From the NCBI GenBank assembly GCA_905234535.1, contig CAJOII010000001.1, forward strand, positions 5,148 to 69,147: a DNA stretch of 64,000 bases, written 5' to 3'. Shown in pieces: positions 1 through 64,000 of this stretch (position 1 is the first letter of the stretch; each line of letters opens with the position of its first letter). The position numbers and the translations under genes are program-made. The notes beneath the pieces were generated by a model. That model had not been told where the DNA came from. It was given only the letters and a program-made list of their open reading frames with translations, and made no database searches. Source of the DNA: an uncultured Ruminococcus sp. GTDB lineage: Bacteria; Bacillota; Clostridia; Oscillospirales; Acutalibacteraceae.

Positions 1-95
1 AAATAACTCTTTCTCACCGCGGAGAGGATGTCATCGTGGAGATCGATGCTGTCTCTCTGGACAAGACGAATGTTATAAAAATATCGGATACTCAT
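1..95 (-). CDS. 5' end of an unidentified gene running off the left edge (MSIRYFYNIRLVQRDSIDLHDDILSAVRKSY...)
   Basis: ATG at 95..93 preceded by AAGGAAAG Shine-Dalgarno-like motif; frame open to window edge; too short to assign. Confidence 0.3.
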   Translation of the reverse strand, partial: MSIRYFYNIRLVQRDSIDLHDDILSAVRKSY

Positions 96-163
96 ACTGA
101 TCTTTCCTTAAGAAATGGGAACCGGACACAGCGCCGGCTCCCATCTTTTGTTCTATAAACTGT

Positions 164-1144
164 TTAGATAGAGACTTCCTTCGCGACCTCGTAGAGGTGG
201 GTATCAAACTCACGGGGCATATCCAGCGCCTCGGTGATGTCAAGGTCGACGATCTTGCCGGCGCGCGACGCGACGACGCGGGAGGTCTGCTCGCCCTTTT
301 CGATGCCCGCCTTGAGGATATCTACCGCCGCAACGCCCATCGCGGTCGCCATCAGGCGGTCTCTTAAGGTCGGGGATCCGCCGCGCTGCACATGACCCAA
401 GATGGTGGCTCTGGTCTCGATGCCGGTTCTCTGCTCGATATACTTCGCCTTGTCGATGACGCCGCCGACGCCCTCTGCGATGACGATGATGAAGTGCTTC
501 TTGCCGGTCGCCTTCTGCTCATAGATGCGTGAGATGACATCTCTCTCGATATCGTATCTGACCTCGGGAACCAGGATTGCGGTCGCGCCGACTGCTATAC
601 CGGTCTGCAGCGCGATATCGCCGCAGCGTCTGCCCATGACCTCAATCACGGAGCAGCGGTCGTGAGACTGGGCGGTGTCACGGATGCGGTCAATCATATC
701 GAGCGCGGTGTTCATCGCCGTATCAAAGCCGACGGTATAGTCGGTGCAGGCGATGTCGTTGTCAATCGTGCCGGGGATACCGACACAGGCGATTCCCTGC
801 GCGGCGAGCTCGCGCGCGCCCTTGAAGGAACCGTCGCCGCCGATAACGACCAAACCCTCGATGCCGAGGCTTCTGCAGAATTCTGCCGCCTGCTTCACAC
901 CCTCGGGAGTCGCATATTCGGCAGAACGCGCTGTGTACAAGATGGTGCCGCCTCTGCCGATAATATCGGAAACAGAACGCAGGTTGAGCTCTTTGCAGTC
1001 GTTATTCAAAAGACCGTTGTAGCCTCTGTAAATGCCGTAAACACGGAATCCGTTAAAGATACCCGCTCGAACGACCGCTCTGACCGCTGCGTTCATACCG
1101 GGAGCGTCGCCGCCGCTGGTCAATACCGCAATTGATTTTTCCAT
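164..1144 (-). CDS. pfkA: ATP-dependent 6-phosphofructokinase
   Basis: 326 aa; N-terminal LTSGGDAPGMNAA and GGDGS motifs, TIDND and MGR motifs typical of PfkA. Confidence 0.95.
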   Translation of the reverse strand: MEKSIAVLTSGGDAPGMNAAVRAVVRAGIFNGFRVYGIYRGYNGLLNNDCKELNLRSVSDIIGRGGTILYTARSAEYATPEGVKQAAEFCRSLGIEGLVVIGGDGSFKGARELAAQGIACVGIPGTIDNDIACTDYTVGFDTAMNTALDMIDRIRDTAQSHDRCSVIEVMGRRCGDIALQTGIAVGATAILVPEVRYDIERDVISRIYEQKATGKKHFIIVIAEGVGGVIDKAKYIEQRTGIETRATILGHVQRGGSPTLRDRLMATAMGVAAVDILKAGIEKGEQTSRVVASRAGKIVDLDITEALDMPREFDTHLYEVAKEVSI

Positions 1145-1255
1145 AGTGTAATCCTCCTTCGAGTGTAAAATATGATATATACATTTATTATAATAAACCG
1201 TATAAAAATAATCAAGTGTTTTGTCGAAATAAACAAAAGTTTTTAGGGACTGCGC

Positions 1256-4200
1256 TTACCTGAATACTACATTGTCCTCGCCGAGCTGATAGACAAGCTC
1301 TTCCATCACGGTGTCGTTGAGCTTCGCCCACAAAGACGAGGGCGCAAGCATCCGGGTCTTTGAATCCGTCAGGTAGAAGACGACCTTGGTATTTCCATGG
1401 AAAATCTCCAAGAGGTTCTTGACCTTACGATATTTCTCACAGTCGAGGTTCTCGAGCCTGAGATAGAGCTTCGGCTCCTTTGGAGGGGTCAGTCTCGCCT
1501 TCTCGCGCTCTCTTAAGGCATCCGGTTCGGGCAGGATCGTGACGCGCTCAGCGATCACCTTCGGCTCTTCGTCCTCTTTGAATGAGAGCGTTCCCTCGAC
1601 ATCGAGCACCGCGCCGACATAGAGCGACCCTCTTATGGCGCTCATCGCCTCGGGGAACACGATCATCTCCATACTGCCCGATCGATCCTCAATATCGGCG
1701 AACGCCATCATCTTGTTCGACTTGGTCATCTGGCTCTTATGCTTCGTAACGATACAGACAAGCCTGACGCGGTCTTTGTCGTGATGAGCGGTGTTCTCGC
1801 TGACGATTCCGCCGATAGGATCTGCGCCGACACGATCTGCATATGCTTTATATTCGTCGATCGGATGACCGCTTAAATACATACCGGTCATCTCTTTCTC
1901 CATATTCAAAAGATCCTTTAAGTCGAACTCATCCACCGGCTGGGTCATAAACGGCGGGTCGGGCGTAAAGTCCGCTCCCATATCGAAAAGCGATATCTGA
2001 CCTAACGAACCCTTTCTGCGCTGATACTCAAGATCGTCCATCAGCGCGGGCAGGGATAGGAGCATCTGGCGGCGGTTGGTGCCGAGATGATCCAAGGCGC
2101 CGCATTTGACGAGCGCCTCTAAACTCTTCTGGTTCAGCCCTCTGCCGTTTAGACGCTTTGCGAAATCATACATCGAGGTATAGTGCCCTCTCGTGCGCTC
2201 GCGGATGATCTCCGAGATCAGGTTCAGCCCTATGTTCTTGACAGCGGAGAGCCCAAAGCGGATGTTGTTGTTCGTCACCGTAAAGCGGCTCTCGCTCTCG
2301 TTGACGGACGGCGGCAGGACGGGAATATTCATCTTCCGGCACTCCGAGATATAGGAAGCGGTCTTGTTCTGGTTATCGATCACCGAGGACAGAAGCGCCG
2401 CCATATACTCGCGCTTATGGTGGCATTTGAGATACGCCGTGCGGAAGGTCACCGCGGAATACGCCGCGGCGTGGGACTTGTTGAACGCGTAGGACGCGAA
2501 GGTCTCCATCTGGGAGAAGATCCGCTCGGCGGTCTTCTCGTCCACCCCTCTTCTAAGACAGCCCTCCACCTCGACCGTGCCGTCGTCTCTTATCAGTCCG
2601 TGGATGAAGATGCGCTTCTCCTCCTCCATCACCTTGTGCTTTTTTTTGCTCATCGCGCGGCGCAGAATGTCCGCTCTGCCTAAGGAGTATCCCGCTAAGG
2701 AACGCGCGATCTGCATCACCTGCTCCTGATAGACGATACAGCCGTTGGTAACACAGAGGATCGGCTCGAGCAGCGGGTGCAGATATCGTATCTCCTCGGG
2801 ATGATTGCGATATCGGATATACTGCGGGATCGAATCCATCGGACCGGGCCGGTAGAGAGAGATCACCGCGATGATGTCCTCAAAAACTTTTGGCTTGACC
2901 TGGGTGAGGACATTCTTCATCCCGTTCGACTCCATCTGAAAGACGCCCTCGGTATCTCCCTGAGAGATCATCTTATAGGTCGCCTCGTCGCTGTAGTCGA
3001 TATCCTCGATCGAGAACGACGGATCCGTCTTCTGTATCAGAAGCTCCGCCTCGCGGATAACGGTGAGGTTGCGAAGCCCTAAGAAGTCCATCTTGAGGAG
3101 CCCGAGCTCCTCCAAGGTGGTCATCGTGTACTGGGTGAGCACCGCGTCGTCGGAACGGCTCAGGGGGACATAGTCAGAGACATCCCGATCGGTGATGACC
3201 ACACCCGCCGCGTGGACGGTGATGTGGCGCGGCATTCCCTCGATCCGCTTTGCCATATCGATCAGGCGATGGATCACGGGATCGGCGGTATAGAGCTTCG
3301 AAAGCTGTGAAGAGACCGAGAGCGCCTTGTCGATCGTGATGCCGAGCGAAAACGGGATGAGCTTCGCTACCTTGTCTACGGTGGCATACGGAATATCCAT
3401 CACCCTGCCGACATCGCGCACTGCCGCCTTCGGCTGAAAGGTGCCGAACGCGGCGATCTGGGCGACGCGCTCAGAGCCGTATTTTCTCGTGACATAGTCG
3501 ATGACCTCTCCCCTGCGCTCGGTGCAGAAGTCGACATCAAAGTCGGGCATCGAGACCCTCTCGGGGTTTAAGAATCGCTCAAAGAGCAGGTCGTAGCGGA
3601 TCGGGTCGATACCGGTGATCCCGATGCAGTAAGCGCATAAAGATCCGGCACCCGAGCCTCTGCCGGGGCCGACGGGGATCTGACGGCTTCTCGCGTAAGC
3701 GATGAAATCCGAAACGATCAGATAGTAGTCGACAAAGCCCATCTTCCTGATCACTGAGAGCTCATACTCAAGCCGCTGTATGATCTCGTCAGACGGGGAA
3801 TCACCGTATCTTCGGTACAATCCGTCAAAGCATTGTTTCCTGAAGTATTCGTAGCGATCCTCGCCGTTCGGGGTGGCAAAATCGGGCAGCTTGCGTTCGC
3901 CGAAGACGATCTCAACATGGCACCTCTCAGCGATTTTTGCGGTGTTCTCTATCGCCTCAGGGTATGCTTTGAAGAGGTCTCTCATCTCCTCTTCGCTTTT
4001 TAAGTAGAATTCATCGGTCGCGAATTCTGCCTTATCATCGTCTGATAAGGTATGGTTCGTCTGGATGCAGAGGAGCACCTCGTGCATCCCGCTGTCTTCT
4101 TTTCTGATATAATGGCAGTCGTTGGTCGCGACCAAGGGAGCCTTGATCTCTTGGGCGATTCTGACGAGAGACGACAGGATCCGCTTCTGTTCTTCGATGC

Positions 4201-4732
4201 CGTGATCCTGCAGCTCGATGAAGAAGTTCTGTCTTCCGAACAGCTCCTGATAGAATCTCGCTTTCTCCAAAGCGCCCTGATAGTCATCTCTGAGTAATCT
4301 CTTCGGGATCTCTCCCGAGAGGCACGCGGAAAGACAGATCAGCCCTTCGTGATATTTCTTCAGCAGGTCATCATCGATCCTCGGCTTCTGATAGAATCCC
4401 TCGGTAAAGCCCAAGGAGACGAGCTTGATGAGATTCTGATAGCCTTGATCGTTCTCGCACAAGAGCACCATATGATAGTACTCGCGGTCAAGCTCATACA
4501 CCTTGTCAAAGCGCGACCGCGGCGCGACATACACCTCACAGCCGATGATCGGGTTGATCCCCGCTTTCTTACATTCTCTGTAAAAATCAATCACACCGTA
4601 CATCACGCCGTGGTCGGTGATCGCAAGCGACGACTGACCGAGGCTTTTCGCATACGAAACCAGCTCGCCGATGCGGCACGCGCCGTCAAGCAAGCTGTAC
4701 TGGGTATGCAGATGCAGGTGTGTAAATGACAT
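1256..4732 (-). CDS. dnaE: DNA polymerase III alpha subunit (DnaE type)
   Basis: 1158 aa; PHP-domain start HLHLHTQYSLLDGA; full-length pol IIIa architecture without PolC-type exonuclease insert. Confidence 0.95.
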   Translation of the reverse strand: MSFTHLHLHTQYSLLDGACRIGELVSYAKSLGQSSLAITDHGVMYGVIDFYRECKKAGINPIIGCEVYVAPRSRFDKVYELDREYYHMVLLCENDQGYQNLIKLVSLGFTEGFYQKPRIDDDLLKKYHEGLICLSACLSGEIPKRLLRDDYQGALEKARFYQELFGRQNFFIELQDHGIEEQKRILSSLVRIAQEIKAPLVATNDCHYIRKEDSGMHEVLLCIQTNHTLSDDDKAEFATDEFYLKSEEEMRDLFKAYPEAIENTAKIAERCHVEIVFGERKLPDFATPNGEDRYEYFRKQCFDGLYRRYGDSPSDEIIQRLEYELSVIRKMGFVDYYLIVSDFIAYARSRQIPVGPGRGSGAGSLCAYCIGITGIDPIRYDLLFERFLNPERVSMPDFDVDFCTERRGEVIDYVTRKYGSERVAQIAAFGTFQPKAAVRDVGRVMDIPYATVDKVAKLIPFSLGITIDKALSVSSQLSKLYTADPVIHRLIDMAKRIEGMPRHITVHAAGVVITDRDVSDYVPLSRSDDAVLTQYTMTTLEELGLLKMDFLGLRNLTVIREAELLIQKTDPSFSIEDIDYSDEATYKMISQGDTEGVFQMESNGMKNVLTQVKPKVFEDIIAVISLYRPGPMDSIPQYIRYRNHPEEIRYLHPLLEPILCVTNGCIVYQEQVMQIARSLAGYSLGRADILRRAMSKKKHKVMEEEKRIFIHGLIRDDGTVEVEGCLRRGVDEKTAERIFSQMETFASYAFNKSHAAAYSAVTFRTAYLKCHHKREYMAALLSSVIDNQNKTASYISECRKMNIPVLPPSVNESESRFTVTNNNIRFGLSAVKNIGLNLISEIIRERTRGHYTSMYDFAKRLNGRGLNQKSLEALVKCGALDHLGTNRRQMLLSLPALMDDLEYQRRKGSLGQISLFDMGADFTPDPPFMTQPVDEFDLKDLLNMEKEMTGMYLSGHPIDEYKAYADRVGADPIGGIVSENTAHHDKDRVRLVCIVTKHKSQMTKSNKMMAFADIEDRSGSMEMIVFPEAMSAIRGSLYVGAVLDVEGTLSFKEDEEPKVIAERVTILPEPDALREREKARLTPPKEPKLYLRLENLDCEKYRKVKNLLEIFHGNTKVVFYLTDSKTRMLAPSSLWAKLNDTVMEELVYQLGEDNVVFR

Positions 4733-4738
4733 GGTTCG

Positions 4739-5938
4739 TTATCCTTTTTTCAAGACTTGGGCTTCGATCCCGCCGTCTGAGAGGGTGACGGAGATCATAT
4801 CGCCGATCCCGACATCTTCAGATGACAAGAGTACCCTGTGATCCTTCTCAACATAAGCGTAGCCGCGCTTTAATGTCGAGAGGGGGTTCAGCGCCTCGGC
4901 TTTTGAGAGCAGCTCGATATAATGCTTGCGGGCAAGCTCGATGTTCTTGTGCTCAAGGAGCTTCATCCGAGCAGCGATATCGTCGAGCTTACTCAGCCGA
5001 TACCTCGCCTTCTGCGTCGGAGAATAAGCGTCGGTCAGCTTCATGTATCGGGAGAGCGCCTCTCCTTTTCGGCGAAATTTCGCGTCCATCAGCGATGAGA
5101 GATACTGTCTCGTGCCGCTTAAACTGTCTCTGAGCTCTTTCTGATCGGGTACCGCGAGCTCCGCAGCAGCGGAGGGAGTAGGCGCCCTGAGATCCGAGAC
5201 AAAGTCACAGATCGTAAAATCCGTCTCATGCCCCACAGCGGAGATCACCGGCACCTCACAGCTATAGATTGCTCTCGCGAGCCCCTCGTCGTTGAACGCC
5301 CAGAGATCCTCGATTGAGCCGCCGCCTCTGCCGATGATCACGACATCGGCGCACTTCGATTGGGAAAAGGTGTTGATCGCTCTGATCAGTCCCTCGGGAG
5401 CGGATTCTCCCTGCACGAGCACGGGATAGAGCACCATCTTCGCGTACGGATATCTGCGCGTCAATATGTTGATGATATCCTGCACCGCTGCGCCTGTCGG
5501 CGAGGTGATGATGCCGACAGCGGTCGGGAATCTCGGAATCGGCTTCTTGTGAGACGCAGAGAACAAGCCCTCTTTCTCTAATTTTGCCTTGAGCTGTTCG
5601 AGCTGAATGGTCAAGGCGCCGACGCCGTCGGGCTGCATATCCTCGACATACAGCTGATACTGCCCCGTCGGCTCATAGAGACTCACCCGCGCCCTGACGA
5701 TCACCTTCATCCCGCTCTGAGGATGAAACCGAAGGCGTTTCGCGAACGAGGAGAACATCACCGCCGAGACGACGCTCCTCTGATCCTTCAAAGAGAAGTA
5801 GATATGCCCGCTCGCGTAGTGATCCTTGAGGTTCGAGATCTCGCCCTCCACCAGCACGGTCTTGAGGTTGTCGTCGTTCTCAAAGATGGATTTGATATAA
5901 AAATTCAGTTGTGATACGGTTATAATTTTCGGAATCAT
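4739..5938 (-). CDS. xseA: Exodeoxyribonuclease VII large subunit
   Basis: 399 aa; N-terminal OB-fold region and IGRGGGSIEDLWAFNDE motif characteristic of XseA. Confidence 0.9.
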   Translation of the reverse strand: MIPKIITVSQLNFYIKSIFENDDNLKTVLVEGEISNLKDHYASGHIYFSLKDQRSVVSAVMFSSFAKRLRFHPQSGMKVIVRARVSLYEPTGQYQLYVEDMQPDGVGALTIQLEQLKAKLEKEGLFSASHKKPIPRFPTAVGIITSPTGAAVQDIINILTRRYPYAKMVLYPVLVQGESAPEGLIRAINTFSQSKCADVVIIGRGGGSIEDLWAFNDEGLARAIYSCEVPVISAVGHETDFTICDFVSDLRAPTPSAAAELAVPDQKELRDSLSGTRQYLSSLMDAKFRRKGEALSRYMKLTDAYSPTQKARYRLSKLDDIAARMKLLEHKNIELARKHYIELLSKAEALNPLSTLKRGYAYVEKDHRVLLSSEDVGIGDMISVTLSDGGIEAQVLKKG

Positions 5939-6108
5939 TTATCAGTTCTCTGTTCTCAGTTCTCAGTTGTCAGCTGTAGGGCAAGATGCCCGCGACTTAC
6001 CGCAAGGCCTCCTGCGCCTTTGCGCCCTACAATATAATTGTCCGAGCGCAGCGAGTATCCGTCACTCTTAGCTCTTAGCTCTTAACTCTTCACTCAAATA
6101 TATATCAT
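5939..6108. repeat. Mosaic intergenic repeat, modules Q-P-C-D-E (archetype copy)
   Basis: CAGTTNT heptamer array, GTAGGGC...GCCCTAC hairpin, ATTGTCCGAGCGCAGCGAGT, CTCTTAG heptamer array, TCATT-rich tail; same modules recur at >=9 other gaps. Confidence 0.85.
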
Positions 6109-7044
6109 TTATCTTTTCACATTCCCGATCGCCGAGAGCACCGCGATCCCCGCGGCGTTGTCGGATGAGAACTCAGGCTTTGAGAAGAAACAGCAGAAGC
6201 GTTCTTCCATCTCCTGACGGATGATCTTGTCCGACATCACCCCGCCCGCGAACACGAGCGGCGTATCGGGATATTTTTCGGTGATCTTTTCTGTCATCAT
6301 AGAAAGGGTACAGAGTACATACTCGATCGCATAGCGCGCGATATAGGCGTCGTCTCTGCCCTCGTCCTTTAATTTCTTGCACAGGTTCTCGCCGCCCGAG
6401 AGGCAGCAGTCAAAGCCTTTGAGGGTAGGTCTTGTCTTGATCTTCTCATCACATAACAGCGCGAGCCGCTCAAGCTCCCTGCCGCACGGAAAGGACAGCC
6501 CCAGCATCACCCCGACACGATCGATCAGCTGACCCGCGTTCAGGTCAAGCGTCCTCGCGATCGGCTCGGTCGAGAGAAATTCGTCGCGGCCGTTGACGAG
6601 GAGCGCCTCGGTCGTGCCGCCGCTGATATGAAAGGCGATATGGCGCTTGTCGATCAGATCAAGTCTGCCGATATTGTACAGAGCCGCCGCGATATGCCCC
6701 TGCTGATGAGAGAAACGATAAAGCGGAACCTTCAAAGCGGCAGAGAGCATCTCTGCCGCAGAGACCCCTACGGTAAAGCACGGCATATAAGATCCCTCCG
6801 CTGTCCTCGGCGCAGAAGACACGCCGATCGCGTCAATCTTACCCTGAAACCCATCGAACGCTTCTTTGATCAATATAGGTAGCTGCTGTGTGTGATGAAA
6901 GACCGCGTCGCTCTGTCTGAGGCCCTTCTCCCCTTTTCTGACGGGAAGGAGCCTTCGGACAGAGATCACTTCATTCGATTGATCATCATAGATACACACC
7001 GAAGTGGTGTAGTTCGAGGTATCGATCCCTAAGGTACAGCTCAT
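6109..7044 (-). CDS. Kae1/TsaD-family (peptidase M22/glycoprotease-like) protein
   Basis: 311 aa; GIDTSNYTTS N-terminus and HQQGHI (HxxGH) metal-binding-like motif; ASKHA fold pattern. Confidence 0.7.
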   Translation of the reverse strand: MSCTLGIDTSNYTTSVCIYDDQSNEVISVRRLLPVRKGEKGLRQSDAVFHHTQQLPILIKEAFDGFQGKIDAIGVSSAPRTAEGSYMPCFTVGVSAAEMLSAALKVPLYRFSHQQGHIAAALYNIGRLDLIDKRHIAFHISGGTTEALLVNGRDEFLSTEPIARTLDLNAGQLIDRVGVMLGLSFPCGRELERLALLCDEKIKTRPTLKGFDCCLSGGENLCKKLKDEGRDDAYIARYAIEYVLCTLSMMTEKITEKYPDTPLVFAGGVMSDKIIRQEMEERFCCFFSKPEFSSDNAAGIAVLSAIGNVKR

Positions 7045-7514
7045 AGCGACTTCGCCGCCGCGCCCAGGAGGCCGTTGATGAAAGCTGTATCCTCATCCGC
7101 CGCATATTTCTTTGAAAGCTCGACCGCCTCGTTGATCGAGACAGAAACAGGGATCTCTTCGAGATAGAGCATCTCGTACAGGGCGACCCTCAGGATCGCA
7201 AGCGCCGCTTTGGAGATGCGGCTGATCTTCCAGCCTTTCTTGAGGTTATCGCTGATCACCTTATCGATCTCTTCTCTGTGTTCGATAATCCCCTTCGCGC
7301 ATGAGACCGCGTAGTCGGAGAGAAAGACATCTCTCGCGTCGAGCGCGTTGTCGATCAACTCGTCGATATCCGTATCGGAGAACAAGGTCTCGAAGCTTAA
7401 GATAAACGCCTGCTCGCGCATCTTGTAGCGCGAGATTTTGTTGCGATCCTTCTCGCTGACAGCGTTCATTTCTTCTTCGTTCGGTATGATATTCTCGGTT
7501 GAAGGTTCACTCAT
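7041..7514 (-). CDS. nusB: Transcription antitermination factor NusB
   Basis: 157 aa; NusB-like helical protein with LRVALYEMLY motif; 4-nt overlap with downstream gene. Confidence 0.85.
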   Translation of the reverse strand: MSEPSTENIIPNEEEMNAVSEKDRNKISRYKMREQAFILSFETLFSDTDIDELIDNALDARDVFLSDYAVSCAKGIIEHREEIDKVISDNLKKGWKISRISKAALAILRVALYEMLYLEEIPVSVSINEAVELSKKYAADEDTAFINGLLGAAAKSL

Positions 7515-7734
7515 CTATATCCACCTCGCATATTTAATCACATTAATTATATCACAAAAGAGCGGCTTTGTAAATAAAACAAATCCGGTTTCTGACAGAA
7601 AACTTGCTTTTGAATAGAATACTATCAGAGAAGTTTCTTTGACCCGAAAGATAAATATCGACAAGCAGGATAAAAAACGGATATTCACTCTCTAAAAGTG
7701 ACAACATTTTCATCAAAAAACTTGTCTTTCCCTG

Positions 7735-7763
7735 TTGTCATCCTAAGAAAAAAGTGTTAAAAT
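7735..7763 (+). promoter_or_regulatory. Candidate sigma-A promoter of the pullulanase gene
   Basis: TTGTCA - 17 nt - TAAAAT with TG at the extended -10 position, ~40 nt upstream of the start codon. Confidence 0.5.
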
Positions 7764-7805
7764 AGCAAAGGCTACGAAAACTTCGTCAATGATTGAGGTA
7801 TCACC

Positions 7806-9827
7806 ATGAGCAGAGCGTTTTATTCTAACAGCACTGAGAACTATAAGACATATGACGGTTCTGATTTAGGATTTACTTATACAGCAGAGCATACCACCTT
7901 CAAGGTCTGGGCTCCCTCTTCGGAGCAGGTCCTCTTAAAGCTGTATTCCACAGGCTCCTTTCACGAGAGAAACGCGCAGGTCTTAGGCATCAAGCAGATG
8001 AACTTTGACCCGATGACCGGCGTATGGAGCGCAACGGTAGACGGTAACCTGAACCGCACTTACTACACCTATGTTATCAAGAACGAATCCGGCACGCACG
8101 AAACGCAGGATGTCTACTCCAAGGCCGCAGGCGTCAACTCCGCCCGTTCGATGGTCGTCGATCTCAGATCCACCGACCCCGAGGGATGGGAGAATGACCG
8201 CCGCGTACTGCTTGACTCTCCGAATGAAGCGATTGTCTGGGAGGTTCATGTCAGAGACTTCTCCTCCTCCGACACCTCCGGCGTGACCCGCCAGCACAGA
8301 GGCAAGTTCTTGGCATTTACCGAGAAGGATACCTGTGTGCCGTTTACCGACTATCCCACCTGTGTCAAGTATCTCAAAGAACTCGGCATCACCCATGTAC
8401 AGCTCAACCCCGTCTTCGACTTCGGCTCTGTCGATGAAGAGACCGGCGTGGAGTATAACTGGGGCTATGATCCCGTCAACTACAATGTCCCCGAGGGCTC
8501 GTACTCTACCGATCCGTATCACGGTGAGGTGAGGATCAGAGAGTTCAAGGAGATGGTCAAGGCGCTCCACGAGGAGGGCATCGGCGTGATCATGGATGTG
8601 GTATACAACCATGTCTTCTCAACCGCCTCCTCTCCCTTTGAGATGACGGTGCCGGGATACTACTTCAGGATGCAGAACGGCAAGTTCTTGAATTCCTCCG
8701 GCTGCGGCAATGTCACCGCTTCCGACAAATATATGTTCCGCAAATATATGATCGACTCGCTCAAGTACTGGGCGACAGAATATCATATCGACGGCTTCCG
8801 CTTTGATCTGATGGCGTGTCACGATATCGACACGATGAATATGATCCGCGAGGAGCTCGACAAGATTGACAAAAGGATCCTGATGTACGGCGAGCCGTGG
8901 ACCGCCAACGACGGCGAGAACGGCATCTCGGGCGAAGACTGCTGCAACAAGGTCAACGCGAAGAAGCTCTCTGACCGCATCGGAATGTTCAACGACGATA
9001 TGCGCCACGGCATCAAGGGCGGCTCCGACGACGACTCCAAGGGCTATATTCAGGGCAACACCCACTCTGCCTACAGCGTTATCGCGGGTATGATGGGCGC
9101 CTCGTCTACCACCTTCGGCAACTGGGCGAAAGCTCCCTCACAGTGCGTCACCTATGTCTCCGCTCACGACAACCTCACCCTGTGGGATAAGATCTTAAAG
9201 TCCAACTGGTGCAAAGACTACAACACCACCGACGAGATGTACTTAAGACAGAACAAGCTCGCCGCCGTGATGGTACTGCTCTCGATGGGCATCCCCTTCA
9301 TGCTCGCGGGAGAAGAGTTCGCGCGCACCAAAAAGGGCGACCATAACTCGTATAAGTCCCCCGACTCTGTCAACTCCATCGACTGGAAGAGAACCATCAC
9401 CTACAAGGAGCTCGTCGACTACTACAAGGGTCTCATCCGCCTGAGAAAGGCGTATTTCCCGATCAGGGACAACACCACCCAGTCCGTTAACGAGAGCTAT
9501 ATCGTCTATAACGGCAGAACCATCGCCGTCACCCATAAGAATGACCGCGAAGGCGAGCTGAAATATATGACCGTCGTCATCAACAACAGCCCCGACAACC
9601 CCTGCACGCCCGAGGTCAGGGCGCATTATGAGCTGCCGGCTGACGCCTATGTGCTGGTCAACAACAGAGTAGCCGGCGACAAGGCGGTCGCGGTCTACAA
9701 CAAAGAGAAGCCCATCTCTCCCCGCTCGGCGATCGTCATCACCGACAAGGAAACTTATGATCGCATCAACGGCGCAGATAATCAGACCCAGCCGGAGTTT
9801 GAGGACACGATCGAAGTAACAGAATAA
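7806..9827 (+). CDS. pulA: Type I pullulanase (GH13)
   Basis: 673 aa; N-terminal pullulanase CBM48-like region (FKVWAPS), GH13 regions DVVYNHV, GFRFDLM, YGEPW, YVSAHDN. Confidence 0.9.
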   Translation: MSRAFYSNSTENYKTYDGSDLGFTYTAEHTTFKVWAPSSEQVLLKLYSTGSFHERNAQVLGIKQMNFDPMTGVWSATVDGNLNRTYYTYVIKNESGTHETQDVYSKAAGVNSARSMVVDLRSTDPEGWENDRRVLLDSPNEAIVWEVHVRDFSSSDTSGVTRQHRGKFLAFTEKDTCVPFTDYPTCVKYLKELGITHVQLNPVFDFGSVDEETGVEYNWGYDPVNYNVPEGSYSTDPYHGEVRIREFKEMVKALHEEGIGVIMDVVYNHVFSTASSPFEMTVPGYYFRMQNGKFLNSSGCGNVTASDKYMFRKYMIDSLKYWATEYHIDGFRFDLMACHDIDTMNMIREELDKIDKRILMYGEPWTANDGENGISGEDCCNKVNAKKLSDRIGMFNDDMRHGIKGGSDDDSKGYIQGNTHSAYSVIAGMMGASSTTFGNWAKAPSQCVTYVSAHDNLTLWDKILKSNWCKDYNTTDEMYLRQNKLAAVMVLLSMGIPFMLAGEEFARTKKGDHNSYKSPDSVNSIDWKRTITYKELVDYYKGLIRLRKAYFPIRDNTTQSVNESYIVYNGRTIAVTHKNDREGELKYMTVVINNSPDNPCTPEVRAHYELPADAYVLVNNRVAGDKAVAVYNKEKPISPRSAIVITDKETYDRINGADNQTQPEFEDTIEVTE

Positions 9828-9882
9828 TCTTATTGATACACTTCTCTTTCGGGGAGTGTATCTTCATCGTAAAGGAGAAATA

Positions 9883-10476
9883 ATGAAAAAGGCCCATACC
9901 TACATCGCGCTCCCCGAAGGGTACCGCGAATACTTTCATGTCAATCTGCAAAAGGACAGGAAGACTGCCTTGTTCGTCAATATCACAGCGCTCGTCGTCG
10001 GGATATTGATGTTCGCGCTCGGACACTTCGCATTTGTTTCGATCACAGATCTGTATGACATGGACGACGGGCTGCTGATCTACTTTGGCAGGATCATCGC
10101 GCTGCTCTTAGGATTCGTCATCTATATCGTACTTCACGAGCTGACCCACGCTGCAGTGATGAAGTTCTTCGGCGCGAAGAAGCTCAGGTTCGGCTACACG
10201 GGGATCTATGCCTACGCAGGCAGCGAAACCGACTTCTTCGACAAGCACGCGTACATTCCCATTTCTCTGGCGCCGCTGATTGTATGGGGAATCATCTTCA
10301 CCGTGCTGCTGATCGTTGTGCCGCGATCGTGGTTCTGGGTAGTCTATTTCTGGCAGATCGGAAACATCACGGGCGCGATGGGCGATCTCTATGTCACCTT
10401 CAAATTCTCCCCTATGCCGAAGGATATCTTGATCAGGGATACCGGAACCGAAATGACGATCTACTCCAAAGCATAA
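9883..10476 (+). CDS. DUF3267-like membrane protein with HExxH motif (putative zincin peptidase)
   Basis: Start moved to ATG 9883 behind AAAGGAG RBS; multiple TM segments; HELTHA motif. Confidence 0.65.
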   Translation: MKKAHTYIALPEGYREYFHVNLQKDRKTALFVNITALVVGILMFALGHFAFVSITDLYDMDDGLLIYFGRIIALLLGFVIYIVLHELTHAAVMKFFGAKKLRFGYTGIYAYAGSETDFFDKHAYIPISLAPLIVWGIIFTVLLIVVPRSWFWVVYFWQIGNITGAMGDLYVTFKFSPMPKDILIRDTGTEMTIYSKA

Positions 10477-10477
10477 A

Positions 10478-10511
10478 GAAAGGCTGTCAATTGATTTGAC
10501 AGCCTTTTTTA
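10478..10511 (+). terminator. Intrinsic terminator
   Basis: AAAGGCTGTCAA-TTGA-TTTGACAGCCTTT hairpin followed by TTTTAT. Confidence 0.7.
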
Positions 10512-10808
10512 TGAAGAGATAAGAAGTAAGAGCGAAGAGCGACGGTCACTCGCTTCGCTCGGACAATTGAAGTTACAATGATTGTCATTATCTAATAGAA
10601 AATCCGGATTATATATGTAGGGAAGGCGCCCTCGACTTGCCGAAAGTTTTCTATCAGAAGCCTTTTTCCCAAGCAAATCTCTGTAAAACGAATATACCGC
10701 GCAATCTTTGCTTCGCAAGAAAAAGAGAATTGACCACAGTGTATCGGCAAGTCGTGGGCGCCTTGCCCTACAGCTGTGAACCGACAACTGCGAACTGACA
10801 ACTAACGA
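10512..10808. repeat. Mosaic intergenic repeat (rcD-rcC, then P arm / ~100 nt / inverted P arm, rcQ)
   Basis: Same modules as 5939-6108 in reverse complement; 27-nt inverted P arms at 10617-10643 and 10744-10771. Confidence 0.85.
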
Positions 10809-11357
10809 TCACACTTCTAAAACCGTGATCTTGTTAAAGTCGATCTCATACTGCGACTGCACGGCGTCCTTGATGATCAGAGGAGAATTCTCCTTGATCT
10901 CATCCTTTAAGACCGCAACCGAACAGCCCTCATCGGAAAGAAAACACAGACACTTTGAGAAGCCCTTCGTCTTTAATATCCCCTCGATATTCGACTGAGC
11001 GAGGATACGGTCTTCGAGCTCTTTGAGCTGTTCTGCCGCCTCTTCCTTCGCGTCATCCGAAGAGTCTGAGAGCGTCAGGGTATCCTTCGCGATGGAGAGC
11101 GCTTTGTCCTGTGCCTGTTCGCGGTCGGTAGCGGCTTTCGCAAAATACTCATCCGACGCCGACAGCGCCTTTGACGCGGTCTTTGCCTCATCGTTCGTCG
11201 CAGACGCGTCAGCGCTGACATAGGTCGCCTTGCCGAGCTCCTTGGACGAAGGAGAGATCATCGACGAGGTATCCGAGAACCGCCAGTTGAGATATACCGC
11301 CGCTCCCAGCGCGATGATCAAAGCGGCGAGGACGATGTGTCTTTTCTTGATTTTCAT
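10809..11357 (-). CDS. spoIIIAH: Stage III sporulation protein AH
   Basis: 182 aa; single N-terminal TM, acidic/Ala-rich linker, last gene of an eight-gene spoIIIA-ordered operon. Confidence 0.8.
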   Translation of the reverse strand: MKIKKRHIVLAALIIALGAAVYLNWRFSDTSSMISPSSKELGKATYVSADASATNDEAKTASKALSASDEYFAKAATDREQAQDKALSIAKDTLTLSDSSDDAKEEAAEQLKELEDRILAQSNIEGILKTKGFSKCLCFLSDEGCSVAVLKDEIKENSPLIIKDAVQSQYEIDFNKITVLEV

Positions 11358-11382
11358 AGTATTCTCCTTTGATTTATTTTGA

Positions 11383-11799
11383 CTATTTCAGCTTTGTGAT
11401 ACTGACTTTATCCGAGGTGATATCTAAGGACTTCGTTACGGCGGAGAGCACCCTCGCGACCACCGTCGCGTTGTCTCCCCCGTCACAGACGATCACCACG
11501 CCCCTGACGGTGGGAGTAATGCTCTTGAGCTTGGTATCGGAGTTCTTCAGATAGACATTCTCCCCCGCGTTGTCCATCGTGAGAAAGATCTTCGCCTCTC
11601 CGACGCCGTCGATGGATGAGAGGATATCGAGGAGCTGGACTTTGAGCTCTTCTGCGTATTTTTCGGTATTTTTATTTTCTAAAAAAGAAAAATCAATCAC
11701 CGAAGAGAGAAAGATCAGCACGATCGCGATCATCCCGATGACCACAGCGATCTTAGCTGCCTTCTGACTCTGAAACAGCGCTTTGATAGGATTCTTCAT
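11383..11799 (-). CDS. spoIIIAG: Stage III sporulation protein AG
   Basis: 138 aa; N-terminal TM plus C-terminal VRGVVIVCDGG ring-forming-domain-like motif; operon position. Confidence 0.8.
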   Translation of the reverse strand: MKNPIKALFQSQKAAKIAVVIGMIAIVLIFLSSVIDFSFLENKNTEKYAEELKVQLLDILSSIDGVGEAKIFLTMDNAGENVYLKNSDTKLKSITPTVRGVVIVCDGGDNATVVARVLSAVTKSLDITSDKVSITKLK

Positions 11800-12262
11800 A
11801 AATGATGATCTTCGGCTCCTTTGAAAAATTCCTGTATATGATACTTTCGATATTGCTTCTCTGATAGATGTCCCTGCTGTCTATATATATGACGATACTC
11901 TTGACGGATATGCTCCCGCTGTCGGATTTTTTGAGCGAAAGGCGGATATCCCGCGCAGTGATACCCTCATTCTGAAGAAGCTCATTCGCAGTAAGCACCA
12001 AGCGGTCGGCGCATTCCTTCATCACAGCCTGCTCAAACGAACCATCCTCCTCAAAAGGCTCCTCATATTCTTCGACGGCAAATCCGAGATCGATCCCCGC
12101 GATCAGTTCTTTGACAGGAAGGATCAGCGAGCAGATCAAAAAGAGGGATAACACCAGATTCATCATCTTCTTCATCCGATTCTGCGGCACAAGCATCGCA
12201 GTGATCGCGCAGACCACCGCGCCCATCGAAAGCACCATGCTGATGTCAGATAACGCGCTCAT
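11753..12262 (-). CDS. spoIIIAF: Stage III sporulation protein AF
   Basis: 169 aa; two N-terminal TM segments; operon position between AE and AG. Confidence 0.75.
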   Translation of the reverse strand: MSALSDISMVLSMGAVVCAITAMLVPQNRMKKMMNLVLSLFLICSLILPVKELIAGIDLGFAVEEYEEPFEEDGSFEQAVMKECADRLVLTANELLQNEGITARDIRLSLKKSDSGSISVKSIVIYIDSRDIYQRSNIESIIYRNFSKEPKIIIYEESYQSAVSESEGS

Positions 12263-13383
12263 GGCGCGCCTCCGGCGCCGATCATCATCGCCGTAGAGAC
12301 AACGAAGACCGACAGCACACTGATCAATACGGCAAATAGCACCGTCAGCGCCGACGATACCGCCGAGAGCAGCTCCCGCACCGTATCGGCAGAAAGCGTC
12401 TCTGCCGCAGCCTTACAGAGATTGACGGACAACATCATCAGCACCACCCTCACCATCACCGGCAAAAAGGAGACCGCGAGCGCCATGATCACGAACACCC
12501 CTACCCCCGATCGCAGTACGCCGACGCTTGAGGATATCGCGCGGTACGCCTCTGACAAAGACGCGCCGACGATCGGGATAAACGACGAGAGCGAGTAGCG
12601 CACGCCCCGAGATACGACCGAGTCATACGCGCCCGCGGACACTGCTTTAAGCGATAAAACGCCCGTAAACAGCGTCATCACAAATAATAACGCCCACTTG
12701 ACGAATTTCGTGATCATCTCACAGATCCCTCTGAGCTTGACCCTGTCGGTCAGGACCGACGAGATGCTCAACGCGAGGTAGAACGACATCAGCGGAGCGA
12801 TCACCCTGTCGGAGAGCTCGGATACCGCGGAAGAGGCGGTCATCATCGCCGAATAATACCCCGCCGATGAGATCATCCTGCCCGAAAAGGACAGTATGGC
12901 GATCATCACCGGTATGTAGAGCGTCATCAGGCGCGCGGCGGCCGCGGTCACCGATGATACCGCCGTGACCAGCGGGAGAAGAGATGCGGACAGAAGCGAC
13001 ACCACTGCCGCCGCGGACACCGACCCCATCACCTCCCGCATCGGCGTGCGGGAGAGCGAATCGCGGTAGGACTCACAGACCGATGTGACCAGTATCACCG
13101 ACATCACCGAGATCAACAGCGTCACAGGGGCGCTTAAGTTCTCTCTGAGCTTATCTGATAACAGCTTCATCACAGACGAGAACGATATTGCTTCAGAAGC
13201 CGCGCGATAGTCATCGATCCCGATCTCGCTGAGGTCTTCGATCACATCATCAGAGAGCTGACTTTTCAGCTCCCTTAGCTGATCGTCAAAGTCATCGATC
13301 GTCTGCGCTTTTGCCGATATCGAGAACAGGATCAAGAGGATCGGCACAAAAAGCAGGATCTTACACATTCTTTTCATCATCAT
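12259..13383 (-). CDS. spoIIIAE: Stage III sporulation protein AE
   Basis: 374 aa; signal peptide then polytopic membrane protein; size and position match SpoIIIAE. Confidence 0.9.
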   Translation of the reverse strand: MMMKRMCKILLFVPILLILFSISAKAQTIDDFDDQLRELKSQLSDDVIEDLSEIGIDDYRAASEAISFSSVMKLLSDKLRENLSAPVTLLISVMSVILVTSVCESYRDSLSRTPMREVMGSVSAAAVVSLLSASLLPLVTAVSSVTAAAARLMTLYIPVMIAILSFSGRMISSAGYYSAMMTASSAVSELSDRVIAPLMSFYLALSISSVLTDRVKLRGICEMITKFVKWALLFVMTLFTGVLSLKAVSAGAYDSVVSRGVRYSLSSFIPIVGASLSEAYRAISSSVGVLRSGVGVFVIMALAVSFLPVMVRVVLMMLSVNLCKAAAETLSADTVRELLSAVSSALTVLFAVLISVLSVFVVSTAMMIGAGGAP

Positions 13384-13770
13384 CTACCCCGCCAGCTGTG
13401 AGATCACGGAGAAGATCTCCGTAAAAAGCGGCAGCGCGGTAACAAGCACCAGCACCTTGCCTGCGGAGAGCACCGCGGTAGAGAGCGAGAGCATCCCAGC
13501 CTGCGTCGCGGTATCGCACGAGAACTCTGTCAGAAAACAGATACCGAGCGTTTTGAGTAAGATCAGGATATAGTCGGCGCGTATTCCGCTCTGATCAAAC
13601 AAGTCGGAGATCAATGCAATATTCTCCGCCGTCTCTCTGACAAGTGACAGCAGGATCAGCGCCGCCGAGCCGATGCAGATCAGCATCGATTGCTCCGCGC
13701 TGTAGCGTCTTACCGTGACCGCGAGGATCGCCGAGACGATCGCCGCCGCGCATATGATCAGGATATTCAT
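13384..13770 (-). CDS. spoIIIAD: Stage III sporulation protein AD
   Basis: 128 aa polytopic membrane protein, operon position. Confidence 0.9.
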   Translation of the reverse strand: MNILIICAAAIVSAILAVTVRRYSAEQSMLICIGSAALILLSLVRETAENIALISDLFDQSGIRADYILILLKTLGICFLTEFSCDTATQAGMLSLSTAVLSAGKVLVLVTALPLFTEIFSVISQLAG

Positions 13771-13961
13771 AGCCCGAAGGTGCTCTTGACGGTCGAAAAC
13801 AGATCGCTGATCTGGGAGATGATCATCATCATCGCGACCACCAGCCCCGCGATCGTGGTCAGAAGCGCCTGTTCCTCCCTGCCGCTCCTGATTAACAGCT
13901 GATTGAGCACGGCGACAATGATCCCGATCGCCGCGATGCGAAAAATCATATCAACATCCAT
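13767..13961 (-). CDS. spoIIIAC: Stage III sporulation protein AC
   Basis: 64 aa two-TM protein, 4-nt overlap with AD, operon position. Confidence 0.9.
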   Translation of the reverse strand: MDVDMIFRIAAIGIIVAVLNQLLIRSGREEQALLTTIAGLVVAMMMIISQISDLFSTVKSTFGL

Positions 13962-13978
13962 TATGTATTATATCCTTT

Positions 13979-14431
13979 CTATAACAGCAGGAGCGCCAGC
14001 GCCGTCCCCGCGGAAAATCCCAGGATGCGGCAGAGCTTCGACTTCTGGCTGATTTCCTCCTGCGCTTGCTTTTCTTGTTCAGAGAGCAGAGAGATGTAGA
14101 GCTTGATGTGTCTGAGCTGTCCCTCTGCGTCCGATACGCCCAGCCCCCTCGCAAACTCACAGAGCAGCTCTGTATCTTTCTTTGAGAGGATCCGCTCGTA
14201 CTGTCTGAGCATATCCTCCCATTGAGGATAAAATTCTTCTGAAGAATTAAATTGAACCATATCAAACAGCTCATACACGGTCGCCGCACTGTAGGAGATC
14301 TTGCTCTGCGCCGTTTCGAGCTCTTTGATAAAGGAGGACAGCGTCTCCTTCCGCTTATACAGCCTCGACGACAGGAACTGTCCGACGAAGCACCCCGCGC
14401 ACACGATGACAAGACAGAGAAAAAGCCTCAT
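13979..14431 (-). CDS. spoIIIAB: Stage III sporulation protein AB
   Basis: Start moved to internal MRLFLCLVIV (ATG 14431) giving ATGA overlap with spoIIIAA stop; ~150 aa with N- and C-terminal TM. Confidence 0.8.
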   Translation of the reverse strand: MRLFLCLVIVCAGCFVGQFLSSRLYKRKETLSSFIKELETAQSKISYSAATVYELFDMVQFNSSEEFYPQWEDMLRQYERILSKKDTELLCEFARGLGVSDAEGQLRHIKLYISLLSEQEKQAQEEISQKSKLCRILGFSAGTALALLLL

Positions 14432-15345
14432 TCTGCCGCCCCAGTCCCGACGATCTCTCGGATGCTGCCCGCTTCTTCTCTCCCCTTTAGAAGCACGGTA
14501 TAGGAGAAAGCGCCGGTAGAGAGCAGTCTTCTCACGGGCTCTGACGAGAGGTCGCCGCTGTGAATACTCGCGATCAGCGACGCGCCGCAGCGGCCGCACT
14601 CTCTGACAGCGACGAGATCATCCATCCCCGACAGCTCGTCACAAACGATGATCTGAGGCGCCATGGATCTGAGCGCGTGTGTCAGCGCTGTCTTCTTCGG
14701 ATAAGAGACAAAGACATCGCACAGCCCGACATCGTTCTGCGACCTGCCGTCTTTCGACGCGGAGAGCTCCCGCCGCTCGTCGATCAGCGAAACCTTATAT
14801 TGATAAGAGAGCGTTCTCGCGATATCTCTGATCAGCGTCGTCTTGCCCGACGCGGGTTCTCCCGCGATGAGCACGCCTTTCATCGGATCGACGCCGCTTA
14901 AGAGATCATCGGCGCATCCCTTGAGCTCTCTCATAAGACGAAAGCTCAGCGAGCTGATGTCTCGGATATTGACGATCTTTTCTCCATCCGTGACCGCGCT
15001 GCCGCACAGCCCGACCCGACAGCCGCCGTCTAAGGTAAGATATCCCTCGTTGATCTCATGCTGAAAGCTGTGGACAGAATAGGAGCATATTTTTAAAAAT
15101 GTACTTTTGATATCGTCTGCCGTGACTGTCAGGAGCGGCTGATCGGAGAGACTTGAGACCAGACAGCGGTTTTCGGTCAGATAACACCTGCGCCGCGCGG
15201 TCTCAATCACTAAGGGACGATCGAGTCTTAAGACGATCTCCCGCGCGTCACCCGAGAGCGCCTGCGCGTATTTTTCAAGCGGAGCGGACAACCGCTTCGG
15301 CAGCACAGAGCAGATCTTCTTCCATCCCTCGTTTTGACATTCCAT
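14428..15345 (-). CDS. spoIIIAA: Stage III sporulation protein AA (AAA+/secretion-type ATPase)
   Basis: 305 aa; Walker A GEPASGKTT; first gene of operon. Confidence 0.9.
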   Translation of the reverse strand: MECQNEGWKKICSVLPKRLSAPLEKYAQALSGDAREIVLRLDRPLVIETARRRCYLTENRCLVSSLSDQPLLTVTADDIKSTFLKICSYSVHSFQHEINEGYLTLDGGCRVGLCGSAVTDGEKIVNIRDISSLSFRLMRELKGCADDLLSGVDPMKGVLIAGEPASGKTTLIRDIARTLSYQYKVSLIDERRELSASKDGRSQNDVGLCDVFVSYPKKTALTHALRSMAPQIIVCDELSGMDDLVAVRECGRCGASLIASIHSGDLSSEPVRRLLSTGAFSYTVLLKGREEAGSIREIVGTGAAE

Positions 15346-15363
15346 TCATCTCGCCTCCTACTA

Positions 15364-15395
15364 AGATGTATGAAGGCTTGGACAAAAATAGAACC
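15364..15395 (-). promoter_or_regulatory. Candidate sigma-E-type promoter of spoIIIA operon
   Basis: CATACATCT (-10-like CATACA-T) ~25 nt upstream of spoIIIAA start with TCTATT-like -35 region; overlaps ligA terminator tail. Confidence 0.35.
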
Positions 15396-15415
15396 CCCGT
15401 CCGAAGACGGGGGTT
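15384..15415 (-). terminator. Intrinsic terminator after ligA
   Basis: AACCCCCGTC-TTCG-GACGGGGGTT hairpin followed by TCTATTTTTG on the minus strand. Confidence 0.75.
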
Positions 15416-15433
15416 ATGATCGTATATTCGTTT

Positions 15434-17428
<1,995 letters not shown>

Positions 17429-17437
17429 TTATGCGCC

Positions 17438-18013
17438 TCATCTTCTGACGGCGGAGGTGCCCTTCTCTCTGAGATAGGTGCTCTCCAGATCAGCTAAATG
17501 GAGCTTGACCGCCAAGGGATAGCGCTCGTACGCCTGGCTGATCGCAAAGCCGCCGCCCTCGTCGAAACCGCCCATATGCCAGCGGATCGCCATCGCCTCG
17601 TCGATCTTCAGCCGCATAAACCGCTCGATCAGAAAGACGGACTTCTCGCCGTGACCGTAAGGAAAGCTGTCCTCGACGATATAGTACGGCACCTTCTCCC
17701 ACTGACCGGTCTCGTCGTTCTTGACATTTCGGGTTGAGACCTTGTAGAACTGCGCCTTGCACAGATCGTGCAGCAGCGCGCAGATCGCGAAGCTCTCAGG
17801 GTTGTCCGTTTCTTCATCAAAGTGCTTCTCCATCAGGGTGTTATAGACGCTGACGGAGTGCATCACCAGACCCGACTCGCACGCGCAGTGAAACTTGGTC
17901 GACGCGGGCGCGGTGAAGAAGTCGGTCTTCGAGATCCACTCGAGCAGCTCCTTCGAGCCCTTGCGGGAGATATTCTCCTCGTATATTTTGATGAATTCTT
18001 CTTTCGCGTTCAT
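17438..18013 (-). CDS. HD-domain phosphohydrolase
   Basis: Start moved to MNAKEEF (ATG 18013), which removes overlap with upstream gene; H...HD motif (ALLHDLCK). Confidence 0.7.
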   Translation of the reverse strand: MNAKEEFIKIYEENISRKGSKELLEWISKTDFFTAPASTKFHCACESGLVMHSVSVYNTLMEKHFDEETDNPESFAICALLHDLCKAQFYKVSTRNVKNDETGQWEKVPYYIVEDSFPYGHGEKSVFLIERFMRLKIDEAMAIRWHMGGFDEGGGFAISQAYERYPLAVKLHLADLESTYLREKGTSAVRR

Positions 18014-18020
18014 AAAAACC

Positions 18021-18581
18021 TCACAGCATCTTCTCATCATAGACGGCTCTTGCGCCGCCGATGAACTTCGCCCTTGTCCGCGCGGAGGAGACGAACGCCT
18101 CACCGATCTTCTTCTGCGGCAGTCTCAGCGGGACCGCGGTCTCCTTTAAATGCATACCGATCAGGGTGCCGCCGATATCAACGCCGGCGTCCGCGCGGAT
18201 ATGCTCCACCAGCACGGGATCACGGAAGGTCTTGTAGGCTGTGGTGGCGGAGGATCCGCCCGCCTTGGGCTGAGGAACGGCGTTGACGATGTCAAGCCCT
18301 AACTTTAAAGCGAGCTCTCTCTCGATCACCAGAGCGCGGTTTAGATGCTCGCAGCACTGAGCGGCAAGGTAGATCCCCTTTTCTCTGAGGATCGGATAGA
18401 AGCTCTCATACAGCGCCTTCGCGACATCCTCGCTCGAGTGAGTGCCGATGCGGTCGCCGATAATCTCTGAGGTAGAGCAGCCTAAGACGATGATGCTCCC
18501 CTTCGTAAGATGGGCTTCTTCGATCAGCTGTGTGAAGACGAGCTTCGCGTCGTTTTGAATACTTTCGTACATAACTATCAC
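18021..18581 (-). CDS. TIGR01440/UPF0340-family protein
   Basis: 186 aa; VLGCSTSEIIG...GTHSS pattern typical of this conserved Firmicute family (recognised from memory). Confidence 0.7.
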   Translation of the reverse strand: MIVMYESIQNDAKLVFTQLIEEAHLTKGSIIVLGCSTSEIIGDRIGTHSSEDVAKALYESFYPILREKGIYLAAQCCEHLNRALVIERELALKLGLDIVNAVPQPKAGGSSATTAYKTFRDPVLVEHIRADAGVDIGGTLIGMHLKETAVPLRLPQKKIGEAFVSSARTRAKFIGGARAVYDEKML

Positions 18582-18638
18582 CTTTTTTCGATTAGAAAAG
18601 AATCGGGCACCCCTCAGGATGCCCGAAATGTTCTGTGA

Positions 18639-20876
18639 TTATTCAGCCTCGGTCTCTTCTGCGGGAGCAACTTCCTCAGCGGGAGCTTCTTCAACAGGAG
18701 CTTCCTCTGCGGGAGTCTCTTCAACAGGAGCTTCCTCAGCGGGAGCCTCTTCAACAGGAGCTTCCTCTGCGGGAGTCTCTTCAACAGGAGCTTCTTCAGC
18801 AGGAGCCTCTTCTACGGGAGCTTCTTCAACAGGGGCGGGCTCTTCAGCGGGGATCTCGTCCTCGAGGTCTACGACGGGCTTCTCTTCGGGTTCTGCGACA
18901 GCAACGACCTCATCCTCGGTCGCTTCGACAGCAGCCGGCTGAGCCTCGGGCAGCAACGCGCGGATAGAGAGGCTGACTCTCTTCTTATCAAAGTCGATCG
19001 CGATGATCTTCGCCTCGACCTCGTCGCCTACCTTGAGCTCGTCAGAAGGCTTCTCGATCCTCTTGTTGGAGATCTGAGAGATGTGAATCAGACCGTCGAT
19101 GCCGGGGATGATGTTCGCAAACGCGCCGAACGCGGTGAGGCCAACGACCTTCGCCTTGACAACGGTGCCAACGGGATACTGACGCTCTAAGATCAGCCAC
19201 GGGTTGTCCTCGGTCTTCTTGTAGCCTAAGGAGATCTTCTTGGTCTCGGGGTTGATGTCCTTGATATATACTTCTACGGTATCGCCAACATTGACGACTT
19301 CAGACGGATGCTTGATCCGAAGCCAACTAAGCTCAGAGATGTGGATCATACCCGAAACGCCGCCGAGATCGACGAACGCGCCGTAAGAGGTGAGGGTTCT
19401 GACGGTGCCGGTATAAACCTTGCCGACCTCGCAGTTCTCCCAGAACTCTGCTCTCTGCTTCGAGAACTCGTCGCGGAGAACGGACTTGATGGAACCGATG
19501 ATCTTTCTTCTTCTGCCGCGCTGAGAGAACTCGATCAGTCTGAACTGTACTTCCTGACCCTTGAGCGCTGTCAGATCAGCGTCTCTCTCCATGGTAGCCT
19601 GAGAAGCGGGGATGAATACGCGGATATCGTTCGCGACGACGATCACGCCGCCGTTGACGATCTCGGTAACAACACCGGTGAGGACAGCCTTCTCTTCATA
19701 CGCCTTCTCGAGCTCTTCGAAGCCCTTCTGAGAATCGACTCTGCGTTTGGAGAGCATAATGGTGCCTTCGACATCGTTGGTCTTCATGATCAGAAGCTCC
19801 ACTCTGTCGCCGATCTTAACCACTTCATCAGCGGAAGAAATAGGAGTAGCGGACAACTCATCCAGCGGGATGAACCCGGTCTGTTTTCTGCCGTCAACTT
19901 CAACATACACTTCGTTCGGAGTGATGCTCGCAACAGTACCCATGACCCTTTCGTTAGTATTTAAGCTCTTCAAGGACTCCTCTAACATAGCCTCGAAGTT
20001 TTCGTTTTCATTTGCGCTGGATGTGATATTCTCATTCATTGTATCCAGTACCTCCTTTATTATCCTGTCAGGCGTCGAAGCGCCCGCTGTAACGCCGACG
20101 CGTTTAGCAGAAGAGAGCTGTGAGAGATCGAGATCCTTCGCTGTTTCGATGTGGATGGTGTTTCTGCAGTTCCTCTTACAAATCGAGACGAGCTTATTTG
20201 TGTTGGAACTGTATCGGTCACCGATCACAATCATACAGTCGGACTCTTTCGACAGCACCGCCGCTTCGGCCTGGCGCATTGACGTAGCATTACATATTGT
20301 ATCAAATATTTTTGCGTTTGTATATACTTTTTTGAGAATTTTTAAACATTTTTTCCAAATTTCTTCATCAAATGTGGTCTGAGCCACTACACAAACACCA
20401 TTATAATTCTCAAAAGGAATTATTTTTAGAATTTCTTCAAGCTCTGCTTCGTTGCGGAATGCATAATAATCCGTTTTCGCAGAGCTCAGGATCCCCTGTA
20501 CCTCGGGATGATCCTTGTCGCCCGCGATCAGGATCAGGCTGCCTTTCTCGCTCTCTTTCAGCACGATGCGCTGGATCTTTGAGACAAAGGGACAGGTAGC
20601 GTCGATGTACCTGATCCCGAGATCGTTGAGCTCTTGATACACATCGCGCGTCACCCCGTGGGAGCGGATGATTACCGGAGAGAATCCCTTCGCTTCTTCG
20701 ACGCTGTCGACGGAGACGACGCCGCGATCAGAAAGCTCCCTGACCATCTCCTTGTTATGGATGATCGGGCCTAAGGTACAGCCCTTCTCCCCTTTATCGG
20801 CGGTATCGAAGGCGATCTTCACCGCGCGGCTGACGCCAAAGCAGAAGCCCGCCGTGGACGCGACCTTAATCTCCAT
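18639..20876 (-). CDS. ispH: Bifunctional 4-hydroxy-3-methylbut-2-enyl diphosphate reductase / ribosomal protein S1 fusion
   Basis: 745 aa; N-terminal IspH ([11 protein letters not shown]), then four S1 OB repeats, then acidic xP(V/A)EE tail. Confidence 0.9.
18648..18850. repeat. In-frame tandem repeat (15/30/60-nt period) encoding ~14 xP(V/A)EE pentapeptides
   Basis: Near-identical 30-nt and 60-nt units visible directly in the sequence lines 18661-18840. Confidence 0.9.
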
Positions 20877-21477
20877 ACTTCTCGAGATCCTCCGCCCTGA
20901 GCGCCTTGATATGATCCATGATCTTTCTGCTCGCCATGCGGAACTCGCGCGCCTTGCCGTTCTCGAGACCGAGCTCCTCTAAGCTCAGAGGCTTTCCGAA
21001 ATGCACCACCCTGCGCTTCTTGAGGTTCGTCACGCACACGGGGATCACCGGCGTCTTGGTCTCGTAGGCGATCAGCGAGACGCCGTTCTTCGGCGGCAGG
21101 AACTCGCCGGTCTTGGAGCGGGTGCCCTCGATGAAGATACCCATCAGGTAGCCGTCCTTCAGGATCTGTTCAAAGTGATCGATCGAGCTGCGGTCGCCCT
21201 TTCCCCTTTCAACCGGAAAAGCGCCTAAATGGGTGAAGAACCAGTTCGCGAACGGATTCTTGAACAGCTCCGCCTTCGCCATGAACATGATCTGCCGTCT
21301 GATCGCGGTTCCGATATGGATGGGGTCGGTCGACTTGAGATGGTTCGACGCCAGGATAAAGGCGCCCTCCTTCGGCACATTCTCTCTGCCGACATAGATC
21401 AGCCTGTCCTTCAGATAGAAGATCGGCTTAAAGATCGCGCGGATCACCGCGTAGAAAATATGTGTTCTCGCTTTCAT
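20866..21477 (-). CDS. plsC: 1-acyl-sn-glycerol-3-phosphate acyltransferase
   Basis: 203 aa; HX4D motif (NHLKSTD), FPEGTR-like IEGTRS motif. Confidence 0.85.
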   Translation of the reverse strand: MKARTHIFYAVIRAIFKPIFYLKDRLIYVGRENVPKEGAFILASNHLKSTDPIHIGTAIRRQIMFMAKAELFKNPFANWFFTHLGAFPVERGKGDRSSIDHFEQILKDGYLMGIFIEGTRSKTGEFLPPKNGVSLIAYETKTPVIPVCVTNLKKRRVVHFGKPLSLEELGLENGKAREFRMASRKIMDHIKALRAEDLEKYGD

Positions 21478-22142
21478 ATATGTTCCCTCATTATCGTCAG
21501 TAATCGGTTGACCGATGTGTCGAGATCCTCCCCTGAGGTATCGACCATCACGGCGTCATCGGCGGGCTTTAAAGGCGCGATCGCGCGGTGGGAATCAGCG
21601 TAGTCGCGATCGATCACATCCTTCAAAACATCGTCGTATCTGACATCCATCCCCTTCTCGACGAGCTCGTCATAGCGGCGCTTCGCCCTGCACTCGGGAG
21701 ACGCGAACAAGAAAATCTTGAGCTTCGCGTCGGGAAGAACGACGGTTCCGATATCTCTGCCGTCCATGATCACATTCTTAGTGTGCGCCATATCGCGCTG
21801 CAGATCGAGCAAAAACGCCCTCACCTCGGGGATCGCCGACACTGCGGACGCCATCATCGAGATCTCGGGCGTGCGGATAAGGCCGGAGACATCCTCGCCG
21901 TTTAAGAGGACGATCTGCGCACCGCTCTCGTTGAAGGAAAGCTCAACCCTGATCTCGGGCAAGAGGGCGATCACCGCCTGTGTATCGGCAGCTTTCACGC
22001 CCTTTCGGTGCGCATAAAGCCCGATCGCCCTGTAAAGCGCTCCGGTATCGACATAGATGAAGCCGAGCTCCTTTGCCGCTAACTTCGCTATCGTGGATTT
22101 TCCCGCGCCGGCGGGACCGTCAATCGCAATCGATATAGACAT
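21474..22142 (-). CDS. cmk: Cytidylate kinase
   Basis: 222 aa; IAIDGPAGAGKST P-loop; conserved cmk-plsC-S1 neighbourhood. Confidence 0.95.
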   Translation of the reverse strand: MSISIAIDGPAGAGKSTIAKLAAKELGFIYVDTGALYRAIGLYAHRKGVKAADTQAVIALLPEIRVELSFNESGAQIVLLNGEDVSGLIRTPEISMMASAVSAIPEVRAFLLDLQRDMAHTKNVIMDGRDIGTVVLPDAKLKIFLFASPECRAKRRYDELVEKGMDVRYDDVLKDVIDRDYADSHRAIAPLKPADDAVMVDTSGEDLDTSVNRLLTIMREHI

Positions 22143-22299
22143 GATGATCTCCTTTATAATGATGAATGATAAATATTTGAGTGAAGAGCTGAGAATGGCG
22201 GTTACTCGCTTCGCTCGGACAATTCTATTAACTACATCCTACAACTCAGAACTGAGAACTGACAACTGACAACTAAGAACTGACAGCTGCCGGCTGTCC
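22143..22299. repeat. Mosaic intergenic repeat (E-D-C-Q in reverse complement)
   Basis: aatgatgaatgata, gagtgaagagctgag, actcgcttcgctcggacaat, (AACTGAN)n array. Confidence 0.85.
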
Positions 22300-23538
22300 T
22301 CATCCAATCGCAGCACACTCTCCCGCCAAACGGCCGGTACAGTAGGCGATCTGGAGGTTGAAGCCGCCGGTATAAGCGTCGACATCGAGCACCTCTCCGG
22401 CAAAATATAACCCTGAGATGAGCTTGCTCTCCATCGTCTTGGGACTTACCTCTCTGACATCCACGCCCCCCGAGGTCACGATCGCCTCGTCGATGGGACG
22501 AAACGACTGCACTGTCATTGTATAATTCTTTATCAGAACTAAAAGTCGTTTCCTCATCTCGGCGGTGAGGGCGTTGCACTTGATGTGCGGATCAATATCC
22601 GCTCTTTTCAGTATAACAGGAATCATACTCTTCGGCAAGAGCGCGAAGAGTGAATTAATGATATCTTTGTTGGAAAACTCCGAGAGATCCCTCAGGATCC
22701 GTTTATCGAGCGTTTCTTCGTCCAAAGCGGGCTTTAAGTCGATCGAGACGGTATAGCGCATAGGTGACATCTCGCGCATATGCGCGCTCGCCGACAGCGT
22801 CAGCGGACCCGAGATCCCAAAGTGGGTGAAGAGCATCTCGCCGAAGCCGCTGAATATTTCTTTCTCAGAAATATTATCCCTGACCGCCATTCGGATATTC
22901 CTCAGCGACAGCCCCGCCATATCGGCGCAGTATCCGTCGTTGACGGTCAGCGGTACCAATGACGGCAGGATGGGCGTGATCGTATGTCCCGCGGACTTTG
23001 CGAGACGGTAGCCGTCGCCGGTAGAGCCGGTGCCCTTATACGACATCCCGCCGCAGCAGATGATCACGCTGTCTGCGAGAAACTCTCCCCGATCAGTCAG
23101 CACGCCTTTGAGAGCGCCGTCCTCGATCAGAAGAGACTTCGCTTCAGCCTGTTCGACAGAGACTCCCAAGGATCGGATATAGCGGTATAAGGTATCCACC
23201 ACATCAGCCGCCTTGTCGGACTTTGGGAACACGCGGCTGCCGCGTTCGACCTTGGTCTCAAGTCCCAAGCCCTCGAAGAACGCTACCGTGTCATAACACG
23301 AGAAGCGCGCGATCGCGCTGTATAAGAACCGCGCGTTCGAGGTCAGGTTGCGGATGAATTCGTCGTTATCGCAGAAGTTCGTGATATTGCACCTGCCCTT
23401 GCCGGTGATCATCATTTTTCTGCCAACTTTTTGATTCTTTTCGAGAATAATAACCTCTGCCCCATTCTCCGCCGCAGCGCCTGCTGCCATCATGCCGGCA
23501 GGGCCCGCGCCAATGACGATCACCCTACGCTTTTTCAT
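22300..23538 (-). CDS. BaiN/HI0933-family NAD(P)/FAD-dependent flavoprotein
   Basis: 412 aa; GAGPAG dinucleotide fold and TGKGRCNITN motif. Confidence 0.85.
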   Translation of the reverse strand: MKKRRVIVIGAGPAGMMAAGAAAENGAEVIILEKNQKVGRKMMITGKGRCNITNFCDNDEFIRNLTSNARFLYSAIARFSCYDTVAFFEGLGLETKVERGSRVFPKSDKAADVVDTLYRYIRSLGVSVEQAEAKSLLIEDGALKGVLTDRGEFLADSVIICCGGMSYKGTGSTGDGYRLAKSAGHTITPILPSLVPLTVNDGYCADMAGLSLRNIRMAVRDNISEKEIFSGFGEMLFTHFGISGPLTLSASAHMREMSPMRYTVSIDLKPALDEETLDKRILRDLSEFSNKDIINSLFALLPKSMIPVILKRADIDPHIKCNALTAEMRKRLLVLIKNYTMTVQSFRPIDEAIVTSGGVDVREVSPKTMESKLISGLYFAGEVLDVDAYTGGFNLQIAYCTGRLAGECAAIG

Positions 23539-24412
23539 TGGAGGGTTCAGCGGCGGGCTGAGCGGTGTAGAGATTCTGTTCCTTCCAGACCTGCTCGAGA
23601 TCGGAGAAGGTCTTGATAATCTCGTCCTTGCGCTCGATCACGATCGCGACCAGCAGCGCGTTGATCAGGCTCAGAGGCGCGACCAGCGTATCGACGACCG
23701 AGGCGATATCCGAGCGCGCGAGCAGTACAGCGTCCGCAGACGCGACCAGCGGAGAGATCATCGAATCGGTAATCGCGATAACTCGAGCTCCCCTGTCGCT
23801 CGCAAAGCTCATCGCGTCGACCGCCATAGTAGAATATCTCGGAAAGCTGATGCCGATCATCACATCCTTGTCGGTGATGCGGAACAGCTTCTCATAGGTA
23901 GTGGTCTTGGAGGTAGAGTTGAGCATCGTGACATTTCCGAAAATCAGATCGAGATAATAGCCGAAGAAGCTCGCGATATAGGACGCCGACTTGACGCCGA
24001 AGATATAGATATGCTTCGCGTTAATGATCGCGTCGACTGCCTTGTTAAAGTCCTCGCGGGAGATTTCCTCGATCGTGCGCTTGATCTTGTCGATATCCTG
24101 ATTGAGGACGCTCTCGACCACATCGGAGGAGGCGATCCTGCCGGTGGTGACCTCGATGCGCTGGATGGAGTTGAGCTTGTCCCTGATCATCTCCTGCATC
24201 GCTTTCTGCAAAAAAGGATAGCCGTCATAGCCCAGGGTGGTGGCAAATCTGACGACTGTACTCTCAGAGACACCGACGATCTCGCCGAGCTTCGCTGCGG
24301 TCATGAACGCGGCGGTATCGTAGTGCTCTTCTATGAAAGACGCGATCTTTCGCTGTCCTTTGGAAAAATTCTTTCTTGACAGGTCAATCCTGACCAGTAA
24401 ATTTGAGTCCAT
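23525..24412 (-). CDS. MurR/RpiR-family transcriptional regulator
   Basis: 295 aa; N-terminal HTH_6-like region, C-terminal SIS domain. Confidence 0.85.
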   Translation of the reverse strand: MDSNLLVRIDLSRKNFSKGQRKIASFIEEHYDTAAFMTAAKLGEIVGVSESTVVRFATTLGYDGYPFLQKAMQEMIRDKLNSIQRIEVTTGRIASSDVVESVLNQDIDKIKRTIEEISREDFNKAVDAIINAKHIYIFGVKSASYIASFFGYYLDLIFGNVTMLNSTSKTTTYEKLFRITDKDVMIGISFPRYSTMAVDAMSFASDRGARVIAITDSMISPLVASADAVLLARSDIASVVDTLVAPLSLINALLVAIVIERKDEIIKTFSDLEQVWKEQNLYTAQPAAEPSNEKA

Positions 24413-24540
24413 CTCTGTAACCTCTGTATCTCAAGTTGACTTCATTTTATCATATCATCCTTCATTTTTCAACCGAATACAAGAGATTTTCAGAGATTTT
24501 TGAAATATTTTTTGACAGAAATTGCAAAAAATTCCGTCAT

Positions 24541-25188
24541 TTAATCGTCTTCATCCTCATCTCTCTTAGGCTTTGGGATCCGGTCGTACACCTCACATAC
24601 CCTGTCTCTCTGCCAGAGCATCGGGGTGACCCTGAGAGAGTAGCCGTAGCCGTTGTCCACCGCCCAGTCAAAGGGCTTTGCCGTGGGGATGCCGTAGACC
24701 GAGAGCAGGGTCATGATCACGCCGCCGTGAGTGATGATCGCGCAGTCGGTGGTGCCGGTTTTCATCAGGCCATCGACGATCTGCTCGAAGATCAGACAGA
24801 TCCTGCGGGTGAAGTCCGCGTTCGACTCGCCGCGCGGGGGCTTGACGGAGGGATCCCCCGCGAGCCACTTGGAGAAGTCGGGATTTCCGATGATCTCTTC
24901 GGCGGAGTGATTCTCCCACTCGCCGAAGTTACACTCCGAGAGCTGATCGATCACGATCGCCTGTGTGTTCGGATAGAGGATCTTCGCCGTTTGTGTGCAG
25001 CGCTTCAGAGGACTTGTGAAGACCGCCGCGGCATAGGGGTAGTCCTTCTCGAAGTCGAGCTTTCTCAGCTTCATCTTCCCCTCTTCGCACAAAGGGATAT
25101 CGGTGGTGCCGATATACTTGCCCGAGAGTGTCGGGGCGATCTCTCCGTGGCGGATCATATGGATATAGTAGGATTTCATTTTATTCAC
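24541..25188 (-). CDS. Histidine phosphatase (phosphoglycerate mutase-like) family protein
   Basis: 215 aa; IRHGE catalytic RHG motif near N-terminus, ITHGG second His motif. Confidence 0.8.
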   Translation of the reverse strand: MNKMKSYYIHMIRHGEIAPTLSGKYIGTTDIPLCEEGKMKLRKLDFEKDYPYAAAVFTSPLKRCTQTAKILYPNTQAIVIDQLSECNFGEWENHSAEEIIGNPDFSKWLAGDPSVKPPRGESNADFTRRICLIFEQIVDGLMKTGTTDCAIITHGGVIMTLLSVYGIPTAKPFDWAVDNGYGYSLRVTPMLWQRDRVCEVYDRIPKPKRDEDEDD

Positions 25189-25251
25189 CTGACTTTACAA
25201 ATTGTAAAATATCGTATATACTGTTTGTATAAAACAAAAAGGACTGATCAT

Positions 25252-25902
25252 ATGAATAAGGATTTTTCAAGAGCGATCACCCTGCTTCGAAAGGAGCGGA
25301 ATTTAAGCCAGAAGCAGGTCGCCTCGGATCTCGGCGTCTCTCAGGCGCTGCTCTCTCACTATGAGAAAGGGATCCGTGAGCCGGGGCTTCAGTTCCTGAT
25401 AAGAGCCGCCGACTACTATGAGGTCTCGGCAGACTTCCTCTTGGGAAGGACGCTTACGAAAGGGCATCCGTCCGAAGAATCAGAGGGAGCTTTCGAGAAG
25501 GAGAAGAAGCAGACCCCGAGCCTGAGACTGCTCTCTAATACCCTGTCGCTGATCTATGATCTGTTGATATCAGCATCAAACCGCAAGCTCACGCGAAATG
25601 TCTCTCAGCTTCTGATGCTGTGTGAGTATAAGATCTTAAGGGATCTGTTCTCCGGCGGCGAGCGTCAAACGGCGCTGTTCTCCGCGAGCGAAGAAACCTA
25701 TCGGGGATATTCAACGGCTGCGATCCTGAAGCTGTTCGCCGATATCGAAGCGCAAAGCGACATCTCCTCTCCTCAGTATGTCGAAAAGCTCCGAGAGCTC
25801 AATCTCTCGGAGAGCGCCCTCTTACAGGAATATCCGGACTTCGCGCCGTCGGTGTTCAATGTGATCTCCCACTCGGAGAACACGATCGCAAAGCTAAAGT
25901 AG
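25252..25902 (+). CDS. XRE-family HTH transcriptional regulator with uncharacterised C-terminal domain
   Basis: Only the 3' third of the 488-aa ORF; ATG 25252 behind AAAGGA RBS; HTH LSQKQVASDLGVSQALLSHYEKG. Confidence 0.8.
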   Translation: MNKDFSRAITLLRKERNLSQKQVASDLGVSQALLSHYEKGIREPGLQFLIRAADYYEVSADFLLGRTLTKGHPSEESEGAFEKEKKQTPSLRLLSNTLSLIYDLLISASNRKLTRNVSQLLMLCEYKILRDLFSGGERQTALFSASEETYRGYSTAAILKLFADIEAQSDISSPQYVEKLRELNLSESALLQEYPDFAPSVFNVISHSENTIAKLK

Positions 25903-26045
25903 CGGGTGGCTTCCTCAGTTGTCAGTTATCAGATGTCAGTTCTGAATTGTAGGGAGTAGTCAAAAGATTTGTCCGAGCGAAGCGAGTAACCGCCGCTCTT
26001 CACTCTTAGCTCTTAGCTCTTCACTTGAATATCTATCATTCATTC
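25903..26045. repeat. Mosaic intergenic repeat (Q-P remnant-C-D-E)
   Basis: cagttgtcagttatcag, attgtaggg, tttgtccgagcgaagcgagt, cactcttagctcttagctcttcac, atcattcatt. Confidence 0.85.
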
Positions 26046-26080
26046 TAAAAAATCGGCTGCCGCAAGATACAGCGGCAGCC
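26046..26080 (-). terminator. Intrinsic terminator after the pseudokinase gene
   Basis: GGCTGCCGC-loop-GCGGCAGCC hairpin followed by GATTTTTT on the minus strand. Confidence 0.75.
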
Positions 26081-26096
26081 CTTATCTTTGAGTGGA

Positions 26097-27722
26097 TTAA
26101 TATTCATCATCGGGATACGGTCCGAGCGAGACGATCAGTGTGATCTCGGAGCCGGACTCGATCTTGTCGCCGGCGGTGTGATCCTTGTAGCCGATGACCT
26201 TATCCTCACCGACAGTAGAGTCATACTCGACCTCCTGCAGGACAACAAAGCCTAAGTCGGAGAGCTTCTCGGCGGCGGATGTCAGCGACTTGCCGGTGAC
26301 ATCGGGCAGCTCTGTCAGCTGGGGGCCCTTACTCAGTACGACATAGATAACCGCGTTGCCGGAGGTCATCGGCGTACCGGGCTGAGGCGTCTGAGAGATG
26401 ACATTCCCTTCGGGAACGGTATCGCTGAACTCACCGTCAGCGGAGATCTTGAGCGAGAGGGAGGGATCCGCTTCGATCGCCTTGGAGACCTCCTGATAGG
26501 TCTTGCCGACATAGTCGGGAACCACCGGACCTGTCCAGTCCTCAGCAATCGTCGGTGCCTGGGTGGGAGGGGTAGTGACACTCTCCTCAAACAGACCGAC
26601 CAGCGGGTTGAGCGACAGCCACCACAGACCGACCGCTCCTAAGATAAGCAGCGCCACGACTGTAGCGACAATGCCTACCGCGGTGGGGTTGACCTTGGAC
26701 TTTCTCTCCTCCTCACGCTGAACCGGCGTCATCGACGCGGTGCGCGAGATCTCGTCCTGGATCGCCTGTACCGTAGACGCGACGGAGAGCTGGGCTCTCA
26801 GCTCGTCAAAGTTCGAGATGCGGTTGTCTCTCTTCATCTGCAGACCGTTCGCGAGCGCGGTCACCACATGGGGCGGCAGTCTCTTGACGGTGTTGGTGCT
26901 GATGAGCAGGCGCGCGTCCTTCTCTCTGTCTTTGGCGCTTGCGGGAAGGTTACCGGTAAGGGCAAAGAACAGGGTCGCCGTAAAGCCGTAGATATCGGTA
27001 GCGCTGTTGAGAGACTCGTTCTGGCGGTACTGCTCGGGAGCGGAACAGCCGGAGTAGAGCTGGCTCTTGAGGATCGTGCCGCGCTTTCTCTCGTTCTCGG
27101 AGGAGAAACCCGCGAGCTTCAGCTTACCGGTAGAAGTGACGAACAGGTTCGACGGAGAGACCGCATAGTGTCCGACATTATTCTTATGTAAAGTTTCTAA
27201 GAGCGTGATGATCGGCATGAAGAGCGGACGCGCGGCATCCCACTCGAGATGTCCGCCGTTTTTCTCGACATACTGAGCGAACGGGATCAGATCGTCGCTC
27301 TCTTCGATCACATAGACGGTGTTGTTCTCTGAAAACATATCGAGGATATCAACCATCGCGGACTTGTCCGTGATCGCCTCCACCGTCTCGTAAAAGCTCA
27401 TGAAGTCAGCCATCGCCTGAGAGAACTTCGGCTTGTCGGTCGGAGAGACAAAGAGCTTCTTCTCCCCTTCGTTTCTGTCGAAGAGACCCATCGGCAGGAA
27501 CTCTCTGACCGTGATCACCTTTCCGTTATCGTTGTTATAACCGAGGTATCGGGTCGACTCGCCGTTGGTGTCCAAGTTCTTCGCGACGACATACTTGCCG
27601 CCTAAGACCGTGCCGTACGGCAGAAAGGGCGCCGACTGCTTCCCTGCGTTATCAAATCCGCAGACAGAGCATACCGCGTCCGAGCGAGGTATCTCATTCA
27701 AGCAACCCATACACAAAGGCAT
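26097..27722 (-). CDS. Zinc-ribbon / Hanks-type pseudokinase / TM / two-PASTA-domain protein
   Basis: 541 aa; CxxC...CxxC N-terminus; kinase fold retained (SAPE, TDIYGF) but HRD->HYA, DFG->GFS, no G-loop; one TM; two PASTA-like repeats. Confidence 0.8.
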   Translation of the reverse strand: MPLCMGCLNEIPRSDAVCSVCGFDNAGKQSAPFLPYGTVLGGKYVVAKNLDTNGESTRYLGYNNDNGKVITVREFLPMGLFDRNEGEKKLFVSPTDKPKFSQAMADFMSFYETVEAITDKSAMVDILDMFSENNTVYVIEESDDLIPFAQYVEKNGGHLEWDAARPLFMPIITLLETLHKNNVGHYAVSPSNLFVTSTGKLKLAGFSSENERKRGTILKSQLYSGCSAPEQYRQNESLNSATDIYGFTATLFFALTGNLPASAKDREKDARLLISTNTVKRLPPHVVTALANGLQMKRDNRISNFDELRAQLSVASTVQAIQDEISRTASMTPVQREEERKSKVNPTAVGIVATVVALLILGAVGLWWLSLNPLVGLFEESVTTPPTQAPTIAEDWTGPVVPDYVGKTYQEVSKAIEADPSLSLKISADGEFSDTVPEGNVISQTPQPGTPMTSGNAVIYVVLSKGPQLTELPDVTGKSLTSAAEKLSDLGFVVLQEVEYDSTVGEDKVIGYKDHTAGDKIESGSEITLIVSLGPYPDDEY

Positions 27723-27945
27723 ATTATATTCCCCCTAAGTTGCATAGTACTACATATTACAGCTCATTATAACATACCCCGCCGCCCTAAAGCAAGAAAA
27801 TTCAGGAAAAACAGGTTACAGTTTTGCAATCAATTTTATTCTGTATCAGAAATATAAGATCGAACATAATACAGCTGATATTCAGTTTTCAGTATTCATT
27901 TAGAAAATCCTGTCAGCAGGACTGAAAAATGAAGAATATAAACGC

Positions 27946-27972
27946 AAAAAAACCTGCCGCTTACACGACAGG
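27946..27972 (-). terminator. Intrinsic terminator closing the tRNA-Ala transcription unit
   Basis: CCTGTCG-TGTAAG-CGGCAGG hairpin followed by TTTTTTT on the minus strand. Confidence 0.75.
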
Positions 27973-27975
27973 ATT

Positions 27976-28322
27976 TTCGCTTATGGAGACGGACGGGAGT
28001 TCTCTCTTTCGGTCAAAGCCTGCCCCGTATTCGGAGCGTCACCTCCTGTCTTAGGTCGCGCCTACGCTCTCCCTAAAAACAGTCCGCCGGACTGTTTTTG
28101 TCATCGGATTTCAGCGACCTTGCACAAATCGGGATCCCCGAAAAGCCCCTGCTTTTTGGGGAGAGGAGAAACGGCGGCGCGAGCACGAGATCGGCAAACC
28201 CTTGCCGTTCTCAGCAAGCACAGCTCGTGACGACGACACGGTCGCTTCGATCTCGTCCCTCTCCATTTTATTTCGGAATGAATTAAGGGATACCCGAAGG
28301 TACCCCTTAATATTTGTATGGA
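27976..28322 (-). ncRNA. Candidate structured non-coding RNA / tRNA-3'-end-bracketed segment of unknown class
   Basis: No credible ORF; lies between tRNA-Ala and a strong terminator; ends can pair (11 bp); UUCG hairpin 28283-28310; nested hairpins throughout. Confidence 0.3.
28075..28099. terminator. Perfect 11-bp palindromic hairpin flanked by A5/T5 (bidirectional terminator-like)
   Basis: AAAAACAGTCC-GCC-GGACTGTTTTT. Confidence 0.45.
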
Positions 28323-28395
<73 letters not shown>

Positions 28396-28406
28396 GCAAC
28401 AATGCT

Positions 28407-28435
28407 ATCATACCACAAGATTATCTATAATGCAA
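28407..28435 (-). promoter_or_regulatory. Near-consensus sigma-A promoter of tRNA-Ala
   Basis: TTGCAT - 17 nt - TATGAT with TG at extended -10, -10 ends 11 nt before tRNA position 1. Confidence 0.6.
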
Positions 28436-28589
28436 GAAAAATTTTCGAAAAGGAGCGGTCAGGTGATTTCGCTGTAAAGTTAATAAATATATGTTTCTCC
28501 CTTTGGTCGGTCAATTCTATATCCTGTTTTCTAAGCTCTTTGACGACTGACTTCTAATAACAGCCAAACCCCTCCGCCTCGCTTGTCGC

Positions 28590-28705
28590 TCGGCACCTCC
28601 CCTTAGGCAGGGGAGGCTTTGCACCCTACAATATAATTGTCCGAGCGCAGTGAGTATCCTTCACTCTTCACTCACATATTTATCATCTATTATTCATCAT
28701 TAAAA
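28590..28705. repeat. Mosaic intergenic repeat (GC hairpin, P remnant-C-D-E)
   Basis: 28618-28662 is ~90% identical to 6018-6062 (tttgc.ccctacaatataattgtccgagcgcag.gagtatcc). Confidence 0.85.
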
Positions 28706-28710
28706 AGCGC

Positions 28711-30747
28711 TCAGTTCATCGTGTTTTCTGTGTTCTCAAAGAGCTGACGGATCTCGGCTCTGAGACCTTTGAGCGACGGATCGGAGAGATCTGAAGAGAA
28801 CTCCAAGAGTTCTTTCGCCGCGTCTGACGAGCGCGAGACGGTATCTGTGTCGGAGAAATCGGCGATCGAGAGCTTCGGCAGACCGTGCTGGCGCGAGCCG
28901 AAGAAGTCGCCGGGGCCGCGGAGCTTTAGATCCATATCGGCGATCTCAAAGCCGTTTGAGGTACGGCACATGGTAGAGAGGCGGAGCTTCGTGTTCTCGC
29001 TCTCGTTATCGGAGACGAGGATGCAGTAGGACTTGTGCTCTCCCCTGCCGACTCTTCCTCTGAGCTGATGCAGGGTGGAGAGCCCAAATCGCTCAGCGTT
29101 CTCGATCATCATGACGGTCGCGTTCTTGACATCCACGCCGACCTCGACCACGGTGGTGGATACGAGCACCATTATCTCACCCGAAGAGAAGCGGCGCATG
29201 ACATCATCCTTGTCCTTTGACTTCATCTTGCCGTGGAGGATCCCGACGGGGATATCCCGAAAATGCGTGAGCATCAGCTCGGCGGCATAGTCAGTCGCGG
29301 AGTTCAAATCACTCTCCCCTTCGTCTACAAGCGGACAGACAATATAGCACTGTCTGCCCTCTGAGAGCTGAGAGCGGATGAAGGAGAGCGCTCTATCCCG
29401 CTTCTCGGAGCTGATCAGAAGCGTCTGTATCTCTGTTCTGCCCGGAGGGAGCTCATCGATCACGGTGATATCAAGATCGCCGTAGATAATCAACCCTAAG
29501 GTGCGCGGGATCGGGGTCGCGGAGAGGACGAGGATGTGCGGCTGTTCGCCTTTAGAGGCGAGCTTCGCTCTCTGATCCACGCCGAAGCGGTGCTGCTCAT
29601 CGGTGATGGCGCAGCCTAAACGATGGAACACGGTGCTCTCGGAGAGGATCGCGTGGGTGCCGATGACGATGTCGGCGTCTCCCGACTCGATGCGCTCGCG
29701 GGCTCTCTTCTTCTCAGCCGCAGAGAGCGAGCCGGTGAGCAGTTCGATCTTGATATCGGTATCTTCAAAGAAGTGTAGGAAGGTCTCATAGTGCTGAGAA
29801 GCGAGGATCTCGGTGGGCGCCATGAACGCCGCCTGATAGCCGTTTCTGACACACTGATAACATACCGCGGCGCACACGGCGGTCTTGCCGGAGCCGACAT
29901 CCCCCTGGATCAGGCGGTTCATGGGAGAGGTCTTGTGCATCATATCGTTCACGCAGTCGACGATCGCGTTGTGCTGCGCGCGGGTCAACTCGAAGGGCAG
30001 GCTCGAGATAAACTCGGCTGTATAGTCCTTCTCCATCCTAAGGGGCGTCTGCTCGCTGACGCGCGACTTTAAGAGCCGCATCCCGAGATTTAAGACCAAC
30101 AGCTCTTCGAACACCAGCCGCTCTCTCGCCTTCTCAAGCGCCCTCAGATCCGACGGAAAGTGGATATTCTCAAGCGCGTAGGAGAGCGTGCACAGGTGAT
30201 ATTGATTCAAAATCTGATACGGGATCGGGTCGCGTATCTCCTCGGGCAGCATCGAGAGCGCCTCTCTGACCGCCTTGGTCACCACGCGGTTATTGAGCCC
30301 CGCGGTGAGGTTATAGACGGGAGAGATCGAATCGGCGTCCTTGATCGATGAGAACTCGGGAGAGGTCATCTGATAGCCGATCGCCTCTTTCATCACTCTG
30401 CCGTAGAAGAGATAGGTCTCGCCGTAGTGAAGCATCGACGGGATATAGCGGTTGTTGAAAAAGACGAGGTTCATATAACCGGACTCATCAAATACCGCGA
30501 CGCGGCACATGATCCTGCCGCCCGAGAGGCGGATGGTGCGGACCGCTTCGGAAACGGTCGCCTTGATGACATACTTCTCCCCGTGAGTGACCTCGCTGAT
30601 CAAGGTGACATCCGACCAGTTCTCGTAGGTTCTCGGATAGAAGCGGATCAAATCGCCGACAGAGTGAATATTCAGTTTTGAGAACAGCTCTTCGCGCTTT
30701 TTGCCGATACCGCTGAGCTTCGATATCGGAACAGCAAACAGTGACAT
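28711..30747 (-). CDS. recG: ATP-dependent DNA helicase RecG
   Basis: 678 aa; wedge domain N-terminus, Walker A GDVGSGKT, DEQHRFG box. Confidence 0.95.
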   Translation of the reverse strand: MSLFAVPISKLSGIGKKREELFSKLNIHSVGDLIRFYPRTYENWSDVTLISEVTHGEKYVIKATVSEAVRTIRLSGGRIMCRVAVFDESGYMNLVFFNNRYIPSMLHYGETYLFYGRVMKEAIGYQMTSPEFSSIKDADSISPVYNLTAGLNNRVVTKAVREALSMLPEEIRDPIPYQILNQYHLCTLSYALENIHFPSDLRALEKARERLVFEELLVLNLGMRLLKSRVSEQTPLRMEKDYTAEFISSLPFELTRAQHNAIVDCVNDMMHKTSPMNRLIQGDVGSGKTAVCAAVCYQCVRNGYQAAFMAPTEILASQHYETFLHFFEDTDIKIELLTGSLSAAEKKRARERIESGDADIVIGTHAILSESTVFHRLGCAITDEQHRFGVDQRAKLASKGEQPHILVLSATPIPRTLGLIIYGDLDITVIDELPPGRTEIQTLLISSEKRDRALSFIRSQLSEGRQCYIVCPLVDEGESDLNSATDYAAELMLTHFRDIPVGILHGKMKSKDKDDVMRRFSSGEIMVLVSTTVVEVGVDVKNATVMMIENAERFGLSTLHQLRGRVGRGEHKSYCILVSDNESENTKLRLSTMCRTSNGFEIADMDLKLRGPGDFFGSRQHGLPKLSIADFSDTDTVSRSSDAAKELLEFSSDLSDPSLKGLRAEIRQLFENTENTMN

Positions 30748-30850
30748 GGGATTCTCCTTCTAAACAGAAATTTACTTTCACCTACGGCGTAAATGTGAGA
30801 ATAATTGCGCAGTGATATGCAATTATTCAAAAATTTCTAAAAATTATTTC

Positions 30851-31337
30851 AGAGAGCGAGAGAGAAGCCGAGTGAGGGGTGATTCTTCTCTTTTTATTCT
30901 TGATTATTTTTTCTTTCTCTTTGTTTTTCTCTTACTCTTTGTATTTGTCTTTCTCTTCTTCTTTTTCTTTCTCTTTTTCTTTCTCTTTTTCTTTCTCTTG
31001 CCTTGTTTCGGTTGATTTCGGTTGATTTCGGTTGACAGTTGTCAGTTGTCATTGCGAAGCCCTTTAGGGCTGTGGCAATCCCCTTCTTCTTAATACCGTC
31101 TGAATAGAGATTCTCTTATCAACCGGTAGTGATGACAGGGGAATTCCCACGGTCGCTTCGCTCCCTCAGAATGACAAATGAAATGATCACAAATCAGTTG
31201 AAGACAACGCCTTCCCGCAATTCCTATTTCCTCATTCCTAATTTCTCATTAAAATTCGGGTGAGGGCGAAGCCCTCCCACCGTTCTTATCTCTTAGCTCT
31301 TAGTTCTTAGCTAATAAAGCTCTTAGTTCTTCACTAA
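30851..31337. repeat. Expanded composite repeat region (polypurine/polypyrimidine tract, 12-mer x3, 10-mer x3, modules Q, G, F, D)
   Basis: ctttttctttct x3 at 30961-30996; tttcggttga x3 at 31005-31034; later caattcctatttcctcattcctaatt, gggtgagggcgaagccctcc, tcttagctcttag arrays. Confidence 0.85.
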
Positions 31338-31363
31338 CAAAAAAGGCTGTCTTTCGACAGCCT
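31338..31363 (-). terminator. Intrinsic terminator after yloV-like gene
   Basis: AGGCTGTC-GAAA-GACAGCCT hairpin followed by TTTTTTG on the minus strand. Confidence 0.75.
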
Positions 31364-31368
31364 CTCTC

Positions 31369-33039
31369 TTATTCTACGCTGAAAATATAGTAATAAATCG
31401 GCTGTCCGCCCTTGATGTAGGTGATGTCCACCTGATCCGAGAACTTGCTCTCGAGCATCTCGACCGCCGCCTGGGCGTCTTCGTCGGAGACATCCGCGCC
31501 GGAGATCAGGGTGACAAAGGACATATCCTTGTCGATCATCGACTTGCACAGCTTATAGAGCGCCTTGTTGGGGGTCTTGTCGGTGACGGTCAGCTTGCCG
31601 TTGGCAAGGCCGATGATCTCTCCCTCTTTGATCTTCTTAGAGCCGAACTCGGAGTCGCGCGCCGCGAAGGTGACCTGACCGGTGGAGACATTCTTCGCCG
31701 CCTGCTTCATGTTCTCGAGATTCGTGTCGGAATCGGAATCGGGATCGAATACCAGCATCGCGGAGAGTCCCTGCGGGATGGTCTTGGTGGGAACAATGAT
31801 GACCTCTCTGTCGCCGATGAGGGTGACCGCCTGCTGAGCCGCCATGATGATGTTCTTGTTGTTCGGGAGGATGAAAACCTTCTTCGCGGGGGTCGCGAGA
31901 ACCGCCTCGACGATATCGTCGGTGGAGGGGTTCATGCTCTGACCGCCGGAGACGACATTCTTGCAGCCGAGCTCCATAAAGAGATCGCGCACACCGTCGC
32001 CCGCGGCAACACAGACAAAGCCGTATTCTTCAACAGGAGCGGCAAAGGCGAGCTTGTCGTCCTCAGCCTCGGCCTGCGCCTTCATCTTCTCGTTCTCGAT
32101 CTTCGCGTTCTTGTGCTGTTCCTTCATGTTCTCGACCTTGACGGTGAGGAGCTGGCCGTAGAGGAGGCCGCGTTGCATCGCGTTGCCGGGCTGCTCGGTA
32201 TGAACATGCACCTTGATGATCTCATCGTCGGCCACCATCACGATCGAATCGCCGATGGTCTCGAGGAAGAGACGCAGCTCGTTGGGATCTTCTTCACACT
32301 CAGGATCTCTGCCGACAATAAATTCTGTACAATATGTAAAGTTGATCACTTCGTCAAACTCTGCCGCGGCGGAACGGAAGAAATCGTCGCTTGTGGTATC
32401 GACCTCTTCTTCCTCGTCATACTCGATGACCTTGCCGTCACGGAAGACGGAGAGCATACCCTCAAAGATGGTGAGGATGCCCTTGCCGCCGGCATCGACA
32501 ACGCCCGCCTTCTTGAGCACGGGAAGCATCTTCGGCGTCTGCTCCAAAGCATAAGCCGCCTCGTCACAGATAATCTCCCACAGCACCGCGGGATCGTCCT
32601 CGGTCTCAAGCGCCTCGAGACCCGCCTCATACGCCATGCGCGCCACAGTGAGGATGGTGCCCTCGGTGGGCTTGGTGACCGCGTTATAGGCAGCTTCGAC
32701 ACCTAAGCCGAGAGCCGCGACGAGATCCTCGCCCGAAGCCTCTACCTTCCCCTCTAAGCCCTTGGAGATACCTCTGAAGAGCAGAGAGGTGATAACGCCC
32801 GAGTTGCCCCTCGCGCCCCTGAGCATCGCGGAAGCGGTGTTGTGCGCGACAGTCGCGACATCGGTAGCGTCTGAGTTCTGCAGCGCGACGGACGCCGCGA
32901 CGATGGTCATCGACATATTGGTGCCGGTGTCGCCGTCGGGAACCGGAAAGATGTTGAGGTCGTTGATACGAGCCTTGGAGATCTGGATATTATTCGCGCC
33001 CGAAATGATCGCTTGCTTTAGAGTTTCACCGTTGATCAA
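31369..33039 (-). CDS. DAK2-domain protein (YloV / fatty-acid kinase FakA-like)
   Basis: PDGDTGTNM Dak2 motif; start moved to TTG 33039 (AAGGAAG RBS 8 nt upstream) because the ORF-track start sits inside the promoter -10. Confidence 0.85.
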   Translation of the reverse strand: MINGETLKQAIISGANNIQISKARINDLNIFPVPDGDTGTNMSMTIVAASVALQNSDATDVATVAHNTASAMLRGARGNSGVITSLLFRGISKGLEGKVEASGEDLVAALGLGVEAAYNAVTKPTEGTILTVARMAYEAGLEALETEDDPAVLWEIICDEAAYALEQTPKMLPVLKKAGVVDAGGKGILTIFEGMLSVFRDGKVIEYDEEEEVDTTSDDFFRSAAAEFDEVINFTYCTEFIVGRDPECEEDPNELRLFLETIGDSIVMVADDEIIKVHVHTEQPGNAMQRGLLYGQLLTVKVENMKEQHKNAKIENEKMKAQAEAEDDKLAFAAPVEEYGFVCVAAGDGVRDLFMELGCKNVVSGGQSMNPSTDDIVEAVLATPAKKVFILPNNKNIIMAAQQAVTLIGDREVIIVPTKTIPQGLSAMLVFDPDSDSDTNLENMKQAAKNVSTGQVTFAARDSEFGSKKIKEGEIIGLANGKLTVTDKTPNKALYKLCKSMIDKDMSFVTLISGADVSDEDAQAAVEMLESKFSDQVDITYIKGGQPIYYYIFSVE

Positions 33040-33084
33040 TGAAAACACTTCCTTTGTATTACAAATTGTTTCACAGTTCTGAAT

Positions 33085-33113
33085 ATTATACACCAAAAAT
33101 TACAATTTTGCAA
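33085..33113 (-). promoter_or_regulatory. Candidate sigma-A promoter of yloV-like gene
   Basis: TTGCAA - 17 nt - TATAAT. Confidence 0.55.
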
Positions 33114-33149
33114 GAACTATTATGCACATAGTATGAACAAAACTTGCGG

Positions 33150-33923
33150 TTATCTTAGTTCATATCGACTGACAGAGAGACACCTACCGGATTTTTCGTC
33201 GATCTCAAAGACCGCGCCGGAGAGCCTGCACGCCCCCTCGGCGAGCTCGAACTTCTCGGGAAGCTGATCGACGAAGCGTCTTAATATGATCTCCTTCTTC
33301 ACCCCTAAGACCGAGTCGATCACACCGGTCATCCCGAGGTCGGTGATGTAGCCGGTGCCGTTTGTCAGGACCTCCTCGTCGGCGGTCTGAACATGGGTAT
33401 GGGTGCCGAAAACGGCGGAGACCCTGCCGTCGAGATAAAAGCCCATCGCGCGCTTCTCGGAGGTCGCCTCCGCGTGAAAGTCCACCATGATGATATTAGT
33501 GTCGACCTCTTTGAGCGCTCTGTCGGCGGCGAGGAAGGGGTTGTCGACCGTAGGAGAGATATGCTCCTGTCCCATCAGGTTCATCACCGTCACCCGAACC
33601 CGCCCCATATCGACACAGCATACGCCCGTACCGGGAACATTGGGAGAAGAGAAGTTCAAGGGTCTGATCAGATACGGCTTTGAGTCGAGGTAGTCGAAGA
33701 TCTGCATCCTGCGAAAGGCATGGTTGCCCAAGGTGATCACATCCACCCCCGACGCGAAGAGATAGTCGCAGGAGCGGTTGGAGATACCGTTCTTCGAGGA
33801 GCTGTTCTCACCGTTGCAGATCACGAGGTCGATGCCGTTCTTTCGTTTGAAATCGGGCAGCTTCTGCCTGAGGAAGGCACAGCCCGCCGAGCCTACCACA
33901 TCGCCGATACAAAAAATTTTCAT
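33150..33923 (-). CDS. ymdB: YmdB-family metallophosphoesterase (TIGR00282)
   Basis: 257 aa; MKIFCIGDVVG...NGENS metallophosphoesterase motifs. Confidence 0.85.
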   Translation of the reverse strand: MKIFCIGDVVGSAGCAFLRQKLPDFKRKNGIDLVICNGENSSSKNGISNRSCDYLFASGVDVITLGNHAFRRMQIFDYLDSKPYLIRPLNFSSPNVPGTGVCCVDMGRVRVTVMNLMGQEHISPTVDNPFLAADRALKEVDTNIIMVDFHAEATSEKRAMGFYLDGRVSAVFGTHTHVQTADEEVLTNGTGYITDLGMTGVIDSVLGVKKEIILRRFVDQLPEKFELAEGACRLSGAVFEIDEKSGRCLSVSRYELR

Positions 33924-34005
33924 CTGTCATCATCTTTCTATACCGGAAAGCATCCGATAGGCGTATTGTAGCACAAACAGATGAAAAACGCAAGAAAATA
34001 CGCGC

Positions 34006-35196
34006 TCATTCCTCCTCGTCTTTTTGGATAATAATCGGATTTTGACAGGCGATATCCTCCAGACAGTGATAGGTCACCTTCAGATAACAGCGCTCTTCGT
34101 CATATGAAAAGTCATATTCCCGCTCTTCTACTGTACAGTCACAGAGAGCGAACGCTTCATACAAGAGCGACTGCCGCTCTAAGAATGTCCTCGCCTCTTT
34201 CTCTGAAAAGCGCTTCTCACAAAGATCAAACGAATAGACATCCTCTCTGATCACAGAGAGCGGGATATCGGTATCGAGCAGGCGCATGCCCCGCTCCTCT
34301 GATCTCACGGCGGCATATTCTCCCCCCGCGTTCGAGAAGCTCAGCGGGACGCTCAGAGAGAATATCCCCGCACGATAGCGGGAGACGGACGCCGATAAAG
34401 GCTCTAAGGATGAGCGATCTTTATCAAGTGAGAAAGTCATCTCTCTGACCGTCTTCGCGATCACCTCGGCGGACGCGTGGACAAAGCTGACCCCTCCAGC
34501 CGCGTCCTCGATCACCCCCGAGACCAGGAGCTGATCTTTGATCACACCCGAGCCCTTCTCTATCATGGACGCGCCCTGCGCGATATTGGAGCTTACGATC
34601 ACGCCGTCGCGCGACGCCTTGATGTTGCAGGGAGTAGAAATGTCCTCGACCGGCGGCGGCAAGGACTCCTCCTTTAGCTCGACGCTCGCGTATGATCCCG
34701 AGACATTGACAGCCATCCAGCCGAGATCCTTGTCTTTGATCAGCATATTGCGCGCGATCATATCGTAGTCGAGCGCGGGCTTGAACGCGCCGACATAGAG
34801 CCCCTCTTCTCTGAGCTCTTCTTTAAGCTCTGAGACGCTCACCCGATCGGCTCCCGTGATCTCGATGCTTAAGATAAACTGGGACATCACGAATATCACG
34901 AGCAGAAACGCCGCTGCGCCGAATAGGAGCCCCACCCGCCCGCGGTGCGCTCGAAGAATAACCGGAACACCCTTCTTCTGAGTGATTTTCAGACGCGCAG
35001 AAGCGGCTCTCGCGACGGGTCTGATCGAAAGATAATCTTTCATATACATACAAGCGTACAGCCGAGCGCCCTCTCTCTTCGCGCCCCAAACGCGAAGGGA
35101 CCGCTTCGAGGTGATATTGAGGAATCGCTCGGGAAAGCGTGAGATGATCTCAAAGCGGACATATCCGCTCAGATATCGCAGAATTCTGAGAATCAT
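34006..35196 (-). CDS. yqfD: Sporulation protein YqfD
   Basis: 396 aa; characteristic N-terminus LRYLSGYVRFEI..FPERFLN, one central TM. Confidence 0.85.
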   Translation of the reverse strand: MILRILRYLSGYVRFEIISRFPERFLNITSKRSLRVWGAKREGARLYACMYMKDYLSIRPVARAASARLKITQKKGVPVILRAHRGRVGLLFGAAAFLLVIFVMSQFILSIEITGADRVSVSELKEELREEGLYVGAFKPALDYDMIARNMLIKDKDLGWMAVNVSGSYASVELKEESLPPPVEDISTPCNIKASRDGVIVSSNIAQGASMIEKGSGVIKDQLLVSGVIEDAAGGVSFVHASAEVIAKTVREMTFSLDKDRSSLEPLSASVSRYRAGIFSLSVPLSFSNAGGEYAAVRSEERGMRLLDTDIPLSVIREDVYSFDLCEKRFSEKEARTFLERQSLLYEAFALCDCTVEEREYDFSYDEERCYLKVTYHCLEDIACQNPIIIQKDEEE

Positions 35197-35211
35197 ATTT
35201 CCTCCAAAGAA

Positions 35212-35463
35212 TTATACAGTGAATTTGACCTCTGAGATAAAGCCGCTGATGATCAGCGCGGACTCGGAGATACACTTTAAGTTGAGCCCTCTGCCGACGA
35301 AGGATACCGTCATCATTTTCAGACTGATCCTGATGAGGGTGTCGCTGTATTCGAGCACCCCCTTGCTGCCCTCGATCGTCACCTCGCGGTTCGACAAAAA
35401 CTCAAGGGATGGCTCGCTCATATCAAAGGACAGCGCTTTGAGCGGATGTTTGTTCTTCTTCAT
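35212..35463 (-). CDS. yqfC: YabP/YqfC-family sporulation protein
   Basis: 83 aa; immediately upstream of yqfD as in other Firmicutes. Confidence 0.8.
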   Translation of the reverse strand: MKKNKHPLKALSFDMSEPSLEFLSNREVTIEGSKGVLEYSDTLIRISLKMMTVSFVGRGLNLKCISESALIISGFISEVKFTV

Positions 35464-35534
35464 ATCATCACCTCCTAATATTTATGACAAAAGCGGAATA
35501 TATATTAATCATCCGATGTTTCAAGGGTGAAGAT

Positions 35535-36638
35535 ATGCGTATAAAATTATTCGAAAAAGGAAAAATAATCATCTATGGGCTGATCATCCTCACAGGCATC
35601 TATCTCTCGGTCAGCTTCAGTGAAGAGGTGTACCGCGGGATCCATCAGGGTATCGCGCTCTGCTGTGATGTGCTGGTGCCGTCCTTGTTCTTTCTGATGG
35701 TGATTGCGGCGTTTACGGTACACAGCTCGGTCGCTCTGTATATCACAAGACCGCTCAGGGGTATAAGCCGCGTATGCTTCTCGCTGCCGTATGTCTGTAT
35801 GACGCCGATCCTGCTCTCGCTCATCGGAGGGTATCCGGTGGGCGCGAGATGCGTCTCTATCCTGTTCAAAAGCGGAATGATCACGAGGGATCAGGCGAAG
35901 AAGGCCTCGTACATCGCGGTATCAGCCGGACCGGGGTTTCTGATCAATTACATCGCACTTGCGCTCTTGAATCACAGAGAATCGGGCGTGATCCTCTTGA
36001 CTTCTGAGATCATCTCGGTGATCATCACCGGCGTTATCGTCTCAAAAACGGTGAAATGTGAGAAAGACCCGCCGAAAGGGACGCTGAGAGCCACATCCTC
36101 TTCCCTTCTGATCGACTCGGTGGAGGACGCGTCAAAGGGCGTCTTCTCGATGTGCTCGATGGTGCTGATGTTCTCTTCTCTCACAGAGATCTTAAAGAGC
36201 GCGCTCGGCGGGCACGAGACGATTCTCCTGATCCTCTCAAATCTCTTAGAGATCACCACGGGGAGCAATCTCTCGGCAGGGAAAATCCCCTTGTATCTCA
36301 CGGCGTTCTTCGTAGGATTTTCTTCTCTGTCGGTACACTGTCAGATCTACGCTGTCCTCAAGGATGTACGGCCGCATATCGGGCTGTTCACGCTTTTTCG
36401 CGTCTTGCAAGGAATCATCGCGTCCCTCGCGACATATATATTAGTCAGTATATTTCCCGAGACAGCGGCGGTGTTCTCCACCGCAGAGGTCACCGAAGCA
36501 CCCCGCATCACCTCTACCGTATGGGGGTCGCTCGCACTCGTGCTCTCGTCGCTGTTTTTTCTCGGGTCAGTCACTCAGGGAGGAAACTATGTGCTCAATC
36601 GCAGGAATCATGACCGATCACACCGATCTGTCCGATAA
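35535..36638 (+). CDS. Polytopic membrane protein, YlbJ-like (nucleoside-recognition-domain sporulation membrane protein)
   Basis: Start moved to ATG 35535 (MRIKLF) behind AAGGGTGAAG; ~10 TM segments; 50-nt overlap with asnB. Confidence 0.55.
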   Translation: MRIKLFEKGKIIIYGLIILTGIYLSVSFSEEVYRGIHQGIALCCDVLVPSLFFLMVIAAFTVHSSVALYITRPLRGISRVCFSLPYVCMTPILLSLIGGYPVGARCVSILFKSGMITRDQAKKASYIAVSAGPGFLINYIALALLNHRESGVILLTSEIISVIITGVIVSKTVKCEKDPPKGTLRATSSSLLIDSVEDASKGVFSMCSMVLMFSSLTEILKSALGGHETILLILSNLLEITTGSNLSAGKIPLYLTAFFVGFSSLSVHCQIYAVLKDVRPHIGLFTLFRVLQGIIASLATYILVSIFPETAAVFSTAEVTEAPRITSTVWGSLALVLSSLFFLGSVTQGGNYVLNRRNHDRSHRSVR

Positions 36639-38430
36639 GAGAGAAACGCTCATCAGAATGAACGAGACCCTTCGCCGCAGGGGGCCCGATGATCACGGCG
36701 AATACTTCAGAGAGAATGTCGCGCTTCTTCACAGGCGGCTCTCGATCATCGACCCTGAGGGCGGCGCTCAGCCGATGAGCACGCTTCTAAACGGAGAGAA
36801 GTTCACCCTCGTCTACAACGGCGAGCTGTATAATACCGACGAGCTCAGAAGAGAGCTCATCGAGAAGGGCTATCGCTTCTCGACCCGCTCGGACACCGAG
36901 GTGCTCTTAAAGTGCTACTGCGAATACCGAGAAGAATGTGTGCATAAGCTCAACGGCATCTTCGCGTTTGCGGTGCTCGAGGAGTTCTCAAAACGGCTTT
37001 TTCTGTGCCGTGACCGCATCGGCGTCAAGCCGCTGTTCTTTCACAAACTCGACGACGGCATCATCTTCTCATCAGAGATCAAGGCGATCTTAGAGAGCGG
37101 GATGATCCGCGCCGAGGTGGATGAGGAGGGGCTGTACGAGATCTTCTTCTTAGGTCCCGCACGGACCTCGGGAAAGGGCATCTTCAAGGGGATCGAAGAG
37201 CTCCTTCCCGGTGAGTATATGATCTATGAGGACAACACGCTCAAGAGGGTCAAGTACTATGAGCTTTCGGCAAAAGAATGGGACAAGAGCGAAGAAGAGA
37301 CGATCGAATACGCCCGCTCACTCCTTAGGGATGCGATCACAAGACAGCTCGTGTCCGATGTGCCGATGTGCTTCTTCCTCTCGGGAGGGCTTGACTCGAG
37401 CATCATCTGTCAGACGGCAGCAGAATATTACCGCGATCACGGCAAAGGGAATATCCATACCTACTCGGTGGAATATCAGGATAACCGCAAATACTTTCAG
37501 AAGAATCTCTTCCAGCCGAACGCGGACTTCGAGTTTATCTCTCTGATGGAGAAGAGCTGCCGCTCAGTCCACAAGGAGGTCATCCTTAAGAACGAGGATG
37601 TCTTTGAGGCACTGTACACGGCTGTGGTCGCGAGAGATCTGCCGGGATATGTAGATATCGACTCCTCCCTGCTCCTCTTCTGCAAGGAGATCAAGAAAGA
37701 CTTCAAGGTCGCGCTCTCGGGAGAATGCGCCGACGAGCTCTTCGGCGGATATCCGTGGTATCACAACAAAGAGATCCTGTTTGAGGAGTGCTTTCCGTGG
37801 TCAAGAGAGCAGTCCACTCGCCGCAAGGTGCTCAAAGACGGTATTTTAAAACGCGGCGAAGAATATGTCAGAGAGCGGTATCTCGACACCGTCAAAGGCA
37901 CCGATACATTAAAGTCCGATTCCCCCTTGACACGGAGGATGCGCGAGATGTTCAGGCTCAACTTCTACTGGTTTATGCAGTGCTTACTTGAGCGAAAGGA
38001 CCGCTGCTCGATGTACTCAGGGCTCGAGGTGAGGGTGCCGTTCTGCGACTACAGGCTTGTCGACTTCGCCTATAATATGCCGTGGGAGATCAAAGCGTAC
38101 GGCGGTCGGGAGAAGGGCATCATCCGCAAGGCGTTCGAGGGGATCCTGCCCGACGAGATCGTCTACCGCAAGAAGAGCCCCTACCCGAAGACCCACAACC
38201 CTGTCTATATGCGCCTGTGCTCTGACAGGGTCAGAGAGATCCTCTCTGACTCAGGCCGGAGGATAACGGCGCTTTTGAGCGAAGCGGGCGTGAAGGATAT
38301 CATCGAGCATCCCGAGGAGCTTAGGTCTCCGTGGTACGGTCAGCTGATGCTCTCTCCGCAGGTGCTCGCGTATCTGATACAGCTCGACTACTGGTTCGAG
38401 AATTATCATGTGGACATAAAAATTTCATAA
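36589..38430 (+). CDS. asnB: Asparagine synthase (glutamine-hydrolysing)
   Basis: 613 aa; N-terminal MCSIAG nucleophile Cys, SGGLDSS PP-loop; GGAGG RBS. Confidence 0.9.
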   Translation: MCSIAGIMTDHTDLSDKRETLIRMNETLRRRGPDDHGEYFRENVALLHRRLSIIDPEGGAQPMSTLLNGEKFTLVYNGELYNTDELRRELIEKGYRFSTRSDTEVLLKCYCEYREECVHKLNGIFAFAVLEEFSKRLFLCRDRIGVKPLFFHKLDDGIIFSSEIKAILESGMIRAEVDEEGLYEIFFLGPARTSGKGIFKGIEELLPGEYMIYEDNTLKRVKYYELSAKEWDKSEEETIEYARSLLRDAITRQLVSDVPMCFFLSGGLDSSIICQTAAEYYRDHGKGNIHTYSVEYQDNRKYFQKNLFQPNADFEFISLMEKSCRSVHKEVILKNEDVFEALYTAVVARDLPGYVDIDSSLLLFCKEIKKDFKVALSGECADELFGGYPWYHNKEILFEECFPWSREQSTRRKVLKDGILKRGEEYVRERYLDTVKGTDTLKSDSPLTRRMREMFRLNFYWFMQCLLERKDRCSMYSGLEVRVPFCDYRLVDFAYNMPWEIKAYGGREKGIIRKAFEGILPDEIVYRKKSPYPKTHNPVYMRLCSDRVREILSDSGRRITALLSEAGVKDIIEHPEELRSPWYGQLMLSPQVLAYLIQLDYWFENYHVDIKIS

Positions 38431-38559
38431 ATTCGTCAAAAAATGTTTATCAAATCGTCAAAGTTTGTTTAAGTAAAAATGATATCGTTAAATTGCGATA
38501 GGTCAGATCCCGTCAAAAAACAGAAACAAACAGAACCAAAATGTAAAGGAAGTGACAAA

Positions 38560-39063
38560 ATGAGAGAAGAACAGTTTCAGAACATGACCGCGTACATCAG
38601 TGAGTCAAAAAGACGCTCCACGACCTTGAAGACGCTTCACGACATTTTGCCCGCCTTAATGTATGTTTTCTATCCGATGGAAGCGATCTATCTGCTTGTG
38701 ACGCAGGGAATCGGGAGCGAAGTGTTTTTACGCTTCACGCTGATACCGTTCGGCACCTTCGTGCTGACGACGGTGGTGAGAGCCATCATCAACGCTCAGC
38801 GTCCGTATGAAAAGTACGACTTCACGCCGGTGGTGAGAAAACAGACGAAAGGCAAGAGCTTTCCGTCCAGACACACGGTCTCGGCGTTCATCATCGCGAT
38901 GGCGTTCATGTATATCGAAGTAAAGCTCGGTATCATCATGCTGGTGATCGCCGCTCTGATCGGCATGACCCGCGTGCTTTGCGGAGTTCATTTTATCAGA
39001 GATGTCATCTCGGGCGCTCTGATCGGCGCCGTGATCGGCGCGATCGGGTTCTTCGTGATCTGA
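38560..39063 (+). CDS. PAP2-family phosphatase
   Basis: Start moved to ATG 38560 behind AAGGAAG; acid-phosphatase motifs ...QRP, PSRH, TRV..GVH...D. Confidence 0.8.
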   Translation: MREEQFQNMTAYISESKRRSTTLKTLHDILPALMYVFYPMEAIYLLVTQGIGSEVFLRFTLIPFGTFVLTTVVRAIINAQRPYEKYDFTPVVRKQTKGKSFPSRHTVSAFIIAMAFMYIEVKLGIIMLVIAALIGMTRVLCGVHFIRDVISGALIGAVIGAIGFFVI

Positions 39064-39126
39064 GCAGAATAAAGCGCTTTATAAATATTTAGTATCATAT
39101 ATACATTTTGGAATTTCTCCCGACAA

Positions 39127-39160
39127 AAAACGCGTGCAGCAATGCGCGCGTTTTGGTTTT
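39127..39160 (+). terminator. Candidate intrinsic terminator after PAP2 gene
   Basis: AACGCGTGC-loop-GCGCGCGTT hairpin followed by TTGGTTTT. Confidence 0.45.
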
Positions 39161-39189
39161 GCGAGGGACCCCCTTCATGAAACGCCGTA

Positions 39190-39253
39190 CAAATTCAGGT
39201 GAGGATGAAGTTCTCCCGCGATTATTCATTATTCATCATTCATTTTTCATTAA
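39190..39253. repeat. Mosaic intergenic repeat (F-E)
   Basis: ttcaggtgaggatgaagttctccc then attattcattattcatcattcatttttcatt. Confidence 0.75.
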
Positions 39254-39281
39254 AAGAAAAAAGCCTCCCGAAGGAGGCTTT
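39254..39281 (-). terminator. Intrinsic terminator after metK
   Basis: AAGCCTCC-TTCG-GGAGGCTT hairpin followed by TTTTTCTTTT on the minus strand. Confidence 0.75.
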
Positions 39282-39287
39282 GATACT

Positions 39288-40466
39288 TTATGAAAGCGCG
39301 GCTATAAGCGCCTGTGTCTTGTCGGTATCCTCCCAGCGGACGGGAAGATCGGTTCTGCCCATATGGCCGTAGGATGACAGCGGCGCGTAGCGGGTATGGA
39401 GCAGATCGAGCTCCTTGATAATGGACGCGGGACGGCAGTCAAAAACCTTTCTGACCGCTTCGGCGATCCGATCGTCCGCATAAGACGAAGTATGGAAGGT
39501 GTCGACCATGATCGAGACGGGATTTGCGACGCCGATCGCATAGGCGAGCTGTACCTCCGCCTTCTTCGCTATACCGGAGGCGACAATATTCTTCGCGATA
39601 TAGCGGGCGTAGTATGCCGCGGAGCGATCCACCTTGGTCGGATCCTTGCCCGAGAAGGCGCCGCCGCCGTGGCGGGCGTAGCCGCCGTAGGTGTCGACGA
39701 TGATCTTTCTGCCGGTAAGACCGGAGTCTCCCTGCGGGCCGCCGATGACGAACCTGCCGGTGGGATTGATGAACACCTTGGTATCCTCGTCCATCAGAGC
39801 GTCGTCGATGACGGGGCGGATGACATATTTGATGATATCTCTTCTGATGTCGTCAAGCGCGATATCCTCGTCGTGCTGGGTAGAGACGACGATGGTGTCG
39901 ACACGCTTGACAGAGCCGTCCTCGTATTCTACCGTCACCTGAGTCTTGCCGTCGGGACGAAGATACGAGAGAGTCCCGTTCTTTCGGACTTCGGCAAGTC
40001 TGCGCGCGAGCTTATGGGATAAGGAGATCGCAAGCGGCATCAGCTCCTCTGTCTCATCGCAGGCAAAGCCGAACATCATCCCCTGATCTCCCGCGCCGAT
40101 GAGATTGAGGTCGTCCTCTGCGCCTTCTTTTCTCTCAAAAGACTCGTTGACGCCCATCGCGATATCGGGCGACTGGCGGTTGATGAACAGATCCACCTTG
40201 CAGGTGCTGCCGTTAAAGGTCGCTCTGTCACAGTCGTAGCCGATGGCGCAGACCGCCTCTCTCGCGACCTTCTCAAAGTCGACCTCGGCGGTGGTGCTGA
40301 TCTCTCCCATAATACTGATCCTGTCGGGCGCGGCGGTCGTCTCGCAGGCGACATGAGCGTGCTCGTCCTGACTGAGGATCGCGTCGAGGATCGCATCGGA
40401 GACACGGTCGCAGACCTTGTCGGGATGTCCCTCGGTCACGGATTCGGATGTAAAAAAGTAAGACAT
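39288..40466 (-). CDS. metK: S-adenosylmethionine synthetase
   Basis: Start moved to [17 protein letters not shown] (ATG 40466, AAAGGAA RBS); [10 protein letters not shown] motif. Confidence 0.95.
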
Positions 40467-40494
40467 ATATAGATTCCTTTCCATACACATTATC

Positions 40495-40628
40495 AAAGAA
40501 AATCCCGAAGCGGCACACGCTCCGGGAGTCAAAACTCATCTGTCGGTGATACCGCAGGAATTGGCACCTTACATAACGCAGGTTGCCGGACTTCATCGGG
40601 CCTGTCCCTCAGTCGCTCTTGATAAGTG
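40495..40628 (-). promoter_or_regulatory. SAM-I (S-box) riboswitch with terminator expression platform
   Basis: CTTATCAAGAGCGACTGAGGGACAGGCCCGATGAAGTCCGGCAACC...GGTGCCAATTCCTGC...AGATGAG matches SAM-I core; followed by CCCGGAGCG/CGCTTCGGG hairpin + TTTTCTTT. Confidence 0.9.
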
Positions 40629-40698
40629 GTAATATTCTTTTGAACAGAGTATACACAGTATAATACAGAGAACGGAAAATGTCAAGAGAGGCATATTT

Positions 40699-40728
40699 AG
40701 TTTTCAGTTGTCAGTTCTCAGTTCTCGG
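40699..40728. repeat. Mosaic repeat module Q abutting the stop codon of the NTase gene
   Basis: ttttcagttgtcagttctcagttctcgg; 19-mer identical to 41528-41546. Confidence 0.8.
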
Positions 40729-41505
40729 TTAAAGGATCGCCTGAAGATCATGAAGAATCAGCGTCAGGTCATCCCTGACGCGATCAGGAGAAGCGCTGAG
40801 GTCATGAAGAAGCGATGTGACATTCTCTTCGAGTTGATCGGGCAGGATCGCGCAGTTTCTGACGGCATACTCGATCATCCGCTTCTCGCCCGGGTGGGTC
40901 AGGCGGTTGACCGCGAAGATCAGATCAAAGTAAGTCTCCAAAAACGCGGCGGCGCGGTGGTTGACGGAAACAAGGTCTCCCCTCTCTGATGCTTTGATGA
41001 TCTGGCGGTCATAGGACGGAAGATGCCCTGAGAGCAGCTTCAGGTGATTCTCGATGATATTCTGACGAAGCGCCTCGGGATACGGCACATCAAAGCGCTC
41101 TTTCAGCGCGGAGAGCGCCCCGTCGCGGTCGTAGAGGATCTTGGAATGGAGCAGATTGTGCCACATACAGGTGGTGTAGGCGTTATAGGTATGACACTGT
41201 TCCACGACATCGATGAGCCCCCGCTCAAAGTCCTCAAGAGAGCGGTAGAGGATGTCGATATCCACGCCGTCTTTGAAGGTGCAGTCGTCCTCAAGCTCCC
41301 AGAAACGGTTAGAGATCTCCATATAGGTGCAGTGCCGCTCGAGGATGCTTCGCCTGGTTTTTTCGTCAGGGACACGGTCGCAGTAGAGATAGAGGTCGTA
41401 GTCCGACTTCTCGTCGAAGGATCCTCCGGCGCGGGATCCGCCCAGCGCGATCGCGCGGATCTCAGGAAGTGCGGAGAAATCTTTCACTAAATTTTCAAAA
41501 TACAT
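40729..41505 (-). CDS. Nucleotidyltransferase-domain protein (MNT fold plus DUF4037-like helical C-terminus)
   Basis: 258 aa; GGSRAGG...SDYDLYLY NTase signature. Confidence 0.7.
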   Translation of the reverse strand: MYFENLVKDFSALPEIRAIALGGSRAGGSFDEKSDYDLYLYCDRVPDEKTRRSILERHCTYMEISNRFWELEDDCTFKDGVDIDILYRSLEDFERGLIDVVEQCHTYNAYTTCMWHNLLHSKILYDRDGALSALKERFDVPYPEALRQNIIENHLKLLSGHLPSYDRQIIKASERGDLVSVNHRAAAFLETYFDLIFAVNRLTHPGEKRMIEYAVRNCAILPDQLEENVTSLLHDLSASPDRVRDDLTLILHDLQAIL

Positions 41506-41835
41506 ATGATCACCTTCCGTAATATTACAGTTGTCAGTTCTCAGTTTTCAGCTGTAGGGCAAGGCGCCCTACAATTCTATGCTACGCCCTATTGATCAGG
41601 TGAGGGCAGAGCCCTCCTACCGTTCTTAGCTCTTATTTCTTAATTCTTAGCTCAAAAATCAGGTGAGGACGAAGTCCTCCAACAATTCCTATCTCCTCAT
41701 TCCTAATTCCTCGTTAGTGCAACTTTTCAGTCCCCTGCTGCGGCAAGTCGTGGCGCCTTGCCCTACATTTTATTATTCGGGTGCGGGTGTCCCGCCCACA
41801 ACTCTTCACTCTTCCCTCTTACCTCTTCACTAAAA
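41506..41835. repeat. Composite mosaic repeat (Q-P-F-D-F-G-inverted P-F'-D)
   Basis: Three GGTGAGG..CCTCC-type hairpin modules, two heptamer arrays, split P arms; last module overlaps stop codon of the amylase gene. Confidence 0.85.
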
Positions 41836-43114
41836 GAACGATCGGCTCACCATGTGACTGCACCCCGCATCGGAAAACTTCTGTCTCTTCTCCGGTGAGG
41901 ATATTCTCATAGAAGCCGTCGGGAAGGTCAACTTCAACAAGGCCGGACTCTCCTTTGAGCGAGAAGACGCCGACCGCCTTTCTCTCCCCTTTTTGATGAG
42001 AAGCGACGATGAAGCTCTCACCCGCTGCGCGCACATTGTAGACGCTGTCGGTAAAAAGCGGATCCTTCTTCATGCTATAGAGGCGCTTCATCTGAGCGCT
42101 CAGGTCGATCCGCTTGATAAAATCCACGGTATCCTTGTCGAAGAGGCTCGGCAGATGAGCGGCGCCATACTCCTGACCCGCGTAGATGAGGGTCAGCCCC
42201 TTCTGAAAATAGAGAAACGCCGTCCAGTTTCGAAGGGTCCTCTCGTCGGGAATCAAAAATGCCGCGCGGGTCTGGTCGTGATTCTCTAAGAATCGCAGCT
42301 TGACAAAGTTGTCGGGATAGATATACTCCTGGCGCATCATCGCATCCGCATAGCGGGAGAGACTGCCTTTTGACGACAGATAATCCTTGAACTCGCGGTA
42401 GATATCGTAGTCGTAGCAGATATCGAAAGCATTATAGATCTCGCTGTCGGAGAGCGCGGTCATCCCCTGCGATCTCAGATAGCGGATGAACTCCGGCTCA
42501 ACGGACTCAGAGAGCCAGATCGCGCCTTTTCTTACAGTCTCTACCTCTTTACGCGCTTTGAGCCAGAACTCGAGCGGGATCAGGGGCGCAACATCACAGC
42601 GAAAGCCGTCGACGATCTCAGCCCACATCTTAAGGGTCTCGATCTGATAGCTCCATAATTCTTTATTGGAATAATCAAGGTCGATGATATCGCTCCAGTC
42701 ACCCACGCGGTTGCCGAAGCTCCCGTCTTCTTTATGATAGAACCAATCGGGGTGCTCCTTTGAGAGAACAGAGTCGGGAGAGGTGTGGTTATAGACGACA
42801 TCAATGATGCACTTCATCTGATGCCTGTGGATATCGTCGACGAGCGCCTTGAAGTCGTCTAAGGTGCCGAACTCGGGGTTGACCGCCCTGTAGTCCGATA
42901 TCGCGTAAGGCGAGCCGAGGCTGCCCTTGCGCTTTACTTTTCCGACAGGGTGGATCGGCATCAGCCAGATGATATCGACGCCGAGGTCTTTGATCTCTGA
43001 AAGGCGCTCCCTGACAGCGGAGAAGGTACCCTCTTCTGAGAAATTTCTGACAAATATCTGATACATCACTTGGTTTCTCAATGTCTTATCGGTAGATCGT
43101 GCCATCGTCATCAC
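41819..43114 (-). CDS. GH13 alpha-amylase-family glycoside hydrolase (intracellular, no signal peptide)
   Basis: 431 aa; GH13 regions DVVYNHTS, GFRCDVA, FLENHD. Confidence 0.85.
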   Translation of the reverse strand: MMTMARSTDKTLRNQVMYQIFVRNFSEEGTFSAVRERLSEIKDLGVDIIWLMPIHPVGKVKRKGSLGSPYAISDYRAVNPEFGTLDDFKALVDDIHRHQMKCIIDVVYNHTSPDSVLSKEHPDWFYHKEDGSFGNRVGDWSDIIDLDYSNKELWSYQIETLKMWAEIVDGFRCDVAPLIPLEFWLKARKEVETVRKGAIWLSESVEPEFIRYLRSQGMTALSDSEIYNAFDICYDYDIYREFKDYLSSKGSLSRYADAMMRQEYIYPDNFVKLRFLENHDQTRAAFLIPDERTLRNWTAFLYFQKGLTLIYAGQEYGAAHLPSLFDKDTVDFIKRIDLSAQMKRLYSMKKDPLFTDSVYNVRAAGESFIVASHQKGERKAVGVFSLKGESGLVEVDLPDGFYENILTGEETEVFRCGVQSHGEPIVLLVKR

Positions 43115-43261
43115 TCCCTGAAAATAATGATCATATTGTACACTTTCCGAACGATTTTGTAAAGAAAAACGAGAAGATTTTTTCCCTTTTTGACATCACG
43201 CAATATCATTTTTCTTTTGTGGAAATTGAATAAATATTTTTATAATTTTTCGGAAATTTTG

Positions 43262-43290
43262 TTGACAAAGAAATCCCGATTCATTATAAT
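43262..43290 (+). promoter_or_regulatory. Consensus sigma-A promoter of the sugar ABC operon
   Basis: TTGACA - 17 nt - TATAAT, ~140 nt upstream of the SBP start. Confidence 0.65.
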
Positions 43291-43431
43291 GAGGCTGTAA
43301 GATTTTTCCTCGGTTTTCTCAGGTTTCATGCGACTTTTTGCTATTATTTTAAAGTGTTAAAGCGACAGTAAAGCATGAGAAAACGAAGGAGAAGCCGAAC
43401 GAATCATTTTCTTTAAAAAGGAGAAGAAACC

Positions 43432-44757
43432 ATGAAAGCAAAAAGAATTTTGGCAATCGTACTCGCTCTTGCTCTGGTACTGGCTCTTGCTGCCTGCTCT
43501 TCAACAGGCTCAGGCTCCGATACCGACAAAAAAGACGACGGCGGCTCAACCGCTGCGGGCGGCTCCGTCTACTGGCTCAACTTCAAACCCGAGCTGGATG
43601 AAACCTTACAGAGCTTAGCTGCGAAGTACACCGAGGAAAAGGGCGTCGATGTCAAGGTCGTCACCGCTGCATCCGGCACCTACAGCCAGACACTGACCTC
43701 CGAGATGGATAAGTCTAACCCCCCCACACTGTTCGTTATCGGTAACCAGCAGGGTGTCAAGGACTGGAAAGACTACGCGATCGATCTCAAGGACACCGCT
43801 ATTGCGAACGAGCTCAACACCGACGCTTACAACCTCTATGACGACACAGGCAAGTTAGTCTCCATCGGCTACTGCTATGAGTGCTACGGCATCATCGCAA
43901 ACCCCGACCTCATCGAGAAGGCCGGTCACACCATGGACGAGATCAAGGATTTCGCGGGCTTAAAGGCTGTTGCTGAGGATATCCACGCTCGCGCTGCGGA
44001 ACTCGGCTTTGACGCGTTCTCCTCTTCCGATATGGACGACTCCTCTTCCTGGAGATTTACAGGTCACATGGCAAACCTCGAGTACTTCTATGAGGAAAGA
44101 GACGCAGGCGGCTGGACCGAGTGTCCTCCCTCTCTGACCGGTAAGTACATGGAAAACTTCAAGAATCTCTATGATCTGTGCATCAACAACTCCCTGACCG
44201 ATCCTAAGGATCTCGCTACCGGCGGCCACGACGCTGAGAACGAGTTCAAGACCGGCAAGGCTGCGTTCTTTGTCAACGGTTCTTGGGAATATGCTGCGGT
44301 ATCCGCGGATGTTCCGAACGCTACCATGATCCCCTACTACTGCGGTGTTGACGGCGAAGAGAAGGCCGGCCTCAACTGCGGTACCGAGAACTGCTGGGCT
44401 GTCAACGCGAAGGTAAGTGAAGCTGATCAGCAGGCTACCATCGACTTCATGGTATGGCTCGTGACCGATGCTGACGCTTCTGCCGCTATGGTAGAGCAGC
44501 TCGGTATCATGCCTTACAAGGGCGCTGTCGAGTCCACCAACGGCTTCTTGAACGACGCTGCGAAGTACACCGCTGACGGCTGCTATGTCATGGATTGGGC
44601 TACTAACTATCAGCCGAATGTTGACGAGTACAGAGCCGCTCTGGTCTCCGCTCTCAACGCTTACAACGCTGACCAGTCCGACGCAAACTGGGAGAATGTC
44701 AAGACCGCTTTCGTAGACGGCTGGGCTACTCAGTACGCTGCTGCGAACGCTTCGTAA
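43432..44757 (+). CDS. Sugar ABC transporter substrate-binding lipoprotein (CUT1 family)
   Basis: 441 aa; lipoprotein signal LALAACSS; family-1 SBP pattern; next to GH13 amylase. Confidence 0.9.
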   Translation: MKAKRILAIVLALALVLALAACSSTGSGSDTDKKDDGGSTAAGGSVYWLNFKPELDETLQSLAAKYTEEKGVDVKVVTAASGTYSQTLTSEMDKSNPPTLFVIGNQQGVKDWKDYAIDLKDTAIANELNTDAYNLYDDTGKLVSIGYCYECYGIIANPDLIEKAGHTMDEIKDFAGLKAVAEDIHARAAELGFDAFSSSDMDDSSSWRFTGHMANLEYFYEERDAGGWTECPPSLTGKYMENFKNLYDLCINNSLTDPKDLATGGHDAENEFKTGKAAFFVNGSWEYAAVSADVPNATMIPYYCGVDGEEKAGLNCGTENCWAVNAKVSEADQQATIDFMVWLVTDADASAAMVEQLGIMPYKGAVESTNGFLNDAAKYTADGCYVMDWATNYQPNVDEYRAALVSALNAYNADQSDANWENVKTAFVDGWATQYAAANAS

Positions 44758-44790
44758 TCATCCTGATTACAAGTAACTTTTGAATCACGC

Positions 44791-44830
44791 ACGGGGCGGG
44801 CATAACGCTCGTCCCGTCTTTCTTTCTCAT
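44791..44830 (+). terminator. Intra-operon hairpin/attenuator after the SBP gene
   Basis: ACGGGGCG...CGTCCCGT hairpin followed by CTTTCTTTCTC. Confidence 0.45.
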
Positions 44831-44907
44831 CCTGTCAGAGGATCTGACATAATCCTACATCCAACGCGGCAGAAGATGATACAATGCCGCAACAGAGGAG
44901 GATCATA

Positions 44908-45948
44908 GTGGATACAAATACAAAAGATATCGAGACGGTCGAGGTCGAAACAAACGAAACCGAAACAGTCGAAACCGAGACAGTCGAAGCCGAAGCGGTC
45001 GATGTCAAACCGAAAAATCTGAAAAAGCCGAAAAAGCTATCTTCTCACGGCGGTGTCTCGAAGAAATCTCTGCGCCGCTGGGGGATCCTGTTCTTAGGCC
45101 CTGTCACCGCCGCCTTCATCATCGGATTTGTGTGGCCGTTCATCCAGGGCATCTATCTCTCGTTCTGCAGTTTTCGAACCACATCGGACGCGCAGCTGCT
45201 CCCTTTCAAGGGTGAGAGCCTGTTCAAGAACTATGAGAAAGCGGTCACCGACCCGAGCTTTCTGCACTCGTTCTGGTACACCGCGCTCTTCGCGGTCGTC
45301 AGCTTGGTGCTGATCAATGTGCTCGCGTTCATGGTCGCCTACGCCCTGACACAGGGCATCAAGGGCTCGAACCTCTTTCGAACGGTATTTTTCATGCCGA
45401 ACCTGATCGGCGGTATCGTCTTAGGCTACATCTGGTCGATGATCTTCGACGGTATCCTCTCCTACTACGGCACCTCGATCCTGATGGAGACGCAGTACGG
45501 ATTCTGGGGCCTGATCATCCTGATGTGCTGGCAGCAGATCGGCTATATGATGATCATTTACATAGCGGGCCTGCAGGCTGTCCCCGAGGATATGCTTGAG
45601 GCCGCGAAGATCGACGGCGCGACCAAGACGCAGACCTTGTTCAGGGTCATCATCCCGAATGTCATGCCCTCGGTGACCATCTGTACCTTCTTAAGTCTGA
45701 CGAACGGCTTTAAGCTGTTTGATCAGAACTTGGCGCTGACCGGCGGTCTGCCGTTTATCATCCAGCCTGACGGCTCGTCCATCAAGACGACCGAGATGCT
45801 GGCGCTGAATATCTACAACACCTTCTACGGCTCGAACGCGGCCGCTCAGGGAACCGCTCAGGCGAAGGCGGTACTGTTCTTCATCCTGGTCGCGGGACTC
45901 GGGCTCCTGCAGCTTGCCTATACGAGAAAGAAGGAGGTGCAGCAGTAA
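44908..45948 (+). CDS. Sugar ABC transporter permease (MalF-like) with acidic repeat N-terminal extension
   Basis: GTG 44908 behind GGAGGA preferred over ATG 44884; EAAKIDGA...P EAA loop; 6 TM. Confidence 0.8.
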   Translation: MDTNTKDIETVEVETNETETVETETVEAEAVDVKPKNLKKPKKLSSHGGVSKKSLRRWGILFLGPVTAAFIIGFVWPFIQGIYLSFCSFRTTSDAQLLPFKGESLFKNYEKAVTDPSFLHSFWYTALFAVVSLVLINVLAFMVAYALTQGIKGSNLFRTVFFMPNLIGGIVLGYIWSMIFDGILSYYGTSILMETQYGFWGLIILMCWQQIGYMMIIYIAGLQAVPEDMLEAAKIDGATKTQTLFRVIIPNVMPSVTICTFLSLTNGFKLFDQNLALTGGLPFIIQPDGSSIKTTEMLALNIYNTFYGSNAAAQGTAQAKAVLFFILVAGLGLLQLAYTRKKEVQQ

Positions 45949-46805
45949 TGAAGCAACAGACTCTCCGTGCTGAGAAAGCGCGCAAGACGGTGATGAGCGT
46001 CGTGCTGTCCGTCATCTGCATCATCTATGTGCTGCCGGTGCTCTCCGTCGTTATCAACTCCTTCAAGCAGAACACCTATGTCAAGACCGACACCTTCGCG
46101 CTGCCGCTGAATGAGATGTGGGCGGGGTTCCAGAACTTCATCAAGGGTATGACCTTCGGTAACTACCCGTTCTACAAGAGCGTGCTGTACACCCTGATCA
46201 TCACGGTGCTCTCCACCGCGCTGATCCTGCTGTTCTGCTCGATGGCGGCGTGGTATATCGCGAGAGTGAACTCTGTGGTGTGCAAGATCATCTACTACTT
46301 GTGCGTATTCTCGATGGTCGTGCCGTTCCAGATGGTTATGTTCACCCTGTCGAAGACCGCTGACACCCTGAAGCTCAACACCCCGTGGACGATCCCGGTG
46401 GTATACTTAGGCTTCGGCGCGGGACTTGCGATATTTATGTTCGTCGGCTTCGCAAAGTCGATCCCGATCGAGATCGAAGAGGCCGCGTCGATCGACGGCT
46501 GCGGGCCTTTAAGGACATACTTCAATGTCGTGTTCCCGATGTTAAAACCGACCATGATCTCGGTCGGAATCTTAGAGATCATGTGGGTATGGAACGACTA
46601 TCTGCTGCCCGTCTTGGTGCTTGACATCAACGAGTACAGAACCATTCCGATCCATATCCAGTACCTCAAGGGCAGCTACGGCACCGTAGACCTCGGCGCG
46701 ACTATGGCGCTGATCCTGCTCTCGATCATCCCGGTGATCATCTTCTACCTGATCTGTCAGAAGTACATCATCAAGGGAGTTGCCGCCGGCGCTGTCAAGG
46801 GATAA
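45948..46805 (+). CDS. Sugar ABC transporter permease (MalG-like)
   Basis: 285 aa; EAASIDGCGP EAA loop; start overlaps upstream stop. Confidence 0.9.
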   Translation: MKQQTLRAEKARKTVMSVVLSVICIIYVLPVLSVVINSFKQNTYVKTDTFALPLNEMWAGFQNFIKGMTFGNYPFYKSVLYTLIITVLSTALILLFCSMAAWYIARVNSVVCKIIYYLCVFSMVVPFQMVMFTLSKTADTLKLNTPWTIPVVYLGFGAGLAIFMFVGFAKSIPIEIEEAASIDGCGPLRTYFNVVFPMLKPTMISVGILEIMWVWNDYLLPVLVLDINEYRTIPIHIQYLKGSYGTVDLGATMALILLSIIPVIIFYLICQKYIIKGVAAGAVKG

Positions 46806-46826
46806 TTTAAAAAATCAGACATCAGA

Positions 46827-46864
46827 AAAGGACGAGGCGTAACGCTTCGTCCTTTTTGTTTTGC
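46827..46864 (+). terminator. Intrinsic terminator after the ABC operon
   Basis: AAAGGACGAGGCG-TAA-CGCTTCGTCCTTT hairpin followed by TTGTTTTG. Confidence 0.75.
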
Positions 46865-46950
46865 CACTCTCATTCGGTTTTCAGTTGTCATCACTGACTA
46901 TAGGGCAAGGCGCCCACCCGCAACATTTCATCTTTCATATTTCACAGAAT
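46865..46950. repeat. Mosaic intergenic repeat (Q-P-E-like)
   Basis: ttttcagttgtcatcactgac, tatagggcaaggcgccc, atttcatctttcatatttcac. Confidence 0.75.
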
Positions 46951-46954
46951 ACAG

Positions 46955-47821
46955 TTACATCGAGCCCTTATACCCGACGCCGTAGGTGTCGGTATAGTAG
47001 TCGACCCGCTTGGAACGATCATAGATCGGCGGGTAGATATTCTCCTTCGGGTCGATGCCCGCAAGACGGCAGACCGCCTCGTGAGAGCGAACGGTGAGGT
47101 CGAGCTTCTGCTCCTTCATCTGAAGATTCCCGTCGGGATAGATCGGCTCGCCGACGGTGAGCGTCAAAGTCGCGATCTGGTGAAAGATCTTTCTCCTGAT
47201 CCACGAGGGCTCTCGGTAAGAGAAGCCGAGAGGCAAGACGGGCTTGTTATACTCGCAGGAGAAGAAGGACGCGCCCTGCTTGAAGGGTCTGATCGGCGCG
47301 TAGTACTCCCACATACTGCCCTCGCTGTAGACATGGAGCCAGCCGCCGCCTTTCAGGAGCTTTTCGACCGCCTTAAGATACGCCATGGTGGAGCGGATGT
47401 TGCCGTCGTCGGGGATCGGGATGCCGCCGGTGAGGCGGATGAGCGTCTTATTCTCCCCGCGCATATTCGGCGCCCATGAGAGAAGATACGGTCTCTTCGG
47501 CTTGATGGCATTCATGATGCAGAGATAATCCCACATATGAATATGGTTCGAGCAGGAGACAACGCCCCGATCGATGACATCTTTGTACTTCTTCAGGTTC
47601 TCTTTGCCCTTGATCCGAAGCCCGAGGCGGATATGGGTCGCCGGAAAGACGATCAGCCTGAGCAATACGCGGATGACCCCCTGCTTGAACAAGAACAAGC
47701 GGGAGGTATCGATATAGGGGTAGTTCTTATCAAAGACAGTGCCGTCGTTCTTCTTGACCTTCAGATAGTGCTGATCGGTGTCGACAGGATAAGGATACTT
47801 GTTTGTTTTGGGATCAAACAT
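46955..47821 (-). CDS. Lysophospholipid/glycerolipid acyltransferase (PlsC-like)
   Basis: Start moved to MFDPKTNKY (ATG 47821), removing overlap with GT4 gene; HX4D motif NHIHMWD. Confidence 0.75.
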   Translation of the reverse strand: MFDPKTNKYPYPVDTDQHYLKVKKNDGTVFDKNYPYIDTSRLFLFKQGVIRVLLRLIVFPATHIRLGLRIKGKENLKKYKDVIDRGVVSCSNHIHMWDYLCIMNAIKPKRPYLLSWAPNMRGENKTLIRLTGGIPIPDDGNIRSTMAYLKAVEKLLKGGGWLHVYSEGSMWEYYAPIRPFKQGASFFSCEYNKPVLPLGFSYREPSWIRRKIFHQIATLTLTVGEPIYPDGNLQMKEQKLDLTVRSHEAVCRLAGIDPKENIYPPIYDRSKRVDYYTDTYGVGYKGSM

Positions 47822-47846
47822 AGCGAAGCCCTCATTTCGGTGATGA

Positions 47847-49052
47847 TCAATTCGACTCGCCGTCCTCATTCTCGGTGTCAGGAACGCTTTCCTCCAGCGG
47901 GAGGGTACCGTTGATGACCTTCTCATAGAGATCAAGCATCCGGTGAGCAAACTCGGTATCGCTGAACTCCTCGGATCTTTTCAGCGAATTCTCGGCGAGC
48001 TGATCTCTCAGGTTCTTGTCGCGGAGAAGTCTGAGGGTCTTCTCGACGAACTCTTCCTTGGTGCTGTAGATGTAGCCGTTATAGCCGTCCTCGAGGACGC
48101 CCTTGAGGCACGGATCATCCCGACAGATCAGCGGCAGTCCGCACATCATCGCTTCAAGATAAGTCAGCGAGTGCATCTCAAAGGTGGACGCGCTGAGGAA
48201 CGCCTTGCCGAGCTTGTAGTACTTATACACCTCGTCGGGATGTACCCTGCCGGCAAAGACCACCTTGCCCTCAAGGTCAAGCTTTCTGACGAGCTTCTCG
48301 AGGTGCTCTTCATCGGGACCGCTGCCGGCGATCAGAAGCCTTGTCTCAGGTTCACGCTCGAGCAGCTCGGGAAAGTACTCGATGATCTCCCTGAGGTTCT
48401 TCTCGGCGCTGATGCGCGAGACGATGATGAGCAGCTTGCTGTCGTCCTTCAGACCATACTTCTGAAGGATTCCCCTCTTCTCCTCATCTGACAGCTCCTT
48501 TAAAAAGCGTTCGGGCTTGATGCCGTTCGGGATGACCTCGATCGGGCTTGAGGGCAGATAACCGCGCAAGAGGTCTCGCGCCTTCTCGGAGGGCACCGTC
48601 ATCACCTGAGAGCCTCTGTAGACGATCATGGAGCCGATCTTCGCCGCCATCTTGACGGGAGGCACAGTGCTCAGATCGTGAAACGCATATTTGGCGTAGT
48701 CGGTGTGCATCGTCATCACGATCGGCGCGTCGGTCGCCTTCGCGATGCTGCGCGCCATATTCGCGATCGAGCCCTCGGTATGCACATGAATGATGTCGGG
48801 CTTCCACTCGATAATCTCGTCAAAGTACGGGTGATGGCGCACCAAACTCTGTCTCGTGTCGGGATACAGAATGAAGTTGAAGGACGAGATATAGTAGTCG
48901 TCTCCGTCCTTGAACGATTCTTTGGTGTCCGACAGAGTCAGAACCTTGACATCGTAGCCCTCGATGCGGTATCGCTCTGCGAGAGCGATGACCACATTGG
49001 AGACGCCGTTGGTCAAAAATTTATAACTGTCTGAAGCAAGAAGTATTTTCAT
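47847..49052 (-). CDS. GT4-family glycosyltransferase
   Basis: Start moved to MKILLASD (ATG 49052, ATGA overlap with upstream stop); E-x7-E region FEMHSLTYLEAMMCGLP. Confidence 0.85.
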   Translation of the reverse strand: MKILLASDSYKFLTNGVSNVVIALAERYRIEGYDVKVLTLSDTKESFKDGDDYYISSFNFILYPDTRQSLVRHHPYFDEIIEWKPDIIHVHTEGSIANMARSIAKATDAPIVMTMHTDYAKYAFHDLSTVPPVKMAAKIGSMIVYRGSQVMTVPSEKARDLLRGYLPSSPIEVIPNGIKPERFLKELSDEEKRGILQKYGLKDDSKLLIIVSRISAEKNLREIIEYFPELLEREPETRLLIAGSGPDEEHLEKLVRKLDLEGKVVFAGRVHPDEVYKYYKLGKAFLSASTFEMHSLTYLEAMMCGLPLICRDDPCLKGVLEDGYNGYIYSTKEEFVEKTLRLLRDKNLRDQLAENSLKRSEEFSDTEFAHRMLDLYEKVINGTLPLEESVPDTENEDGESN

Positions 49053-50083
49053 GGATCTTTCCTCTTTGCACATTCATAGTAAAATTCTTTCCACTGAAGA
49101 TAGGTCGACTCTTCGTTATATTTCGCGGAGACCTCGGCCGATTTAGCCCTGAGCTCCTGCCTGAGATCCGGATCGTTTTTGATCGAGCGGATTCTTGATG
49201 CAAACTCCTCATTCGTATCAGCGTGGAGGAAGTATCCGGTCAGGATATTCCGGTACTCCGGCAGATCTCTTAACAATAGCGGAAGATGAACGCTCGCCGC
49301 CTCTAAGATCGACATCGGGAAGAGCTCCTGATAAGACGGAAAATAGAACAGATCGCTGATATTGAGCAGATCATTGATCTCTTCTCGCGAGACGATCCCG
49401 GGACAAAAAACATTCTCGGGGAGCTCCTCGAGCATCTTCTTTGTCTCGTTATAGCCGTCGGCGAGCTTGCCGAACGAGAAGCCGCCCGCCCAGATAAACT
49501 TGACCTCGGGGACAAGCCGCGCGGTATTGATGAAGTCCTGGATTCCCTTGCCCTGACGCATCTGACCGCAGGCGAACGCAATGAAGTCGTCCTCCCTGTA
49601 GCCGTACTTCTGACGAAGAGCGAGGCGCTCATCAGCGCTCATCGGGTAGAAGCTGTTCTTAGAGACGAAGTTCGGGATATACTTGATCCGCTCGGGAGAG
49701 AAGCCGTATTTCAAGAGCTCTGTCTTTAGGTTCGGGTTGACGACATGAACGAAGTCGGCGCTTTTATACACCCGAATCAGATACCAATCAAAGACCTTCA
49801 GGAATAACCTCGGGAGCCTGATGGAGTTGTCCGCCATATCGGGGGTGAAGTGAACGGAGATCACGCTCGGCTTCTTCGAAAAGCGCAGACTCAGAAAGCT
49901 CGGCGGGTCGATCGTATGCGCGTGGATCACATCACACTCTTTGACCCTGCCGTTGACAGAAAGAGAGAAGTCGTCCTTGCCGTAAGTCTCGAGCAGGCGC
50001 ATCAGCTCAGAATACGCGCTGCCGACCCCCTGCCCTTTGACAGAGGTCGCCTGAGAATACATTCCTAATTTTAGCTTCTGCAT
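49049..50083 (-). CDS. GT4-family glycosyltransferase
   Basis: 344 aa; ELFPMSILEAASVHLP E-x7-E motif. Confidence 0.85.
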   Translation of the reverse strand: MQKLKLGMYSQATSVKGQGVGSAYSELMRLLETYGKDDFSLSVNGRVKECDVIHAHTIDPPSFLSLRFSKKPSVISVHFTPDMADNSIRLPRLFLKVFDWYLIRVYKSADFVHVVNPNLKTELLKYGFSPERIKYIPNFVSKNSFYPMSADERLALRQKYGYREDDFIAFACGQMRQGKGIQDFINTARLVPEVKFIWAGGFSFGKLADGYNETKKMLEELPENVFCPGIVSREEINDLLNISDLFYFPSYQELFPMSILEAASVHLPLLLRDLPEYRNILTGYFLHADTNEEFASRIRSIKNDPDLRQELRAKSAEVSAKYNEESTYLQWKEFYYECAKRKDP

Positions 50084-50374
50084 AATTTCACCGTCTTTTG
50101 ACCGATGGAGTGTCTTTTGAATATAATTCTATACAAGAATATTATCTTTTCCCGATCAAGCGGCAGCAAAACCGTCCGATCGACAATATGATTATACCAC
50201 ATTCATCATATTTCGCAAGTGGTAGTATTATATTATACCAGAGACCGACATGGATTTCAATACCGCCGAAGAAGTAGGCAAAAGCATCCTCAAAACGCCA
50301 CCCCTCGTGATCAGCAAAACATCGCTGAAAACGGCTGTTTCAGCGATGTTGAAAGATTCTTTCTGTTTGAGCGG

Positions 50375-52123
50375 TCACGGCAGCTGGATGATGAAAGCAA
50401 ATTCGTTTTGCTCCGCTCTGATCTTCCACGGGAGATTGTGGAGATCGAGTACCGACTCGGTGATCTGCAGGCCAAAGCCGGATCCGCCGATATTGCTCTT
50501 CAGGGTATCGCCGCAGGGGTTCTCGATCACAAACGACTTATCGGTGATACGAATACGGATCTCAGAGCCGCTGTCGGCGTATTTGACGGCGTTGTCTACC
50601 AGATTCTCAATCGCGCGCTTGATGAGCTTGCGGTCGGCGCTGATTATCCTGACGCCCCCATCCTTTGTATCGGCGATGAAAGAGATCCTCTTGCCGTCGG
50701 GGAGCGCCTCGTAATTCTTCAGGATATCCCCCGTAAGCTCTGAGAGATCAAACTCGGAGATATCAAGCGTGAGGGTGAGAGAGTCGAGTCTGCTCAGCTC
50801 GAGCACCCTGCCTACGCGGCGGTTGACCTCGCCGGTCTGCTCTATGATGACCTCGGCATAGTGGTCGCGCTTGTCGGACTTTATATTTTCCTTCAGGTTA
50901 TCGGCATAGCCGGAGAGGATGAACAGCGGGGTCTTGATATCATGCGCGAGGGTGCTGAGCATCTCGCGGCGCTTGTGCTCCTCAATCAGCTGGGTCTTCA
51001 TACTCTTCCACATCATCACGGTAAGGATGACGCCGATGATCAGGAAAAACACGAACAGGATGCCCGACGCGGTCAGGATACTCTGCCGGCAGCCGTCCAG
51101 TATATTGAACCGCCTGGCATAGTAGACATCGTTCTCCTCAAGGTCGATGCTGTATACCGGCTCATACTTCTCGTCATCCGCGTTCTCCTCGGGCTCGTCC
51201 ATCAGGTTGATCACACGGGTGAAAACGGGGTTAAAGTCATAGTAGATATACTCGAAGGCGCTCACCGTCAGAAGCCCCGCGTAGTGCTTCTCTGTATCAT
51301 CATCTTTGCTCGTGCTCTGAGCGGCTTGATCTGAGAGCTTCTGCGCGGTCTTCAAAAGATGATCACTGCCGAAGTCGTTCCGGATAAATGCTTCGGGGAG
51401 CACATTGCGCTGCATATCGGAGATCTGGTGGAGCCTGAGCCTCTCGGTTTTCAGGGGGCTCAGCGCAAAGGTCTCGACGACCGTATCCTCGATATACCAG
51501 CGATGCACATCGCGGGTCAGAACGATCTCGAGCGTCTTGGGAATCAGCTCATCACGGCTGCTCTGATAGAACTCGGTACAGAGCAGCTCATAATAATAGA
51601 TCCCCTCCGGCTGATGGTCGAGATAGTACAGGATCCGCTCATACTGCTCATCGGTCATAGAAGCGCGAAACTTCTGAAAGCTCAGATACCCGTAATACTG
51701 CTCGCGGTATTCCATCACCTCGGACTTTGCCGTGAAGAGGATGTTGATGATATCATCGGAGTCATATGTCTCGTTGCCGCTCTCGCTGTGGATCATCAGA
51801 TTGATATCGCGGTCATAGCGATAGGAGATCTCTCCCCCGATGGAGCTGTAAGAGACCTCGTCCCCCGACAGATCGTACTCGCGCCCTCCGATCAGAGCGG
51901 TCTTTCTCGCCTCATCGATATACAGGATCGGGTTCGTAGCGTAAGGCAAGAGGCTTCGCTGCCAGTCAGCGAAGGCGATCTTTGAAGAATGATACTGCTG
52001 TTCTTTCTCTGAGAAGAGCGACACCACGGCGTACGCCGCAGAGAGAATCAGCCATACCGCGAAGAGGATGGCGGATATCCTTATAATCAGTTTTGTGCGT
52101 TGTTTCTTAATCTTCTTTTCCAT
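50375..52123 (-). CDS. Sensor histidine kinase with ~330-aa uncharacterised extracytoplasmic domain
   Basis: 582 aa; two TM segments flank a large unknown domain; H box LAHDIKTPL, N box DNAVKYA, G box GSGFGL. Confidence 0.85.
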   Translation of the reverse strand: MEKKIKKQRTKLIIRISAILFAVWLILSAAYAVVSLFSEKEQQYHSSKIAFADWQRSLLPYATNPILYIDEARKTALIGGREYDLSGDEVSYSSIGGEISYRYDRDINLMIHSESGNETYDSDDIINILFTAKSEVMEYREQYYGYLSFQKFRASMTDEQYERILYYLDHQPEGIYYYELLCTEFYQSSRDELIPKTLEIVLTRDVHRWYIEDTVVETFALSPLKTERLRLHQISDMQRNVLPEAFIRNDFGSDHLLKTAQKLSDQAAQSTSKDDDTEKHYAGLLTVSAFEYIYYDFNPVFTRVINLMDEPEENADDEKYEPVYSIDLEENDVYYARRFNILDGCRQSILTASGILFVFFLIIGVILTVMMWKSMKTQLIEEHKRREMLSTLAHDIKTPLFILSGYADNLKENIKSDKRDHYAEVIIEQTGEVNRRVGRVLELSRLDSLTLTLDISEFDLSELTGDILKNYEALPDGKRISFIADTKDGGVRIISADRKLIKRAIENLVDNAVKYADSGSEIRIRITDKSFVIENPCGDTLKSNIGGSGFGLQITESVLDLHNLPWKIRAEQNEFAFIIQLP

Positions 52124-52136
52124 TACGGTCTCCCGA

Positions 52137-52808
52137 TCATTCGATCTTGTATCCTCTGCGGATCACGGTCTTGATCTGTCTGCTGTTCTCGCCGAGCGCT
52201 TTTCTGAGATTCTTGATATGATTATCAAGCACGCGGTCGTCGATATCGGTATCATACCCCCAGAGCTTAATGAGGATGGTCTCGCGGCTGACGATCGAGC
52301 CCTTCCTCTCAAGCAGGATCTTCAGAATCGCGTACTCTCTCGCGGTGAGCTTGACCTCCTCGTCGCCGGAGAACACCTTGCCGTTGTTCGGGTTCATCCG
52401 GATCGCGCCCGATGAGAGCAGCTCATAGCGCACCAAACCCTTGGAACGCTTCAAGAGCGCCTGCACCTTCTCGTACAGCACAGAGAGCGGAAAGGGCTTT
52501 AAGATATAGTCATCGCATCCGAGCGCGTAGCCCCTGAGCATATCCTCTTCAGCGACCCGCGCGGTCAGGAAGATGATCGGCACATCGCTCTGTCTTCTAA
52601 CCTCTCGGCAGATCTCAAAGCCGTCGAGCTCGGGCAGCATCACATCCAGTATCAGGATATCATAGGCGTTCTCATACGCCATCTCAACGCCCTTCTGACC
52701 GTTTGAAGCGGTCTCTACATGAAGGGCTCCTTTGCTTTTGTCATCAAAATAGTCGCATATCATCTCGCGGATATGCGGGTCGTCCTCGACCAGAAGAACT
52801 CTGTACAT
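52137..52808 (-). CDS. OmpR-family response regulator
   Basis: Start at MYRVLLVEDD (ATG 52808); receiver D in ILILDVMLP; winged-helix C-terminus. Confidence 0.9.
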   Translation of the reverse strand: MYRVLLVEDDPHIREMICDYFDDKSKGALHVETASNGQKGVEMAYENAYDILILDVMLPELDGFEICREVRRQSDVPIIFLTARVAEEDMLRGYALGCDDYILKPFPLSVLYEKVQALLKRSKGLVRYELLSSGAIRMNPNNGKVFSGDEEVKLTAREYAILKILLERKGSIVSRETILIKLWGYDTDIDDRVLDNHIKNLRKALGENSRQIKTVIRRGYKIE

Positions 52809-52838
52809 ACAATCACCCATAATATTTTATCAACTTCG

Positions 52839-52897
52839 TCTGTATTTTATCTGTAGAAACGCTTTTTTATCCGACTTTTCTACAGATAAACTACAGA
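52839..52897. promoter_or_regulatory. Phased hexamer array, candidate response-regulator operator
   Basis: TCTGTA at 52839 and 52850 (11-nt phase) mirrored by TACAGA at 52881 and 52892 (11-nt phase) in the divergent intergenic region. Confidence 0.45.
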
Positions 52898-52929
52898 TTA
52901 CGGTATTATTATAATACAAGGTGACAAAA

Positions 52930-54351
52930 ATGAAAAGAGCAATATGTTTATTATTATCCCTGCTGCTGTCCGCTTTGTGCGCAGGCTGCGGTGCAGTCGG
53001 CTCAGGCTCCAAAGAGGATACCTCGCAGCTGACCTACTACTATACAGAAGAATATCCGGACCTGATGGTCGAGACCATCGAGCGGTATAACCGCTGGTGT
53101 AACTCTCACTCCACCAAGGAGATGAAGATCGAGCTCATAGAGTTCGAGGACTTTCGCACTATGAGCGAGAGGCTCAACATCGAGGTGATGTCGGGCGGCG
53201 GTCCCGATCTGTTCTCAAACTACATGGACCTCCCCTTTGAGAAGCTGATCGAAAACGGCGCGTTCTATGACCTGAATGCGCTGATCGAAAACGACTCTTC
53301 AAAGGATAAACTCAATCTCTCGCTCTATAACCAAACGATCATGGACGCGGGCGTATTTGACGGCAAACGCTACTTCATCCCCACCTTCTACACCGTCGAC
53401 ACCCTGACGGGAGAGAAGAATGTCTTTGAGAAATTCAATATGCCGACGGAGCAGGGGTTTCACCTGACCTTTGAGAATATGAAAGAGGTCTTCTCCGATT
53501 ATCTCAAGGATCCCGACGGCTACCGCTTTATCAGCGAGGATATCTGGAACTCGGGCGTGTCAGCCGATACCGTGGCGCTGAAGCTCATCAGTCTCGGAAT
53601 CGACTTTGAAACTCAGACCGTCAGCTTCGATGACAGCTTTAAAGAAAAGCTCGAGATCTTAAAAATGCTCAGAGCGCAGTCGAAGCTCTCCGAAGAGAAC
53701 ACGGATATCTTTGAGCTGTACAGCGAGGAGCCGTTCCTGTTCAACCAGTTCTACGCCTTCTCAAATCCCATATGGATGGAGCGGATCCAGTCGATCCCCG
53801 AGGAGATCAGCTTAGAGGATCTCTACCTGCCCGACGGCGTGGACTCCGACGACAAGATCAGCGAGCCGGTGCTGTACTCCTGCTTTGAGAAGGATGAAGA
53901 CACCTACTCCGCCGCAGTCTCGGACGCGGTCTTTGTCAACGCGAAGACCGCCAAAACTCAGCAGGCGCTCGAATTCATCAAATACCTTTTAGGGGAACAT
54001 CTTCAGAACCTGTATGCCGGAACCGACGAAGAATACTGGTCCGGCGGCGGATCAGACGCTCTGCCGGTGCTCTCCTCCGCACTTGAATACTGCTTCAGGG
54101 ACGCTCATATCGTCACGGATCTGTACGGCAGCAAGGTAGGCATGAAAGAAGAGCTGAACCCGACGACCAAGGCGCTCACAGAATATATAAAGAAGATCAA
54201 CCATGTTGAGCTGTACAACGATCTGAGCAGATCGAACTACAACAAGAATATCGCCATCCCGATCCTTACGGACTACTGGGACGGCTTGATCGATGTGAAC
54301 AAATGCGCGGACCGTCTGTCGTCCGCTACAAAGATATACTTGATGGAATAA
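52930..54351 (+). CDS. Extracellular solute-binding lipoprotein (family 1, CUT1-type)
   Basis: ATG 52930 behind AAGGTGA; signal peptide with Cys-containing LSALCAGCG; ~470 aa SBP-like. Confidence 0.8.
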   Translation: MKRAICLLLSLLLSALCAGCGAVGSGSKEDTSQLTYYYTEEYPDLMVETIERYNRWCNSHSTKEMKIELIEFEDFRTMSERLNIEVMSGGGPDLFSNYMDLPFEKLIENGAFYDLNALIENDSSKDKLNLSLYNQTIMDAGVFDGKRYFIPTFYTVDTLTGEKNVFEKFNMPTEQGFHLTFENMKEVFSDYLKDPDGYRFISEDIWNSGVSADTVALKLISLGIDFETQTVSFDDSFKEKLEILKMLRAQSKLSEENTDIFELYSEEPFLFNQFYAFSNPIWMERIQSIPEEISLEDLYLPDGVDSDDKISEPVLYSCFEKDEDTYSAAVSDAVFVNAKTAKTQQALEFIKYLLGEHLQNLYAGTDEEYWSGGGSDALPVLSSALEYCFRDAHIVTDLYGSKVGMKEELNPTTKALTEYIKKINHVELYNDLSRSNYNKNIAIPILTDYWDGLIDVNKCADRLSSATKIYLME

Positions 54352-55199
54352 TGATGAAACTGAAATCAAAACAAGCAATCACCGGCATCGCGTTCGCGCT
54401 GCCCGCCTTAGTCGGGGTCTTCGTCTTCTATCTGATCCCGTATTGCATCAGCCTCTACTACGGCTTTACCCTGCAAAATGAATTTGTCGGTCTCGAGAAC
54501 TTCTCGCTGCTAATGAGGTCAAACACCTTCTGGCTCTCGATGAAGAACACGGCGGTGTTCTCGCTGATCGCGATCCCCCTCGCGGTCGCGGTGCCGTTTC
54601 TCATCGCGCTGTTCCTCTCCACCTTTGAGAGGTTCTCGGATTTTTTCTCTTCGCTCTTCCTCTCCCCTCTGATCGTGCCGATCGCGTCGGTCATCTATGT
54701 ATGGCAGATCCTGTTCTCGGACTACGGCATCATCAACGGGATCCTCACGAAGTGCGGCGCTGATCCGGTACAGTTCTTCAAGGGCAAATGGGCGATGGCG
54801 CTGATTATCCTGATCTTCGTCTGGAAGAACTGCGCCTACAACATCATCCTGTTCTCAGCGGGGCTTAAAAAGATGCCGCGGGATGTGATGGAATTCGCCC
54901 GTCTTGACGGCGCGAACCGCCTGCAGGTGATCACGAAGATCGTGCTGCCCCTGCTGCGCCCGACGACCTTCTTCGTCATTCTTCTGACGGTCATCAGCTC
55001 GTTCAAGATCTTCAGAGAGGTGTATCTGCTCTACGGAATGTATCCGGATGAGAATGTCTATATGATCCAGCACTTTATGAACAACAACTTCGCAAATCTC
55101 AACTACCCGCGCCTGAGCGCCGCGTCGATCGTGCTGAGCGTCGTGATTATCGCGGTCATGCTGGTGTTCTTCCTATTCGAGAGGAGGAGCAGCGAATGA
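54351..55199 (+). CDS. ABC transporter permease (MalF-like, CUT1)
   Basis: Start ATG 54351 overlapping SBP stop (TAATG); EFARLDGANRLQ EAA loop. Confidence 0.85.
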   Translation: MMKLKSKQAITGIAFALPALVGVFVFYLIPYCISLYYGFTLQNEFVGLENFSLLMRSNTFWLSMKNTAVFSLIAIPLAVAVPFLIALFLSTFERFSDFFSSLFLSPLIVPIASVIYVWQILFSDYGIINGILTKCGADPVQFFKGKWAMALIILIFVWKNCAYNIILFSAGLKKMPRDVMEFARLDGANRLQVITKIVLPLLRPTTFFVILLTVISSFKIFREVYLLYGMYPDENVYMIQHFMNNNFANLNYPRLSAASIVLSVVIIAVMLVFFLFERRSSE

Positions 55200-56020
55200 A
55201 AAAGCGTATTATCAGTATACTCAAATATCTCCTGCTGATCTTCATCGTGCTGCTGTTTTTGCTGCCGATCATCTATATGCTCGCGAATTCCTTTATGTCC
55301 ACAGAGGAAATCTCAGAGGCGTATACAGCGTCGACCGAGCATTACTTAAGCTTTCATCTGATCCCCGATCGGTTCAGCTTAGAGCAGTATTATCAGGCTT
55401 TTCTCAGGAGACCGCAGTTCTTGAAGCTCTTCTGGAACTCGATCCTGATCACCGTGCCGGTGGTCGCGATACAGACGCTTGTGTCCTCCTTCGCGGCGTT
55501 CGCGTTCACAAAATTCCGTTTCCCGATGCGTGACGCGCTGTTCTTCATCTTCATCATTCTGCTGATCCTGCCGTCGTGGGTGACGATGGTGCCGAACTAC
55601 ATGATGATCCAGCGGCTCTCGCTGCTCGACACCCTATGGTCTTTGATTCTGCCCTCGGCATTCACGGCGTTCGGCGTGTGTCTCTTAAGACAGTATATGC
55701 GCTATATCCCCGATGAAACGATCGAAGCCGCGCGGCTCGACGGCGCCTCCGCGATCGGGATCCTCTTCAAGATCGTGCTGCCGCAGGTCAAGGGCGGTAT
55801 CGCCGCCTTGATGATCCTCTCGTTCATCGACAGCTGGAACATGGTCGAACAGGTGATCGTCTTCATCTCCGACAGGGAGAAATACCCCCTCTCGGTCGCT
55901 TTGAGCGAATATGCCGGGACTGATCCGGGCATTGTCTTCGCCTGCGGGGTGATCTTCATGATCCCGCCGCTGCTGCTCTATCTCTATCACAGCAAAGAAT
56001 TCAAAAACGCGAAAGTGTAA
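55196..56020 (+). CDS. ABC transporter permease (MalG-like, CUT1)
   Basis: 274 aa; EAARLDGASAIG EAA loop; ATGA overlap with upstream gene. Confidence 0.85.
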   Translation: MKKRIISILKYLLLIFIVLLFLLPIIYMLANSFMSTEEISEAYTASTEHYLSFHLIPDRFSLEQYYQAFLRRPQFLKLFWNSILITVPVVAIQTLVSSFAAFAFTKFRFPMRDALFFIFIILLILPSWVTMVPNYMMIQRLSLLDTLWSLILPSAFTAFGVCLLRQYMRYIPDETIEAARLDGASAIGILFKIVLPQVKGGIAALMILSFIDSWNMVEQVIVFISDREKYPLSVALSEYAGTDPGIVFACGVIFMIPPLLLYLYHSKEFKNAKV

Positions 56021-56070
56021 ACCGATCCGGTCTGAAAAAACTTTGACCGACACTTGAAAGGTAATATAAA

Positions 56071-56763
56071 ATGAAGTCAACTATCAAATCTATCATCATC
56101 AGAATATCGATCGCGTTCCTCATCATCGTCGCGCTCCTGACCTACTTCTCGGGCACGATCGACAACTACCTCCTCCCCCATGTCAGCGTGACCTTCGGCG
56201 GAGAAGGCAGTCTCAAATACGATCTTCAAACCGTCTCGGTGTTCGAAGAGAACTCCTCTGACTATGATGACAGCGAGACGCTTTGCTTCCGCTTTGAATG
56301 CGAAAAGGAGCTCGACCACTTTGTACAGATGGGCTCGCTTGTCAGCCTGCAAGCGTCGGTTGAGGTTGCGGAAAATGAATACGCCCTCAGAGAAGGCGCC
56401 GCGGTGATCGTCGAAAAAAGAGAGGCCCAGGACGGCATCGAATGCACCGCCGAGCTCAAGAAGATGGATATAGCGGGCGATGAGAAGATGCCTGCTGTCG
56501 GCGATGAGGTATTAATTGATACCGAATTTGAGAGCCAGCCGTACAGACACATCGTGATGAAGTCAGCGATCCAGAACGGCAGCTTCGTATATCTTGTCAC
56601 CAAGGACGCGGATGAAAAGCGGTATGTGCACGAGGTGCCGGTGACGATTTTGGAGGAGTCCGACTTCTATGCCGCTGTGGAGATGAGCGGCGACTCGCTG
56701 CCGATCGTCTTAAGCTCTACCAAAGAGATCCACGACGGCCAAAGGGTGATCGTCGATGGATAA
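56071..56763 (+). CDS. Membrane-anchored protein, MacA/HlyD-type adaptor-like beta-barrel without coiled-coil hairpin
   Basis: 230 aa; N-terminal TM, C-terminal pattern FVYLV...V.V.....D...V.....L..G..V typical of adaptor barrel domains; weak assignment. Confidence 0.4.
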   Translation: MKSTIKSIIIRISIAFLIIVALLTYFSGTIDNYLLPHVSVTFGGEGSLKYDLQTVSVFEENSSDYDDSETLCFRFECEKELDHFVQMGSLVSLQASVEVAENEYALREGAAVIVEKREAQDGIECTAELKKMDIAGDEKMPAVGDEVLIDTEFESQPYRHIVMKSAIQNGSFVYLVTKDADEKRYVHEVPVTILEESDFYAAVEMSGDSLPIVLSSTKEIHDGQRVIVDG

Positions 56764-57976
56764 GCGAAAGAATCATAACGCTTCGCTGTGGGTACTGTGT
56801 ATCGTCTTTCTGCTGCTGACGGCGCTATTCTACCTTGTCACGGTCCCGATCTCAGACAAGATCCCGAGGGTCATACAGTACAGCCGCAGCCGTCTTTCTG
56901 AAGGGATCACCTTTCAGACCTATGAGAAGATCTCTGACGACGCCTACAAAAAGAAGCTTGCGGTCTGTCGGGAGTTCGATGCTGTCGCGGCAGATCGTCT
57001 TGAAGAGGTAAAGCCGGTGCTTATTAACGAGAGGTTCTTCGAGGTACACGGCATCTATGTCGGCGGCTCTGCGATCACCGCGGATCATATCGAGAACAAG
57101 ATCCCCGCAATCGTCATCAGCGATCGGGCTGCGGATAGGATGAGTCTCGACGGAAATATGATCGGTCAGACTGTATCCCTCTTCGGCAGAGACTTCACGG
57201 TGGTCGGGATATATCAGAAATCAGGCGGGATTCTCGATGAGCTGTCTTCGGATATCTATGAGCGCGTATACATCCCCTATACAACGGTCGAAGGTTACGA
57301 AGAGCTTTCGATCGACACTTTCTCCGCATCAGAAGGCTCTCTCTCAGAGGAGGCGCTCACGATGCTCGGGCTGACCGAGAGCGACCCCTCCTTCTACCTG
57401 AAGAACGACCTCAAATCAAAACACGATATCACGGAGAATCTGTGGCAACTGTTCCTCTCGGTCATCTCTCTCGTCATCGCGGTCGTCTGTCTTGTCCATT
57501 TGGTCAGGCTCTCAAGAGATACCGCCAAGAAGCTCAGGACCGAATATGAGGACAAATCGGTCAAAGAGATTATCCTCGGCAACAAGGGGTACCTCCTTGT
57601 CAGGCTCTTGTGCGCCATACTGCTGATCGGGATCCCGGTGACGATGATCCTCTTCTTCCCTTTGAAGATCGTCATTGAGCAAAAATATGTCCCGTATGAT
57701 AACATCTTCGATATCTCACACTATTTTGAAGTGTTAAAAACGCAGATCAGACTCAACAACACGCACCTTGCTGTCGGGGATCTCTCCTATCAGAATCTCT
57801 TTTTGATCTCCTTCATCTCAGGGGTGGTACTGCTTCTGATACTCAGCGTACTGCTGATCGTCATCGCGGTATATATCTGTAAAAGGGCGCCGTATCGCCT
57901 ACCCGACAGAACACACACCGATACTGACGAAGCCTCAGCAAAGCCCTCACCTGTTCAGTTGACAGATCAAGGATAA
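56756..57976 (+). CDS. FtsX/MacB-like ABC permease (divergent), no cognate ATPase nearby
   Basis: 406 aa; TM1, ~190-aa extracytoplasmic MacB-PCD-like domain (AIVISDRAADRM...IGQTVSLFGRDFTVVGIY...VYIPYTT), three C-terminal TM. Confidence 0.55.
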   Translation: MDKRKNHNASLWVLCIVFLLLTALFYLVTVPISDKIPRVIQYSRSRLSEGITFQTYEKISDDAYKKKLAVCREFDAVAADRLEEVKPVLINERFFEVHGIYVGGSAITADHIENKIPAIVISDRAADRMSLDGNMIGQTVSLFGRDFTVVGIYQKSGGILDELSSDIYERVYIPYTTVEGYEELSIDTFSASEGSLSEEALTMLGLTESDPSFYLKNDLKSKHDITENLWQLFLSVISLVIAVVCLVHLVRLSRDTAKKLRTEYEDKSVKEIILGNKGYLLVRLLCAILLIGIPVTMILFFPLKIVIEQKYVPYDNIFDISHYFEVLKTQIRLNNTHLAVGDLSYQNLFLISFISGVVLLLILSVLLIVIAVYICKRAPYRLPDRTHTDTDEASAKPSPVQLTDQG

Positions 57977-58010
57977 AGAATTATTTTAATCAAAAAAATG
58001 AGGTAATAAC

Positions 58011-60551
58011 ATGAAAAGAATACTGTCTGTTATTTTATCACTTGTGATCGGAACACTTTCATCGGTGATACCGTTTAGCGCCGCGACCTATAAGCCTGCG
58101 GGCTCATCCACCGTCTCAGCAGATACACCTACCTGCGAAGAGGCGATCGAAGCGTGCGGCGGCAACCTGAACGATGTGCAGAGGATCTGCTTCCGGCTTC
58201 CGGCAGAGGATCCCGAGCACCCTGAGGATCACTGGACAAATCATTACAACTCTGACGATTTGGGCATCGATTACTGTCAAGCCTGTGTATACTGGTGGCA
58301 GGGCATCGGCAGTGAATGGCCTGACGGCACCAAGGTGCAGTGGCCGGGCTACAAAACAAAGCTGATCGACGCTGAAAACCGCATCTATGAAGCTTCGATT
58401 CCTTTGAGCGAGGACACCACCGCGATCATCTGGAACAACGGTGTGAACGGCGGCGCCGACTCCACGCAGGAAATCTCCTCTTATGCCCATATGCTTAAAG
58501 CTGCCTATGTCAAAGGTGCTGAGCCGGGAGAGTATGACACCCTCCCCGAGGGCTCGCCCGATCGTGATACTATGGATGGATGTATTCAGATCGTCTCATC
58601 CGATGAAAGAGCTACCGCCGAGCTCTCCAACCTACACAGCTTTGACTGGTATATATACTACGGGGACGGCTGCTATGGGAGCTATCCCGAGAGCAGCGAG
58701 AACTACCGCGGAAGATACGCGTCCTGCCTAAACCCCGAGCACGATCACACCTCTTTAGTATATCTGCGCGGCGACGCAGATAACGACTCTAAGGTGACCA
58801 TCATCGACGCCACCGTGATACAGAAAAAACTCGCAAGCATAAAGGTAAGATCCTTTAACGAGAAAGCGGCGGATATCGACGGAAAAGGTCTCGATATCAC
58901 CGACGCGACAAAGATCCAGCGCTACTTGGCAGGCTATGCTGACCCCGATCATATCGGAGAGCCCTTCAGCGATGAAACGACGCCCGAGGAAGAACCCGCG
59001 CTCCCCTCGAAGGTCGATATGCGCGATTATAACGGAAGAAACTATGTGACGCGGGTCAAGAGCCAAAAATTCGGAGACTGCTGGTCGTTCAGCCTTGCGG
59101 GCGCCGCCGAGATTGCCTATCTGTTTGCGAATAACATGGGCGTGCCTGCGGGCGAGATCAACGATAATGTCGATTTCTCCGAGAAGTACATCGTATGGTA
59201 TATGTTCCACGGAATCAGTGAAGACGATGTGATAACAGGCAGAGTGCGCGCCTCTCAGGTCGGCGAGGGCTTTGATCTCTCAGAAGCTGACAGCGAGAGA
59301 GAGCTCACCGCGTACTTCATCGGAGGCCCGTTCGTGCACGACGCGAACCTGTTCGGCGCGGGATTCGGCCCGGTCGACGAGAGCATCGAGCTAAACGGCG
59401 AGTATCCGTATGCGTATGACGATGAGTGGGACGGAGAATGGACGCTCCCCTTGAATGCCCTCTACCGCAGCGCCCCCGCGGGCGCGTCTCTCAGATGCAG
59501 CCGTATTCTGTCGTCTCCCGCAGCGATCGATGAGAACAAAAGCTACAGCTTCAACGAAGAGGGGCTCGAAGGCATCAAGTCGGAGATCTTCAAAGGCCAC
59601 GGCGTGTCTCTCGCGCTCAATGCGAGCAGCGGGTATAACGCTGAGAACAAGGCGGTCTATCACGGTCGCGTGACAACGCCGAATCACGCGGTCGTCGCGG
59701 TCGGATATGACGATGACTATCCGAAGGAGAATTTCACAAGATATAACGCCCGCGGAATAGCCACCGAAGGAAGTACCCCTCCCGAAAACGGCGCCTTCAT
59801 CATCAAAAACAGCTGGGGTATCTCTGAGAGCGAAGAGGACGGATACTTCTATCTCTCCTACTACGATCAAAGCATCACTACGCCGCTGAGCTATGAGTTT
59901 GACAGCGAAAAATCTCTCAGGCATACCGAGGTCAACTTTGATCAATACGATCTGATGATGACAAACTGGTACGGCAGCACACAGTATGACACAGAGACGA
60001 AGATCGCGAATGTGTTTGACGCCGAGGAGGATGAGAACCTGTATCAGATCGAATACAGAACAAGCGCTCCCGATACCGAGGTAAGCTACGAAATCTATAA
60101 GGATGTTGAAAGCGACGATCCTTCATCGGGCATACTGCTCGAAACGGGCACATACCGCCACACCTATCCGGGCTTCTACAAAATCGACCTTGATCATGAA
60201 TACACGCTCAAAAAAGGCGAAAACTACGCGGTCGTTCTTACCATGCGGCGCTTGAGCGATAACGGAAAAACCATGGTGTACACCGAGGTCTTCCCGTATT
60301 CTACCGAGTTCTTTGAGGGTATGAGCGTGAAGGGGATCGTCAACAAAAGCGAAAGCTACCTGTATACCGGCGGCAAATGGCACGATATGGCGGATATGAA
60401 GGACAGCCTGACCGAGAGGGCTTATCAATACTGTGAGGAACAACTTCGCATCGATCCGTCGCTCCCGAAAATCAAACTCAACGGCAAGGAGAATATGGCG
60501 ATCGACAACTATCCGATCAAAGCCATCTCAGCGCCTGCCGGCAAATCTTAA
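58011..60551 (+). CDS. Secreted papain-like (C1) cysteine peptidase with N-terminal CBM-like module and type I dockerin
   Basis: 846 aa; signal peptide; dockerin F-hand pair DADNDSKVTIID / DIDGKGLDITD (nt ~58764-58934); catalytic QKFGDCWSFS, NHAVVAVGYDD, KNSWG. Confidence 0.85.
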   Translation: MKRILSVILSLVIGTLSSVIPFSAATYKPAGSSTVSADTPTCEEAIEACGGNLNDVQRICFRLPAEDPEHPEDHWTNHYNSDDLGIDYCQACVYWWQGIGSEWPDGTKVQWPGYKTKLIDAENRIYEASIPLSEDTTAIIWNNGVNGGADSTQEISSYAHMLKAAYVKGAEPGEYDTLPEGSPDRDTMDGCIQIVSSDERATAELSNLHSFDWYIYYGDGCYGSYPESSENYRGRYASCLNPEHDHTSLVYLRGDADNDSKVTIIDATVIQKKLASIKVRSFNEKAADIDGKGLDITDATKIQRYLAGYADPDHIGEPFSDETTPEEEPALPSKVDMRDYNGRNYVTRVKSQKFGDCWSFSLAGAAEIAYLFANNMGVPAGEINDNVDFSEKYIVWYMFHGISEDDVITGRVRASQVGEGFDLSEADSERELTAYFIGGPFVHDANLFGAGFGPVDESIELNGEYPYAYDDEWDGEWTLPLNALYRSAPAGASLRCSRILSSPAAIDENKSYSFNEEGLEGIKSEIFKGHGVSLALNASSGYNAENKAVYHGRVTTPNHAVVAVGYDDDYPKENFTRYNARGIATEGSTPPENGAFIIKNSWGISESEEDGYFYLSYYDQSITTPLSYEFDSEKSLRHTEVNFDQYDLMMTNWYGSTQYDTETKIANVFDAEEDENLYQIEYRTSAPDTEVSYEIYKDVESDDPSSGILLETGTYRHTYPGFYKIDLDHEYTLKKGENYAVVLTMRRLSDNGKTMVYTEVFPYSTEFFEGMSVKGIVNKSESYLYTGGKWHDMADMKDSLTERAYQYCEEQLRIDPSLPKIKLNGKENMAIDNYPIKAISAPAGKS

Positions 60552-60580
60552 AGCAAAAAATTATATCAAAGCATAAAAAG

Positions 60581-60618
60581 CACCGCTGAAATCCATCGTT
60601 TCAGCGGTGTTTATTATG
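60581..60618 (+). terminator. Intrinsic terminator after the peptidase gene
   Basis: CACCGCTGAAA-loop-TTTCAGCGGTG hairpin followed by TTTATTATG. Confidence 0.7.
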
Positions 60619-60647
60619 TTCAAAACCAGTTTTATGACATTCTGTAA

Positions 60648-60960
60648 TCACAGATTAAACGCGTCCGTCAAATCTTCCAGCTTCGTGTTATCCTTCCTGA
60701 CATAATACAGCTCTGTGATCTCGGTGGTGGTATGTCCGAGGAGATCGGCGACCTATTTTACAGTCAGACTCTTGATAGAACCGTCTGCAGAGGTTGATCG
60801 GTTTGAGATAGCCGCCGTCATTTGGAATTAACGGTGCGTCCTCGCCAAGATAATCTTCCTCTCAATCTTCTCGATTGCCGTATCAACGGTACGCTTCTTG
60901 CGCTCGTTGCGCTTTTGGGAGGTCACGCCAAAGAATCAAAAGGACGATAGCGAATACTGA
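60648..60960 (-). pseudogene. C-terminal remnant of a tyrosine recombinase/phage integrase
   Basis: One frame reads ...DGSIKSLTVK*VADLLGHTTTEITELYYVRKDNTKLEDLTDAFNL* with two in-frame stops; LLGH..(T/S)....Y is the integrase box II region; N-terminal ~250 aa absent. Confidence 0.7.
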
Positions 60961-60993
60961 TATCAGCTATACCTTTTTGTTTTATATAAGCAA

Positions 60994-61026
60994 ATCTCAG
61001 CGGCAAGCGAAAACTGCCGCTGAGAT
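60994..61026 (-). terminator. Hairpin after the 42-aa ORF (weak U tract)
   Basis: ATCTCAGCGGCA-loop-TGCCGCTGAGAT 12-bp stem. Confidence 0.4.
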
Positions 61027-61050
61027 CACAAATGTTTTTACAAAACAGAT

Positions 61051-61179
61051 TTACGATTTTGGATTATACGGTACAAACGGGAGTTCATCATCTTCACCGC
61101 TGGTGCAAATGACATCCTTGGTCTGAAACTCGATGATTTCCAACTCGGTGCGATCATACTTTTCTTTGTTCATATTCAT
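61051..61179 (-). CDS. 42-aa hypothetical peptide MNMNKEKYDRTELEIIEFQTKDVICTSGEDDELPFVPYNPKS
   Basis: Below the ORF-track cutoff; GGAAAGGA RBS 5-6 nt upstream of ATG; 21 nt downstream of the repeat-protein stop; followed by a hairpin. Confidence 0.4.
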   Translation of the reverse strand: MNMNKEKYDRTELEIIEFQTKDVICTSGEDDELPFVPYNPKS

Positions 61180-61200
61180 GCACATCCTTTCCGGTTAGTT

Positions 61201-62058
61201 TTAAATAATATTCGCGCCGGATTCGATGTTGACGGAGCCGCAGCTGCCATCATCACCGGCTCCTATACTATGATTGCCGCTGGTGTGGATTGTGCCGCCG
61301 GTGATATTGATGTTGCCGCAACTGCCTTCAAAACCGGTTCCGATACCGGCACCTCCCCACACGCCGGAGGCGTTTACGGTACCGCCGGTGATAGTGATGT
61401 TGCCGCACCCGCCACAGAATCCGCTTCCGATACCGGCGCCATAATCACCGCCGTTAGCCGTAACAGTGCCGCCGTTGATGGTGATGTCGCCGCAACTGCC
61501 GCTGTCACCGGTTCCGATACCGGCGCCACAACCACCGCCGTTAGCCGTAACAGTGCCGCCGCTGATAGTGATGCCGCCGCAACTGCCTAATTCACCGCAT
61601 CCGATACCGGCGCCATACTCACCGCCGTTAGCTGTAACAGTGCCGCCGTTGATGGTGATGCTGCCGCAACCGGCTTCATTACTGCCTCCGATACCGGCGC
61701 TGCCATCGCTGCCGGTGGCAGTGATTGTGCCACCGTTGATGACGATATTACCTACTGCACCAATTCCATATCCGCCGCCGATGCCGCAGGCATTGCCGTT
61801 GGACGAAGCGTCGAGCGAGCCGGTGCCGTCGATAGTGAGGGTTTTGTTACCGGGAACATAAATGCCCGGATTATCACCGCCGCCCCTGACGGTGTTCGTA
61901 CCCTCTAAGAGGATGGTCGCGTCGCCCAAGGGAGTGATGCCGGCTTTGCCGTCCATGCAGGTAATATTCGCGTCTTTGAGGGTAACAGTCGCGCCGTCGG
62001 CAATAGAGATTTTGTAGTTGCCTTGGAGCGTGCCGAGGATGATGGTGCCGTCATTCAC
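61201..62058 (-). CDS. Gly/Cys-rich protein of six ~29-aa repeats (predicted beta-helix-like), probably 5'-truncated
   Basis: Repeat ITI.GGTVTANGG.YGAGIG.G..GSCG.; GTG start with GAGGAG RBS but frame stays open 20 codons further upstream to the AT-rich junction; no signal peptide. Confidence 0.55.
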   Translation of the reverse strand: MNDGTIILGTLQGNYKISIADGATVTLKDANITCMDGKAGITPLGDATILLEGTNTVRGGGDNPGIYVPGNKTLTIDGTGSLDASSNGNACGIGGGYGIGAVGNIVINGGTITATGSDGSAGIGGSNEAGCGSITINGGTVTANGGEYGAGIGCGELGSCGGITISGGTVTANGGGCGAGIGTGDSGSCGDITINGGTVTANGGDYGAGIGSGFCGGCGNITITGGTVNASGVWGGAGIGTGFEGSCGNINITGGTIHTSGNHSIGAGDDGSCGSVNIESGANII

Positions 62059-62273
62059 GACAGTCTCCTCGGTTACATTGTCAAGGATGTAAAAATATGT
62101 AATATAACCATCAATTGACTAAAAGCCAAGCAAATAAAACAAACAGTTACCAAAATTTATTGTTTTCACACTAAAAGTTTCAAAATTTTAATTTCTTAAA
62201 AGAAAGTCAAGAGAATTGATGAAAATTATTTTATACTTATTACAATTTTCTAATATTTTTAAACATATTTCAA

Positions 62274-62305
62274 GAGGGTGTTCCAGAATGGAACACTCTA
62301 TTTTC
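62274..62305 (+). terminator. Terminator-like hairpin in AT-rich segment
   Basis: GTGTTCCA-GAA-TGGAACAC followed by TCTATTTTC. Confidence 0.4.
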
Positions 62306-62599
62306 ATTATTAACGCCTTCTTCCTATCTCAGCAGAGTTATTATTCACATAAAGAATATTAGGAGTCACAAGTTATGTTTATGAGGACTTTATCTGTCCA
62401 TTAATAAAATTCTGCACATAGACAAACTTGACCTCAGCCGTAGTTTAGCCGCATTTGAAAAAGTCTTTGAAATGGCAGCAGAGAGGAAAGAATACTGTTG
62501 AAAGGCTCTAAAAAGTGTTTGATTCCCTTAATTATGGAATATCGAGATCAAATGATGTAGAATCGACCCGGGAAAAGTAACAGACTTTTGAAATATTTC

Positions 62600-62628
62600 G
62601 TGACTTTTCAAGGGTGAGATGTTATACT
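62600..62628 (+). promoter_or_regulatory. Candidate promoter upstream of the tRNA-Trp fragment
   Basis: GTGACT - 17 nt - TATACT, ~64 nt upstream of tRNA position 1. Confidence 0.35.
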
Positions 62629-62691
62629 ATTTCTCGCATGAAAGAGGGCGCCGCACATCAGCGCGACACCCGATCTCACAACCAAATATTT

Positions 62692-62729
62692 AGGGGTATA
62701 GCTCAGTTGGTAGAGCAGCGGTCTCCAAA
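62692..62729 (+). pseudogene. 5' half of tRNA-Trp (CCA), truncated after the anticodon loop
   Basis: AGGGGTA-TA-GCTC-AGTTGGTA-GAGC-A-GCGGT-CTCCAAA then CTTTC instead of the expected ACCGC; no T arm or acceptor 3' strand downstream. Confidence 0.7.
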
Positions 62730-62740
62730 CTTTCAAAAGT

Positions 62741-62763
62741 GACTTCGTATGAAGTCTTTTTTT
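62741..62763 (+). terminator. Intrinsic terminator 11 nt after the tRNA break point
   Basis: GACTTC-GTAT-GAAGTC followed by TTTTTTT. Confidence 0.6.
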
Positions 62764-62970
62764 ATGCTCAAAATCCGAAAAAGCGGCTTAAACACTGACT
62801 ACTTGTGTAATAAGCACATAGGCAATTATCAGCAGAGAAAGAATGATTTTTGATCAAAAATCCGAAAGATTTTGAACAAAAAATCCTGAAAGCAGTATAA
62901 TAGCATCATTTGAGTAGTACCGCTGAAAAACTACCAAAAAATCATTGCAAAAACCACTCTGAAAAGGTAT

Positions 62971-63012
62971 GAAAAATCACCGCCGAATCAATCAATATCA
63001 GCGGTGATTTCT
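62971..63012. terminator. Bidirectional terminator-like hairpin downstream of the permease gene
   Basis: ATCACCGC-17 nt loop-GCGGTGAT flanked by A5 and TTCTTTAT. Confidence 0.4.
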
Positions 63013-63062
63013 TTATACTCGCACAGTCTTTTGCTCTTCAAAACTGTGCCGTTTTTTTATTG

Positions 63063-63752
63063 TCAGGATGTTTGCAGATGGGTGTTATACGCCTTTGTCT
63101 TTTTCTCAAGTAATCGCAGGATCGTATCCGCGACGAGGGCGATGATCACGCACAGGATCGTACCCCATATGATCTTATAGGTATTCATCGTACGCAGTCC
63201 CGAGAGCAATATCTTTCCCAACCCTCCTGCGTTGATGGTCGCTGCTATCGTGGCGATTCCGGTGGTGGAGATGATCGCGAGTCTTATACCGGCGATAATT
63301 GACGGCATAGCGAGCGGGAGCTGTACTCGGGTGACAAGCTGCCACTTACTCATGCCCATACCTGTACCGGCTTCGAGGATACTTTTGTCCACATTCTGCA
63401 TACCGGTCATAAAGTTGCGGATCAAAAGGTACTGGTTATACAGAACAAGGACAGGAATAGCAGTCTTGTTGCCGAGTCCCAAAAGCGGTATCAACAGCGC
63501 GAATAAAGCAAGCGACGGGATGGAATAAACCTCGCTGAAAAAGTTGACGACGATGTTCGTCGCTCTCTCCGACTTCAGCAGGAACCAACAGATGATCGCC
63601 GCGAGCGCAATCGAGATCAACAGAGTCGAGAACACGATTCCGAGGTGCTCGAGAAATGCCTCCATCAGCTTCACCGCGCCGAACGCGTCTGTCTGTAAAA
63701 GGTCTTTTCCGCGTGAGCCCGCGAGGAAATAGACAGCGTCCATATCTTTCAT
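63063..63752 (-). CDS. ABC transporter permease, OpuCB/ProW-like (osmoprotectant type)
   Basis: C-terminal 229 aa of the 309-aa ORF from internal MKDMDAVYFL; 5-6 TM, EAGTGMGMSKWQLVTRVQLP EAA-type loop. Confidence 0.75.
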   Translation of the reverse strand: MKDMDAVYFLAGSRGKDLLQTDAFGAVKLMEAFLEHLGIVFSTLLISIALAAIICWFLLKSERATNIVVNFFSEVYSIPSLALFALLIPLLGLGNKTAIPVLVLYNQYLLIRNFMTGMQNVDKSILEAGTGMGMSKWQLVTRVQLPLAMPSIIAGIRLAIISTTGIATIAATINAGGLGKILLSGLRTMNTYKIIWGTILCVIIALVADTILRLLEKKTKAYNTHLQTS

Positions 63753-64000
63753 ATGACTTGTACCGCTTTCACCGACCACGAAGCACCCGCACTTACCGCA
63801 GAACAGCTTCGTGGTGAGCAGATATTCGTCCTCTGCCTTGTGTTTGGCAGGGGCTTTCTTTGTCTGCGCCATACGCTCCTGTACACGCTCAAACAGTTCC
63901 TCGCTCACGATTGCGGGAATTACATTCGGGTACACGACATCGGCATACCGATACTCACCGATGTATTTGCGGTTGTGAAGCATTCTGGTCACGCTGTTGA
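63753..64000 (-). pseudogene. Internal fragment of a large serine recombinase (recombinase domain to start of zinc ribbon), running off the right edge
   Basis: ...NSVTRMLHNRKYIGEYRY...EELFERVQE...LFCGKCGCFVVGESGTSH then abrupt switch to permease sequence in the same frame. Confidence 0.7.

Follow-up and report, generated by a model that had tools for sequence, protein, structure and literature searches.

The 64,000-nucleotide stretch of DNA from an uncultured Ruminococcus sp. analysed here (the window) carries at least 11 loci that are probably copies of a lineage-amplified, non-coding mosaic repeat working at the level of DNA, a Clostridia counterpart of the REP/BIME elements. The original prediction had likened these loci to BIME/BOX-type mosaics, and the likeness is supported: the modules recur in variable order, copy number and orientation, they are extragenic and include REP-type stem-loops, and the archetype copy is an insertion relative to three related genomes. 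The best reading of the data is that selfish DNA hairpins and slippage-prone microsatellites are tolerated at the 3′ ends of genes. The copies in the window are assembled from heptamer arrays (Q, D, G), hairpins (P, F), a 19-nt core (C) and tails (E) as follows (rc, reverse complement).

5939..6108, + strand: archetype copy filling the entire tsaD-xseA spacer; Q array 5942-5977 (TCAGTTC x5), P/REP pair 5974-6030 (TGTAGGGCAAGATGCCCGCGACTTACCG ... GCGCCCTACA), the C core at 6038-6056, a D array of CTCTTAG x4.6 at 6062-6095 and, closing the element, an AT-rich tail E at 6096-6108.
10512..10808, - strand: composite with the bidirectional terminator at 10476-10511 on one side and the stop of spoIIIAH on the other; the rc-D array 10512-10540 leads into the rc-C core 10548-10566, then come inverted 27-nt P arms 10619-10646 and 10745-10771 enclosing ~100 nt of unique DNA (GTAG + 6-bp stem at 10746-10771), rc-Q array 10772-10804.
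22143..22299, - strand: Q, degenerate P, C, D and E, filling the spacer between the stop of a flavoprotein gene (22300) and the cmk RBS/start (22142); the sole co-directional copy in the window whose G-poor strand is the transcribed sense strand.
25903..26045, + strand: Q array 25915-25941 and a degenerate GTAGGG ahead of the C core 25969-25987, with a D array 25996-26025 and E tail behind it; in a convergent gap, followed by a terminator hairpin at 26054-26080.
27879..27940, + strand: small copy, absent from the original prediction and with a weak claim to family membership; TATTCAG array of ~3 units beside a short hairpin (TCCTGTCAGCAGGA), partly complementary AAATGAAGAATA on the far side.
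28590..28705, + strand: between tRNA-Ala and the recG stop codon; REP-like hairpin ending CCCTAC, AATATAA, C core 28637-28655, short D array (2 units), TCATT-rich E-type tail.
30851..31337, + strand: large composite with the recG start on one side and the Dak2/FakA terminator (31341-31368) on the other; purine-rich segment 30851-30881, CT-rich period-6/18 array 30882-30999, TTTCGGTTGA x3 at 31006-31035, Q array 31029-31053, hairpin 31057-31075, GTCATTC...GAGCGAAGCGAC module 31152-31175 (-), and lastly a G array 31218-31250, then an F hairpin 31257-31277 and D arrays 31283-31337.
39190..39253, + strand: single hairpin-plus-array unit, TCAGGTGAGGATGAAGTTCTCC followed by an ATTATTC-type array 39220-39251; in a convergent gap flanked by two terminators.
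40696..40731, + strand: isolated Q array of 5 units adjoining the stop codon of the gene at 40729..41505 (-), upstream of the metK SAM-riboswitch region.
41506..41835, + strand: composite with a single-stranded DNA fold of z = -3.5; Q array 41528-41551, then P as a minimal hairpin 41554-41572, a CTAC-tagged F hairpin 41597-41617 leading into a TTCTTAG array 41623-41649, F hairpin 41660-41680 leading into a G array 41683-41712, rc-P arm 41741-41768, hairpin GGGTGCGGGTGTCCCGCCCAC 41779-41799 leading into a CTCTTCA array 41800-41831.
46865..46950, + strand: bounded by a bidirectional terminator (46818-46855) on one side and by the stop of the (-) gene downstream on the other; a short Q-like array 46875-46890 precedes P 46900-46915, after which comes a TTTCAT-type array 46925-46946.

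The F hairpins were also considered as intrinsic terminators, an assignment that was rejected because the stem is not followed by a U-tract.

Array, module-copy and repeat searches confirmed that the named modules recur at the predicted loci. Tandem Repeats Finder reports period-7 arrays at 5942-5973, 6064-6095, 22241-22289, 25915-25941, 25995-26021, 31031-31051, 31219-31250, 31284-31341, 39221-39252, 40699-40730, 41528-41551, 41623-41649, 41685-41712, 41801-41831 and 46925-46944. All 11 strict lag-7 runs are intergenic, while intergenic DNA makes up 11.8% of the window; by simple arithmetic the chance of this is 0.118^11, ~6e-11. No strict runs occur in the window at lags of 4, 5 or 8, and at most two at each of the lags 6, 9, 10 and 11. 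With few mismatches allowed, the window holds five copies of module C (ATTGTCCGAGCGAAGCGAGT; 6037+, 25968+, 28636+, 10548-, 22204-), five of module P (GTAGGGCAAGGCGCCC; 5976+, 41554+, 46900+, 10756-, 41751-), three of F, with variants at 39197 and 41779, and two of G; a repeat search of the window recovers the same families. The 83-nt C-D-E unit is present in three direct copies of 65-100% identity, that of 25903..26045 being 83% identical to the archetype unit, and 22179-22277 matches 25914-26012 in inverted orientation over 99 nt at 83% identity. The archetype order expected in reverse complement at 22143-22299 holds, with P degenerate, and the ~90% identity claimed for about 45 nt at 28614-28658 and 6018-6062 amounts to 41/45. 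Three further pieces were absent from the original set: the small array 27879-27898, the GTCATTCTGAGGGAGCGAAGCGAC hairpin module on the - strand at 31152-31175 and, just beyond the window, a copy of C with an array (L116:17802-17847). The Q and D arrays of this genome are not complementary to each other, and both are G-poor on the same strand.

These observations bear directly on the idea that the loci are chance low-complexity sequence or an artefact of MAG assembly. The window does derive from a metagenome assembly, and short two-copy matches may arise by chance. However, the specificity for period 7 in exclusively intergenic runs, the recurrence of multi-module units of 50-100 nt at 65-100% identity, an independent assembly of the region that is 99.99% identical, and the same grammar in dozens of independent MAGs from different studies mean that such an explanation is effectively refuted.

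The elements are confined to particular kinds of gap. In the window they occupy 4/5 convergent, 6/13 co-directional and 0/5 divergent gaps, and the C-core copies of the window and of 30 Clostridia-type loci lie in 9 convergent, 11 co-directional and no divergent contexts (20 classifiable). Since no divergent gap is occupied, the claim that every copy sits at the 3′ end of at least one gene turned out to be correct. Orientation relative to the gene is not fixed, again as predicted: co-directional C-core copies are sense in 5 cases and antisense in 6 over this combined set, and 1 sense versus 5 antisense among the co-directional copies within the window. Such extragenic, multicopy placement in convergent and co-directional gaps, at no fewer than 11 loci in 64 kb, is that of REPs, and GTAG REPs in particular have been reported to prefer these gaps (Di Nocera 2013, PMC3733652).

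Comparison with relatives shows insertion. The tsaD-xseA gap measures 170 nt here vs. 19, 6 and 9 nt in the related genomes L117, L119 and L122, and blastn homology to these relatives breaks at the ends of the element, stopping at 5938 and restarting at ~6136. The archetype is thus an insertion relative to these genomes, and the proposed comparison of orthologous gaps finds the element absent there; nor are modules present anywhere in their 21-kb syntenic loci. At 5939-6108, the sole insertion whose empty site is clean, no target-site duplication is visible. The Dak2-recG gap spans 621 nt here, 132 nt in L134, where it holds the terminator, an rc-D-type array and a degenerate rc-C, and 67 nt in L138, where it holds the terminator only; in L137 the same gap carries a different array and a GTAG REP. 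No presence/absence polymorphism within one species was seen, the comparisons covering different species or genera. On a shorter time scale, L134 and L136, strains of one relative, are 99.9% identical over 12 kb, and their only internal indels, five units (35 nt) and one unit (7 nt) long, both fall in arrays. The arrays therefore gain and lose whole 7-nt units between near-identical strains.

The family is present across rumen and gut Clostridia MAGs, and its grammar is that of a GC hairpin with a 3-nt loop, or the 19-nt core TTGTCCGAGCGMAGYGAGT, leading into a heptamer array poor in G. On the G-poor strand, the end of a perfect GC hairpin lies within 14 nt upstream of 25/80 arrays vs. 124/1560 control positions, and a hairpin or C-like core lies upstream of 57/80. 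About two thirds of the array-associated hairpins have a 3-nt loop, and the hairpins are often tagged with GTAG or GTGG in the manner of REPs; related genomes carry the forms GTAG+GGGCGATTC-ACG-AATCGCCC and GTAG+GGAGCGATG-ACCA-CATCGCTCC. The arrays are strand-asymmetric, with 9% G on one strand, and their unit varies from locus to locus, widely even within one genome. Units of unrelated genomes share a loose AATTCNY/TTC theme which hints at a common binding constraint, though part of this consensus is built in, as TTC was favoured in choosing the rotation. Elsewhere among Clostridia genomes, both arrays of an element are mutual reverse complements, differ between elements of one genome, and form a stem of ~30 bp around the hairpins; such pairs could reflect selection for a long stem rather than neutral slippage. 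A metagenome scan with the lineage-specific Q/P junction CAGCTGTAGGGCAAGRYGCCC gave nine matches, eight of them in one human-gut coding sequence, which from its reading alone seems to be a hemC-like gene, and the ninth in an unrelated contig of 62% GC. The element is not among them, and the scan thus added no copies from this genome.

The hairpins themselves resemble REPs. According to the structural definition (PMC3733652), a REP carries an unpaired GTAG/GTGG/GTRG tag at one end of a 20-40-nt imperfect palindrome, and this is the structure of P and of several F hairpins: an unpaired GTAG precedes a looped GC stem of 6-9 bp, and the stems vary among loci and genomes. P reads GTAG + GGCAAG-(9-10 nt loop)-CTTGCC at 10746-10771 and 41742-41766, and rc-F reads GTAG + GAGGGC-TCT-GCCCTC at 41602-41620; other F copies end in CCAC. 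The alternation of REPs with recurring linkers that marks a BIME is also found, with inverted P arms at 10619-10646 / 10745-10771 and 41554 / 41741-41768, and with linkers such as AATATAA ahead of C and ATATAATC(A/G)GGTG ahead of F-type hairpins. REPs usually flank the gene of their cognate RAYT (TnpA_REP), a transposase of the Y1 HUH type. A tblastn search with IS608, IS200 and RAYT queries detected no RAYT/Y1 transposase in the window or near any Clostridia copy, the sequence of this genome covered being 64 kb + 5 kb; the single RAYT-like match, in the gammaproteobacterium L080, lies 6 kb from a core and is not core-flanked.

The make-up of the elements, and how they might arise, can be outlined. 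The building blocks are short GC-rich stem-loops with 3-nt loops, many of them GTAG/GTGG-tagged (P, F and variants), the 19-nt core with its GCGNAGC mini-hairpin (C), and a strand-asymmetric, G-poor heptamer microsatellite directly 3′ of the hairpin or core. The elements are insertions into otherwise short spacers and build up where they do no harm, i.e., past stop codons, around terminators and between co-transcribed genes, and never in divergent promoter gaps. We infer that the hairpins extrude in single-stranded DNA and that a trans-acting HUH/Y1 (RAYT-like) enzyme, or recombination between copies, may copy or move them, while the arrays would expand by slipped-strand mispairing beside a stable hairpin. 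Effects on mRNA, such as 3′ stabilisation or altered spacing before a start codon, would be by-products.

The core deserves separate attention. It holds GCGAAGC or GCGCAGC, i.e., a GCGNAGC mini-hairpin; the only variable position within this heptamer (M) is the free N, and the second degenerate position of the core (Y) is situated 3′ of the heptamer. In no fewer than 6 other phyla the identical 19-mer forms the loop of hairpins, with over 30 different stems. In this respect the original view of the modules as an unrecognised family stands only in part: no database match was obtained, but the C 19-mer is not specific to this genome. In 43 core-bearing elements of Proteobacteria and Nitrospirota, aligned with MAFFT, the stems were measured directly; RNAalifold returned no structure for this alignment because the stems are out of register. 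The core is not complementary to rRNA, and no transposase was recognisable, on reading by eye, among the ORF translations between inverted core-bearing elements of Betaproteobacteria. Where core-bearing elements flank genes, a (-)...(+) arrangement was seen in 7/7 cases. The oligonucleotide d(GCGNAGC) is known as an extraordinarily stable DNA mini-hairpin, and its known natural occurrences are at sites where phages and plasmids initiate replication or transcription (PMC13037366). Here it belongs to dispersed chromosomal repeats. The stability of the mini-hairpin fits a single-stranded-DNA role better than an RNA role.

Selfish drift alone fails to account for the invariance of the core across phyla. 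One may suppose instead that the hairpin-plus-heptamer unit and TTGTCCGAGCGMAGYGAGT are cis-sites of an undescribed, widespread machinery, and that the family represents a new class of small mobile or regulatory element, not a REP variant; we regard this as rather improbable. The core, displayed on lineage-specific stems or beside heptamer arrays in at least 7 phyla, could then serve as a recognition tag, read either by a dedicated single-stranded-DNA enzyme or by some conserved protein that binds nucleic acids; the period-7 arrays would provide a multimerisation track, and selection would maintain the matched inverted arms. It is equally unlikely, in our judgement, that the elements act in RNA, with the arrays as multivalent platforms for a protein covering ~7 nt per subunit and the hairpins nucleating or stabilising the complex, which would tune translation, decay or termination. 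Candidate binders would be a cold-shock-domain protein on the T/C-rich strand or a HutP-type ring protein. The latter reads NAG-N4 three times, and D as RNA is (UAGCUCU)n, i.e., UAG-N4. Several arrays end within a few nucleotides of an RBS or start codon (xseA at 5938, cmk at 22142, L016 and L087), a placement that matches the TAACTGA repeats (PMC4679880), and the archetype RNA folds better than shuffled sequence (z = -2.7). The strong strand asymmetry, the TTC/GAA theme across genomes and the ~30 bp stems that enclose hairpins in other genomes would likewise suit an RNA platform. However, orientation relative to transcription is random, so that a single RNA-binding specificity would meet different sequences at different loci, and the units vary widely among loci of one genome in any case. 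The unit at 39190-39253, placed between two convergent terminators, can be expected to see little transcription. Moreover, near-identical strains differ in array length, close relatives lack the element at the same genes, and triloop hairpins are typical for DNA, not RNA.

A role in DNA could also take the form of hairpins acting as single-stranded-DNA signals, for instance sites for primase or single-strand initiation, or promoters in hairpin form like those of phage N4, with the arrays as unstructured landing pads. GCGNAGC and C(GNA)G triloops on 5-6-bp stems have indeed been reported at G4/ssiA priming sites and at promoters of the N4 virion RNA polymerase (PMC13037366), and the G-poor GNA-loop strand is the + strand in 8/10 window copies, where the + strand GC skew is negative throughout. 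Yet the 8/10 bias is not significant, and the GNA-loop strand in the window would be the leading-strand template, which is unexposed at the replication fork. The core is nearly absent from viral contigs (2 matches), and the archetype has no match in the phage collection and, in the plasmid collection, matches two Rhodococcus plasmids only, over 31 nt of its Q array; nothing points to an origin from phages or plasmids. As close relatives also lack the elements and nothing ties them to any replicon, this possibility appears very remote. Mosaic repeats of REP/BIME type, mobilised and diversified as DNA, remain the reading that we favour.

The Rfam search suggested beforehand found no family covering any module: at the gathering threshold the window yields only the SAM riboswitch and tRNA, no module being overlapped at E<=5, and 26 related loci show no overlap with a module either (8 loci searched at E<=5, 18 at the gathering score). 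Sub-threshold look-alikes of C/D-box snoRNAs (sR5 at 22138-22193; SNORD28 in L016) were dismissed because they stem from ATGATGA/CTGA strings in the arrays. A literature search by sequence strings gave no relevant match, and no paper was found that describes the form seen here or reports repeats of this kind from this group of bacteria.

Work on REP/BIME elements has dealt almost wholly with Proteobacteria; a REP-like mosaic family expanded in Clostridia of rumen and gut, and joined to heptamer arrays that are hypervariable, would widen that range and would also offer a natural system for the interplay of stable DNA hairpins and replication slippage. As the arrays shift in 7-nt steps between 99.9%-identical strains, they are ready-made typing markers for uncultured Ruminococcus-like populations; the same instability may cause breaks in MAG assemblies. 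Insertions inside operons (nusB-tsaD-xseA-dnaE) and directly before start codons may alter the expression of housekeeping genes. The invariant 19-mer, in turn, is a conserved non-coding motif across phyla that is now directly testable.

Among known systems, CRISPR arrays combine 24-48-nt repeats with unique spacers of similar size, whereas the units here are 7 nt long, head to tail and spacerless. MITEs share with the family non-coding insertions of 60-500 nt with inverted-repeat ends (27-nt P arms here, inverted heptamer arrays in other genomes) and insertion polymorphism between genomes. Of the terminal inverted repeats and target-site duplication that characterise MITEs, however, only the arms are present, the duplication being absent at 5939-6108; there is no known parent insertion sequence, and the content between the same arms is wholly different at 10619-10771 and 41554-41768. 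The BOX element of Streptococcus pneumoniae consists of boxA, boxB repeated n times and boxC, modules of 45-59 nt in fixed order. It is likewise modular, with a variable copy number of the internal module, intergenic and non-coding in a Gram-positive genome, but it has no sequence similarity to the present elements, whose units are of 7 nt and whose order varies. The heptamer arrays are close to the STRR heptamers of cyanobacteria and also to the TAACTGA direct repeats. The latter, described in Beggiatoaceae, Cyanobacteria and Bacteroidetes (MacGregor 2015, PMC4679880), are similarly short intergenic tandem arrays of 2-6 copies; they were reported next to start codons, which some of the present arrays also abut, with proposed effects on the expression of flanking genes. 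The Q arrays read on the reverse strand as mixtures of GAACTGA, CAACTGA and TAACTGA, matching TAACTGA at 6-7/7 positions. The original statement that the heptamer modules were not recognised as a described family has to be qualified for Q, whose (N)AACTGA agrees with the published repeat at 6/7 positions (PMC4679880). Unlike that repeat, Q is just one of many coexisting units, most arrays of the family using units of other types, and the arrays travel attached to hairpin modules within a mosaic; their orientation is not fixed, whereas the repeats in the Beggiatoaceae genome are mostly forward and upstream of start codons (PMC4679880). The closest parallel is REP/BIME, the "junk" repeats of E. 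coli. REPs and TnpA_REP have been reported mainly from Proteobacteria, Cyanobacteria, Bacteroidetes and others (PMC3733652; Nunvar 2010, PMC2817692), and a survey of GTAG REPs makes no mention of Firmicutes (PMC3733652). The family differs from them in its Clostridia host, in the coupling of hairpins to a heptamer microsatellite and in the extra invariant 19-nt core. It shares with them the GTAG/GTGG tag beside a 6-9-bp GC stem with a short loop, subfamily stems that differ yet stay complementary, the range from singletons through inverted dimers to larger mosaics with linker motifs, the convergent and co-directional placement, and lineage-specific expansion.

The original prediction described intergenic mosaics built from heptamer arrays and GC hairpins, and reading of the sequence at each locus found the modules present as described: heptamer arrays (modules Q, D, E and G), GC hairpins or hairpin arms (P and F) and a 19-nt core with GCGNAGC (C). 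Tandem Repeats Finder detects about 15 period-7 arrays in the window, all at the predicted loci. A mismatch-tolerant scan of the window counted five copies of C, five of P, 3 to 5 of F and two of G; Q and D arrays are numerous, with copies on either strand. Under a strict periodicity criterion (12 or more matching positions out of 14 at the lag tested) and on a rough gene map, 11 of 11 lag-7 runs turned out to be intergenic, with intergenic DNA making up 11.8% of the window; strict runs are absent at lags 4, 5 and 8 and number at most two at lags 6, 9, 10 and 11. A repeat search of the window showed that an 83-nt C-D-E unit recurs at 65-100% identity and that 22179-22277 matches 25914-26012 as a 99-nt inverted copy. 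The D array varies from 2 to 4.6 units between window copies of the C-D-E unit, which is otherwise conserved. Modules C and F align at about 62% (repeat family D4), and C resembles a form of the array-adjacent hairpin reduced to the GCGNAGC mini-hairpin alone. An assembly artefact is excluded because an independent assembly is 99.99% identical over the first 16 kb of the window; it carries a further C-plus-array copy directly outside it (L116:17802-17847).

The module set also has less regular members. An extra hairpin module of the form GTCATTC-TGAGGGAGCGAAGCGAC...GAAT lies at 31152-31175 (-) and is seen in the database loci L005, L018 and L091 as well. The GAGCGAAGCGA centre that it has in common with the C core suggests a wider putative superfamily of TGTC-stem-GAGCGNAGCGA-stem repeats. 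At 30882-31035 a long CT-rich array of TTTCTC type (about 15 units, period 6/18) precedes three copies of TTTCGGTTGA; one composite element holds both, though period 7 is found in neither.

Comparison of orthologous gaps across relatives, a check proposed with the prediction, found that the tsaD-xseA and Dak2/FakA-recG gaps vary in element content. The tsaD-xseA spacing is 170 nt in the window vs. 19, 6 and 9 nt in three relatives of the same gene order. The archetype element (5939-6108) begins directly after the tsaD stop codon and finishes directly before the xseA ATG, while nucleotide homology with the relatives ends at 5938 and picks up again near 6136. No array, C, P or F modules occur in the three relatives' 21-kb syntenic loci, and the tsaD-xseA insertion site shows no target-site duplication. 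The Dak2/FakA-recG gap is 621 nt in the window and holds a large composite; in the related loci it is 132 nt in L134 (a terminator followed by a D-type array and, after that, a degenerate C), contains a different array and a GTAG hairpin in L137, and is reduced in L138 to 67 nt with the terminator alone. Judged by these comparisons, the copies are insertions, the Dak2/FakA-recG site agreeing with tsaD-xseA with more gradation.

The heptamer arrays are unstable and change in 7-nt steps. L134 and L136, loci from separate samples with identical RecG, are 99.9% identical over 12 kb. Setting aside an offset where the contig ends, they differ by just two indels: one array has changed by 35 nt or five units (L134:328-362) and a second by 7 nt or a single unit (L134:12169). 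Uncultured rumen Ruminococcus populations could therefore be typed with the arrays as VNTR-like markers. On the G-poor strand the arrays consist of T 35%, A 30%, C 26% and G 9%, a strong strand asymmetry; most contain TTC, and their loose consensus AATTCNY is partly built in by the rotation chosen.

The genes of the window are Firmicute housekeeping and sporulation genes (pfkA, dnaE, xseA, tsaD, nusB, spoIIIAA-AH, ligA, cmk, recG and metK, the latter with a SAM riboswitch). The nearest database proteins come from rumen and gut MAGs named Ruminococcus sp., with up to 68% identity for XseA and 80% for RecG. Elements occupy 4/5 convergent, 6/13 co-directional and 0/5 divergent gaps. Their orientation relative to transcription is random: in co-directional gaps of the window and the Clostridia-type loci together, 5 C-core copies are sense and 6 antisense, and for the element copies of the window the split is 1 vs. 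5. Three other repeat features were recorded in the window:

27985-27998 and 28324-28337: GGAGACGGACGGGA repeat, the 3' end of tRNA-Ala (28323-28395, minus strand) repeated about 340 nt off
18671-18833: in-frame 15/30/60-nt tandem repeat at the 3' end of the ispH-rpsA fusion gene (18639..20876, minus strand)
61292-61741: 87-nt tandem repeats, 4-5 copies, about 80% identical, inside ORF 61201..62058 (minus strand)

The GGAGACGGACGGGA repeat looks like a possible att-type duplication from an integrated element or its remnant, and 28154-28243, within the DNA it bounds, is 80% identical to L037, a locus of Ruminococcus sp. RGIG2380. Translated, the 18671-18833 repeat gives an acidic, A-, E-, P- and V-rich tail. 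To judge from its repeats, ORF 61201..62058 (-) seems to encode a repetitive protein that is probably secreted or on the surface. GC content falls to 43% at 62001-64000, ORF 63063..63992 (-) looks like a large serine recombinase, and the window end is probably an integrated mobile element.

A scan for the C core with one genome per species matched at least 115 loci, and the matches listed fall into three classes. Those in Myxococcaceae apparently lie in coding sequence (the ORF is unannotated) and are probably unrelated to the element family; in many phyla the 19-mer is the loop of a hairpin; and in rumen and gut Clostridia MAGs named Eubacterium sp., Ruminococcus sp., Oscillospiraceae or Clostridiales, 1-3 GTAG hairpins are followed by the core, AACC, 2-5 nt more and a heptamer array. 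Among the matches listed, 121 occurrences with complete flanks were compared with 2320 control segments. A strict array lies within 60 nt downstream of the core in 18/121 vs. 21/2320, all 18 from genomes of 38-53% GC, and a perfect stem that closes it over 6 bp or more occurs in 41/121 vs. 23/2320, with an array in 0/41. The closest relative lineage among the compared loci, L134-L136, matches Ruminococcus sp. RGIG2380 and has nine arrays in 22 kb, with none in its two divergent gaps.

The grammar was derived from 80 arrays of the window and 25 related loci, oriented to the G-poor strand. A hairpin or C-like core precedes 57 of them, and in 25/80 vs. 124/1560 control positions a GC hairpin with perfect pairing, its loop mostly 3 nt long, lies within 14 nt before the array. 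The consensus is ATATAA-TC(A/G)GGTG(A/C)GGnn-loop-nnCC(T/G)CC, then a short tag, then the array, with stems exchanging A-T for C-G between copies. P and its counterparts elsewhere combine an unpaired GTAG with a 6-9-bp GC stem whose sequence varies by locus, and several F copies finish in CTAC or CCAC, i.e., GTAG/GTGG plus stem-loop on the opposite strand. In other genomes heptamer units differ between elements of one genome, and the composite is flanked by two mutually reverse-complementary arrays, whose predicted stem of about 30 bp encloses the hairpins. In the window's genome the flanking Q and D arrays are unable to pair, since both are G-poor on the same strand.

The 19-mer TTGTCCGAGCGMAGYGAGT (6038-6056 and four other C copies in the window; L001-L115) is not restricted to this genome. 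Among the matches listed it is identical in Beta-/Gammaproteobacteria, Nitrospirota, Bacteroidota, Bacillota, Gastranaerophilales and Gemmatimonadota, where more than 30 different stems carry it as a loop of about 20 nt, usually inside dispersed elements of about 150-250 nt. No known site, ribozyme or rRNA complement could be linked to the core, and no Rfam family covers it. Proteobacterial loci with two core-bearing elements always have them as (-) then (+) (7/7: L001, L019, L021, L031, L075, L097, L099), 0.1 to 4.5 kb apart around unrelated small genes. Those in L019 resemble, from translations alone, a VapBC-like pair and a TIR-like protein; no transposase was recognisable among the ORF translations read between paired elements. 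Spurious ORFs over the core at these loci read LSERSEF.

On balance, we favour a REP/BIME-like, largely selfish mosaic with slippage-driven arrays that acts at the DNA level. This reading is supported by the random orientation relative to transcription, by a copy lying between two convergent terminators, and by relatives that do without the element at the same genes. The element loops, moreover, are triloops that include C(GNA)G and GCGNAGC, the latter an extraordinarily stable DNA mini-hairpin (PMC13037366), and single-stranded DNA folds beat shuffled sequence (z = -3.0 and -3.5), which argues in the same direction. An RNA or protein-binding role at the RNA level seems rather unlikely; consistent with it are arrays that adjoin start codons, as for the TAACTGA repeats (PMC4679880), the composite arms that stay complementary, and the TTC/GAA theme common to the heptamer units. 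That the elements are single-stranded-DNA signals is quite improbable, and chance as the source of the pattern can practically be dismissed. Within the favoured DNA-level reading, a Y1/HUH enzyme would mobilise the elements, purely by analogy with REPs; tblastn with IS608, IS200 and RAYT queries found none in the window or near the Clostridia copies.

A search of Rfam with the window and related loci returned no family matching the modules, and phage and plasmid records gave no match. Weak C/D-box snoRNA matches (sR5, 27 bits, E = 0.034, 22138-22193 (+); SNORD28, 27 bits, L016:2394-2468 in a database locus) are below threshold, are produced by ATGATGA and CTGA strings of TCATT-type arrays, and are probably meaningless. 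The elements are not MITEs, as target duplication is absent. With BOX elements they have the modular logic in common, but not sequence or unit size, and module Q closely resembles the TAACTGA repeats described in Beggiatoaceae, Cyanobacteria and Bacteroidetes (PMC4679880). The predicted BIME/BOX-type mosaic nature is supported, REP/BIME being the closest known family. Three of its defining features are found in the elements and the fourth, a cognate RAYT, is beyond reach here, so that they are termed REP/BIME-like rather than members. The published structural definition of GTAG-tagged REPs, an unpaired GTAG with a GC stem-loop, is the form of P and its counterparts, and REPs have the same preference for convergent and co-directional gaps (PMC3733652). 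Firmicutes are absent from that survey, and the TnpA_REP-type genes of the Y1 survey come from Cyanobacteria, Bacteroidetes and several proteobacterial classes, not Clostridia (PMC2817692); heptamer arrays appear in neither (PMC3733652, PMC2817692). The interest of the elements rests on an undescribed architecture, an instability in 7-nt steps that is seen directly, and an unexplained cross-phylum core. Compared with the known systems, what is new here is REP/BIME-like mosaics in Clostridia, coupled to hypervariable heptamer arrays.
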